64,000 bases of DNA from Flaccisagitta enflata (Eukaryota). Under the pieces are notes generated by a model. That model was not told the DNA's origin. It saw nothing but the letters and a program-made list of their open reading frames with translations, and ran no database searches. How positions within the stretch are numbered: the stretch's first letter is position 1; every line of letters begins with the position of its first letter. The stretch lies in the NCBI GenBank assembly GCA_965153355.1, contig OZ231126.1, forward strand, positions 26,412,001 through 26,476,000, written 5' to 3'. Positions 1 through 64,000 of this stretch are shown here, piece after piece. The position numbers and the translations under genes are program-made.

Positions 1-1
1 T

Positions 2-249
2 CAAAGCCTCTCGTAGATTCATAATCAGTTTCGTGACATTGTTTTTCATGTGATTTCCGGCTAAATCGTCGGCGCCGAGATGAGATTCAGATTCTCCCGG
101 AAGTCTTAGAATCGAATCCGGAAGCAACTTGATCGTCGTCGGGAAAAGGAGGAATCCGTCTTCCTCGTAGATGACATCCCCAACGTTGATGGCGGTGCAA
201 GTCGATGGATGAAGGAACGTTTGGCGTGGAAAGGTGGCGTCGCTGGCAC

Positions 250-342
<93 letters not shown>

Positions 343-751
343 AGGTACTGCTGGTGATGTTGCTATCAAAGGTACTTGTAGTAATGTTGTTATCTTCATT
401 CTTGGCGTTGAAGACTGGCCCGTTGTTGGCGTCGTTATTGTCGGTGTTGATGCTATTGGTGCCGCTATTGTTGTTGTCGATGGCGCTGCAAGTCAATGAA
501 CAAAGAAACGGATTATGTCGGTATGAGACGAAGTTGGTGTCATTTGCGGCGTTTTTGTTCTTGCCAATGTTGCCATTGAAGTTGGCGCTGTGGCAGTCTC
601 CGACGTCGCATTCCCTAGTGGTGTTTGGAATATGGTAAGTTTTGCGGTTTAAGACGTTATTTTCAGAGCAGGGAACGGTCGAGATGAGGTAGAAGGCGAT
701 AATGAAGAATGAGAATACGAAAATTGTCGATGAAACAGTGGAAATACGAGC
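2..751 (-). CDS. Paralog A, main coding exon, 3'-truncated by the window edge; putative secreted or membrane F/Env-like glycoprotein
   Basis: Manual translation is stop-free from 751 to the edge (open from an in-frame ATG at 814): ARISTVSSTIFVFSFFIIAFYLISTVPCSE (signal-like), an Asn-rich region with N30, then TFLHPSTCTAINVGDVIYEEDGFLLFPTTIKLLPDSILRLP. This closely matches TFLHPSTCSAITVNEIIHEEDGFLLFPTTVKLLPDWLQELP of ORF 6771-9041. A polypyrimidine tract and CAG acceptor end at 752. The track omits it because it has no stop codon in the window. Confidence 0.85.
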
Positions 752-1417
752 CTGGGCAGGTTGGGGAATGAATAAAAAAGAATTGAATAAGAAAATTAAT
801 ACAGTGTGATTCATCTCGATTGTTATACGGCATAACTCAAAAAAAGATAATCCATATAAAAAAAAAAGATAATCCAAATCAAAAAAAAAAAATTTGACAG
901 GTAATGGTTTGGCATTTTATTATGGATGTCCAGGACTTTTCAAGAAGATTTTATCCCCTAGATATGCAATGATCCAAAAATCATGCTTTACAAAACCAGT
1001 TGTCTTGTTATTTTGTCAAAAAAAAATTGAGATTGCTCTAATTTTCTAGTAGATTTTAGCATTTGATACCAGATAGGTCTCAAATATAAACTATATCGAT
1101 GTAGTTCATGGTTTAAGTGAGAAAAAATCGCATTTGGATAAAATTTCATGAAAAAAAGGAGAGAAAAATGATCATTTTTAGCATAATTTGCCATAAAGTT
1201 CCTTTTACGCAAAAAGTATCAAAATTTGGTAGAAAAGCCTAAGAAATAATTTATCATAAAATGCCAAGCAGATACTTCTCATATATTTATTTCAGAATTG
1301 AATTATCTCTATCACTTTTTGAGCAATGCTGTCAGTAAATGTTACAGTCGAGCAGCCCTCTTAAAAATGGAGTAGCGGGTAACGCCGCTACTCGGAAGGG
1401 AAGGGGGCATGTTGGAA

Positions 1418-1507
1418 GGAAGAAGAGGAAGAAAAAGAAGAAAAAGAAGAAGAAGAAGAAGAAGAAGAAGAAGAAGAAGAAGAAGAAGAAGAAGAAGAAG
1501 AAGAAGA
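1418..1507. repeat. (AAG)n microsatellite; a second (AAG)n/(AAC)n tract at ~2157-2265 lies on the other side of the 1509-2153 element
   Basis: Read directly. The element appears to sit inside the AAG tract. Confidence 0.95.
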
Positions 1508-1508
1508 C

Positions 1509-2153
1509 TAGTCATCCAAGGATCGCACATGGTCAGCAGTACCCGATGCCCTGCTAGGAGTGATCAGCTGAAGAAGTATAGTGAGAGCAGGGCAGCGGCC
1601 CCAAAGGGCCGATGTCCTGTAGGACAGGGGTGAATATCCAGACGTCCTTAGAAGGCACAATAAAGGGCTGACATGCTTGATTTTCAGCCTGACAAGGCTG
1701 ATTTAGGGTATTAGAGAGCTAATTTTGGAGCTGAAAGGGCTGATTTTGGGCCTGAGAGGACTGATTTTGGGCCTGAGAGAGCTGATTTTGGGCTTGAGAG
1801 GGCTGATTTTTGGGCTTGAGAGGGCTGATTTGGGGCTAATCTGGAGCTAATTTTGGGCTTGAGAGGGCTGATTTTGGGCCTGAGAGGGCTGATTTTGAGT
1901 CTGAGAGGGCTGATTTTGGGCCTGAGAGGGCTGATTTTGGGCTTGAGAGGGCTGATTTTGGGCTTGAGAGGGCTGATTTTGGGCCTGAGAGGGCTGATTT
2001 TGGGCTTGAGAGGGCTGATTTTGGGCTTGAGAGGGCTGATTTGGGGTCTGAGAGGGGCCTCGGGGGGGACGTACGTACGGACGTACGTACGGACGTCTGG
2101 AAATTCACCCCTGTGTCCTACAGGACATCGGCCCTTTGGGGCCGCTGCTCAAA
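1509..2153 (+). mobile_element. Helentron/DINE-1-like non-autonomous element with a 21-bp minisatellite core
   Basis: ~45-bp subterminal inverted repeats (gcagcggccccaaagggccgatgtcctgtaggaca at ~1592, reverse complement at ~2112-2148) enclose (gggctgattttgggcctgaga)n and a (gtac/ggac) microsatellite. The superfamily is inferred from architecture. Confidence 0.65.
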
Positions 2154-2296
2154 AAGGAAGAAGAAGAAAAAGAAGAAGAAGAAGAAGAAGAAGAAGAAGA
2201 AGAAGAAGAAGAAGAAGAAGAAGAAGAAGAAGAAGAAGAAGAAGAACAACAACAACAACAACAACAAAAAAAAAAGAGAGAAGAAGCAGAAGAAAA

Positions 2297-2349
<53 letters not shown>

Positions 2350-2962
2350 TATGCTCAGGACAGGGAATTGAAACTTTGTAAAAGCCTCACTATCAGAAAC
2401 CATTGATACATTTCAAAATGTTGATGATACTTTTTATTTGAGTTTAATCATAGAGGCTTCATTTCTATCCTGATTTTTACTTTCATTTTTGTTGTTTGTT
2501 TTTTTTTTGTTCATATTTTTTTTTTACATTTTTTTTTCCAGTAAAAGAATGTTGAAAAAAAATCAAATTTCTCTTTTGTTATGGTATTTAATTATTTCAA
2601 GTAAGAATAAGCAAAGTAGGTCTTCGTTTAAGCTTTAATTAATCAGTGTAAGTCGAGTTATATATTTCTTTAACAGTTGGGCAAAATCGTTTGGTAATCT
2701 TTATCAAACTTGGCAGATTTTCATGTCAGAATATTTTGAGGGCTACTCGGAAGAAAAACATTTCTAAGGGGGCTGCAGTCGAGATGGATCATACTGTATA
2801 TCTACCTACTCTTCATTATCAAAAACATGGGCGGGCTGAGGTCCAATCGCCTGGATTTGTCACAAGGATTTTAATTGGAGATAGGGCATTTTCCTCCGGG
2901 TGTTAGGTTTTAGCTGCATTGTGTAGAATGGCAGAGATGACTAGGGTGGTTGAAGTGGAGAG

Positions 2963-4511
2963 CAGGGCCGGCGAGAGGGGGGTCCAACCCCCTCTGAGAA
3001 GGGGGGCCCGGGCCCTAGGGGGGCCCGGGAGGGCCCCTGAAGTAGGGGAAAAAGAAGAAAGAAAGAAAAAGAAAAATAAAGAGAAAAGAGAAAAAAATAA
3101 AGAAAAACAAGGCCGGATACACGGCCAATACCAGTTGCGGACGGGTGGGCAGGGGCAGAAATGCGCGTTTTCCCACTTTTCGACTCATGTCCACGGACGG
3201 ACCAACGGACGGACCGACGGACGGACGGACAAAGCCTCTTATAGAGTTGCGTGTCCGCAACTAAAAAAAAGAAAAAAAAGAAAGGAAAAAAAGAAAAAAG
3301 AGGAGAAATAAAAAAGAAAAAAAAATCAGATTAGATCATGTTTGGACTTAAGAAGTCAAGTGGGGGCCCCATTGAGATCAAATCAACATATTGATAAAGT
3401 CTCGAATACCAACCTTTTCAAAGATATAGTACATGTTACTTTCAATTGAACCCATATTTCAGTTAAATTTGGGCCCTTGTAAAAGTGACAAATAATTTCA
3501 AAGTGAAGTTATCATGATCCTATTTGAATAATTGAGTGTATCTTTAAATGAGAGCTGTATTTTTTTCAATCAGAAGGGCTGACTAATTCAGACCCCCCCG
3601 TTTAGATTGGAAAAGAGGCACATTGATTTTGATTTGATTTTTATTATTGATTTACTTAGTCTTTTTTATGTAAAGCCTGTATTGGTTAAAAATTAGAGCC
3701 ATATTTTTTCCTGTCAGAAGGGCTGACCAATTCTGACCCCCCCCCCCGTTCAGATTGGAAAAGAGGCACATTGATTTTGATTTAATTTCCATTATTGATT
3801 AACTTGCTTCTTTTTTGTACAGCCTGTATTGGTTAAAAATGAGAGCCATATTTTTTCCAATCAGAAGGGCGGACTATTTCAGACCCCCCATTCAGATTGG
3901 AAAAGAGGCACATTGATTGTGATATTCTATTGTAAATTTGTAATGTATAACATTGTCATTGTCTATTTCCACTCATGGTTAAAAATCAGTGCTAAATTTC
4001 ATCTAGTCAAAAGGTCTAACAAATTTAGATCCCTCGTTTAGACAAAATGAGAGGCACATTGATTTTGATTAAAGGGAAAAAAAGACAAACCTCAGTAAAA
4101 CACCAATACCAGGTTACAAGTCCTGGAGGTAGAAGTTTGAGCCCTGGAGTTATTTTCATGGGAACAAAGTCGGAAACACAGCTACCCCAGTCGCGTGCGG
4201 GTGGGCAAGGGCTGTTTCTGAGGTCACTTGATCATTTGGGCAGGAGCACTGAGGCAAAGACCTCAAAAACCTAAAAAAAGTAAAATGTGATGGACAAACG
4301 GATGGACAAACGGACCGACAAAGCGGGGTGTAAGAGTCGCATAGCATGCAACTAAAAATTTCTAATCTGATAACCCAAAACTAAAAGATAAACTTCACTC
4401 TTGTAGGGATGGGGGGGGGGGGGGTTGCTAGGGGGGGGTGTGCTAGGGGGGTAGGGGGGGCCCGGTCAAAGAGGCTAGAGGGGGGGCCCGCCGTTTCTCT
4501 CGCCGTCCCTG
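2963..4511. mobile_element. Non-autonomous hAT-like DNA transposon
   Basis: TIRs CAGGGCCGGCGAGAG and CTCTCGCCGTCCCTG with a perfect 8-bp TSD GTGGAGAG (2955-2962, 4512-4519). No transposase ORF. Confidence 0.85.
3548..3922. repeat. Three diverged ~145-bp tandem repeats inside the hAT-like element
   Basis: tcagaagggctgac...gaccccccc..gattggaaaagaggcacattgatt appears three times. Confidence 0.8.
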
Positions 4512-4968
4512 GTGGAGAGAGGGCATTTTCTTCCGGGTGCTAGGTTTTAGCCACATTTTGTAGGGATGGACAGACAGACAAACGTACAAACGGACAGATG
4601 GACGGACGGACGGATTCCCCTGTATTCTACAGGACTACATCCCCTTTGGAGCCGCTGCCCAAAAGGCTTGACAATTGATAAAGGTGGCAGGGTCTTAAGT
4701 TATGAAAACTACCCATGAAAATCTAAACCTCAGCCTAGATCTGAAACAAGGCCGGATACACGGCTACCGAAGTTACGTGCGGGTTTGGCCGTGAGAAGGC
4801 CGAGGCTCGGTTTTGAGGCCAAACCCGAAATTCGGTTTTGCTTACAAAACCGACCTTGTTTTCTAGCAGTTTTTTACTTCTATATTATTCTTTTATTCTA
4901 CCCCTCATCAAACTATTTTTGTTTTTTTTCTCACCTTTATGATCAAATTATGTGTTTATATGTGTCTG

Positions 4969-5041
<73 letters not shown>

Positions 5042-6099
5042 CTGTCTCTCTCTACTTGCATTTATTTCTTTTTTTTTTAGTCGCGTGCACACAACTCTAC
5101 ACCCCGCTTTGTCCCTCCGTCGGTAGGTTGGTCAGTTGGTTGATTGGTTGGTCGGTCTCTATTTTACTTTTTTTATCAATCTTATTTCTTTAAGTCATTT
5201 TAAGTCATTTTAGGGTAAACTAAGACATTCTACGTCATTCTGAGTCATTCTGAGTCATTCTAAGTCAGTCTGTAAGTGTCGCACGCGACTTATGGGTATT
5301 GGCCTTATTTCTTATTATGTTGTTAAAACTAATTTCTTCCCCTTTTTGCTCAAATTTTTTTTTCAGATATTTTTTGCTGTCTCACTATGTCTTTGTCTGT
5401 GTTTGTTTGTCTGTGTCTGTGTGTGTTCTTTTTCTATTTTTTTTCTTTTATTTTTTTTCACTTTTTTTTCACTTTTTTTTCTATCATTTCTTTTTTCAAT
5501 CTATCTTTTTCTTACTATATTTAATTAAAAAACCGATATAAACCCGATATAAACCCGAGGAAAGGTTTTTGGGTATACCGAACCCGAACCGAAACCGTGG
5601 AAAAAAACGCCATACGCAAGGCCTTAGGCAGGGGCAGTGATAAAAATGGTTTAATTATTTGGGCAGGGGCATTTAAGTAAAAAACACTGTAAACGCCAAA
5701 AAAGCTAACGATGATAGACCAACAAAACGACATAGCGGGTTATAGAGTCGGGTGCACGAATCTTGAAAAAAAGTTCCGAATTTGGTAATTAATCAAGAAT
5801 ATGAAACTAGATCGGACTTTTAAGTACATATGTAAGCAAAATCTACTGTCACATTGTGTATCTAGAGCCTGAGAGAGAGAGAAAACGAGAGACAAACGGA
5901 AGAGACAGACAGATTCATGTATAGATATTCATAGACAGACCGAGAATGAAAGACAAAATGCGACGCTAGAAAGACAGGGAAGCAAAGAAAAAGCCAAAAA
6001 AGAGATACTGGCAGACAGACTGAAAGTGTCACAAGCCGACGGAAAGCCAGACTGTTAGAGACAAACAGAAATAGTTCCACTGACTCGGATTGCCATATT

Positions 6100-6172
<73 letters not shown>

Positions 6173-6196
6173 CAATGACAAACTAATAAGACTTAC

Positions 6197-6323
6197 CATA
6201 TTGTCTTTTTGATACTTGAAGGCGACTCAGTCTGATTCTTTGACATTCGCTCGGTCATTAAGATAAGGTTGAGAACGGTCCAAAGCGTTTTTAATCATTT
6301 CTAATTTTAATTTTTACCCTTCC
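6197..6323 (-). other. Upstream exon of paralog A (5'UTR plus ATG); predicted phase-0 intron 752-6196
   Basis: Bounded by a ttgttgcag acceptor and an ATG|gtaagt donor. Splicing to 751 gives M-ARISTVSSTIFVF in frame. Homologous to 9824-10010 and 18159-18279. Confidence 0.65.
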
Positions 6324-6770
6324 CTGCAACAAGTCAAAAAGGGCAAGATTTGGGCAAAAACGAAAAGAATAACACCGCAAACAAATTTGAATGAAGGTAA
6401 AAAATTTATAAAATTGAGGATTGAGATTCGAAAGGAGAACATAGAAAGGATAACTAAATCGCTAGCATCAATACATGTATGCTGCGGCAGGTAATGAAGT
6501 AGAGCTAAAAGGACGGACAAAATAAGTCTGTTAAGTTTTGATGTAAAATGGTATGCAGGCTAACTAGGAAAAGACAAGGCCAAGTACGCCAATGAGGTGC
6601 GCCGTGTGGATCGTTAAAAGAATGCGTTACCGAAAGCCCAACGGACACAGCCAGTTATAGAGGTGCTTGGACATACCTAAAAACATCTTCATCATCTACC
6701 GGGTTTGCTCGTAAAATCAACGTCTTAGCTCATAAAAATATCACCAACGCATACAACAATAATGACTGCA

Positions 6771-9047
6771 TCAACCGCGGGCTCGCTTTCGAAGCCATCT
6801 ATTGTGGAGAATCTGATGGAGTTGCGGTTGTAGGTGATGGTGTTGATTGGGGAGAAAACGGTCAATTGCCATGAACACAACACGCAATGGATAAAAAAGA
6901 AAATTGGCGATGCTAAACCCAGTTAGAGGTGTAACAAGATATTCATCCAAAGTTGACAATGACCAACTACTGACAACAAAAAATATTGAATGATAGTTAC
7001 ATCTTACGGTCCAGAAAAGCGAAGGACTAACTTTGTCAGCGAAAAAAGCCTCAATGAAATAGCAGGCATTATTGTAATGCCGGATCAAGTGGTGATGGAA
7101 ACCACATTGAAACTCAGTAACCTTCAATGGTTTCCAAAGTGGTCGAACAGAATACCCTGTAGTAACATTGTCTTCATCTGGGACCATTTGCTGCCTAATC
7201 TTTTTCAGATGGGCAATTTCCTTCTCACGCTCATGCGCATTGTAAGACGGGCCAGGTTGCTTTGTGGTGTGAGTTGTCTCTTCTTTGAAAGGCAAAAGTA
7301 CCTCATCATGATCGCCAAAAGTGACATTGCTGAAATTGTTATTTTCAATGTGAATACATTGTGAATTCCCGCCTTTTGCTGATTTCTCAAACACAGTATG
7401 GTCTGTACCTTTGTGATCAGTGGCAGTTAAAGTTTGATCGGTAACCAGAAGCAAACCTCGGGATGTAAAAGTCATCTTTCTCTTTGATTGCGAAAGGTCA
7501 GAATTCAGCACAAAGTCGATGTTGCAACTCTGATCAATCTCATTGTCCACCAACGATGATGGATCATCATCAAGAGTCTGTAATAAAGCTCTGGAGCAAT
7601 TCAGCTCTGCCGATTCCTGGCTGTTCTCAAGAATTCCCTGAACATCACAAACCAGTTTGTCCAGGTACCAAACCTGAAAATAACGCCAACGACAGAAATT
7701 TCTCCACATGGGGTGCAACCTATTGATGGGAGACTTAGCCAAGTTAGCAACAAACTCTGAAGAATGCAAATGCCATTTACCAAATTCAGAATGCTTGCGA
7801 CCAAATTCGAGGAAAAGACGCTGCTCAGTTTGGATGTTTGTCCGTTCATCAATTGAAACACCATTTTCCATGAAATATCGATTCACGGTAATGCGCTCAA
7901 TATCCAGTCCCACTGGGGCTTTCTTTAAATTTGGAAGTGTAAAGAGCAGTTTTAATGTCAAAGTTTCCACATCAATTCCCACCACGTAAACATTCAAATC
8001 ATCCTTTGCGCTTTGAAAATAGAGTGATTCTGCAAAGAGGGAATGGGGAAATATCTCTTTGAAGGTTTGCCATTTCTCCAACTGCCGCGGAAGCAAAGCC
8101 GAGAAGTTCCTGTCATCTGATCGCCCTCGACGTGCTTTGCCTCTGCTCAAACTCCGAGGCTCCTTGGCAAAAGTTGAACCCTCTGACAAAGTCTTTATCA
8201 GGATATCAACTATTTGCATGTAATATTTGTTAAGCTCGTGAGCATTCATTTCTTCAAGCAACACTTTCGGTTTATCTGAGAGGTCCTTCAATGCAGAAAA
8301 AAATAGGGACAAGGTCTCGCATGGGGATTGATAATTGCCATGATGATCAAACTCATCAAGGAGCCAATCCATGATTTCTTTGATGTTCTGCTCTTTGCCG
8401 ATTCTTGGCTCAGAAGGCAGACTCAACAAACCCAGCACAGAATTACTCTCCGTTGATATTTCAGCTTGGTAACGAGGGGTAACCAGTCGTAGAAAGTCAT
8501 GAACCATTGAGCTGTTGATGTGAATGCTTTCCACGTCGCCTTTTTCATTAACTTTGGCCGTATCATAGTGGCAAAAGCCATGCATAGGAAATCGCGCCTG
8601 GACAATGGTGTGCTTGTCCTCAGTGACATCCTCCAACATGACATTGTTCGAAGTGTCGTAATTGTGGATGAAGATGCGACTATTGTTTTTGCATTCCAAC
8701 TGTTCTCTGCCTTTGTCGTACCTCTTCACCAAATCACGCAAAATATTTCTGAACGTTGTCGTCATCTCTTGGAGTCTTTCTATGACATTTTCGTCGATAT
8801 CCGGTTGTCGATACTTAAGTTTTTCTGGCAACTCCTGAAGCCAATCCGGGAGCAGCTTCACCGTTGTTGGGAAAAGGAGGAAGCCATCTTCTTCGTGGAT
8901 GATCTCATTGACAGTGATGGCGCTGCATGTTGAAGGATGCAGAAACGTCGCTGGTTGGAAAGCGCCAACTTCAGTGGAAGTGGCGAGGAAGAGGAGGAGA
9001 GCAGGCAGTAAGGCCAGAATATGGCCAAGCGTCAATATCATGAGAGC
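6771..9047 (-). CDS. Paralog B, main coding exon; signal peptide, Cys-containing ectodomain and hydrophobic C-terminus; putative class I fusion (F/Env)-like glycoprotein
   Basis: 756-aa non-repetitive ORF (ATG at 9041) with a hydrophobic N-terminus (MILTLGHILALLPALLLFLATSTEVGA), several NxS/T sequons, a Cys cluster (FCRW...LVCD...LNCSRALL...SCN...QCIH) and a hydrophobic tail. Acceptor ttctcatttag ends at 9048. Coding status is well supported; the family call is by-eye only. Confidence 0.85.
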   Translation of the reverse strand, partial: ALMILTLGHILALLPALLLFLATSTEVGAFQPATFLHPSTCSAITVNEIIHEEDGFLLFPTTVKLLPDWLQELPEKLKYRQPDIDENVIERLQEMTTTFRNILRDLVKRYDKGREQLECKNNSRIFIHNYDTSNNVMLEDVTEDKHTIVQARFPMHGFCHYDTAKVNEKGDVESIHINSSMVHDFLRLVTPRYQAEISTESNSVLGLLSLPSEPRIGKEQNIKEIMDWLLDEFDHHGNYQSPCETLSLFFSALKDLSDKPKVLLEEMNAHELNKYYMQIVDILIKTLSEGSTFAKEPRSLSRGKARRGRSDDRNFSALLPRQLEKWQTFKEIFPHSLFAESLYFQSAKDDLNVYVVGIDVETLTLKLLFTLPNLKKAPVGLDIERITVNRYFMENGVSIDERTNIQTEQRLFLEFGRKHSEFGKWHLHSSEFVANLAKSPINRLHPMWRNFCRWRYFQVWYLDKLVCDVQGILENSQESAELNCSRALLQTLDDDPSSLVDNEIDQSCNIDFVLNSDLSQSKRKMTFTSRGLLLVTDQTLTATDHKGTDHTVFEKSAKGGNSQCIHIENNNFSNVTFGDHDEVLLPFKEETTHTTKQPGPSYNAHEREKEIAHLKKIRQQMVPDEDNVTTGYSVRPLWKPLKVTEFQCGFHHHLIRHYNNACYFIEAFFADKVSPSLFWTVRCNYHSIFFVVSSWSLSTLDEYLVTPLTGFSIANFLFYPLRVVFMAIDRFLPNQHHHLQPQLHQILHNRWLRKRARG

Positions 9048-9082
9048 CTAAATGAGAAATATCGAAAAAGATTTTTGTCTAG

Positions 9083-9114
<32 letters not shown>

Positions 9115-9212
9115 AGAGGGGAAGGGGGTAGAGTATGTTCCTCAGCAGAAAGACTTTTTTTCCGAAACGAATCCTTTAGATTGCGATATTTAGGACGAAG
9201 GAATAAGGCCTG

Positions 9213-9485
<273 letters not shown>

Positions 9486-9823
9486 AGACCAACATGTGAA
9501 AGAAAATATGAATGAACTTCTTTAATATATAAACCTTTTCATGAATGAACATAATCTATGAATTACTGAATGAATGAATGAAATATTTAATGAAATAATG
9601 AAGAAATGAATGAACGAATGAATAGGATTTGTGCCACTCTTTTAAAAAAAAGAGCCTCAGATTTAGTGATTCTAATCGTTTGTTAGACCATCCGACCAAA
9701 GGACTAACCAACCAACCGACTAACCAACCAACCGACAGACTGATGGACCGACCGACAGATCGACATGTCGACAGACAGCCTCTCACATCATGCGTGAAGA
9801 CGCACATAGAAAGGTAGACTTAC

Positions 9824-10010
9824 CACATTTCCTTTGATTTTTGTTTGGCGCAAACTAGATGATTTCTTTGATCCGGGTTTATCAATAAGTTTCTTCATTT
9901 TCACTTCTTTTCTGTTTCTGTTCTCAAGTGTTTCTCACATTGTTTTTCACCCTTTCACTCTTTCCTCTCTTCATTGAGCCATATAGTAATGACTGGCTGT
10001 AAAAGAAGAG
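9824..10010 (-). other. Upstream exon of paralog B; predicted phase-0 intron 9048-9823
   Basis: ttgttgcag acceptor and GTG|gtaagt donor. ATG at 9898 reads MKKLIDKPGSKKSSSLRQTKIKGNV and splices in frame to ALMILTLGH, giving a 783-aa form. Confidence 0.65.
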
Positions 10011-10302
10011 CTGCAACAAGACAAAAAGATATAGAAATAGAAAACTATGATAAAATAACTAAACAATAATCAGATTCAGAGGAAACATTAAACGAAAGTT
10101 GCACGCTGCACGCTGGCTGACACAAAGTTAACCGTTCTCAAGCTGGCGTTTTCATTTTAAGCTTTGAATAAATAACAAAATATTCTCTTTAGGTTCAAAG
10201 AGGTTTATTCTGCGATTTTGTAACTCGTATAAACTTACAAGGCCAATATGTGCGCCTCGTCTTATAAGAATGAATGTTTTTTTTTTTATGAATTAACATT
10301 TT

Positions 10303-10398
10303 GAATGTATGAATGAATAAATGAATGAATGAAAGAATGAATGAATGAATGAATGAATGAATGAATGAATGAATGAATGAATGAATGAATGAATGAAC
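10303..10398. repeat. (GAAT)n microsatellite
   Basis: Read directly. Confidence 0.9.
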
Positions 10399-10646
10399 GA
10401 CTGAATGAATCTAGGGAGGCAGGAGAGGTAGCAGGTTTGAAGATAGACATGGAAGTCATCCATTTTGTGCGATTTAAACGACCGACCGACCGACCAATGC
10501 GAAGGACCGGCATAACCTCTTATAGATGTGCAAGGACGCACTTAAGAAGCAAAAAGATGATTCAAGATTGATAACATAGACATTAAAAGTATCGAGAGGA
10601 GGTAGAAAAAGGCTTTCATGGTGGCACACTGCGTCTTCAGATCGTA

Positions 10647-11146
10647 CAGTGGGGTTCGTGGAATAACAGCCTAACTGGAGGAAGGTATTCAAGTGTCTTA
10701 ATTTCATTTGACAAACTTGATATTTGAAATATAAGTTGTTCACTTGATGCTTTTGTCCCTGAGTTTTTTGGTTGCTATGGAAACCAAAATTATTTTTTTG
10801 AACACTTATAACAACTAGAATATCAATATTTTGACAAATATCATCAGGGAACATTGCTCAAAATTAAATTTGCTACAACTTTCCCACAGTATGTCCTGTA
10901 AGAATATTGCTCGTTTAGCCGTTGCTAGGGAGCATCATTTAGCGGTTGCTAGGTGTGATGCCCTAGCAACGGCCAAACGAGCAATATTCTTACAAATATT
11001 GAAAGTGTAGCAGCAACAAATATTCCTGACAATATTTCTCAAAATATTGATATTTCAGTGATAAATGTTTTAATTTCGTTCCAAATAAATTTAAGACACT
11101 TAAATACCTTCCTCCAGTTTAGGCTGTTATTCCACGAACCCCACTG
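10647..11146. mobile_element. Tc1/mariner-type MITE, 500 bp
   Basis: TA-flanked long TIRs: CAGTGGGGTTCGTGGAATAACAGCCTAA... and ...TTAGGCTGTTATTCCACGAACCCCACTG. Internal GTTGCTAGG/CCTAGCAAC motifs. Confidence 0.88.
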
Positions 11147-11405
11147 TACTAATTTAGTGTACCTTTATGCGTTAAAGTTGTATGTTTCTTACAAAAAAAA
11201 AACCTCCCACATGGAGTTTCAAATAACTACGTCATGCCACAGAAAAAAGATTAAAAACGTTGAATAAGGACGCGGGGTTATAAAAAAAAAGTAGATTCAA
11301 TCTTGTGTAAGATTGAGTGATAATCAACGCTCATGCTCATCAACGTACAAAATAAAACTTAAAAGAGGATGTATACATCAAATCATCCTACACACGAATC
11401 AAATA

Positions 11406-14373
11406 TCAGACCTTACTTTTGGTCTTCCCATGCTCTGCTTTATGTCTCTGAAACCAATCCTCCTTGCAACACTTGACGCTGCAATAAAGCGTCCTGTCCT
11501 CTACGCTTTTATAGGTATCTTTCTTGCATTTGACGCAAGTGAGGAAAGTGTGAGGCTCCATCTCGACTTTGTTGCAGACTCTGCATTGAGCAATGACGAC
11601 CATCGAGGCTTCATCATCCATCGTCTGAATATCGGATATCTTTGACGCGATTGAACATGGATCTGAGATACCGCTGTCTCGAGAAAAAGATCTGGACCGA
11701 GGCGCTTCCCAAACACGTTTGTCAACAGCACCCTCGTCATCTTGAAGGATTTTCATTGATTTTCCTAGTAAGTCGTTTTCTTTGAAATTAACTGCGAAAG
11801 GGCCTTCAAATGCATTCATGTGCAATGAGGCTTCCTCGTCATTGATTGAAGGACGTGTATTGCCCAAATCAGACAAATTAGTCAAAGACGTCGTAAGGAG
11901 GTCCGGTAGAATCAACATATACTTCTTTTGCGGGCTATTTAGATCACCATTGGATTTGCCCTCTGCATCATTTTGCCTTTCAATTTTGCCTTTAGAAAAG
12001 ACTTTTCGTCTGTTTTTTGTTTTGGACCATTTATGTTTTCTTGTACTGCCAAAACCTCGGAAAACCTTTTCTGGCTTTTTCTTTGACAGCCCCTCGGAAA
12101 AACTATCTATCCATTTGCAAATGGTAGTCACCAACAAGTGAATGGCAACGACGAAACTCCAAAGACATGACGCCAACCAGCAAATGCCATAGAAACCCGC
12201 GGTGAGAATTTGCCAGACATTTCCAATGAACCACACGCAGACGCGGGGAACAAATAAGATGGAAGCGACGATAATATTCAGCGCAGATTTGACTATTTTC
12301 AAAACTATTTTGCATAATTGAACAAACTTGCCAAAAAAGAAGAGCAGAATCCAACACAAAGCGCCTAGACCATATTCGGTGGGCGTTTTGAAAATTGAAA
12401 ATGGGAAATTTTGCATCAACCAAGATTTTGTGACGTCTTTGAGTTTTTTGGCGAGGAATTTTTCAAGTATAGTTTTTAAGTCGCAGTTGATATCTATTGA
12501 GTAGTTGTAAAAATCGATGAATTTGCTAACGCACGCCCAAGGCATCCAAACAGCCAAAAATATGACAATGGCGAGTAAGATTAGTTCAGGAAGAGTAAAG
12601 GATTCAAGAATGGATACTAAACTTGGGCTTGGAACGGAAATTGAACCTAGTCTTGAACCGGGGCTTGAGCCAGTACTTGGACTGGTATTTGCGTCAAGAT
12701 TAAATTTTTGTCTCCGACATGCACCTCGCAAGCACTCAAGGAAGCCTTTTCTCGGCTTTCTCGATCTGATTCCCTGATTGGACTGTTTTGTCATTTCCTG
12801 ATTCCAACTTGAGTAGGACGAGAAGCTGCCTCCCCAACCGCCCGAGTCAATCTTCACACGTTTGTATCTGTCAGAGGACACAAAATGGCATTTCGTTTGG
12901 CCATCATGCGCAGACAATACCTCCGCTGTGGCGTGTTCATGAGTTATTCCAATTATAGTTTCATCGGTGAAAGCCATAAACCCGTTATCCATATTCACCA
13001 AAAAGTGTTGACGACGGTTGTTGTTGCTTATTTCATCTGGATTGCATTTCCATTGTGGCTCTTTTTTATCACTTCTCAACATGTCCAAAGTACATTGCAG
13101 GTCATCTCCTGATCCAATTCCGTCTTCACCCAATCTCCTTTCCATCAGGTTAAAGTCGCAATAAAGCTTTGTGGATTCTAAATCAGACCGATATTGACAA
13201 TATTGCCGAGACAACCATTTTAAATTGACTTGGTCAGAGTTGAGATGCATTTGGAGATAATTTGGGTCAGAAAGTCGTTCATAATTGATGTTATTTGATG
13301 CAGAAAGGTCTACATAGGTCGGAAAACGCAACTTGGTTGACCAGGAATCGATATTCGTTGCTTTGTCGGAAGAATTGTCATTTTGCGTCACCGAATCGTC
13401 CTCTTTTCTGAGTGAATTTCCCGTCAATGAGTCTGTCTTTTCCTCCAAACTCAGCCGACCACCGGGGAAATGTCCTATCCAATCAATTTCCACACCGCGT
13501 GGAGTTTTATCCAGCGCGGGCGTCACGGTCAAATAAGATATCTCGAATCTCTCTAGATCAATGCCTGTCAGAAATGCGGAAGAGTGCTCAATCATGACAT
13601 TCACTTTTTCCATAGCCTCCTCCCCAAGCAGCTTGCCATAATCCAGTCTCGCTTCCAGCTCGATAACAAACTCTTCTATGGGCGAAAGCGTCTCCGCGGT
13701 CAGAGGTGTGTGAGCGTCCAAGGAATTTTCCCAATAGGAAAGCGTTTTGTTCCAGGCTGTAAACATGGAAGTGTGCCCGTCGACGAGGTATTTGATCTCA
13801 ACTATAAACTCGGCCAGATATTCGCCTTTGTGGCTGGTGAGCATCAACGCGGCGTCGGGATTCAGGTCGGCCATATTAAGGTGAATGGTCTCGTCAACAT
13901 TGGAAGGATTCAACACCCAATCTTTGAGATTGTTGATCTTTTGTCGTTTGTTAATGCGAATGGTTTTGTCCATTTCCCACGTGGCAAAGTCCCGGACTTT
14001 ATTGCCACCGCCGTCGCCGCCGCTGCCACGGTTGTTGCTGCTGCTGCCATCGTTGCCGCCGCCGCCGTCGCCGCTGCTTCCACCGCCGCCGCCGCCGCCG
14101 AGGCTGTCATAGATCGGCATTGTATAACGTATAAAATCTCGCCATTTCTCCGGTTTGACGCCGATTTTTGACGGCGTTTGAGGCCTGAAATCGCCGGACG
14201 ATGACGACTTTGGTTTCGGCTCGTCGTAGAAACAACCTAAGATATTGTCCCTGGTAACAATCGACGCCACCAGCGGGTTTTCGCGATGGTGAGTATCGCT
14301 GAATAAGGGATTGTAGTCTTTATTGACGCCAATTACCACTTTTTGCGACGCAGACGTGTCTTCGAATGTGACG

Positions 14374-14465
<92 letters not shown>

Positions 14466-14759
14466 GAATGTTGTTGTTGTTAATGTTGTTGTTGTTAATG
14501 TTGTTGTTGTTAATGTTGTTGTTGTTAATGTTGTTGTTGTTAATGTTGTTGTTGTTAATGTTGTTGTTGTTAATGTTGTTGTTGTTAATGTTGTTGTTGT
14601 TAATGTTGTTGTTGTTAATGTTGTTAATGTTGTTGTTAATGTTGTTAATGTTGTTGTTAATGTTGTTGTTGTTAATGTTGTTGTTGTTAATGTTGTTGTT
14701 GTTAATGTTGTTGTTGTTGTTAATGTTGTTGTTGTTGTTGTTAATGTTGTTGTTGTTAA

Positions 14760-14811
<52 letters not shown>

Positions 14812-15031
14812 GCTGTTGCTTTTATCTTTGAAAACGATTTGGTTTATGTTGTTTACGCGTATTTCATCATGATTCATGCGGCTGATATTTCCATATTCAT
14901 GCCACTTGTAGTCATTGGCATCTAGGCTTGGCAAATCGATTGATTGAAGGCGCAATTTTTTAGCGCTTAAGATATTGAAATTACCGTTGATATCGCTATT
15001 GATGGACATGTTGCTGCTGTTATCACGATCG

Positions 15032-15128
<97 letters not shown>

Positions 15129-15525
15129 AGGCACCGTTCAACTCGGCGGCCACTCTGAAGGAATCGACGAGAAGCAAAAAAGATCTGAGAACTTCTTTCG
15201 TCTTTCTAGCCGTAATTTTTCTCAGTTCGTCGATCAGAATTTGCGGTTGTTCTTCCTTAAAATATTTCATCGGGTTCGCGACGCAAGACGACATCGTATC
15301 ACGCCGTGGCTTCAGATGCATATCGATCAACCAATCGGGAATGAGTTTGAGGACGACGGGACGAATCAAGTATCCATCTTGACTGTAGACGGTTTCTTTA
15401 AGATAGACTTGATGACAATCGTCTTCGGTTAAAGATTCGTGGATTGGAAGTTTGGAGGCGTCGACGACTGAATCGAGGTGAATCGCCGCCAGCAGCAGCA
15501 TCACGCTGATTATCAAGTTCATCAT
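11406..15525 (-). CDS. Paralog C, ~1372 aa after correcting one frameshift: signal peptide, Asn- and Gly-rich inserts, F/Env-like ectodomain, several TM segments, C-terminal MYND-type zinc finger
   Basis: Track ORFs 14320-15618 and 11406-14339 join if the extra G at 14466 is removed (4119 nt, 1373 codons). Start MMNLIISVMLLLAAIHLDSVVDA at 15525. Family motif DCHQVYLKETVYSQDGYLIRPVVLKLIPDWL. Hydrophobic segments include LPELILLAIVIFLAVWMPW, GLGALCWILLFFFG and AGFYGICWLASCLWSFVVAIHLLV. Confidence 0.8.
11430..11590 (-). other. MYND-type zinc finger coding segment
   Basis: CRVCNK...FLTCVKCKK...LYCSVKCCKEDWFQRHKAEH fits the MYND pattern CxxC...CxxC...YCSxxCQxxDWxxHKxxC, with His at the last ligand position. 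Confidence 0.8.
14373..14812. repeat. Coding (GTT)n and (GTT)3-4(AAT) compound microsatellite, poly-Asn/Ile on the minus strand
   Basis: Read directly. Other (GTT)n tracts are at 251-340, ~15031-15126, ~16141-16291 and ~17416-17521. Confidence 0.95.
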
Positions 15526-16216
15526 TTTGATGAGGTTGCGTGTCAGATTGTCATCGATGTAGGCACCTTTTAAGTGGATGATTATTGTTTTCAATGAAAC
15601 AAAAACATTCCGTGTCAATTCTTCTTTAACTTTTCACTTTCATTACGTGAATGGATCTGAAATGCAAAAAGAAGAATTTAGTGGACAAAAGATTGTACCT
15701 ATAATGGAGTACGTTATGACGCCGCTGGCGTTATTAGAGCTGCTGGCGTTGTATGCGCTACTGGCGTCATTATCAACTTCAGTATCCAAACAAGGCCGGA
15801 TACACGGCTACCCAAGTCGCGTGCGGGTGGGCAGGAGGAGTGACAAAAGATAGCTAAATAAGTTGTTTGGAGGGAGCAGTAATGCAAAAATCACCCGCAA
15901 AGGCCAAAAAAGTTAAGAGTTACTAACCAACGGATAGACCGACCAATCAGTGGCAGTGATAAGAAAAGCTAACCAAGCTGATTGGCAGGAGCAGTAATGC
16001 AAAAACCACCCGCAAAGGCCAAAAAAGTTAAGTGTTACTAACCGACGGATAGACCGACCGATCATTGATATTGTTACACTTGCTGTCGTGGTTGTCGACG
16101 TTTTGGATAATGGCGTTATCGTCGTTTTTGTGGATGCTAATGTTGTTGTTGTTTTTGTTGTTATTGTTGTTATTGTTGTTATTGTTGTTATTGTTGTTAT
16201 TGTTGTTATTGTTGTT

Positions 16217-16291
<75 letters not shown>

Positions 16292-16311
16292 GATGTTAAC
16301 CTCGAAGTGTG

Positions 16312-16660
16312 GTTGGGCAGCGGCCTCAAAGGGGTCGATGACCTATGCTTTCACACATGGGGAGTTTTCTCCTCCTCCTTCTTCTTCTTCATACCCTCTC
16401 CCCCCAACCTCCAGGCCCATATCCCAGCCTTGAGGCCCATATCCCAGCCTTGAGGCCTCAAGACTGGGATTTGGGCCTCGAGGCTGGGATATGGGCCCTT
16501 GGAGTAGTTGGGGGGAGGGGGGTGTGTGGGAGAAGAAGGAGGAAGAGAGAAAATTCCCCATATGTGTGAAAGCATAGGTCATCGACCCCTTTGGGGCTGT
16601 TACCCTGCTCCCTCCCTCAACTTCAATCATAACCAATGAGTCAATGACCATCTAACGCTT
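16312..16660 (-). mobile_element. Related element with subterminal inverted repeats and a 20-bp repeat core
   Basis: gcagcggcctcaaaggggtcgatgacctatgctttcacacatgggg and its reverse complement at ~16556-16600, with (aggcccatatcccagccttg) repeats between them. Confidence 0.65.
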
Positions 16661-16723
16661 TTGCGACTATTTTCGTTTTTGCTATTCTCAATGATCATGT
16701 CGTCCATCACTGCTGTCTCACAC

Positions 16724-17307
16724 AAGGTTTGAGACAAGAATGATATAACTATGCGTTTTTTTGCATTTTTGTATAGGTCATGAGCATGCAAACAAAGAAC
16801 CATCAAGTAGAAAATCTTTCCTGTGGCACTTTTTGAAAAAAATCAATAATTCAAGATTTTTTGCTTTATTTTCTATGGACAATTTTTTAGGTTGGTTTGA
16901 CCTTTTTTCTTACAGCATAATGTTAATCCTAAAAAAATTCTGATTCATTTAATAGGTCAAACTATATGCTTTTCAAAAGAAAAAAAAATCATTCTAAAGC
17001 CACCGTTACAAAATTAGAGCGGTGGCCTAAAATATGAAAAATTTATTTCTTATGAAAACCACATAGTGCGACCTATCAAATGAATCAGGATTTTATTAGG
17101 ATTAACAATATGCTGTCAAAAAATAGGTCAAACCGACCTAAAAAATAATTTAAAAAAAAAAATAAAGCTAAAAATATTGAATTTTTCATTTATTTCAAAA
17201 AGCGCCTTAGGAAAGATTTTCTACTTGATGGTTCTTGGTTTGTATACCCATGACCTATGCAAAACTACAAAAACCTGCATGGTTTTATCATTCTTGTCTC
17301 AAACCTT
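16724..17307. mobile_element. Fold-back MITE with inverted arms of roughly 250 bp
   Basis: aaggtttgagacaagaatgata...gaaccatcaagtagaaaatctttcct is mirrored at 17207-17307 and the symmetry continues toward the centre. No clear TSD. Confidence 0.8.
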
Positions 17308-17415
17308 TGTTATTGTTTTTGTTGTCGGTTTCGTCACTGCCGATGCTGTTTGCGTTGATGTTATCGTTGTCACCTCTGATGTCATTGTTATTAGTATTTC
17401 CATTTTTGCTGCTGC

Positions 17416-17522
<107 letters not shown>

Positions 17523-18158
17523 TCGATGATGTTTTTGTCGTCGTTGCTGCTTTTGTCATTGTTGTTGCTGTCCTCGTTATCGTGGCCATTATAAGAGTTG
17601 ATGGTAATATTGTCGTTACTGTCATCATTGTTAACGTTGTTGCTGTTGTTGTTGTTGTTGCTGTTGCTGTTGTTATTGTTATTGTTATTGTCCTAAACCG
17701 TCAGAAGTTTGATCGACGTCGGAAAAAGGAGGAAGCCATCCTCGTAAATGACCTCGCGATCGTTGATAGTGTTACAAGTTGACGGATGAAGAAAAGTCTT
17801 GCGACGTAAGTTGGTGTTGTTTGAGGCGTTGTCGTGGCCGCCGGTGTTGGTTGAATTGTTGTTGGCGTTCTTGAAAGTGTTTTCAACGTTGCTGGTGGCG
17901 TTGCTCCCGATGTTCCCGATAGGGTCGAGGTTGGCGTTGAAGTCATCACTGCTGACATTGATGGCGCTACAAGTCAATGGACGAAGTAACGCCTTCCGCG
18001 GGGAAATGGGGTAGTTAGTTGTCTCTCTGAAGTTTTTGCACGCTGAATTACTGTTCGGACGACGTTCAGACAGACAGGCACTGGCAAGCAATTTCAGACC
18101 AGAAGACAGAAAAATGAAAAGATCTGCAAGGACGTAAACAGTACTCCAGCGAAATTAC

Positions 18159-18279
18159 CATTTTGTCTTTGATTTTCGAAGACGACTCAGCAGATTTCTT
18201 TGATTACACTTTGGTCTTTGATTTCAGGTCTCAGTAGGGTAACATTCGTCACAAGCGCTTTGATCATTTGAACCCTTAA
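18159..18279 (-). other. Homolog of the upstream exon at locus D
   Basis: ttgttgcag acceptor, then ...tcaaagaaatctgctgagtcgtcttcgaaaatcaaagacaaaATG|gtaatt, alignable with 6197-6323. Confidence 0.6.
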
Positions 18280-18517
18280 CTGCAACAATTATTAGAAAAC
18301 AACATTTGGCACACATGGAACAAAAGCAAGCAAATCGTAAAAGATACGAATAAGATTTTGAGATTCAAATATTTTAAGGAACACACATAAATTTTGGGTC
18401 TCAGACAAGAATTTCTGTCGCATGCGTCCTGAGTAAAATCGCATTTGGCGTCTTTGTTATTACAAAAAAAATTGGCCAGAGGTCAACAACCAATACGGAT
18501 CAATGTGGTAATAATGA

Positions 18518-18688
18518 GAACAAGGCCGGATACACGGCCAATACCAGTCGCGGACGGGTGGGCAGGGGCGGAAATGCGCGTTTTCACACTTTCCAACTCG
18601 TTCACCACGGACCGACCAACCGACCAACCAACCGACCAACGGACGGACGGACAAAGCCTCTTATAGAGTCGCTTGTCCGCGACTAAAA
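18518..18688 (+). mobile_element. Short interspersed Helentron/DINE-1-like element (representative copy)
   Basis: aacaaggccggatacacggc...gcggacgggtgggcagggg, a (gacc/gacg)n tract, then ttatagagtcgcttgtccgcgactaaaaa as a 3' hairpin. Related copies lie at ~3106-3265, 4160-4357, 4745-5760 (split), 5078-5300 (-), 6573-6682, 10236-10548, 15789-16060, 18795-18925 (-), 21577-21780 and 26600-26745. Confidence 0.7.
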
Positions 18689-19989
18689 AGAAAACACAGC
18701 AACCAAATGACTGCAAAACGCAAAAAATTCTCACAAGTCACCGGCTTGTCGAGTTTTATGATGAACAGATATTAAAACGGTGAAGAATACACTTTTTAGG
18801 TGCGACAAAGCACCTCTATAACTGGCTGTGTCCGTTGGTTGGTCGGTTGGTCGGTCTATCGGTCGGAAAACGCATTCATTTGACGATCCACACGTCGCAC
18901 CTTATTGGCCTACTTGGCCTTGTTTTATACATTTGAAGGTTACAAATCTTGAGAAAAAAATTTTGCTTAAGGTTATATCTAAAGAACATTGATAAAACAC
19001 TTTAAATCTAGTATGATTAAGATAACAGCTCGTGATTTTTGATATGAATACTACATCCCTAAACTTTAATGTTTAGCAGTTGTTTTAACTGTACTTCAAA
19101 AAAATATATTCAGCATAATTGAGTTACGTCATGGTGTACACGAATAGGAAATTTTGGTTTCACCCTACTTTTTGCTTGTCATATAGATTTATAATAAAAA
19201 AATAGTATTGAAATTTCAGTTGAGTATTTTTTATACAATATGTAAGGTGTCTTGACAATGCTTTTAAACCCAGAATACTGACAATGATTTCATAATGATC
19301 AGAAATAGAAATTGAATATTTGAATTCCTTAAAAAAAGAGTGAACAAAATTTCAGAATGTTTTCAAATAAAATTATATCATATCCTCAGTAGAGAAAATT
19401 TTGCATTTCTAAGAACATGGCCCTTTTATATGTTTTTAAAGAGAGGCCATGTTCTTGGAAATGCAAATCTCTTTATTTCTATGTAATGATATAATTTCAC
19501 CCAAAAGGAGTGGGATAACAAAGTATAATTTTCTATAAAAAAACCTTCTATTCTGTACCTTTTTTCAATATATTACGTACATCAATTCATATATCAGAGA
19601 TAATCTATGCAAAAATATATTGTTCAACACTCAAAAAATGTTTTTTCAACACAAAAAATCATAAAGAAATAATTGGGAAAAAAATCGAAAAACGTTTTTC
19701 GATTTTTTTAGTTCCGGGTTAGGAATTAATGTTTCCCTTTTTCGCTTGAGACAATTTGGGGAAGTTGAGTCAGAACTAGGCTCGCCCGTGGCTGGGGTTG
19801 AAATTGGTACAGGGTGAAAGAGGGCACTTTTTTACACCTTCTGGAAAAAAGCAGGGCACTGTGGGACCAATACTTTAGGCGCTATGAATTTTTTAATCTT
19901 TTTTCATATTTTCCGCATATTTTTTAAAGATCGATATTTTTCATCAATCTCAATTTCGGGCCTTATGTAACAACAAAAATGATTTCAGC

Positions 19990-20652
<663 letters not shown>

Positions 20653-22972
20653 CAGGCAAGTGAATGTGATGAGGAGAAAGAAGAAACTGAAAAAAAACAA
20701 AAACAATTTTACGATTTTTTTCCGGTCGGCGAGAGCCGCCTTTACTGGTATAAAAAATATCTAGAAAAATGTAATGACCAATGAAATTTCTTCTTCCCGT
20801 ACACTGCGTCTTACAGTACATTTTAAAGGCATGATTCACGATTCAGCGGGCGGGGATGGGTGAAAATGAGGCAATTTCAAAATGATGAAAATCCAATAAA
20901 ACTATACATTACTTTGAAGGTAATACATTATTACTTATAAATCTATACTTGGATTTCATTAGCAATTCTCAATTTTTATGCAAATTAGGTTGAAATGAAG
21001 AAATAAAAAATTCTCAGGTTTTTCATAATTTTGCTATTTTCTCTTATTGACTCAAAGTAGTTTTGAGTATTTTTATAAATCAAAAGAGCATTATGTTTAG
21101 AAACTTGTTGGTGACAATCATGAAGGTTAATAGGCCCTAAAAACCTTGTGTAATGTGTCAGAAAGGCTCAAAATAGCCCAAAATAAGTCTTTAATTGATG
21201 TTTTAGATGTTTGGATAATTCCTACAAAAACAAATGCTAAAAATATTGATTATACACTTTAATCTAGTGCAGGAGAACTATTCAAAATATAAGATTAAGG
21301 TTTAGGGACCTTTAAGGGCCCATCAAGGTGGCTGAAAAGGCTAAAATTGAGATATATTGGATCAATTTTAACAAAGTGCGACTTTTTCATTGACACCTGA
21401 TGCAGTAAAACTATCTTAAACAAGATTGACTACCTAGGGGCCCACCAAGGATGCCCAAAGGGTTCATATTACCAAAAAGTTATTAAAATCTTAATATGTT
21501 TGATGAATTTGATAACAGGTTTTATAGGAGTGCTAAATTATCTGTTACATTTATTAAACAACACTATTGGGAATAAAAACAAGGTCAGATACATGGCTAC
21601 CTCAATTGTGTGCGTCAATTGTGTGCGGGTGGGCAGGAAAAGTGAGGCCAAAGACAGCAGATATCAAAAAAAAGTAAAGTGTGGCCGACCAATAGATAGA
21701 CCGACGGACAGACATATTGACAAACCAACAGACCAATGGTCCGACAAAGCATGGTGTAGAGTCGCGTAGCAATTGACTAACAATGAAAATAAATATCTCT
21801 AAAAGGCTCCTTTTGATGACTTGAAAAGCTCAAAATAACCAAATTTAACAAAATTATTTTATGATATTTTCTAGTTGCATGCGATCGTTGATTTGAGCAA
21901 ATGCACTTTGCTTGGTGGCAAATAATAGTACTTTTAACGATCTTTACAACAGTCACTGATTCTTTTAATGCCTCGTTAATTGATGCATCTATGAAATATC
22001 CAATTGAAAATGCTAGAATATCAAAAAGAAAATTTATGATTTTAACTATCTAGGAAAACATTTTAGCAACACCTTGGAATTTATGGGAATTTCTTTTAAA
22101 AATATCATCCTTTTAATCATTTTCATGATTTTTATGTTTCATGATCTTTTATTTCAATAACAATCCAGGCTGTATCTTGGCAATGTGATTTCTTGAGCTT
22201 ATGTGCTTGGTACTGCATAATTGTGTTTGATAATTCATTAGAGATTTTGTTTCACTGAAAGTTTTCATTGCTTTGCTTGTTATTTCTAAAAGCTTAAAGC
22301 TACAAAAACCTGATTGTGCTTATCTTGTAGATTTTTTGATGTAGATTTTTTTGCTTTTTTTTTAAAAAATCTTTCGCTTTTCAAGAAGCTAAAATAATCT
22401 AAGATTAAGCTATGTCTAATCTTTTTAAGCGGTTTGAGCAACAGGATTAAAGATTTTTTTTTGAAGTAGAATACTTGTATTCTTAAAAGAAGTTTCTAGC
22501 TTTTCTTGAAACAGAGATGTGCTTTGTAGAAGGTGTCACTTAACTTATTTCCTAGATAGCACCTTGTAGATCAAGGTGACCATTTTTATTCTTGCCACTG
22601 TAAAATCTAAATGGTTTGTGATGCTGTATTCTGTCTGATGGCATTAGATCCAATTTTTTCCTTTTAGAAGTCACTAATTTTGTGTTGTTTTTTTTTTAAA
22701 TCCATGTACAATTTAAGAAAATTGAGCCTGACTCTCAATTTGAGCAAAGTAGTAGGTAGGTCATTGACACTATCCAGATTTTAGTTATACTTAGGCTTTT
22801 TGAACGTTATGGGCTTTCAAGTAGGTCCCCCAAGGGAGCTGATCTCTTAGTCTTATTCCTTTATGATTTCCTCGCATAAGGTGACATTGACTTGATTGAA
22901 AATCCAGTACTCCCCTAAAGCTGTATTGGTTTGAATTACAAAAGTATCTAGATTTGAGGCAATTTGGTCCAT

Positions 22973-24380
22973 TTTTGGGCAGCGGCCCCGAAGGGGACAA
23001 AGTCCTGTAGGACACAGGGGGACTTTCGTTCGTCCGTCCGTCCGTCCGTCCGTTCGTTATTCCCCCCCCTTCATCAGACCCCTCAGGCCTCAAATCTGGC
23101 CTCTCAGGCCTCAAATCTGGCCTCTCAGGCCTCAAATCCAGCCTCTCAGGCCTCAAATCTGGCCTCCCAGGCCTCAAATCTGGCCTCTCAAGCCTCAAAT
23201 CTGGCCTCTCAGGCCTCTCAGGCCTTGAATCTGGCCTCTCAGGCCTCTCAGGCCTTGAATCTGGCCTCTCATGCCTCAAACCTGGCCTCTTAGGCCTCAA
23301 ATCTGGCTTCTCAGGCCTCAAATCCAAATTCTCAGGCCTCAAACCTGGACTCTCATTCCTCAAACTAGGCCTCTCAGGCCTCAAATCAGCCATCTAAACC
23401 TCAATTTATTGCTCCCAGGCTTCAAATCAGTCCTCTGGCCTTTCAAGCCTTAATCCAGCTCTCTCGAGCCTCAAGTCAGCCCTCTCAAGCTTCCAATTGG
23501 CATTCTCAGGCCTTATATCAGCCTTCTTAGGCCTCAGTTTAGGCTCTTGAATGCCTTCAGTCAGCCCTCTATAGCATCTCATCCACTTCTTCAGGTAGGA
23601 CGAACGAATGTCCCCCTGTGTTCTACAGGACTTCGTCCCCTTCGGGGCCGCTGCCCTGCTTCCCCTCACTCCAATTCACAATCACTCAAAGCAGGGCAAC
23701 GGGTATCGCTGACCACATTTTGCCCTTGGGCGACCTGTTAGCCTTTTGGGTAGCGGCCCCGAAGGGGACAGAGTCCTGTAGAACACAGGGGGACTTTCGT
23801 TTGTTCGTCAGTTAGTTCGTCCCCCCCCTTATCAGGCCCCTCAGGCCTAAAATCTGGCCTCTCAGGCCTCAAATCCAGCCTCTCAGGCCTCAAATCCAGC
23901 CTCTCAGGCCTCTAATCCAGCCTCTCCGGCCTCAAATCCAGCTTCTCAGGCCTCAAATCCGGCCTCTCAGGCCTCAAATCCGACCTCTCAGGCCTCAAAT
24001 CCGACCTCTCAGGCCTCAAACCTGGCCTTTCAGACCTCAAATTAGGCCTTGCAGGCCTCAAATCAAAATTCCCATGCCTCAAACCTGTCCTCTCATGCCT
24101 AAAATTAGGCCTCAAGTTAGTCCTCTCAAGCTTCCAATTGGCATTTTCAGGCCTTACATCAGCCTTCTTAGACCTCAATTTAAGCTCTTGAAGGCCTTCA
24201 GTCAACCCTCTATGTAGCGCCTCATCCACGTAAGGCAGGACGAATGAAAGTCCCTCTGTGTTCTACCGGACTTTGTCCCCTTCGGGGACACTGCCCTGCT
24301 TCCCCTCACTCCAACTCACAATCACTCAAAGCAGGGCAAAGGGTATCGCTGACCATATATTACCCTTGGGCGACCTGTTA
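22973..24380 (-). mobile_element. Two head-to-tail copies of the same 21-bp-minisatellite element family
   Basis: Each copy has gcggccccgaaggggaca..gtcctgtag, (aggcctcaaatctggcctctc)n, the inverted repeat, and the end aagcagggcaa.gggtatcgctgacca...cccttgggcgacctgtt. The copies join at ~23741-23745. Confidence 0.75.
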
Positions 24381-24924
24381 AGCCCTTGCATGGATCACCA
24401 ATGAATCCCCAATTATGCTTTTGTTTCCATTTAGTATCAGGAGACAGGAACTGGACAGAAAATTTAGTCATAATTTTGCTTGTTTTTGGTTACTTTGAGC
24501 CCATTGAGACTCTTGGAGGGGTCTTCAAGGGGTCTTTTATCATAATTTTCATCTCCCCAGAGCTTCCCTATGTCACATGATAGTGACTTAACATAAAATT
24601 CTGCCCTCCCTTGAAATTGGACCGCTTTAACTGATAATGATATCAGAATTTTGATTTTTTTACATCTTTTTAGTTCATTTTGAGCTTTTTGAGCCCCCAA
24701 ATGGATCTGTAATGGGCCCCTAACCTTCACCTCTGTTCCCAAATAGAATGCCCGTATCAAGTTCCAGTAACTGAACAAAAAAAATTAGCACTACTTTGGA
24801 ATTGGATCATTTTGATTACCAAAAACGCTAAAATTTTGATTGTTTTGGGCCATTTTGAGCTTTTTGAGCCCCCAGAATAGACTCCCAAGGGGCCCTTGGC
24901 CGTTGTTTTATTCCCCCTACAGGT

Positions 24925-25550
24925 TTTTTTGCAGCGGCCCTGAAGGGGACAAAGTCCTGTAGAACACAGGGGGACTTTCGTTCGTCCTTCCGTCCTTCCG
25001 TCCGTTTGTCCCCCCCCCAGGCCCTCTCAGGCCTAAAATCCACCCTCTCAGGCCTGAAATATGCCCTCTCAGGCCTTGAATCTGCCCTCTCAAGCCCTAA
25101 ATCTGCCCTCTCAGGCCTGAAATCTGCCCTCTCAGGTCTAAAATCTGCCCTCTCAGGCCTGAAATCTGCCCTCTTAGGTCTGAAATCTGCCCTCTCAGGT
25201 TTAAAATCTGCCCTCTCAGGCCTGAAATCTGCCCTCTCAGGCCTGAAATCTGCCCTTTCAGGCCTGAAATCTGCCCTCTCAGGCCTGAAATCTGCCCTCT
25301 CAGATTCAAAGCCTGAGAGGGCAGATTTCAAACTTGAGAGGGTAGATTTCAGGCCTGAGAGGGCAGATTTCAGGCCTGAGAGAGCCTAGGGGGGACGGAT
25401 GGACGGACGGACGAACGAAAGTCCCCCTGTGTTCTACAGGACTTCGTCCCCTTCGGGGCCGCTGCCCTGCTTCCTCTTACGCCAATTCAAAATCATGCAA
25501 AGCAGGGCAACGGGTATCGCTGACCACATATTGCCCTTGGGCGACCTGTT
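24925..25550 (-). mobile_element. Further copy of the 21-bp-minisatellite element
   Basis: Same termini with a (aggcctgaaatctgccctctc)n core; the last few units (~25310-25385) are inverted. Confidence 0.75.
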
Positions 25551-26773
25551 TGTATTAGGTTTCAATTACTGTGATAGAAAATTAACACTCCTTTGAAGTA
25601 TAATCATCAAAGTTATCAAAAACGCCTGATTTTAGTTATTTCAAGTGTGGACACATTTCTCGCAGGTTCCGATCTAATTCATAACAATATCAATATATCA
25701 AGAATGCCTTCACCTAGTAACCTCAAATTTTAGAGGTAGGCACAGAACTTCATGCTCTTTCAGATGATACCACAGGAGAACCACTGAAGAATCACATATC
25801 TGCATAACTTACTGTGGAACATAGTGTGACACAAGTGTGACAGGGTGTGGACACATTTCTTATAGCTCTTTCAAAAACATATATCTCTGGACTGAGAGAT
25901 CACAAGGACATAAAATTTGGCATGTATACTCCCATATGTCTTTTTTCAACAGGCAAAAGAAAAAAAATCTTAAAAGATAAGGCAAAATGACTTTTTTGAT
26001 GACCAAAACAAATTTTTTGATAATATTGATTAAAACTGGGATTTCTCGAAAAAACGCTGTAGTTGCAAATTTGACACACTGAATGATCACCTATCAACAC
26101 AAGATTTTAGGTACTTTTAACCACAATCAGAATAAAGGAAAATGACCTATTTTCACCCAGGTTTTTTATTTCTTTGATACCTGTTAGGGTTGTTATTATC
26201 AATGGGACAAAAGGGTGACCCACAAAAATGGGTCAAATTAGCCCCTTTTAGGCCACATACACTTAAAGTAAGCTACTCCTGGAGATAAGTGGCTGTTTCT
26301 CAAGTTGTTTCTGATATCTAGGAACCTATAAAAACACTTTATCTTAGAAAAATACTGAATAAGGATAGATTATTTGTTATCATATCAGGGCATTTCCTTG
26401 GCCCGCCGTTTCCTGAATCATGCCAAAAGTTTCCTATGGTTTATATGGTATTTCAAATCAAGAACGCTCTAAGTACGTTGAAGGCTTCATTTGGCCTTGA
26501 AAAAAAGAACATGAAGCCTTCAAAAAAAAAAAAGAAAGTGTATGGCTACTTCTTGGAGCCGTAGAGCTGACTAGTGGCCTGGGAAGGCCTGGGAAGGCAA
26601 GGACGGATGTGAGATTTGATTGATTTTAGGCAAGAAAGTGCATTTTGCCAAATCAACACCAAAAAAAGTAAGAAGGGGATCGACGCACGGATGTATGGAT
26701 GAAGAGACAAAGCGGGTTGTAGAGTCACGTGCACGCGACTAAAAAGAAATAATCAACCGTTAGTAATCATGCG

Positions 26774-27177
26774 TTAAAACATCATCAAAACTCTCATTCC
26801 GAATGTCAATCTGCGATTAAAGCGGACAACAAAATCCATGCAAAAGTAAACGAAAAACATAAAAAAGGCACTGAAAAAAGTAAACAGCAAAAAAGAAATC
26901 CACAAATTCCATGGAAATAACAAAATACACTCTATAGTAAAATTGGCGCGAGGATATCGAGGAGCAAGAATGTATTTCTCTAGAGGTATAAATAATACAT
27001 AAAGATGTATGGAGTAAAAGAGGTAGTTTCTCACAGGCCAAAGTAGCGGTGGTTGCACTCTTTTGGTCAGCCAAGCGTCGTAATCATACCAATATCTACT
27101 GTAAATACGATCGATTGAGTACATAATATGCTCCTCAAATTCAGCTACTTTTTTTGGTCTCCGAAGCGGTTCAATTA
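26774..27177 (-). pseudogene. Paralog E, C-terminal membrane-proximal fragment abutting the satellite array
   Basis: EPLRRPKKVAEFEEHIMYSIDRIY...AWLTKRVQPPLLWPVRNY...PLEKYILAP...FTIECILLFPW aligns with the paralog B C-terminus RPLWKPLKVTEFQCGFHHHLIRHY...AFFADKVSPSLFWTVRCNY...TLDEYLVTP...FSIANFLFYPL. Confidence 0.7.
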
Positions 27178-30100
27178 GGGGTGTAGAATAGAGGGAGAAC
27201 CATGTTCTTTCCCTAACTTTAAGATGATATCTACACATCAACCAATACTTTTGAAACCTAGTGAGAGGGTCTGTTCATAGTTTAGGATGTGAGTGAACAC
27301 ATCATGAAAAAAAAACTGAACATTTTTCAATCATATGGCCGTACGGCCTCTCGACAAGGAAAGCCTGGAATTTTTAAGCAAATCCCCTCAATTTTCAAAG
27401 GCCAATTTGACTGACTTAAACCTAATAGGAAAGCTTGAGATTGAACATAAGAACATCCATGCTACAACACGGCGGATCAATATCAAAATTTCAAAGATCA
27501 GGCCTGGTAAATTTTCAGGATTAAGGAGCGAAAAGTGAATGTAGTGATATAGCATATACCCTTTTTTCACTCCAAACGCTTCAAAATCCTAATAGGTTAA
27601 CCATTTTGGAGGTTTTTTTGCTCTGAGCGCTTCCTCTTAATGTTTACTTTGGAAGAGTTTACCACAAGAAAATAGATCCCGCAAAAAATTCAAATTTAAG
27701 CGCTCAAACAACTGTGACTCAGTTGCGGCATGATTCTCCGGTAGTCTACGCCCTTTATAAGGGGGTTTTTTCAGCATTTTGGGTGGTTTGTCTATGGTAA
27801 TGGATAGTCAAGAAGGGGAAATGACACTAGGAAAAAAATTGGGTCAAAAAGTTCAATCGTTTTGGAAATATAAGCGTTTTTATCTTTTTAAGATGTGATA
27901 TATAATATATCATATGAAATATAGGTTACAATGAGTTTTTTTAGCATTTTGGGTGGTTGGTCAATGGTAATGGATAGTGCTCAGGAAAAAATAACATTAG
28001 AAAAAAGAATCAGGTCAAAAAACTGATTTTTTCTTAAGTTAGAAGCGATTTTTGCCTTTTTATAATATGATATTTATAAGTAAGAATGGACATGCTTAAT
28101 CAATGAATATTGACTTTAAAATTAAAAATTTGAGTTATCTGAGTCCAAACCATCATAATTCAGTAAGACCAAAGATAGATTTGCAAATTTAAAGGAAAAC
28201 AAACACCCTAATGTTTATGTAGAGTCACCTGTTTTTTTCAGCATTTTGGGTGGTTTGTCTATGGTAATGGATAGTCAAGAAGGGGAAATGACACTAGGAA
28301 AAAAAATTGGGTCAAAAAGTTCAATCGTTTTGAAATATAAGCGTTTTTGTCTTTTTAAGATGTGATATATAATATATCATATGAAATATAGGTTACAATG
28401 AGTTTTTTTAGCATTTTGGGTGGTTGGTCAATGGTAATGGATAGTGCACAGGAAAAAATGACATTAGAAAAAAGAATCAGGTCAAAAAACTGATTTTTTC
28501 TTAAGTTAGAAGCGATTTTTGCCTTTTTATAATATGATATTTATAATTAATAATGGACATGCTTAATCAATGAATATTGACTTTAAAATTGAAAATTTGA
28601 GTTATCTGAGTCCAAACCAGCATAATTCAGTAAGACCAAAGATAGATTAGCAAATTTAAAGGAAAACAAACACCCTAATGTTTATGTAGAGTCACCTGTT
28701 TTAAAGGGTGTAGAATAGAGGGAGAACCATGTTCTTTCCCTAACTTTAAGATGATATCTACGCATCAACCAATACTTTTGAAACCTAGTGAGAGGGTCTG
28801 TTCATAGTTTAGGATGTGAGTGAACACATCATGAAAAAAAACTGAACATTTTTCAATCATATGGCCGTACGGCCTCTCGACAAGGAAAGCCTGGAATTTT
28901 TAAGCAAATCCCCTCAATTTTCAAAGGCCAATTTGACTGACTTAAACCTAATAGGAAAGCTTGAGATTGAACATAAGAACATCCATGCTACAACACGGCG
29001 GATCAATATCAAAATTTCAAAGATCAGGCCTGGTAAATTTTCAGGATTAAGGAGCGAAAAGTGAATGTAGTGATATAGCATATACCCTTTTTTCACTCCA
29101 AACGCTTCAAAATCCTAATAGGTTAACCATTTTGGAGGTTTTTTTTGCTCTGAGCGCTTCCTCTTAATGTTTACTTTGGAAGAGTCTACCACAAGAAAAT
29201 AGATCCCGCAAAAAAATTCAAATTTAAGCGCTCAAACAACTGTGACTCAGTTGCGGCATGATTCTCCGGTAGTCTACGCCCTTTATAAGGGGGGTTTTTT
29301 CAGCATTTTGGGTGGTTTGTCTATGGTAATGGATAGTCAAGAAGGGGAAATGACACTAGGAAAAAAATTGGGTCAAAAAGTTCAATCGTTTTGGAAATAT
29401 AAGCGTTTTTATCTTTTTAAGATGTGATATATAATATATCATATGAAATATAGGTTACAATGAGTTTTTTTAGCATTTTGGGTGGTTGGTCAATGGTAAT
29501 GGATAGTGCTCAGGAAAAAATAACATTAGGAAAAAGAATCAGGTCAAAAAACTGATTTTTTCTTAAGTTAGAAGCGATTTTTGCCTTTTTATAATATGAT
29601 ATTTATAAGTAAGAATGGACATGCTTAATCAATGAATATTGACTTTAAAATTGAAAATTTGAGTTATCTGAGTCCAAACCATCATAATTCAGTAAGACCA
29701 AAGATAGATTTGCAAATTTAAAGGAAAACAAACACCCTAATGTTTATGTAGAGTCACCTGTTTTATTTTTTTCAGCATTTTGGGTGGTTTGTCTATGGTA
29801 ATGGATAGTCAAGAAGGGGAAATGACACTAGGAAAAAAAATTGGGTCAAAAAGTTCAATCGTTTTGGAAATATAAGCGTTTTTGTCTTTTTAAGATGTGA
29901 TATATAATATATCATATGAAATATAGGTTACAATGGGTTTTTTTAGCATTTTGGGTGGTTGGTCAATGGCAATGGATAGTGCACAGGAAAAAATGACATT
30001 AGAAAAAAGAATCAGGTCAAAAAACTGATTTTTTCTTAAGTTAGAAGCGATTTTTGCCTTTTTATAATATGATATTTATAATCAATAATGGACATGCTTA

Positions 30101-33100
30101 ATCAATGAATATTGACTTTAAAATTGAAAATTTGAGTTATCTGAGTCCAAACAATCATAATTTAGTAAGACCAAAGATAGATTTGCAAATTTAAAGGAAA
30201 ACAAACACCCTAATGTTTATGTAGAGTCACCTGTTTTAAAGGGTGTAGAATAGAGGGAGAACCATGTTCTTTCCCTAACTTTAAGATGATATCTACGCAT
30301 CAACCAATACTTTTGAAACCTAGTGAGAGGGTCTGTTCATAGTTTAGGATGTGAGTGAACACATCATGAAAAAAAACTGAACATTTTTCAATCATATGGC
30401 CGTACGGCCTCTCGACAAGGAAAGCCTGGAATTTTTAAGCAAATCCCCTCAATTTTCAAAGGCCAATTTGACTGACTTAAACCTAATAGGAAAGCTTGAG
30501 ATTGAACATAAGAACATCCATGCTACAACACGGCGCATCAATATCAAAATTTCAAAGATCAGGCCTGGTAAATTTTCAAGATTAAGGAGCGAAAAGTGAA
30601 TGTAGTGATATAGCATATACCTTTTTTTCACTCCAAACGCTTCAAAATCCTAATAGGTTAACCATTTTTGAGGTTTTTTTTGCTCTGAGCGCTTCCTCTT
30701 AATGTTTACTTTGGAAGAGTTTACCACAAGAAAATAGATCCCGCAAAAAAATTCAAATTTAAGCGCTCAAACAACTGTGACTCAGTTGCGGCATGATTCT
30801 CCGGTAGTCTACGCCCTTTATAAGGGGGGTTTTTTCAGCATTTTGGGTGGTTTGTCTATGGTAATGGATAGTCAAGAAGGGGAAATGACACTAGAAAAAA
30901 AAATTGGGTCAAAAAGTTCAATCGTTTTGAAAATATAAGCGTTTTTGTCTTTTTAAGATGTGATATATAATATATCATCTGAAATATAGGTTACAATGAG
31001 TTTTTTTAGCATTTTGGGTGGTTGGTCAATGGTAATGGATAGTGCACAGGAAAAAATAACATTAGAAAAAAGAATCAGGTCAAAAAACTGATTTTTTCTT
31101 AAGTTAGAAGCGATTTTTGCCTTTTTATAATATGATATTTATAATTAATAATGGACATGCTTAATCAATGAATATTGACTTTAAAATTGAAAATTTGAGT
31201 TATCTGAGTCCAAACCAGCATAATTCAGTAAGACCAAAGATAGATTAGCAAATTTAAAGGAAAACAAACACCTAATGTTTATGTAGAGTCACCTGTTTTA
31301 TAAGAGGGTTTTTTTCAGCATTTTGGGTGGTTTGTCTATGGTAATGGATAGTCAAGAAGGGGAAATGACACTAGGAAAAAAAATTGGGTCAAAAAGTTCA
31401 ATCGTTTTGGAAATATAATCGTTTTTGTCTTTTTAAGATGTGATATATAATATATCATATGAAATATAGGTTACAATGAGTTTTTTTAGCATTTTGGGTG
31501 GTTGGTCAATGGTAATGGATAGTGCACAGGAAAAAATGACATTAGAAAAAAGAATCAGGTCAAAAAACTGATTTTTTCTTAAGTTAGAAGCGATTTTTGC
31601 CTTTTTATAATATGATATTTATAATTAATAATGGACATGCTTAATCAATGAATATTGACTTTAAAATTGAAAATTTGAGTTATCTGAGTCCAAACCAGCA
31701 TAATTCAGTAAGACCAAAGATAGATTAGCAAATTTAAAGGAAAACAAACACCCTAATGTTTATGTAGAGTCACCTGTTTTAAAGGGTGTAGAATAGAGGG
31801 AGAACCATGTTCTTTCCCTAACTTTAAGATGATATCTACGCATCAACCAATACTTTTGAAACCTAGTGAGAGGGTCTGTTCATAGTTTAGGATGTGAGTG
31901 AACACATCATGAAAAAAAAACTGAACATTTTTCAATCATATGGCCGTACGGCCTCTCGACAAGGAAAGCCTGGAATTTTTAAGCAAATCCCCTCAATTTT
32001 CAAAGCCAATTTGACTGACTTAAACCTAATAGGAAAGCTTGAGATTGAACATAAGAACATCCATGCTACAACACGGCGGATCAATATCAAAATTTCAAAG
32101 ATCAGGCCTGGTAAATTTTCAGGATTAAGGAGCGAAAAGTGAATGTAGTGATATAGCATATACCCTTTTTTCACTCCAAACGCTTCAAAATCCTAATAGG
32201 TTAACCATTTTGGAGGTTTTTTTTGCTCTGAGCGCTTCCTCTTAATGTTTACTTTGGAAGAGTTTACCACAAGAAAATAGATCCCGCAAAAAAATTCAAA
32301 TTTAAGCGCTCAAACGACTGTGACTCAGTTACGGCATGATTCTCCGGTAGTCTACGCCCTTTATAAGGGGGGTTTTTTCAGCATTTTGGGTGGTTTGTCT
32401 ATGGTAATGGATAGTCAAGAAGGGGAAATGACACTAGGAAAAAAAATTGGGTCAAAAAGTTCAATCGTTTTGGAAATATAAGCGTTTTTGTCTTTTTAAG
32501 ATGTGATATATAATATATCATATGAAATATAGGTTACAATGAGTTTTTTTAGCATTTTGGGTGGTTGGTCAATGGTAATGGATAGTGCACAGGAAAAAAT
32601 GACATTAGGAAAAAGAATCAGGTCAAAAAACTGATTTTTTCTTAAGTTAGAAGCGATTTTTGCCTTTTTATAATATGATATTTATAAGTAAGAATGGACA
32701 TGCTTAATCAATGAATATTGACTTTAAAATTGAAAATTTGAGTTATCTGAGTCCAAACCATCATAATTCAGTAAGACCAAAGATAGATTTGCAAATTTAA
32801 AGGAAAACAAACACCCTAATGTTTATGTAGAGTTTTTTTCAGCATTTTGGGTGGTTTGTCTATGGTAATGTATAGTCAAGAAGGGGAAATGACACTAGGA
32901 AAAAAAATTGGTCAAAAAGTTCAATCGTTTTGGAAATATAAGCGTTTTTATCTTTTTAAGATGTGATATATAATATATCATATGAAATATAGGTTACAAT
33001 GAGTTTTTTTAGCATTTTGGGTGGTTGGTCAATGGTAATGGATAGTGCACAGGAAAAATAACATTAGAAAAAAGAATCAGGTCAAAAAACTGATTTTTTC

Positions 33101-36100
33101 TTAAGTTAGAAGCGATTTTTGCCTTTTTATAATATGATATTTATAATAATAATGGACATGCTTAATCAATGAATATTGACTTTAAAATTGAAAATTTGAG
33201 TTATCTGAGTCCAAACCAGCATAATTCAGAAAGACCAAAGATAGATTAGCAAATTTAAAGGAAAACAAACACCCTAATGTTTATGTAGAGTCACCTGTTT
33301 TAAAGGGTGTAGAATAGAGGGAGAACCATGTTCTTTCCCTAACTTTAAGATGATATCTACGCATCAACCAATACTTTTGAAACCTAGTGAGAGGGTCTGT
33401 TCATAGTTTAGGATGTGAGTGAACACATCATGAAAAAAAAACTGAACATTTTTCAATCATATGGCCGTACGGCCTCTCGACAAGGAAAGCCTGGAATTTT
33501 TAAGCAAATCCCCTCAATTTTCAAAGGCCAATTTGACTGACTTAAACCTAAGGAAAGCTTGAGATTGAACATAAGAACATCCATGCTACAACACGGCGCA
33601 TCAATATCAAAATTTCAAAGATCAGGCCTGGTAAATTTTCAGGATTAAGGAGCGAAAAGTAATGTAGTGATATAGCATATACCCTTTTTTCACTCCAAAC
33701 GCTTCAAAATCCTAATAGGTTAACCATTTTGAGGTTTTTTTTGCTCTGAGCGCTTCCTCTTAATGTTTACTTTGGAAGAGTCTACCACAAGAAAATAGAT
33801 CCCGCAAAAAAATTCAAATTTAAGCGCTCAAACGACTGTGACTCAGTTACGGCATGATTCTCCGGTAGTCTACGCCCTTTATAAGGGGGGTTTTTTCAGC
33901 ATTTTGGGTGGTTTGTCTATGGTAATGGATAGTCAAGAAGGGGAAATGACACTAGGAAAAAAAATTGGGTCAAAAAGTTCAATCGTTTTGAAAATATAAG
34001 CGTTTTTGTCTTTTTAAGATGTGATATATAATAAATCATATGAAATATAGGTTACAATGAGTTTTTTTAGCATTTTGGGTGGTTGGTCAATGGTAATGGA
34101 TAGTGCACAGGAAAAAATGACATTAGAAAAAAGAATCAGGTCAAAAAACTGATTTTTTCTTAAGTTAGAAGCGATTTTTGCCTTTTTATAATATGATATT
34201 TATAATTAATAATGACATGCTTAATCAATGAATATTGACTTTAAAATTGAAAATTTGAGTTATCTGAGTCCAAACCAGCATAATTCAGTAAGACCAAAGA
34301 TAGATTTGCAAATTTAAAGGAAAACAAACACCCTAATGTTTATGTAGAGTCACCTGTTTATAAGGGGGGTTTTTTCAGCATTTTGGGTGGTTTGTCTATG
34401 GTAATGGATAGTCAAGAAGGGGAAATGACACTAGGAAAAAAAATTGGGTCAAAAAGTTCAATCGTTTTGAAAATATAAGCGTTTTTGTCTTTTTAAGATG
34501 TGATATATAATATATCATATGAAATATAGGTTACAATGAGTTTTTTTTAGCATTTTGGGTGGTTGGTCAATAGTAATGGATAGTGCACAGGAAAAAATGA
34601 CATTAGGAAAATGTATCAGGTCAAAAAACTGACTTTTTCTTAAGTTAAAAGCGATTTTTGCCTTTTTATAATATGATATTTATAATTAATAATGGACATG
34701 CTTAATCAATGAATATTGACTTTAAAATTGAAAATTTGAGTTATCTGAGTCCAAACCAGCATAATTCAGTAAGACCAAAGATAGATTAGCAAATTTAAGG
34801 AAAACAAACACCCTAATGTTTATGTAGAGTCACCTGTTTTAAAGGGTGTAGAATAGAGGGAGAACCATGTTCTTTCCTAACTTTAAGATGATATCTACGC
34901 ATCAACCAATACTTGGAAACCTAGTGGAGGGTCTGTTCATAGTTTAGGATGTGAGTGAACAGATCATGATGAAAAAAAAACTGAACATTTTTCAATCATG
35001 GCCGTACGGCCTCTCGACAAGGAAAGCCTGGAATTTTTAAGCAAATCCCCTCAATTTTCAAAGGCCAATTTGACTGACTTAAACCTAATAGGAAAGCTTG
35101 AGATTGAACATAAGAACATCCATGCTACAACACGGATCAATATCAAAATTTCAAAGATCAGGCCTGGTAAATTTTCAGGATTAAGGAGCGAAAAGTGAAT
35201 GTAGATGATAGCATATACCCTTTTTTCACCCAAACGCTTCAAAATCCTAATAGGTTAACCATTTTGGAGGTTTTTTTGCTCTGAGCGCTTCCTCTTAATG
35301 TTTACTTTGGAAGAGTTTACCACAAGAAAATAGATCCCGCAAAAAATTCAAATTTAAGCGCTCAAACAACTGTGACTCAGTTGCGGCATGATTCTCCGGT
35401 AGATCTACGCCCTTATAAGGGGGTTTTTTCAGCATTTTGGGTGGTTTGTTCATGGTAATGGATAGTCAAGAAGGGGAAATGACACTAGGAAAAAAAATTG
35501 GGTCAAAAAGTTCAATCGTTTTGGAAATATAAGCGTTTTTATCTTTTTAAGATGTGATATATAATATATCATATGAAATATAGGTTACAATGAGTTTTTT
35601 TAGCATTTTGGGTGGTTGGTCAATGGTAATGGATAGTGCTCAGGAAAAAATAACATTAGAAAAAAGAATCAGGTCAAAAAACTGATTTTTTCTTAAGTTA
35701 GAAGCGATTTTTGCCTTTTTATAATATGATATTTATAATTAATAATGGACATGCTTAATCAATGAATATTGACTTTAAAATTAAAAATTTGAGTTATCTG
35801 AGTCCAAACCATCATAATTCAGTAAGACCAAAGATAGATTTGCAAATTTAAAGGAAAACAAACACCCTAATGTTTATGTAGAGTCACCTGTTTTATAAGG
35901 GGGGTTTTTTCAGCATTTTGGGTGGTTTGTCTATGGTAATGTATAGTCAAGAAGGGGAAATGACACTAGGAAAAAAAATTGGGTCAAAAAGTTCAATCGT
36001 TTTGAAAATATAAGCGTTTTTGTCTTTTTAAGATGTGATATATAATATATCATATGAAATATAGGTTACAATGAGTTTTTTTAGCATTTTGGGTGGTTGG

Positions 36101-39100
36101 TCAATGGTAATGGATAGTGCACAGGAAAAAATAACATTAGAAAAAAGAATCAGGTCAAAAAACTGATTTTTTCTTAAGTTAGAAGCGATTTTTGCCTTTT
36201 TATAATATGATATTTATAATTAATAATGGACATGCTTAATCAATGAATATTGACTTTAAAATTGAAAATTTGAGTTATCTGAGTCCAAACCAGCATAATT
36301 CAGTAAGACCAAAGATAGATTAGCAAATTTAAAGGAAAACAAACACCCTAATGTTTATGTAGAGTCACCTGTTTTAAAGGGTGTAGAATAGAGGGAGAAC
36401 CATGTTCTTTCCCTAACTTTAAGATGATATCTACGCATCAACCAATACTTTTGAAACCTAGGGAGAGGGTCTGTTCATAGTTTAGGATGTGAGGAACACA
36501 TCATGAAAAAAAAACTGAACATTTTTCAATCATATGGTCACGGCCTCTCGACAATGAAAGCCTGGAATTTTTAAGCAAACCCTCAATTTTCAAAGGCCAA
36601 TTTGACTGACTTAAACCTAATAGGAAAGCTTGAGATTGAACATAAGAACATCCATGCTACAACACGGCGCATCAATATCAAAATTTCAAAGATCAGGCCT
36701 GGTAAATTTTCAGGATTAAGGAGCGAAAAGTGAATGTAGTGATATATATATACCCTTTTTCACTCCAAACGCTTCAAAATCCTAATAGGTTAACCATTTT
36801 GAGTTTTTGCTCTGAGCGCTTCCTCTTAATGTTTACTTTGGAAGAGCTTACCACAAGAAAATAGATCCCGCAAAAATTCAAATTTAAGCGCTCAAACAAC
36901 TGTGACTCAGTTGCGGCATGATTCTCCGGTAGGTCTACGCCCTTTATAAGGGGTTTCAGCATTTTGGGTGGTTTGTCTATGGTAATGGATAGTCAAGAAG
37001 GGGAAATGACACTAGGAAAAAAAATTGGGTCAAAAAGTTCAATCGTTTTGGAAATATAAGCGTTTTTATCTTTTTAAGATGTGATATATAATATATCATA
37101 TGAAATATAGGTTACAATGAGTTTTTTTAGCATTTTGGGTGGTTGGTCAATGGTAATGGATAGTGCTCAGGAAAAAATAACATTAGAAAAAAGAATCAGG
37201 TCAAAAAACTGATTTTTTCTTAAGTTAGAAGCGATTTTTGCCTTTTTATAATATGATATTTATAATTAATAATGGACATGCTTAATCAATGAATATTGAC
37301 TTTAAAATTGAAAATTTGAGTTATCTGAGTCCAAACCAGCATAATTCAGTAAGACCAAAGATAGATTAGCAAATTTAAAGGAAAACAAACACCCTAATGT
37401 TTATGTAGAGTCACCTGTTTTAAAGGGTGTAGAATTCGGGATTTTGTTCTTTGGTAATGGATAGTCAAGAAGGGGAAAATGACACTAGGAAAAAAAGTGG
37501 GTCAAAAAGTTCAATGTTTTGGAAATATAAGCGTTATCTTTTTAAGATGTGATATATAATATATCATATGAAATATAGGTTACAATGAGTTTTTTTAGCA
37601 TTTTGGGTGGTTGGTCAATGGTAATGGATAGTGCACAGGAAAAATAACATTAGAAAAAAGAATCAGGTCAAAAAACTGATTTTTTCTTAAGTTAGAAGCG
37701 ATTTTTGCCTTTTTATAATATGATATTTATAATTAATAATGGACATGCTTAATCAATGAATATTGACTTAAAAATTAAAAATTTGAGTTATCTGAGTCCA
37801 AACCAGCACAATTCAGTAAGACCAAAGATAGATTAGCAAATTTAAGGGAAAACAAACACCCTAATGTTTATGTAGAGTCACCTGTTTTAAAGGGTGTAGA
37901 ATAGAGGGAGAACCATGTTCTTTCCCTAACTTTAAGATGATATCTACGCATCAACCAATACTTTTGAAACCTAGTGAGAGGTCTGTTCATAGTTTAGGAT
38001 GTGAGTGAACACATCATGAAAAACTGAACATTTTTCAATCATATGGGTACGGCCTCTCGACATGGAAAGCCTGAATTTTTAAGCAAATCCCTCAATTTTC
38101 AAAGGCCAATTTGACTGACTTAAACCTAATAGGAAAGCTTGAGATTGAACATAAGAACATCCATGCTACAACACGGCGGATCAATATCAAAATTTCAAAG
38201 ATCAGGCCTGGTAAATTTTCAGGATTAAGGAGCGAAAGTGAATGTAGTGATATAGCATATACCCTTTTTCACTCCAAACGCTTCAAAATCCTAATAGGTT
38301 AACCATTTTTAGTTTTTTTTGCTCTGAGCCGCTTCACTGTTTACTTTGGAAGAGTTTACCACAACAAATAGATCCCAAAAAAAACAAATTTAACCAAACA
38401 ACTGTGACTCAGTTGCGGCATGATTCTCCGGTAGTCTACGCCCTTATATAAATTTTTTCACATTTTGGGTGGTTTGTCTATGGTAATGGATAATGAAGAA
38501 GGAAAATGACACTAGAAAAAAAAATTGGGTCAAAAAGTTCAATCGTTTGGAAATATAAGCGTTTTATCTTTTTTAAGATGTGATATATAATATATCATAT
38601 GAAATATAGGTTACAATGAGTTTTAGCATTTTGGGTGGTTGGTCAATGGTAATGGATAGTGCTCAGGAAAAAATAACATTAGAAAAAAGAATCAGGTCAA
38701 AAAACTGATTTTTTCTTAAGTTAGAAGCGATTTTTGCCTTTTTATAATATGATATTTATAAGTCAGAATGGACATGCTTAATCAATGAATAATGACTTTA
38801 AAATGGAAAATTTGAGTTATCTGAGTCCAAACCATCATAATTCAGTAAGACCAAAGATAGATTTGCAAATTTAAAGGAAAACAAACACCCTAATGTTTAT
38901 GTAGAGTCACCTGTTTATAAGGGGGGTTTTTTCAGCATTTTGGGTGGTTTGTCTATGGTAATGGATAGTCAAGAAGGGGAAATGACACTAGGAAAAAAAA
39001 TTGGGTCAAAAAGTTCAATCGTTTAGGAAATATAAGCGTTTTTGTCTTTTTAAGATGTGATATATAATATATCATATGAAATATAGGTTACAATGTTTTT

Positions 39101-42100
39101 TTTTAGCATTTTGGGTGGTTGGTCAATGGTAATGGATAGTGGACAGGAAAAAATGACATTAGGAAAAAGAATCAGGTCAAAAAACTGATTTTTTCTTAAG
39201 TTAGAAGCGATTTTATTTTTGCCTTTTTATAATATGATATTTATAATTAATAATGGACATGCTTAATCAATGAATATTGACTTTAAAATTGAAAATTTGA
39301 GTTATCTGAGTCCAAACCAGCATAATTCAGTAAGACCAAAGATAGATTAGCAAATTTAAAGGAAAACAAACACCCTAATGTTTATGTAGAGTCACCTGTT
39401 TTAAAGGGTGTAGAATAGAGGGAGAACCATGTCCTTTCCCTAACTTTAAGATGATATCTACGCATCAACCAATACTTTTGAAACCTAGTGGGAGGGTCTG
39501 TTCATAGTTTAGGATGTGAGTGAACACATCATGAAAAAAAAACTGAACATTTTTCAATCATATGGCCGTACGGCCTCTCGACAGGGAAAGCCTGGGATTT
39601 TTAAGCAAATCCCCTCAATTTTCAAAGGCCAATTTGACTGACTTAAACCTAATAGGAAAGCTTGAGATTGAACATAAGAACATCCATGCTACAACACGGC
39701 GCATCAATATCAAAATTTCAAAGATCAGGCCTGGTAAATTTTCAGGATTAAGAGCGAAAAGTGAATGTAGTAATATAGCATATACCCTTTTTTCACTCCA
39801 AACGCTTCAAAATCCTAATAGGTTAACCATTTTTGAGGTTTTTTTTGCTCTGAGCGCTTCCTCTTAATGTTTACTTTGGAAGAGTTTACCACAAGAAAAT
39901 AGATCCCGCAAAAATTCAAATTTAAGCGCTCAAACAACTGTGACTCAGTTGCGGCATGATTCTCCGGTAGTCTACGCCCTTTATAAGGGTTTTTTAGCAT
40001 TTTGGGTGGTTTGTCTATGGTAATGGATAGTCAAGAAGGGAAATGACACTAGGAAAAAAAATTGGGTCAAAAAGTTCAATCGTTTTGGAAATATAAGCGT
40101 TTTTATCTTTTTAAGATGTGATATATAATATATCATATGAAATATAGGTTACAATGAGTTTTTTTAGCATTTTGGGTGGTTGGTCAATGGTAATGGATAG
40201 TGCTCAGGAAAAAATAACATTAGAAAAAAGAATCAGGTCAAAAAACTGATTTTTTCTTAAGTTAGAAGCGATTTTTGCCTTTTTATAATATGATATTTAT
40301 AATTAATAATGGACATGCTTAATCAATGAATATTGACTTTAAAATTGAAAATTTGAGTTATCTGAGTCCAAACCATCATAATTCAGTAAGACCAAAGATA
40401 GATTTGCAAATTTAAAGGAAAACAAACACCCTAATGTTTATGTAGAGTCACCTGTTTTATAAGGGGGGTTTTTTCAGCATTTTGGGTGGTTTGTCTATGG
40501 TAATGGATAGTCAAGAAGGGGAAATGACACTAGGAAAAAAAATTGGGTCAAAAAGTTCAATCGTTTTGGAAATATAAGCGTTTTTATCTTTTTAAGATGT
40601 GATATATAATATATCATATGAAATATAGGTTACAATGAGTTTTTAGCATTTTGGGTGGTTGGTCAATGGTAATGGATAGTGCACAGGAAAAATAACATTA
40701 GAAAAAAGAATCAGGTCAAAAAACTGATTTTTTCTTAAGTTAGAAGCGATTTTTGCCTTTTTATAATATGATATTTATAAGTAAGAATGGACATGCTTAA
40801 TCAATGAATATTGACTTTAAAATTGAAAATTTGAGTTATCTGAGTCCAAACCAGCATAATTCAGTAAGACCAAAGATAGATTAGCAAATTTAAAGGAAAA
40901 CAAACACCCTAATGTTTATGTAGAGTCACCTGTTTTAAAGGGTGTAGAATAGAGGGAGAACCATGTTCTTTCCCTAACTTTAAGATGATATCTACGCATC
41001 AACCAATACTTTTGAAACCTAGTGAGAGGGTCTGTTCATAGTTTAGGATGTGAGTGAACACATCGTGAAAAAAAAACTGAACATTTTTCAATCATATGGC
41101 CGTACGGCCTCTCGACAGGGAAAGCCTGGAATTTTTAAGCAAATCCCCTCAATTTTCAAAGGCCAATTTGACTGACTTAAACCTAATAGGAAAGCTTGAG
41201 ATTGAACATAAGAACATCCATGCTACAACACGGCGGATCAATATCAAAATTTCAAAGATCAGGCCTGGTAAATTTTCAGGATTAAGGAGCGAAAAGTGAA
41301 TGTAGTGATATAGCATATACCTTTCTTTTTTCACTCCACAAAATCCTAATAGGTTAACCATTTTGGAGGTTTTTTTTGCTCTGAGCGCTTCCTCGTTTAC
41401 TTTGGAAGAGTTTACCACAAGAAAATAGATCCCGCAAAAAAATTCAAATTTAAGCGCTCAAACAACTGTGACTCAGTTGCGGCATGATTCTCCGGTAGTC
41501 TACGCCCTTTATAAGGGGGGTTTTTTCAGCATTTTGGGTGGTTTGTCTATGGTAATGGATAGTCAAGAAGGGGAAATGACACTAGGAAAAAAAATTGGGT
41601 CAAAAAGTTCAATCGTTTTGGAAATATAAGCGTTTTTATCTTTTTAAGATGTGATATATAATATATCATATGAAATATAGGTTACAATGAGTTTTTTTAG
41701 CATTTTGGGTGGTTGGTCAATGGTAATGGATAGTGCACAGGAAAAAATAACATTAGAAAAAAGAATCAGGTCAAAAAACTGATTTTTTCTTAAGTTAGAA
41801 GCGATTTTTGCCTTTTTATAATATGATATTTATAAGTAAGAATGGACATGCTTAATCAATGAATATTGACTTTAAAATTGAAAATTTGAGTTGTCTGAGT
41901 CCAAACCAGCATAATTCAGTAAGACCAAAGATAGATTAGCAAATTTAAAGGAAAACAAACACCCTAATGTTTATGTAGAGTCACCTGTTTTATAAGGGGG
42001 GTTTTTTCAGCATTTTGGGTGGTTTGTCTATGGTAATGGATAGTCAAGAAGGGGAAATGACACTAGGAAAAAAAATTGGGTCAAAAAGTTCAATCGTTTT

Positions 42101-45100
42101 GGAAATATAAGCGTTTTTGTCTTTTTAAGATGTGATATATAATATATCATATGAAATATAGGTTACAATGAGTTTTTTTAGCATTTTGGGTGGTTGGTCA
42201 ATGGTAATGGATAGTGCACAGGAAAAAATAACATTAGAAAAAAGAATCAGGTCAAAAAACTGATTTTTTCTTAAGTTAGAAGCGATTTTTGCCTTTTTAT
42301 AATATGATATTTATAATCAATAATGGACATGCTTAATCAATGAATATTGACTTTAAAATTGAAAATTTGAGTTATCTGAGTCCAAACCAGCATAATTCAG
42401 TAAGACCAAAGATAGATTAGCAAATTTAAAGGAAAACAAACACCCTAATGTTTATGTAGAGTCACCTGTTTTAAAGGGTGTAGAATAGAGGGAGAACCAT
42501 GTTCTTTCCCTAACTTTAAGATGATATCTACGCATCAACCAATACTTTTGAAACCTAGTGAGAGGGTCTGTTCATAGTTTAGGATGTGAGTGAACACATC
42601 ATGAAAAAAAAACTGAACATTTTTCAATCATATGGCCGTACGGCCTCTCGACAAGGAAAGCCTGGAATTTTTAAGCAAATCCCCTCAATTTTCAAAGGCC
42701 AATTTGACTGACTTAAACCTAATAGGAAAGCTTGAGATTGAACATAAGAACATCCATGCTACAACACGGCGCATCAATATCAAAATTTCAAAGATCAGGC
42801 CTGGTAAATTTTCAGGATTAAGGAGCGAAAAGTGAATGTAGTGATATAGCATATACCCTTTTTTCACTCCAAACGCTTCAAAATCCTAATAGGTTAACCA
42901 TTTTGGAGGTTTTTTTTGCTCTGAGCGCTTCCTCTTAATGTTTACTTTGGAAGAGTTTACCACAAGAAAATAGATCCCGCAAAAAAATTCAAATTTAAGC
43001 GCTCAAACAACTGTGACTCAGTTGCGGCATGATTCTCCGGTAGTCTACGCCCTTTATAAGGGGGGTTTTTTCAGCATTTTGGGTGGTTTGTCTATGGTAA
43101 TGGATAGTCAAGAAGGGGAAATGACACTAGGAAAAAAAATTGGGTCAAAAAGTTCAATCGTTTTGGAAATATAAGCGTTTTTATCTTTTTAAGATGTGAT
43201 ATATAATATATCATATGAAATATAGGTTACAATGAGTTTTTTTAGCATTTTGGGTGGTTGGTCAATGGTAATGGATAGTGCTCAGGAAAAAATAACATTA
43301 GAAAAAAGAATCAGGTCAAAAAACTGATTTTTTCTTAAGTTAGAAGCGATTTTTGCCTTTTTATAATATGATATTTATAATTAATAATGGACATGCTTAA
43401 TCAATGAATATTGACTTTAAAATTGAAAATTTGAGTTATCTGAGTCCAAACCAGCATAATTCAGTAAGACCAAAGATAGATTAGCAAATTTAAAGGAAAA
43501 CAAACACCCTAATGTTTATGTAGAGTCACCTGTTTTATAAGGGGGGTTTTTTCAGCATTTTGGGTGGTTTGTCTATGGTAATGGATAGTCAAGAAGGGGA
43601 AATGACACTAGGAAAAAAAATTGGGTCAAAAAGTTCAATCGTTTTGGAAATATAAGCGTTTTTATCTTTTTAAGATGTGATATATAATATATCATATGAA
43701 ATATAGGTTACAATGAGTTTTTTTAGCATTTTGGGTGGTTGGTCAATGGTAATGGATAGTGCACAGGAAAAAATAACATTAGAAAAAAGAATCAGGTCAA
43801 AAAACTGATTTTTTCTTAAGTTAGAAGCGATTTTTGCCTTTTTATAATATGATATTTATAATCAATAATGGACATGCTTAATCAATGAATATTGACTTTA
43901 AAATTGAAAATTTGAGTTATCTGAGTCCAAACCAGCATAATTCAGTAAGACCAAAGATAGATTAGCAAATTTAAAGGAAAACAAACACCCTAATGTTTAT
44001 GTAGAGTCACCTGTTTTAAAGGGTGTAGAATAGAGGGAGAACCATGTTCTTTCCCTAACTTTAAGATGATATCTACGCATCAACCAATACTTTTGAAACC
44101 TAGTGAGAGGGTCTGTTCATAGTTTAGGATGTGAGTGAACACATCATGAAAAAAAACTGAACATTTTTCAATCATATGGCCGTACGGCCTCTCGACAGGG
44201 AAAGCCTGGAATTTTTAAGCAAATCCCCTCAATTTTCAAAGGCCAATTTGACTGACTTAAACCTAATAGGAAAGCTTGAGATTGAACATAAGAACATCCA
44301 TGCTACAACACGGCGGATCAATATCAAAATTTCAAAGATCAGGCCTGGTAAATTTTCAGGATTAAGGAGCGAAAAGTGAATGTAGTGATATAGCATATAC
44401 CCTTTTTTCACTCCAAACGCTTCAAAATCCTAATAGGTTAACCATTTTGGAGGTTTTTTTTTGCTCTGAGCGCTTCCTCTTAATGTTTACTTTGGAAGAG
44501 TCTACCACAAGAAAATAGATCCCGCAAAAAAATTCAAATTTAAGCGCTCAAACAACTGTGACTCAGTTGCGGCATGATTCTCCGGTAGTCTACGCCCTTT
44601 ATAAGGGGGGTTTTTTCAGCATTTTGGGTGGTTTGTCTATGGTAATGGATAGTCAAGAAGGGGAAATGACACTAGGAAAAAAAATTGGGTCAAAAAGTTC
44701 AATCGTTTTGGAAATATAAGCGTTTTTATCTTTTTAAGATGTGATATATAATATATCATATGAAATATAGGTTACAATGAGTTTTTTTAGCATTTTGGGT
44801 GGTTGGTCAATGGTAATGGATAGTGCTCAGGAAAAAATAACATTAGAAAAAAGAATCAGGTCAAAAAACTGATTTTTTCTTAAGTTAGAAGCGATTTTTG
44901 CCTTTTTATAATATGATATTTATAATTAATAATGGACATGCTTAATCAATGAATATTGACTTTAAAATTGAAAATTTGAGTTATCTGAGTCCAAACCAGC
45001 ATAATTCAGTAAGACCAAAGATAGATTAGCAAATTTAAAGGAAAACAAACACCCTAATGTTTATGTAGAGGGGTTTTTTCAGCATTTTGGGTGGTTTGTC

Positions 45101-48100
45101 TATGGTAATGGATAGTCAAGAAGGGGAAATGACACTAGGAAAAAAAATTGGGTCAAAAAGTTCAATCGTTTTGGAAATATAAGCGTTTTTGTCTTTTTAA
45201 GATGTGATATATAATATATCATATGAAATATAGGTTACAATGAGTTTTTTTAGCATTTTGGGTGGTTGGTCAATGGTAATGGATAGTGCACAGGAAAAAA
45301 TAACATTAGAAAAAAGAATCAGGTCAAAAAACTGATTTTTTCTTAAGTTAGAAGCGATTTTTGCCTTTTTATAATATGATATTTATAATTAATAATGGAC
45401 ATGCTTAATCAATGAATATTGACTTTAAAATTGAAAATTTGAGTTATCTGAGTCCAAACCAGCATAATTCAGTAAGACCAAAGATAGATTAGCAAATTTA
45501 AAGGAAAACAAACACCCTAATGTTTATGTAGAGTCACCTGTTTTAAAGGGTGTAGAATAGAGGGAGAACCATGTTCTTTCCCTAACTTTAAGATGATATC
45601 TACGCATCAACCAATACTTTTGAAACCTAGTGAGAGGGTCTGTTCATAGTTTAGGATGTGAGTGAACACATCATGAAAAAAAACTGAACATTTTTCAATC
45701 ATATGGCCGTACGGCCTCTCGACAAGGAAAGCCTGGAATTTTTAAGCAAATCCCCTCAATTTTCAAAGGCCAATTTGACTGACTTAAACCTAATAGGAAA
45801 GCTTGAGATTGAACATAAGAACATCCATGCTACAACACGGCGGATCAATATCAAAATTTCAAAGATCAGGCCTGGTAAATTTTCAGGATTAAGGAGCGAA
45901 AAGTGAATGTAGTGATATAGCATATACCCTTTTTTCACTCCAAACGCTTCAAAATCCTAATAGGTTAACCATTTTGGAGGTTTTTTTGCTCTGAGCGCTT
46001 CCTCTTAATGTTTACTTTGGAAGAGTTTACCACAAGAAAATAGATCCCGCAAAAAAATTCAAATTTAAGCGCTCAAACAACTGTGACTCAGTTGCGGCAT
46101 GATTCTCCGGTAGTCTACGCCCTTTATAAGGGGGGTTTTTTCAGCATTTTGGGTGGTTTGTCTATGGTAATGGATAGTCAAGAAGGGGAAATGACACTAG
46201 GAAAAAAAATTGGGTCAAAAAGTTCAATCGTTTTGGAAATATAAGCGTTTTTGTCTTTTTAAGATGTGATATATAATATATCATATGAAATATAGGTTAC
46301 AATGAGTTTTTTTAGCATTTTGGGTGGTTGGTCAATGGTAATGGATAGTGCTCAGGAAAAAATAACATTAAAAAAAGAATCAGGTCAAAAAACTGATTTT
46401 TTCTTAAGTTAGAAGCGATTTTTGCCTTTTTATAATATGATATTTATAATTAATAATGGACATGCTTAATCAATGAATATTGACTTTAAAATTGAAAATT
46501 TGAGTTATCTGAGTCCAAACCATCATAATTCAGTAAGACCAAAGATAGATTTGCAAATTTAAAGGAAAACAAACACCCTAATGTTTATGTAGAGTCACCT
46601 GTTTTAAAGGGGGGTTTTTTCAGCATTTTGGGTGGTTTGTCTATGGTAATGGATAGTCAAGAAGGGGAAATGACACTAGGAAAAAAAATTGGGTCAAAAA
46701 GTTCAATCGTTTTGGAAATATAAGCGTTTTTGTCTTTTTAAGATGTGATATATAATAAATCATATGAAATATAGGTTACAATGAGTTTTTTTAGCATTTT
46801 GGGTGGTTGGTCAATGGTAATGGATAGTGCACAGGAAAAAATAACATTAGAAAAAAGAATCAGGTCAAAAAACTGATTTTTTCTTAAGTTAGAAGCGATT
46901 TTTGCCTTTTTATAATATGATATTTATAATTAATAATGGACATGCTTAATCAATGAATATTGACTTTAAAATTGAAAATTTGAGTTATCTGAGTCCAAAC
47001 CAGCATAATTCAGTAAGACCAAAGATAGATTAGCAAATTTAAAGGAAAACAAACACCCTAATGTTTATGTAGAGTCACCTGTTTTAAAGGGTGTAGAATA
47101 GAGGGAGAACCATGTTCTTTCCCTAACTTTAAGATGATATCTACGCATCAACCAATACTTTTGAAACCTAGTGAGAGGGTCTGTTCATAGTTTAGGATGT
47201 GAGTGAACACATCATGAAAAAAAAACTGAACATTTTTCAATCATATGGCCGTACGGCCTCTCGACAAGGAAAGCCTGGAATTTTTAAGCAAATCCCCTCA
47301 ATTTTCAAAGGCCAATTTGACTGACTTAAACCTAATAGGAAAGCTTGAGATTGAACATAAGAACATCCATGCTACAACACGGCGGATCAATATCAAAATT
47401 TCAAAGATCAGGCCTGGTAAATTTTCAGGATTAAGGAGCGAAAAGTGAATGTAGTGATATAGCATATACCCTTTTTTCACTCCAAACGCTTCAAAATCCT
47501 AATAGGTTAACCATTTTGGAGGTTTTTTTGCTCTGAGCGCTTCCTCTTAATGTTTACTTTGGAAGAGTTTACCACAAGAAAATAGATCCCGCAAAAAAAT
47601 TCAAATTTAAGCGCTCAAACAACTGTGACTCAGTTGCGGCATGATTCTCCGGTAGTCTACGCCCTTTATAATGGGGGTTTTTTCAGCATTTTGGGTGGTT
47701 TGTCTATGGTAATGGATAGTCAAGAAGGGGAAATGACACTAGGAAAAAAAATTGGGTCAAAAAGTTCAATCGTTTTGGAAATATAAGCGTTTTTGTCTTT
47801 TTAAGATGTGATATATAATATATCATATGAAATATAGGTTACAATGAGTTTTTTTAGCATTTTGGGTGGTTGGTCAATGGTAATGGATAGTGCACAGGAA
47901 AAAATGACATTAGAAAAAAGAATCAGGTCAAAAAACTGATTTTTTCTTAAGTTAGAAGCGATTTTTGCCTTTTTATAATATGATATTTATAATTAATAAT
48001 GGACATGCTTAATCAATGAATATTGACTTTAAAATTGAAAATTTGAGTTATCTGAGTCCAAACCAGCATAATTCAGTAAGACCAAAGATAGATTTGCAAA

Positions 48101-51100
48101 TTTAAAGGAAAACAAACACCCTAATGTTTATGTAGAGTCACCTGTTTATAAGGGGGGTTTTTTCAGCATTTTGGGTGGTTTGTCTATGGTAATGGATAGT
48201 CAAGAAGGGGAAATGACACTAGGAAAAAAAATTGGGTCAAAAAGTTCAATCGTTTTGGAAATATAAGCGTTTTTATCTTTTTAAGATGTGATATATAATA
48301 TATCATATGAAATATAGGTTACAATGAGTTTTTTTAGCATTTTGGGTGGTTGGTCAATGGTAATGGATAGTGCACAGGAAAAAATAACATTAGAAAAAAG
48401 AATCAGGTCAAAAAACTGATTTTTTCTTAAGTTAGAAGCGATTTTTGCCTTTTTATAATATGATATTTATAATCAATAATGGACATGCTTAATCAATGAA
48501 TATTGACTTTAAAATTGAAAATTTGAGTTATCTGAGTCCAAACCAGCATAATTCAGTAAGACCAAAGATAGATTAGCAAATTTAAAGGAAAACAAACACC
48601 CTAATGTTTATGTAGAGTCACCTGTTTTAAAGGGTGTAGAATAGAGGGAGAACCATGTTCTTTCCCTAACTTTAAGATGATATCTACGCATCAACCAATA
48701 CTTTTGAAACCTAGTGAGAGGGTCTGTTCATAGTTTAGGATGTGAGTGAACACATCGTGAAAAAAAAACTGAACATTTTTCAATCATATGGCCGTACGGC
48801 CTCTCGACAGGGAAAGCCTGGAATTTTTAAGCAAATCCCCTCAATTTTCAAAGGCCAATTTGACTGACTTAAACCTAATAGGAAAGCTTGAGATTGAACA
48901 TAAGAACATCCATGCTACAACACGGCGGATCAATATCAAAATTTCAAAGATCAGGCCTGGTAAATTTTCAGGATTAAGGAGCGAAAAGTGAATGTAGTGA
49001 TATAGCATATACCCTTTTTTCACTCCAAACGCTTCAAAATCCTAATAGGTTAACCATTTTGGAGGTTTTTTTGCTCTGAGCGCTTCCTCTTAATGTTTAC
49101 TTTGGAAGAGTTTACCACAAGAAAATAGATCCCGCAAAAAATTCAAATTTAAGCGCTCAAACAACTGTGACTCAGTTGCGGCATGATTCTCCGGTAGTCT
49201 ACGCCCTTTATAAGGGTGGTTTTTTCAGCATTTTGGGTGGTTTGTCTATGGTAATGGATAGTCAAGAAGGGGAAATGACACTAGGAAAAAAAATTGGGTC
49301 AAAAAGTTCAATCGTTTTGGAAATATAAGCGTTTTTATCTTTTTAAGATGTGATATATAATATATCATATGAAATATAGGTTACAATGAGTTTTTTTAGC
49401 ATTTTGGGTGGTTGGTCAATGGTAATGGATAGTGCTCAGGAAAAATAACATTAGAAAAAAGAATCAGGTCAAAAAACTGATTTTTTCTTAAGTTAGAAGC
49501 GATTTTTGCCTTTTTATAATATGATATTTATAATTAATAATGGACATGCTTAATCAATGAATATTGACTTTAAAATTGAAAATTTGAGTTATCTGAGTCC
49601 AAACCAGCATAATTCAGTAAGACCAAAGATAGATTTGCAAATTTAAAGGAAAACAAACACCCTAATGTTTATGTAGAGTCACCTGTTTTATAAGGGGGGT
49701 TTTTTCAGCATTTTGGGTGGTTTGTCTATGGTAATGGATAGTCAAGAAGGGGAAATGACACTAGGAAAAAAAATTGGGTCAAAAAGTTCAATCGTTTTGG
49801 AAATATAAGCGTTTTTGTCTTTTTAAGATGTGATATATAATATATCATATGAAATATAGGTTACAATGAGTTTTTTTAGCATTTTGGGTGGTTGGTCAAT
49901 GGTAATGGATAGTGCACAGGAAAAAATGACATTAGGAAAAAGAATCAGGTCAAAAAACTGATTTTTTCTTAAGTTAGAAGCGATTTTTGCCTTTTTATAA
50001 TATGATATTTATAATTAATAATGGACATGCTTAATCAATGAATATTGACTTTAAAATTGAAAATTTGAGTTATCTGAGTCCAAACCAGCATAATTCAGTA
50101 AGACCAAAGATAGATTAGCAAATTTAAAGGAAAACAAACACCCTAATGTTTATGTAGAGTCACCTGTTTTAAAGGGTGTAGAATAGAGGGAGAACCATGT
50201 TCTTTCCCTAACTTTAAGATGATATCTACGCATCAACCAATACTTTTGAAACCTAGTGAGAGGGTCTGTTCATAGTTTAGGATGTGAGTGAACACATCAT
50301 GAAAAAAAAACTGAACATTTTTCAATCATATGGCCGTACGGCCTCTCGACAAGGAAAGCCTGGAATTTTTAAGCAAATCCCCTCAATTTTCAAAGGCCAA
50401 TTTGACTGACTTAAACCTAATAGGAAAGCTTGAGATTGAACATAAGAACATCCATGCTACAACACGGCGGATCAATATCAAAATTTCAAAGATCAGGCCT
50501 GGTAAATTTTCAGGATTAAGGAGCGAAAAGTGAATGTAGTGATATAGCATATACCCTTTTTTCACTCCAAACGCTTCAAAATCCTAATAGGTTAACCATT
50601 TTTGAGGTTTTTTTTGCTCTGAGCGCTTCCTCTTAATGTTTACTTTGGAAGAGTCTACCACAAGAAAATAGATCCCGCAAAAAAATTCAAATTTAAGCGC
50701 TCAAACGACTGTGACTCAGTTACGGCATGATTCTCCGGTAGTCTACGCCCTTTATAAGGGGGGTTTTTTCAGCATTTTGGGTGGTTTGTCTATGGTAATG
50801 GATAGTCAAGAAGGGGAAATGACACTAGGAAAAAAAATTGGGTCAAAAAGTTCAATCGTTTTGAAAATATAAGCGTTTTTGTCTTTTTAAGATGTGATAT
50901 ATAATATATCATATGAAATATAGGTTACAATGAGTTTTTTTAGCATTTTGGGTGGTTGGTCAATGGTAATGGATAGTGCACAGGAAAAAATGACATTAGG
51001 AAAAAGAATCAGGTCAAAAAACTGATTTTTTCTTAAGTTAGAAGCGATTTTTGCCTTTTTATAATATGATATTTATAATTAAGAATGGACATGCTTAATC

Positions 51101-54100
51101 AATGAATATTGACTTTAAAATTGAAAATTTGAGTTATCTGAGTCCAAACCATCATAATTCAGTAAGACCAAAGATAGATTTGCAAATTTAAAGGAAAACA
51201 AACACCCTAATGTTTATGTAGAGTCACCTGTTTTATAAGGGGGTTTTTTTCAGCATTTTGGGTGGTTTGTCTATGGTAATGGATAGTCAAGAAGGGGAAA
51301 TGACACTAGGAAAAAAAATTGGGTCAAAAAGTTCAATCGTTTTGGAAATATAAGCGTTTTTGTCTTTTTAAGATGTGATATATAATATATCATATGAAAT
51401 ATAGGTTACAATGAGTTTTTTTAGCATTTTGGGTGGTTGGTCAATGGTAATGGATAGTGCACAGGAAAAAATGACATTAGGAAAAAGAATCAGGTCAAAA
51501 AACTGATTTTTTCTTAAGTTAGAAGCGATTTTTGCCTTTTTATAATATGATATTTATAATAATAATGGACATGCTTAATCAATGAATATTGACTTTAAAA
51601 TTGAAAATTTGAGTTATCTGAGTCCAAACCAGCATAATTCAGTAAGACCAAAGATAGATTAGCAAATTTAAAGGAAAACAAACACCCTAATGTTTATGTA
51701 GAGTCACCTGTTTTAAAGGGTGTAGAATAGAGGGAGAACCATGTTCTTTCCCTAACTTTAAGATGATATCTACGCATCAACCAATACTTTTGAAACCTAG
51801 TGAGAGGGTCTGTTCATAGTTTAGGATGTGAGTGAACACATCATGAAAAAAAACTGAACATTTTTCAATCATATGGCCGTACGGCCTCTCGACAAGGAAA
51901 GCCTGGAATTTTTAAGCAAATCCCCTCAATTTTCAAAGGCCAATTTGACTGACTTAAACCTAATAGGAAAGCTTGAGATTGAACATAAGAACATCCATGC
52001 TACAACACGGCGGATCAATATCAAAATTTCAAAGATCAGGCCTGGTAAATTTTCAGGATTAAGGAGCGAAAAGTGAATGTAGTGATATAGCATATACCCT
52101 TTTTTCACTCCAAACGCTTCAAAATCCTAATAGGTTAACCATTTTGGAGGTTTTTTTTGCTCTGAGCGCTTCCTCTTAATGTTTACTTTGGAAGAGTCTA
52201 CCACAAGAAAATAGATCCCGCAAAAAAATTCAAATTTAAGCGCTCAAACAACTGTGACTCAGTTGCGGCATGATTCTCCGGTAGTCTACGCCCTTTATAA
52301 GGGGGGTTTTTTCAGCATTTTGGGTGGTTTGTCTATGGTAATGGATAGTCAAGAAGGGGAAATGACACTAGGAAAAAAAATTGGGTCAAAAAGTTCAATC
52401 GTTTTGGAAATATAAGCGTTTTTATCTTTTTAAGATGTGATATATAATATATCATATGAAATATAGGTTACAATGAGTTTTTTAGCATTTTGGGTGGTTG
52501 GTCAATGGTAATGGATAGTGCTCAGGAAAAAATAACATTAGAAAAAAGAATCAGGTCAAAAAACTGATTTTTTCTTAAGTTAGAAGCGATTTTTGCCTTT
52601 TTATAATATGATATTTATAATTAATAATGGACATGCTTAATCAATGAATATTGACTTTAAAATTGAAAATTTGAGTTATCTGAGTCCAAACCAGCATAAT
52701 TCAGTAAGACCAAAGATAGATTTGCAAATTTAAAGGAAAACAAACACCCTAATGTTTATGTAGAGTCACCTGTTTTATAAGGGGGGTTTTTTCAGCATTT
52801 TGGGTGGTTTGTCTATGGTAATGGATAGTCAAGAAGGGGAAATGACACTAGGAAAAAAAATTGGGTCAAAAAGTTCAATCGTTTTGGAAATATAAGCGTT
52901 TTTATCTTTTTAAGATGTGATATATAATATATCATATGAAATATAGGTTACAATGAGTTTTTTTAGCATTTTGGGTGGTTGGTCAATGGTAATGGATAGT
53001 GCACAGGAAAAAATAACATTAGAAAAAAGAATCAGGTCAAAAAACTGATTTTTTCTTAAGTTAGAAGCGATTTTTGCCTTTTTATAATATGATATTTATA
53101 ATCAATAATGGACATGCTTAATCAATGAATATTGACTTTAAAATTGAAAATTTTAGTTATCTGAGTCCAAACCAGCATAATTCAGTAAGACCAAAGATAG
53201 ATTAGCAAATTTAAAGGAAAACAAACACCTATGTTTATGTAGAGTCACCTGTTTTAAAGGGTGTAGAATAGAGAGAGAACCATGTCCTCTCTCTAACTTT
53301 AAGATGATATCTACGCATCAACCAATACTTTTGAAACCTAGTGAGAGGGTCTGTTCATAGTTTAGGATGTGAGTGAACACATCATGAAAAAAAAACTGAA
53401 CATTTTTCAATCATATGGCCGTACGGCCTCTCGACAAGGAAAGCCTGGAATTTTTAAGCAAATCCCCTCAATTTTCAAAGGCCAATTTGACTGACTTAAA
53501 ACTAATAGGAAAGCTTGAGATTGAACATAAGAACATCCATGCTACAACACGGCGGATCAATATCAAAATTTCAAAGATCAGGCCTGGTAAATTTTCAGGA
53601 TTAAGGAGCGAAAAGTGAATGTAGTGATATAGCATATACCCTTTTTTCACTCCAAACGCTTCAAAATCCTAATAGGTTAACCATTTGAGGTTTTTTTTTT
53701 GCTCTGAGCGCTTCCTCTTAATGTTTACTTTGGAAGAAGTTTACCACAAGAAAAATAGATCCATAAAATTCAAATTTAAGCTCAAACAACTGACTCGGAC
53801 TGCGGCATGATTCTCCGGTAGTCTACGCCCTTTATAAGGGGGGTTTTTCAGCATTTTGGGTGGTTTGTCTATGGTAATGGATAGTCAAGAAGGGGAAATG
53901 ACACTAGGAAAAAAAATTGGGTCAAAAAGTTCAATCGTTTTGGAAATATAAGCGTTTTTATCTTTTTAAGATGTGATATATAATATATCATATGAAATAT
54001 AGGTTACAATGAGTTTTTTTAGCATTTTGGGTGGTTGGTCAATGGTAATGGATAGTGCTCAGGAAAAAATAACATTAGAAAAAAGAATCAGGTCAAAAAA

Positions 54101-57100
54101 CTGATTTTTTCTTAAGTTAGAAGCGATTTTTGCCTTTTTATATTATGATATTTATAATTAATAATGGACATGCTTAATCAATGAATATTGACTTTAAAAT
54201 TGAAAATTTGAGTTATCTGAGTCCAAACCAGCATAATTCAGTAAGACCAAAGATAGATAAGCAAATTTAAAGGAAAACAAACACCCTAATGTTTATGTAG
54301 AGTCACCTGTTTTAAAGGGTGTTTTTTCAGCAATTTGGGTGGTTTGTCTATGGTAATGGATAGTCAAGAAGAAATGACACTAGGAAAAAATTAGGTCAAA
54401 AAGTTCAATCGTTTTGGAAATATAAGCGTTTTGTCTTTTTAAGATGTGATACTTATAATATATCACTTATGAAATATAGGTTACAATGAGTTTTTTAGCA
54501 TTTTGGGTGGTTGGTCAATGGTAATGGATAGTGCACAGGAAAAAATAACATTAGAAAAAAGAATCAGGTCAAAAAACTGTTTTTTTCTTAAGTTAGAGGC
54601 GATTTTTGCCTTTTTATAATATGATATTTATAATCAATAATGGACATGCTTAATCAATGAATATTGACTTTAAAATTGAAAATTTGAGATATCTGAGTCC
54701 AAACCAGCATAATTCAGTAAGACCAAAGATAGATTAGCAAATTTAAGGAAGAAATAAACACCTAATGTTTATGTAGAGTCACCTGTTTTAAAGGGTGTAG
54801 AATAGAGGGAGAACCATGTTCTTTCCCTAACTTTAAGATGATATCTACACATCAACCAATACTTTTGAAACCTAGTGAGAGGGTCTGTTCTTAGTTTAGG
54901 ATGTGAGTGAACACATCATGAAAAAAAAAACTGAACATTTTTCAATCATATGGCCGTACGGCCTCTCGACAAGGAAAGCCTGGAATTTTTAAGCAAATCC
55001 CCTCAATTTTCAAAGGCCAATTTGACTGACTTAAACCTAATAGGAAAGCTTGAGATTGAACATAAGAACATCCATGCTACAACACGGTGCATCAATATCA
55101 AAATTTCAAGGATCAGGCCTGGTAAATTTTCAGGATTAAGGAGCGAAAAGTGAATGTAGTGATATAGCATATACCCTTTTTTCACTCCAAACGCTTCAAA
55201 ATCCTAATAGGTTAACCATTTTTTGAGGTTTTTTTGCTCTGAGCGCTTCCTCTTAATGTTTACTTTGGAAGAGTTTACCACAAGAAAATAGAATCCATAA
55301 AATTCAAGTTAAGCGCTCAAACAACTGTGACTCAGTTGCGCTTGTGATTCTCTCCCGGTAATCTACGCCCTTTATAAGGGGTTTTTCAGCATTTTGGGTG
55401 GTTTGTCTGTATGGATAGTCAAGAGAAATGACACTAGGAAAAAAATTGGGTCCAAAAACTAATCGTTTGGAAATATAAGCGTTTTATCTTTTTAAGATGT
55501 GATATATAATATATCATATGAAATATAGGTTACAATGGGTTTTTTTAGCATTTTGGGTGGTTGGTCAATGGCAATGGATAGTGCACAGGAAAAAATGACA
55601 TTAGGAAAAAGAATCAGGTCAAAAAACTGATTTTTTCTTAAGTTAGAAGCGATTTTGCCTTTTTATAATATGATATTCATAAGTAATAATGGACATGCTT
55701 AATCACTGAATATTTGACTTTAAAATTGAAAATTTAGATTATCTGAGTCCAAACCAGCATAATTCAGTAAGACCAAAGATAGATTAGCAAATTTTAAGGA
55801 AAACAAACACCCTAATGTTTATGTAGAGTCACCTGTTTTAAAGGGTGTTTTTTCAGCATTTTGGGTGGTTTGTCCATAAGCTCAATGGATAGTCAGAAGG
55901 GAAATATTTTCGGAAAAGAAAAAAATTGGTCAAAAAGTTCTATCGTTTTGGAAATATAGCGTTTTTATCTTTTTAAGATATAATATATATTATATCATAT
56001 AAAATATAGGTTACAATGATTTTTTTAGTATTTTGGGTGGTTGGTCAATGGTAATGGATAGTGCACAGGAAAAAATAACATTAGAAAAAAGAATCAGGTC
56101 AAAAAACTGATTTTTTCTTAGTTAGAAGCGATTTTTGCCTTTTTATAATATGATGTTTAATTAATAAATGGACATGTATCAATGAATATTGACATTTAAA
56201 TTGAAAATTTGAGTTATCTGAGTCCAAACCAGCATAATTCAGTAAGACCAAAGATAGATTAGCAAATTTTAAGGAAAACAAACACCCTAATGTTTATGTA
56301 GAGTCACCTGTTTTAAAGGGTGTATAGAATAGAGGGAAGAACCATGTTTCTTTCCCTAACTTTGAATAAATATCTGCATCAACAATACTGAAACCTAGTG
56401 AGGGTCTGTTCATAGTTTAGGATGTGAGTAACACATCATGAAAAAACTGAACATTTTTCAATCATATGGCCGAACGGCCTCTCGACAGGGAAAGCCTGGG
56501 ATTTTTAAGACAATCCCCTCAATTTTCCAAGGCCAATTTGACTGACTTAAACCTAATAGGAAAGCTTGAGATTGAACATAAGAACATCCATGCTACAACA
56601 CGGCGGATCAATATCAAAATTTCAAAGATCAGGCCTAGTAAATCCTGAGGATTAAGGAGCGAAAAGTGAATGTAGTAATATAGCATATACCCTTTTTCAC
56701 TCCAACAGCTTCAAAATCTAATAGGTTAGCTCATTTGGAGGTTTTTGCTCTGAGCGCTTCCTCTTAATGTTTACTTTGGAAGAGTTTACCACAAGAAAAT
56801 AGATCCCGCAAAAAAATTCAAATTTAAGCGCTCAAACAACTGTGACTCAGTTACGGCATGATTCTCCGGTAGTCTACGCCCTTTATAAGGGGGGTTTTGT
56901 CTGGTGGTTTGTCTGTAAGTATTAGATGAGTGAAGGGAAATGACACTAGGAAAAAAATTGGGTCAAAAAGTTCAATCGTTTTGAAAATATAAGCGTTTTT
57001 GTCTTTTTACGATGTGATATATAATATATCATATGAAATATGAGTTACAATAGGTTTTAGCATTTTGGGTGGTTGGTCAATGGTAATGGATAGTGCTCAG

Positions 57101-60100
57101 GAAAAAATGACATTAGGAAAAAGAATCAGGTCAAAAAACTGATTTTTTCTTAAGTTAGAAGCGATTTTTGCCTTTTTGAAATATGATATTTATAAGTAAG
57201 AATGGACATGCTTAATCAATGAATATTGACTTTAAAATTAAAAATTTGAGTTATCTGAGTCCAAACCATCATAATTCAGTAAGACCAAAGATAGATTTGC
57301 AAATTTAAAGGAAAACAAACACCCTAATGTTTATGTAGAGTTTTTTTCAGCAGGGGGGTTTTTTCAGCATTTTGGGTGGTTTGTCTATGGTAATGGATAG
57401 TCAAGAAGGGGAAATGACACTAGGAAAAAAAATTGGGTCAAAAAGTTCAACCGTTTTGAAGTATAAGCGTTTTTGTCTTTTTAAGATGTAATATATAATA
57501 AATCATATGAAATATAAGTTACAATGAGTTTTTTTAGCATTTTAGGTGGTTGGTCAATGGTAATGGATAGTGCACAGGAAAAAATGACATTAGGAAAAAG
57601 AATCAGGTCAAAAAACTGATTTTTTCTTAAGTTAGAAGCGATTTTTGCCTTTTTATAATATGATATTTATAATCAATAATGGACATGCTTAATCAATGAA
57701 TATTGACTTTAAAATTGAAAATTTGAGTTATCTGAGTCCAAACCAGCATAATTCAGTAAGACCAAAGATAGATTAGCAAATTTAAAGGAAAACAAACAAC
57801 CTAATGTTTATGTAGAGTCACCTGTTTTAAAGGGTGTAGAATAGAGAGAACCATTCTTTCCTAACTAAAGATATCTCGCATCAGCAATGCTTGTTTGGAA
57901 ACCTATTGAAGGGAATCTGTTCATAGTTTAGGATGTGGTGTTTCACATCATAAAAAAACTGAACATTTTCAATCATATGGCCAGTACGGCCTCTCGTCAA
58001 GGAAAGCCTGGAATTTTTAAGCAAATCCCCTCAATTTTCAAAGGCCAATTTGACTGACTTAAACCTAATAGGAAAGCTTGAGATTGAACATAGGTACATC
58101 CATGCTACAACACTGCGCATCAATATCAAAATTTCAAAGATCAGGCCTGGTAAATTTTCAAGATTAAGGAGCGAAAAGTGAATGTAGTGATATAGCATAT
58201 ACCCTTTTCCTCCAGCGCTTCAAAATCCTAATAGGTTAACCATTTTGGAGGTTTTTTTGCTCTGAGCGCTTCCTCTTAATATTTACTTTGGAAGAGTTTA
58301 TCACAAGACAATAGATCCCGCAAAAAAATTCAAATTTAAGCGCTCAAACGACTGTGACTCAGTTACGGCATGATTCTCAGTAGTCACTTTACTAGGGGTT
58401 TCAGCATTTTGGGTGGTTTGTCTATGGTAATGGATAGTCAAGAAGGGAAATGACACTAGGAAACGAAATTGATCAAAAAAGTTCAATCGTTTTGAAAATA
58501 TAAGCGTTTTTGTCTTTTTAAGATGTGATATATAATATATCATATGAAATATAGATTACAATGAGTTTTTTTTAGCATTTTGGGTGGTTGGTCAATGGTA
58601 ATGGATAGTGCACAGGAAAAAATAACATTAGAAAAAAGAATCAGGTCAAACTGATTTTTTCTTAAGTTAGAAGCGAATTTTGCCTTTTTATAATATGATA
58701 TTTATAATTAATAATGGACATGCTTAATCAATGAATATTGACTTTAAAATTGAAAATTTGAGTTATCTGAGTCCAAACAATCATAATTCAATAAGACCAA
58801 AGATAGATTAGCAGAAATTTGAAAACAAACACCCTAATGTTTATGTAGAGTCACCTGTTTTATAAGAGGGGTTTTTTCAGCATTTGGGTGGTTTGTCTAT
58901 GATAATGGATAGTCAAGAAGGGTAAATGACACTAGGAAAAAAAATTGGGTCAAAAAGTTCAACCGTTTTGAAGTATAAGCGTTTTTGTCTTTTTAAGATG
59001 TAATATATAATATATCACATGAAATATAGGTTACAATGAGTTTTTATAGCATTTTGGGTGGTTGGTCAATGGTAATGGATAGTGCACAAGAAAAAATGAC
59101 ATTAGAAAAAAGAATCAGGTCAAAACAGTGATATTTTCTTAAGTTAGAAGCGATTTTTGCCTTTTCACAATATGATATTTATAATTAATAATGGACATGC
59201 TTAATCAATGAATAATGACTTTAAAATTGAAAATTTGAGTTATCTGAGTCCAAACCAGCATAATTCAGTAAGACCAAAGATAGATTAGCAAATTTAAAGG
59301 AAAACAAACACCTTAATGTTTATGTAGAGTCACCTGTTTTAAAGGGTGTAGAATAGAGGGAGAACCATTTTCTTTCCCTAACTTTAAGATGATATCTACG
59401 CATCAACCAATACTTTGAAACTAGTGAGGAGAGATTCTGTTCACTTAGTTTAGGATGTGGTGAATTTTATCCATGAAAAAAAAACTGAACATTTTTCAAT
59501 CATATGGCCATACGGCCTCTTGACAGGGAAAGCCTGGGATTTTTAAGCAAATCCTCCCAATTTTCAAAGGCCAATTTGACTGACTTAAACCTAGCAGGAA
59601 AGCTTGAGATTGAACATAAGGACATCCATGCTACAACACGGCGGATCAATATCAAAATTTCAAAGATCAGGCCTGGTAAATTTTCAGGATTAAGGAGCGA
59701 AAAGTGAATGTAGTGATATAGCATATACCCTTTTTTCACTCCAAACGCTTCAAAATCCTAATAGGTTAACCATTTTGGAGGTTTTTTTGCTCTGAGCGCT
59801 TCCTCTTAATGTTTACTTTGGAAGAGTTTACCACAAGAAAATAGATCCCGAAAAAAAATTCAAATTTAAGCGCTCAAACAACTGTGACTCAGTTACGGCA
59901 TGATTCTCCGGTAGTATACGCCCTTTATAAGAAGGGTTTTTTCATTATTTTAGGTGGTTTGTCTATGGTAATGGATAGTCAAGAAGGGAATGACACTAGG
60001 AAAAAAAATTGGGTCAAAAAGTTCAATCGTTTTGGAAATATAAGCGTTTTTATCTTTTTAAGATGTGATATATAATATATCATATGAAATATAGGTTACA

Positions 60101-63100
60101 ATGAGTTTTTTTAGCATTTTGGGTGGTTGGTCAATGGTAATGGATAGTGCTCAGGAAAAAATAACATTAGAAAAAAGAATCAGGTCAAAAAACTGATTTT
60201 TTCTTAAGTTAGAAGCGATTTTTGCCTTTTTATAATATGATATTTATAAGTCAGAATGGACATGCTTAATCAATGAATAATGACTTTAAAATGGAAAATT
60301 TGAGTTATCTGAGTCCAAACCATCATAATTCAGTAAGACCAAAGATAGATTTGCAAATTTAAAGGAAAACAAACACCCTAATGTTTATGTAGAGTCACCT
60401 GTTTTATAAGGGGGGTTTTTTCAGCATTTTGGGTGGTTTGTCTATGGTAATGGATAGTCAAGAAGGGGAAATGACACTAGGAAAAAAAATTGGGTCAAAA
60501 AGTTCAATCGTTTAGGAAATATAAGCGTTTTTGTCTTTTTAAGATGTGATATATAATATATCATATGAAATATAGGTTACAATGAGTTTTTTTAGCATTT
60601 TGGGTGGTTGGTCAATGGTAATGGATAGTGCACAGGAAAAAATAACATTAGAAAAAAGAATCAGGTCAAAAAACTGATTTTTTCTTAAGTTAGAAGCGAT
60701 TTTTGCCTTTTTATAATATGATATTTATAAGTAAGAATGGACATGCTTAATCAATGAATATTGACTTTAAAATTGAAAATTTGAGTTGTCTGAGTCCAAA
60801 CCAGCATAATTCAGTAAGACCAAAGATAGATTAGCAAATTTAAAGGAAAACAAACACCTTAATGTTTATGTAGAGTCACCTGTTTTAAAGGGTGTAGAAT
60901 AGAGGGAGAACCATGTTCTTTCCCTAACTTTAAGATGATATCTACGCATCAACCAATACTTTTGAAACCTAGTGAGAGGGTCTGTTCATAGTTTAGGATG
61001 TGAGTGAACACATCGTGAAAAAAAAACTGAACATTTTTCAATCATATGGCCGTACGGCCTCTCGACAGGGAAAGCCTGGAATTTTTAAGCAAATCCCCTC
61101 AATTTTCAAAGGCCAATTTGACTGACTTAAACCTAATAGGAAAGCTTGAGATTGAACATAAGAACATCCATGCTACAACACGGCGGATCAATATCAAAAT
61201 TTCAAAGATCAGGCCTGGTAAATTTTCAGGATTAAGGAGCGAAAAGTGAATGTAGTGATATAGCATATACCCTTTTTTCACTCCAAACGCTTCAAAATCC
61301 TAATAGGTTAACCATTTTGGAGGTTTTTTTGCTCTGAGCGCTTCCTCTTAATGTTTACTTTGGAAGAGTTTACCACAAGAAAATAGATCCCGCAAAAAAT
61401 TTCAAATTTAAGCGCTCAAACAACTGTGACTCAGTTACGGCATGATTCTCCGGTAGTCGCCCTTTATAAGGGGGTTTTTCAGCATTTTGGGTGGTTTGTC
61501 TATGGTAATGGATAGTCAAGAAGGGAAATGACACTAGGAAAAAAAGTGGGTCAAAAAGTTCAATCGTTTTGAAATATAAGCGTTTTTATCTTTTTAAGAT
61601 GTGATATATAATATATCATATGAAATATAGGTTACAATGAGTTTTTTTTGCATTTTGGGTGGTTGGTCAATGGTAATGGATAGTGCTCAGGAAAAAATAA
61701 CATTAGAAAAAAGAATCAGGTCAAAAAACTGAATTTTTCTTAAGTTAGAAGCGATTTTTGCCTTTTTATATTATGATATTTATAATTAATAATGGACATG
61801 CTTAATCAATGAATATTGACTTTAAAATTGAAAATTTGAGTTATCTGAGTCCAAACCAGCATAATTCAGTAAGACCAAAGATAGATTATAATTTAAAAGA
61901 GAAGAAACAAACGCCTTTAATGTTTATGTAGAGTCACCTGTTTAAAAGGGGGGTTTTTTCAGCATTTTGGGTGGTTTGTCTATGGTATTGGATAGTCAAG
62001 AAGGGGAAATGACACTAGGAAAAAAAATTGGGTCAAAAAGTTCAATCGTTTTGAAAATATAAGCGTTTTTGTCTTTTTAAGATGTGATATATAATATATC
62101 ATATGAAATATAGATTACAATGAGTTTTTTTTAGCATTTTGGGTGGTTGGTCAATGGTAATGGATAGTGCACAGGAAAAAATGACATTAGAAAAAAAATC
62201 AGGTCAAAAAACTGATTTTTTCTTAAGTTAGAAGCGATTTTGCCTTTTTATAATATGATATTTATAAGTAAGAATGGACATGCTTAATCAATGAATAATG
62301 ACTTTAAAATTGAAAATTTGAGTTATCTGAGTCCAAACCAGCATAATTCAGTAAGACCAAAGATAGATTAGCAAATTTAAAGGAAAGCAAACACCCTAAT
62401 GTTTATGTAGAGTCACCTGTTTTAAAGGGTGTAGAATAGAGAGAGAACCATGTTCTTTCCCTAACTTTAAGATGATATCTACGCATCAGCAATACTTTTG
62501 AAACCTAGTGAGAGGTCACATTTCACTAGTTTAGGATGTAGTGAACACATCATGAAAAAAAAACTGAACATTTTTCAATCATATGGCCGTACGGCCTCTC
62601 GACAGGGAAAGCCTGGAATTTTTAAGCAAATCCCCTCAATTTTAAAAGGCCAATTTGACTGACTTAAACCTAATAAAGAAGCTGAGATTAGAACATAGAA
62701 CATCCATGCTACAACACGGTAGGATCAATATCAAATTTCAAAGATCAGGCCTGGTAAATTTTTAGGATTAAGGAGGCGAAAGTGAATGTAGTATTCATAG
62801 CATATACCCTTTTTCACTCCAAACGCTCAAAATCCTAATGGTTGTAACCATTTTGGATTGAGTTTTTTTTTTTTGCTCTGAGCGCTTCCTCTTAATGTTT
62901 ACTTTGGAAGGATTTACCACAAAAAAATAGATCCAGCTAAAAAATTCAAATTTAAGCGCTCAAACAACTGTGACTCAGTTGCGGCATGATTCTCCGGTAG
63001 TCTACGCCCTTTATAAGGGGGTTTTTTCAGCATTTTGGGTGGTTTGTCTATGGTAATGGATAGTCAAGAAGGGGAAATGACACTAGGAAAAAAAAATTGG

Positions 63101-64000
63101 GTCAAAAAGTTCAATCGTTTTGGAAATATAAGCGTTTTTATCTTTTTAAGTGTGATATAATATATCATATGAAATATAAGAGTTACAATAAAGTTTTAGC
63201 ATTTTGGGTGGTTGGTCAATGGTAATGGATAGTGCTCAGGAAAAATAACATTAGAAAAAAGAATCAGGTCAAAAAACTGATTTTTTCTTAAGTTAGAAGC
63301 GAATTTTGCCTTTTTATAATATGATATTTATAATTAATAATGGACATGCTTAATCAATGAATATTGACTTTAAAATTGAAAATTTGAGTTATCTGAGTCC
63401 AAACCAGCATAATTCAGTAAGACCAAAGATAGATTAGCAAATTTAAAGGAAAACAAACACCTAATGTTTATGTAGAGTCACCTGTTTTATAAGGGGTTTT
63501 TTCAGCATTTTAGGTGGTTTGTCTATGGTAATGGATAGTCAGAAGAAATGACACTAGGAGAAAAAAATTGGGTCAAAAAGTTCAATCGTTTTGAAAATAT
63601 AAGCGTTTTTGTCTTTTTAAGATGTGATATATAATATATCATATGAAATATAGGTTACAATGAGTTTTTTTAGCATTTTGGGTGGTTGGTCAATGGTAAT
63701 GGATAGTGCACAGGAAAAAATAACATTAGAAAAAAGAATCAGGTCAAAAAACTGATTTTTCTTAAGTTAAAGCGATTTTGCCTTTTTATAATATGATATT
63801 TATAATCAATAATGGACATGCTTAATCAATGAATATTGACTTTAAAATTGAAAATTTGAGTTATCTGAGTCCAAACCAGCATAATTCAGTAAGACCAAAG
63901 ATCGATTTGCAAATTTAAAGGAAAACAAACACCCTAATGTTTATGTAGAGTCACCTGTTTTAAAGGGTGTAGAATAGAGGGAGAACCATGTTCTTTCCCT
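27178..64000. repeat. Tandem macrosatellite, ~1535-bp unit, about 24 complete copies, continuing past the window end
   Basis: The unit start gggtgtagaatagagggagaacc recurs at ~27179, 28706, 30241, 31785 and onward to ~63965. The same 67-aa ORF recurs with this period. Each unit is A (~580 bp) + B (~480 bp) + B' (~480 bp). Confidence 0.98.

Follow-up and report, generated by a model that had tools for sequence, protein, structure and literature searches.

The gene under study lies on the minus strand of the window, by which we mean the whole stretch of 64,000 nt that was analysed, on contig C1 of a 794-Mb genome assembled in 9 contigs. Its main part is a single stop-free frame of 1145 codons (11406–14843), the translation of which comprises, in this order, a Cys-containing ectodomain, four hydrophobic windows, a basic stretch and a terminal zinc finger (Table 1). 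Six core Cys residues are found in the ectodomain, whose core spans 12882–13571, and the hydrophobic segments are 19-residue Kyte-Doolittle (KD) windows with values of 1.93–2.66. The earlier note had described such an uninterrupted succession of Cys-rich region, hydrophobic segments, basic linker and MYND motif, and our analysis confirms it, with the same layout in three intact paralogs; the span it assigned (11406..13600) holds for this layout but not for the extent of the gene, since the signal peptide lies beyond it, at 15457–15525.

Table 1. Features of the window gene and of its relatives in the window (positions count from the first letter of the window; KD, Kyte-Doolittle value).
Feature	Position	Strand	Evidence or remark
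Paralog A, N-terminal piece, short tail	2..916	-	continues left of the window (L009:7161-9998)
Paralog B	6771..9047	-	frame intact, ectodomain of the same family, tail short, finger absent
Stop codon	11406..11408	-	
MYND-type zinc finger, C6H2 (six Cys, two His)	11430..11585	-	Pfam zf-MYND, ligand alignment
Start of basic linker	11976..12083	-	residue charge count
Three more hydrophobic segments	12312-12368, 12225-12281, 12129-12185 (within 12129..12368)	-	KD 1.93, 2.16, 2.19
First transmembrane segment, strongest	12528..12584	-	KD 2.66
Ectodomain region	12882..14339	-	hhalign to short-tail paralogs, env profile score, feature scans
AAC microsatellite, poly-Asn coding	14373..14818	.	junction of upstream and downstream reading frames
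Ectodomain N-terminal part (first strand and helix, F2-like)	15130..15444	-	in frame 14320-15633
Start codon and signal-peptide-like hydrophobic N-terminus	15457..15525	-	translation; aligns with N-termini of L007, L009, L011
Splice-acceptor-like site CATTTCAG and pyrimidine tract	15657..15676	-	~130 nt 5' of ATG
Paralog D, N-terminal fragment	17693..18154	-	family HMM E 1.5e-7
Paralog E, short-tail fragment (tail only)	26774..27274	-	family HMM E 9.5e-15

The signal peptide and the first part of the ectodomain are encoded in a separate frame (14320–15633), in which the piece 14860–15525 exhibits 61% identity to the ectodomain of paralog L009 (alignment A3; family HMM E 2e-36). Both frames meet inside the AAC microsatellite, so the window copy is broken as assembled, across a repeat too long for short reads to span; in-frame poly-Asn tracts are present at the equivalent place in paralogs L007, L009 and L011. 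The gene was covered in 29/30 and 30/30 bins in two DNA runs, one of them possibly the source sample, and the runs that contain it include marine metagenomes.

The search of the genome with the ectodomain core returned 5 places, and intact finger-bearing single frames were identified at L007 (1292 codons), L009 (1024 codons) and, on contig C9, L011 (1117 codons), each with a signal peptide, an ectodomain, a hydrophobic region and the finger. The recurrence of the layout in these three frames argues that it did not arise by chance, and a fortuitous MYND match was rejected as well, as was an assembly chimera, given the four independent copies of the layout and the coverage in the two DNA runs above. 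Another locus on C3, L014, is 97–99% identical to L011, but is broken and ends at an assembly gap. An exon of a DEG/ENaC channel (Pfam ASC) lies near the C9 copy (L012:2152-3087(-)).

The C-terminus varies within the family, as had been anticipated from the short tails of paralogs B and E: the ectodomains of the short-tail and the finger-bearing subfamilies are homologous (hhalign probability 96.5%, E 7e-10, 375 columns), and when the profiles of both tail types were compared, the probability came to 0.3%, on which homology between the tails was rejected. Each subfamily forms a branch in the tree with support of 100/99, and the two group together at 85/79, subject to a long-branch warning. The search of the genome with the short-tail subfamily gave 8 matches, and the HMM scan of the fetched loci placed, between 26.388 and 26.519 Mb of C1, at least 9 short-tail and at least 3 finger-bearing copies, all on the minus strand; copy counts (about 14 overall) are lower bounds for a genome covered by sequence searches and the HMM scan of fetched loci. 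Among the nine short-tail copies on C1 two have intact frames (B and L031) and the other 7 carry breaks as assembled here. Two proteins from the databases, P0002 and P0008, are continuous across the breaks of genomic copies near-identical to them (91–98% identity), so that some of the breaks are haplotype- or assembly-specific; introns were rejected as an explanation for the breaks they cross, which are insertions or indels with ends other than GT-AG. The family seems to turn over by birth and death, with alleles both broken and whole. The gene cluster is split by a tandem array (unit ~1.54 kb, window positions 27300–64000), which begins just upstream of the tail of paralog E.

Outside this genome, a full HMMER scan with paralog B as the query gave 6 matches, all of them ENA fragments. 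Of these, P0002, P0003, P0005 and P0007 are 87–98% identical to copies in the genome. P0004 and P0011 are family members ~31% identical to the cluster genes, a close copy of which was not found in the genome, and perhaps come from a related species. The word-index search found no outside homologs, the Atlas provided no usable match for ectodomain or tail, and neither PDB sequences nor viral contigs gave any match, although such blanks do not prove absence.

No env or F family of Pfam matches the family proteins, and the affinity of the ectodomain was addressed by fold recognition and profile comparison. With an AlphaFold2 model of the short-tail paralog L031 (pLDDT 49.9, pTM 0.41) as the query, all 38 PDB entries listed by Foldseek were F proteins of RSV, hMPV or henipavirus type (best E 5.7e-4, with low TM-scores), and a search independent of Foldseek placed F or foamy-virus Env in 9 of its top 9 rows (best Z 8.1, 184 aligned residues, rmsd 4.5), the first unrelated row having Z 6.2. 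The VIA comparison superimposed residues 57–606 of the model on residues 46–427 of F, colinear over the head (Z 8.5, 248 aligned, rmsd 9.2). These Z values are moderate, and the fold evidence lies in the consistency of the F matches. The F fold, predicted on the low-confidence L031 model, is extended to the window gene through profile homology; the model of the finger-bearing L009 is poor (pLDDT 37.2) and yielded no significant viral match.

A weak match to Fusion_gly of Pfam in the genome turned out to be an env-like frame, and the search with that frame led to 10 places. Long pol-like frames lie upstream on the same strand at 6 of the 9 newly fetched env places (L116, L119–L123), and in the two pol frames scanned we identified RT, RNase H and integrase domains (L116, directly upstream of env) and integrase domains (L121). 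L121 and L122 are near-identical pol-env copies on different contigs. The hhalign comparison of the profile of 7 env frames with the whole family gave a probability of 97% (E 1e-10, 205 columns), with the short-tail profile 93%, and with the finger subfamily alone 66% (E 5.5e-5). The window frame scored 9.5 bits against the env profile, compared with 1.4 for the best of 200 shuffles and at most 2.9 for 20 unrelated proteins, and 5 of 5 family proteins outscored all 200 of their own shuffles as well as all 20 unrelated controls. The virus-type ectodomain proposed in the earlier note is thus upheld by sequence and model comparisons, and can be narrowed down to a predicted F-type env related to the envs of LTR retrotransposons of the same genome.

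Two further intact F-type env frames (L102:7479-9266(+), C1 79.81 Mb, and L115:6846-8624(+), C1 106.80 Mb) carry an inserted kringle ahead of the cleavage site (Pfam E 1e-24 and 1e-20), with the fusion peptide kept; they are ~40% alike, and a pol frame is absent from 14 kb and 6.8 kb upstream, respectively. Judging by these domain matches, the kringle-env is a second chimera of an env and a host domain in this genome; the literature search found nothing on such a combination. Downstream of the first kringle-env lies a 910-codon frame, L103:1270-3999(+), to which no name was assigned.

The terminal MYND motif of the window gene was corroborated by Pfam, as a C6H2 variant: zf-MYND matches the finger alone with 27.2 bits (E 4e-6), over the curated cut-off of 22.7, and the whole frame with 20.2 bits (E 6e-4), under it. 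The classical MYND pattern is C4-C2HC, with Cys as the eighth ligand. Here the last ligand is His instead of the classical Cys in 31 of 31 extracted fingers, as in the zf-C6H2 of METAP1, and all eight ligands are invariant in 11 of 11 aligned fingers. Among PDB sequences, the finger profile best matches the METAP1 C6H2 and the MYND fingers of CBFA2T1/ETO and DEAF1 (E 0.007–0.08). Related fingers gave at least 60 matches in the genome, and the full frames read from this finger family (15/15) are long, single-frame and soluble; the sequence comparisons support the derivation of the finger from this expanded host family. Long single-frame soluble helical proteins with a C-terminal C6H2 finger form tandem clusters at L087–L099 (C1, C2, C5, C6, C8) and elsewhere, with only low-complexity Pfam matches beyond the finger. 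Many of them terminate in MCEVE or MCDVE, endings that we take to recall the MEEVD tail of Hsp90.

One finger of a membrane-protein locus on C9, L041/L082, falls into a group with the four fingers linked to env (support 100/99). At L082:3052-5945(+) (C9 52.22 Mb) a gap of 155 bases separates a membrane-protein frame from the frame behind it, whose finger is the nearest to those linked to env, and no env-like part is present in ~18 kb upstream of this finger. The locus is a possible donor or recipient of the finger; homology of its membrane-protein tail to the env-linked tail was rejected (best E 0.02). As no finger occurs in the envs or in the short-tail subfamily, the simplest order of gains that can be suggested on an unrooted tree would be env capture, duplication, and then gain of the tail and finger in one branch.

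An R-x-K/R-R furin site with a hydrophobic peptide behind it (KD 1.64–2.31) is present in 5 of the 8 env rows from the same genome, the remaining three comprising two without the N-terminal part and one with KKKR, while the same scan identified a furin site with a hydrophobic fusion peptide in 0 of 10 family pieces (best KD 0.77). The loss of both makes it most likely that the ectodomain binds rather than fuses. In a functional F-type fusogen a heptad-repeat stalk would precede one membrane segment; here the ectodomain has more than one hydrophobic segment behind it, and the distance from the last head Cys to the first of them is 39–52 residues in the 3 intact copies and, in the window copy, 102 Gly/Ser/Pro-rich residues. 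RT, RNase H and integrase domains of Pfam were absent from 34 flanking ORFs (32 of the 56 listed, after family pieces and antisense frames had been dropped, and 2 from L018), pol domains were absent from the long ORFs listed around the copies, and no LTR-like direct repeat pair was found in the flanks (up to 3.5 kb) of 5 of 5 genes. Env homology without a retroelement context, a criterion of Iris-type genes, is what these searches revealed. Frame L084:4496-5209(-), which resembles the end of a non-LTR element, and the gag-like frame L086:8752-9858(-) have no Pfam match.

Across the four finger-bearing paralogs dN/dS is below 0.5 in 6 of 6 regions, with 0.11–0.40 in the ectodomain (pairs with finite dS); outside the finger, the most conserved part of these genes (68–90% identity, dN/dS 0.06–0.18), silent sites have come close to saturation. 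At the level of codon comparison these values demonstrate past purifying selection on the family. The finger-coding DNA of L007 (6104–6250) and L009 (3376–3522) is identical at 138 of 147 positions despite the saturation of silent sites elsewhere, which likely reflects gene conversion. The 3 aligned finger-bearing paralogs of contig C1 all share CATTTCAG and several 5'-leader blocks without change, and the in-frame stops in the leader of two of these three copies imply that the constraint is non-coding; in the C9 copy L011 the splice-acceptor-like site is absent within the 260 nt shown.

We give about an even chance to the proposal that these genes constitute a host family domesticated from an F-type env of an LTR retrotransposon, non-fusogenic, with a gained tail and finger, and serving in binding and coupling. 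The topology, expression, binding and defence role that we infer would fit together as follows. An F-type env of an LTR retrotransposon would have become a host gene family, in which retention of the F head fold and loss of the furin site and fusion peptide would most likely leave binding without fusion; after duplication, one subfamily would have acquired the membrane helices, the basic linker and the C6H2 MYND finger of the host family. The signal peptide would route the protein to the secretory pathway, with the head exposed on the outside or in the lumen of the ER, and the finger, held in the cytosol, would bind a peptide motif of a partner, MYND fingers being protein-interaction domains according to the available part of PMC9304006. 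As a decoy, the head could occupy the receptor of env-bearing retroelements or viruses, or join their envelope trimers, and the finger could link the decoy to trafficking, degradation or signalling. Such a use in defence against env-bearing retroelements or viruses falls somewhat short of an even chance; it is our first choice because of the env-bearing elements in the genome, the fast turnover of the family, and the precedents of Fv4, Rmcf and suppressyn. More tentatively, the env head could be a signalling receptor or sensor, in which the cytosolic MYND finger would report the binding of a ligand or of an invading envelope, with the short-tail paralogs as decoys or co-receptors. A receptor-like role, as the earlier note had proposed, is plausible.

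The main rival assumes the same origin and layout but a job in host cell recognition (gamete, self/non-self or adhesion), with the variable env head as the recognition surface and the finger as the shared signalling output. It would account for a tandem array of 12 copies with divergent heads on one strand of C1, for the 3' end of the L007 and L009 coding regions (final 150 nt, with the 138/147 identity given above), which looks as if the finger had been homogenised, and the absence from the bulk RNA run described below is consistent with the narrow expression it would require. However, the many broken copies suit turnover under conflict equally well or better than a core function, and we consider this job rather unlikely.

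Doubtful as well, and more so, is the possibility that the family was once functional and is now decaying, with the window copy as a pseudogene. The window copy itself would agree with it: besides the frame break and the zero RNA reads, there is a 7-base deletion at 12847 in one other DNA run (X2), and the differences listed within its frame in other DNA runs comprise 24 replacement and 9 silent ones (n=33, among 40 listed of 118), close to the neutral expectation of 21% for the silent share, so its polymorphism looks near neutral. The 7 broken copies among 9 short-tail ones in the assembly point in the same direction. Against decay of the family speak the intact frames of ~3 kb or longer in three finger-bearing paralogs, the database proteins that read through the breaks of two broken copies to which they are 91–98% identical, and the conserved non-coding leader.

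For the origin alone, a free virus (of Mononegavirales or a large DNA virus) could be considered as the donor in place of a retrotransposon env. The best BFVD matches of the L031 model are glycoproteins of a lispivirus, a fish filovirus, a baculovirus (F) and a xinmovirus (best E 3.7e-6), and long stems (support 85/79) part the family from the envs in the tree. BFVD, however, contains viral proteins and no retrotransposon envs, the family matches the envs of its own genome directly in profile comparison, and F-type envs, their furin site and fusion peptide conserved, occur widely among invertebrate Ty3/gypsy elements according to PMC13524379, all of which renders a free-virus donor unlikely. 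Searches of the genome with Baculo_F, Gypsy and Mononeg_RNA_pol of Pfam gave nothing useful, and their controls matched nowhere either.

As to the topology of the domesticated env that we propose, the signal peptide would place the env-like head outside. Within 50 residues past the first segment there are 8–11 K/R in 3 of 4 copies (8 in the window copy, vs 1 in the 30 residues before), and within 45 residues past the last one, counted in the window copy, L011 and L009, the window copy has 16 K/R vs 4 D/E and L011 has 18 K/R; L009, with few K/R, is without a basic stretch behind its last hydrophobic run. Because of these basic residues past the first and last segments, the charge bias favours a cytosolic finger, with one later segment lying along the membrane or in a hairpin. 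Four hydrophobic segments are an even number if all of them cross the membrane, which would suit a finger that is lumenal in the mature protein, or else the finger may be cleaved off or spliced out, and no transcript was seen in the polyA run; but the basic residues in the window copy and L011, the lack of any strong splice donor from the last segment to the finger, the absence of AATAAA inside the frame past its first 400 nt, and the preservation of all eight ligands make a non-cytosolic finger improbable. The polyA RNA run of the same study had 0 true reads on 11150–14365 in 12.2 million records, which amount to 6% of one run (one read corresponds to ~0.03 RPKM), in a scan that covered the window gene alone, with no positive-control gene beside it. 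No RNA dataset containing the gene is listed among the indexed runs, and run X7, whose RNA status is a guess, has three contigs on the gene that were not counted as expression.

A retained, syncytin-like cell-cell fusogen is very improbable, since the F head fold and the basic R-K-R motifs that 3 of the 4 finger-bearing copies share at one aligned position of the ectodomain are countered by the absence of a hydrophobic peptide behind every R-x-K/R-R site in the 10 pieces, by an ectodomain KD maximum of 1.0–1.21 in the finger subfamily, and by Pro and Gly runs at the expected place of the refolding helix.

An env or F ectodomain joined to a MYND finger was not found in the full-text literature, a search with most subscription papers outside its scope. 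As far as the available parts of the cited papers go, domesticated envs keep or lose parts of the viral layout and either fuse cells or block receptors, whereas here the env head appears to have gained an intracellular host interaction domain, the part held tightest by selection. If the protein is made, this would be a route from a viral entry protein to a host receptor or sensor, and if the receptor reading is true, then, together with the kringle-envs, it would mean repeated building of receptors from env parts in one genome. Related retrotransposons with an env, the sister subfamily without a finger and the host family of the finger all occur in this genome, which so offers the comparison.

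Each of the known systems shares some of the features of this family. The finger resembles METAP1 zf-C6H2 and the MYND fingers of CBFA2T1/ETO and DEAF1 in sequence and ligand pattern, but those are soluble enzymes and transcription cofactors, while here the finger ends a predicted membrane protein with a virus-type ectodomain. The paramyxovirus and pneumovirus F proteins share the order and fold of the head domains with the L031 model, but at 8–14% identity, and here the gene would be a host gene and the fusion peptide is absent. The F-type Env of Ty3/gypsy errantiviruses (available part of PMC13524379; L116, L119–L123) shares the signal peptide, the F head fold and profile homology; the present copies differ in being without gag-pol, LTRs, furin site and fusion peptide, and in their multi-segment membrane part, joined to a finger in one subfamily. 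Fv4, Rmcf and suppressyn, described in the accessible parts of PMC1262188 and PMC13709493 as env-derived receptor blockers, agree with our working model in being env-derived and in binding rather than fusing, but they come from vertebrate retroviral Env of another type, with no intracellular host domain reported in those parts. A close likeness is offered by Drosophila Iris (CG4715), which, according to the available part of PMC1262188, is a host gene derived from the env of an F-type retroelement, with a signal peptide and a membrane anchor; it has lost the furin site and the fusion peptide and has undergone tandem duplication into copies with different tails, whose conserved residues were proposed to serve in anchoring or signalling. 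The same source describes a single membrane segment, a short tail, no added host domain and demonstrated expression for Iris, whereas the present family, known from genes alone, counts about 14 copies and adds a folded zinc finger to several hydrophobic segments. On the sequence criteria tested, the family matches the domesticated envs of the Iris type, to which the finger and the multi-segment tail would be new.
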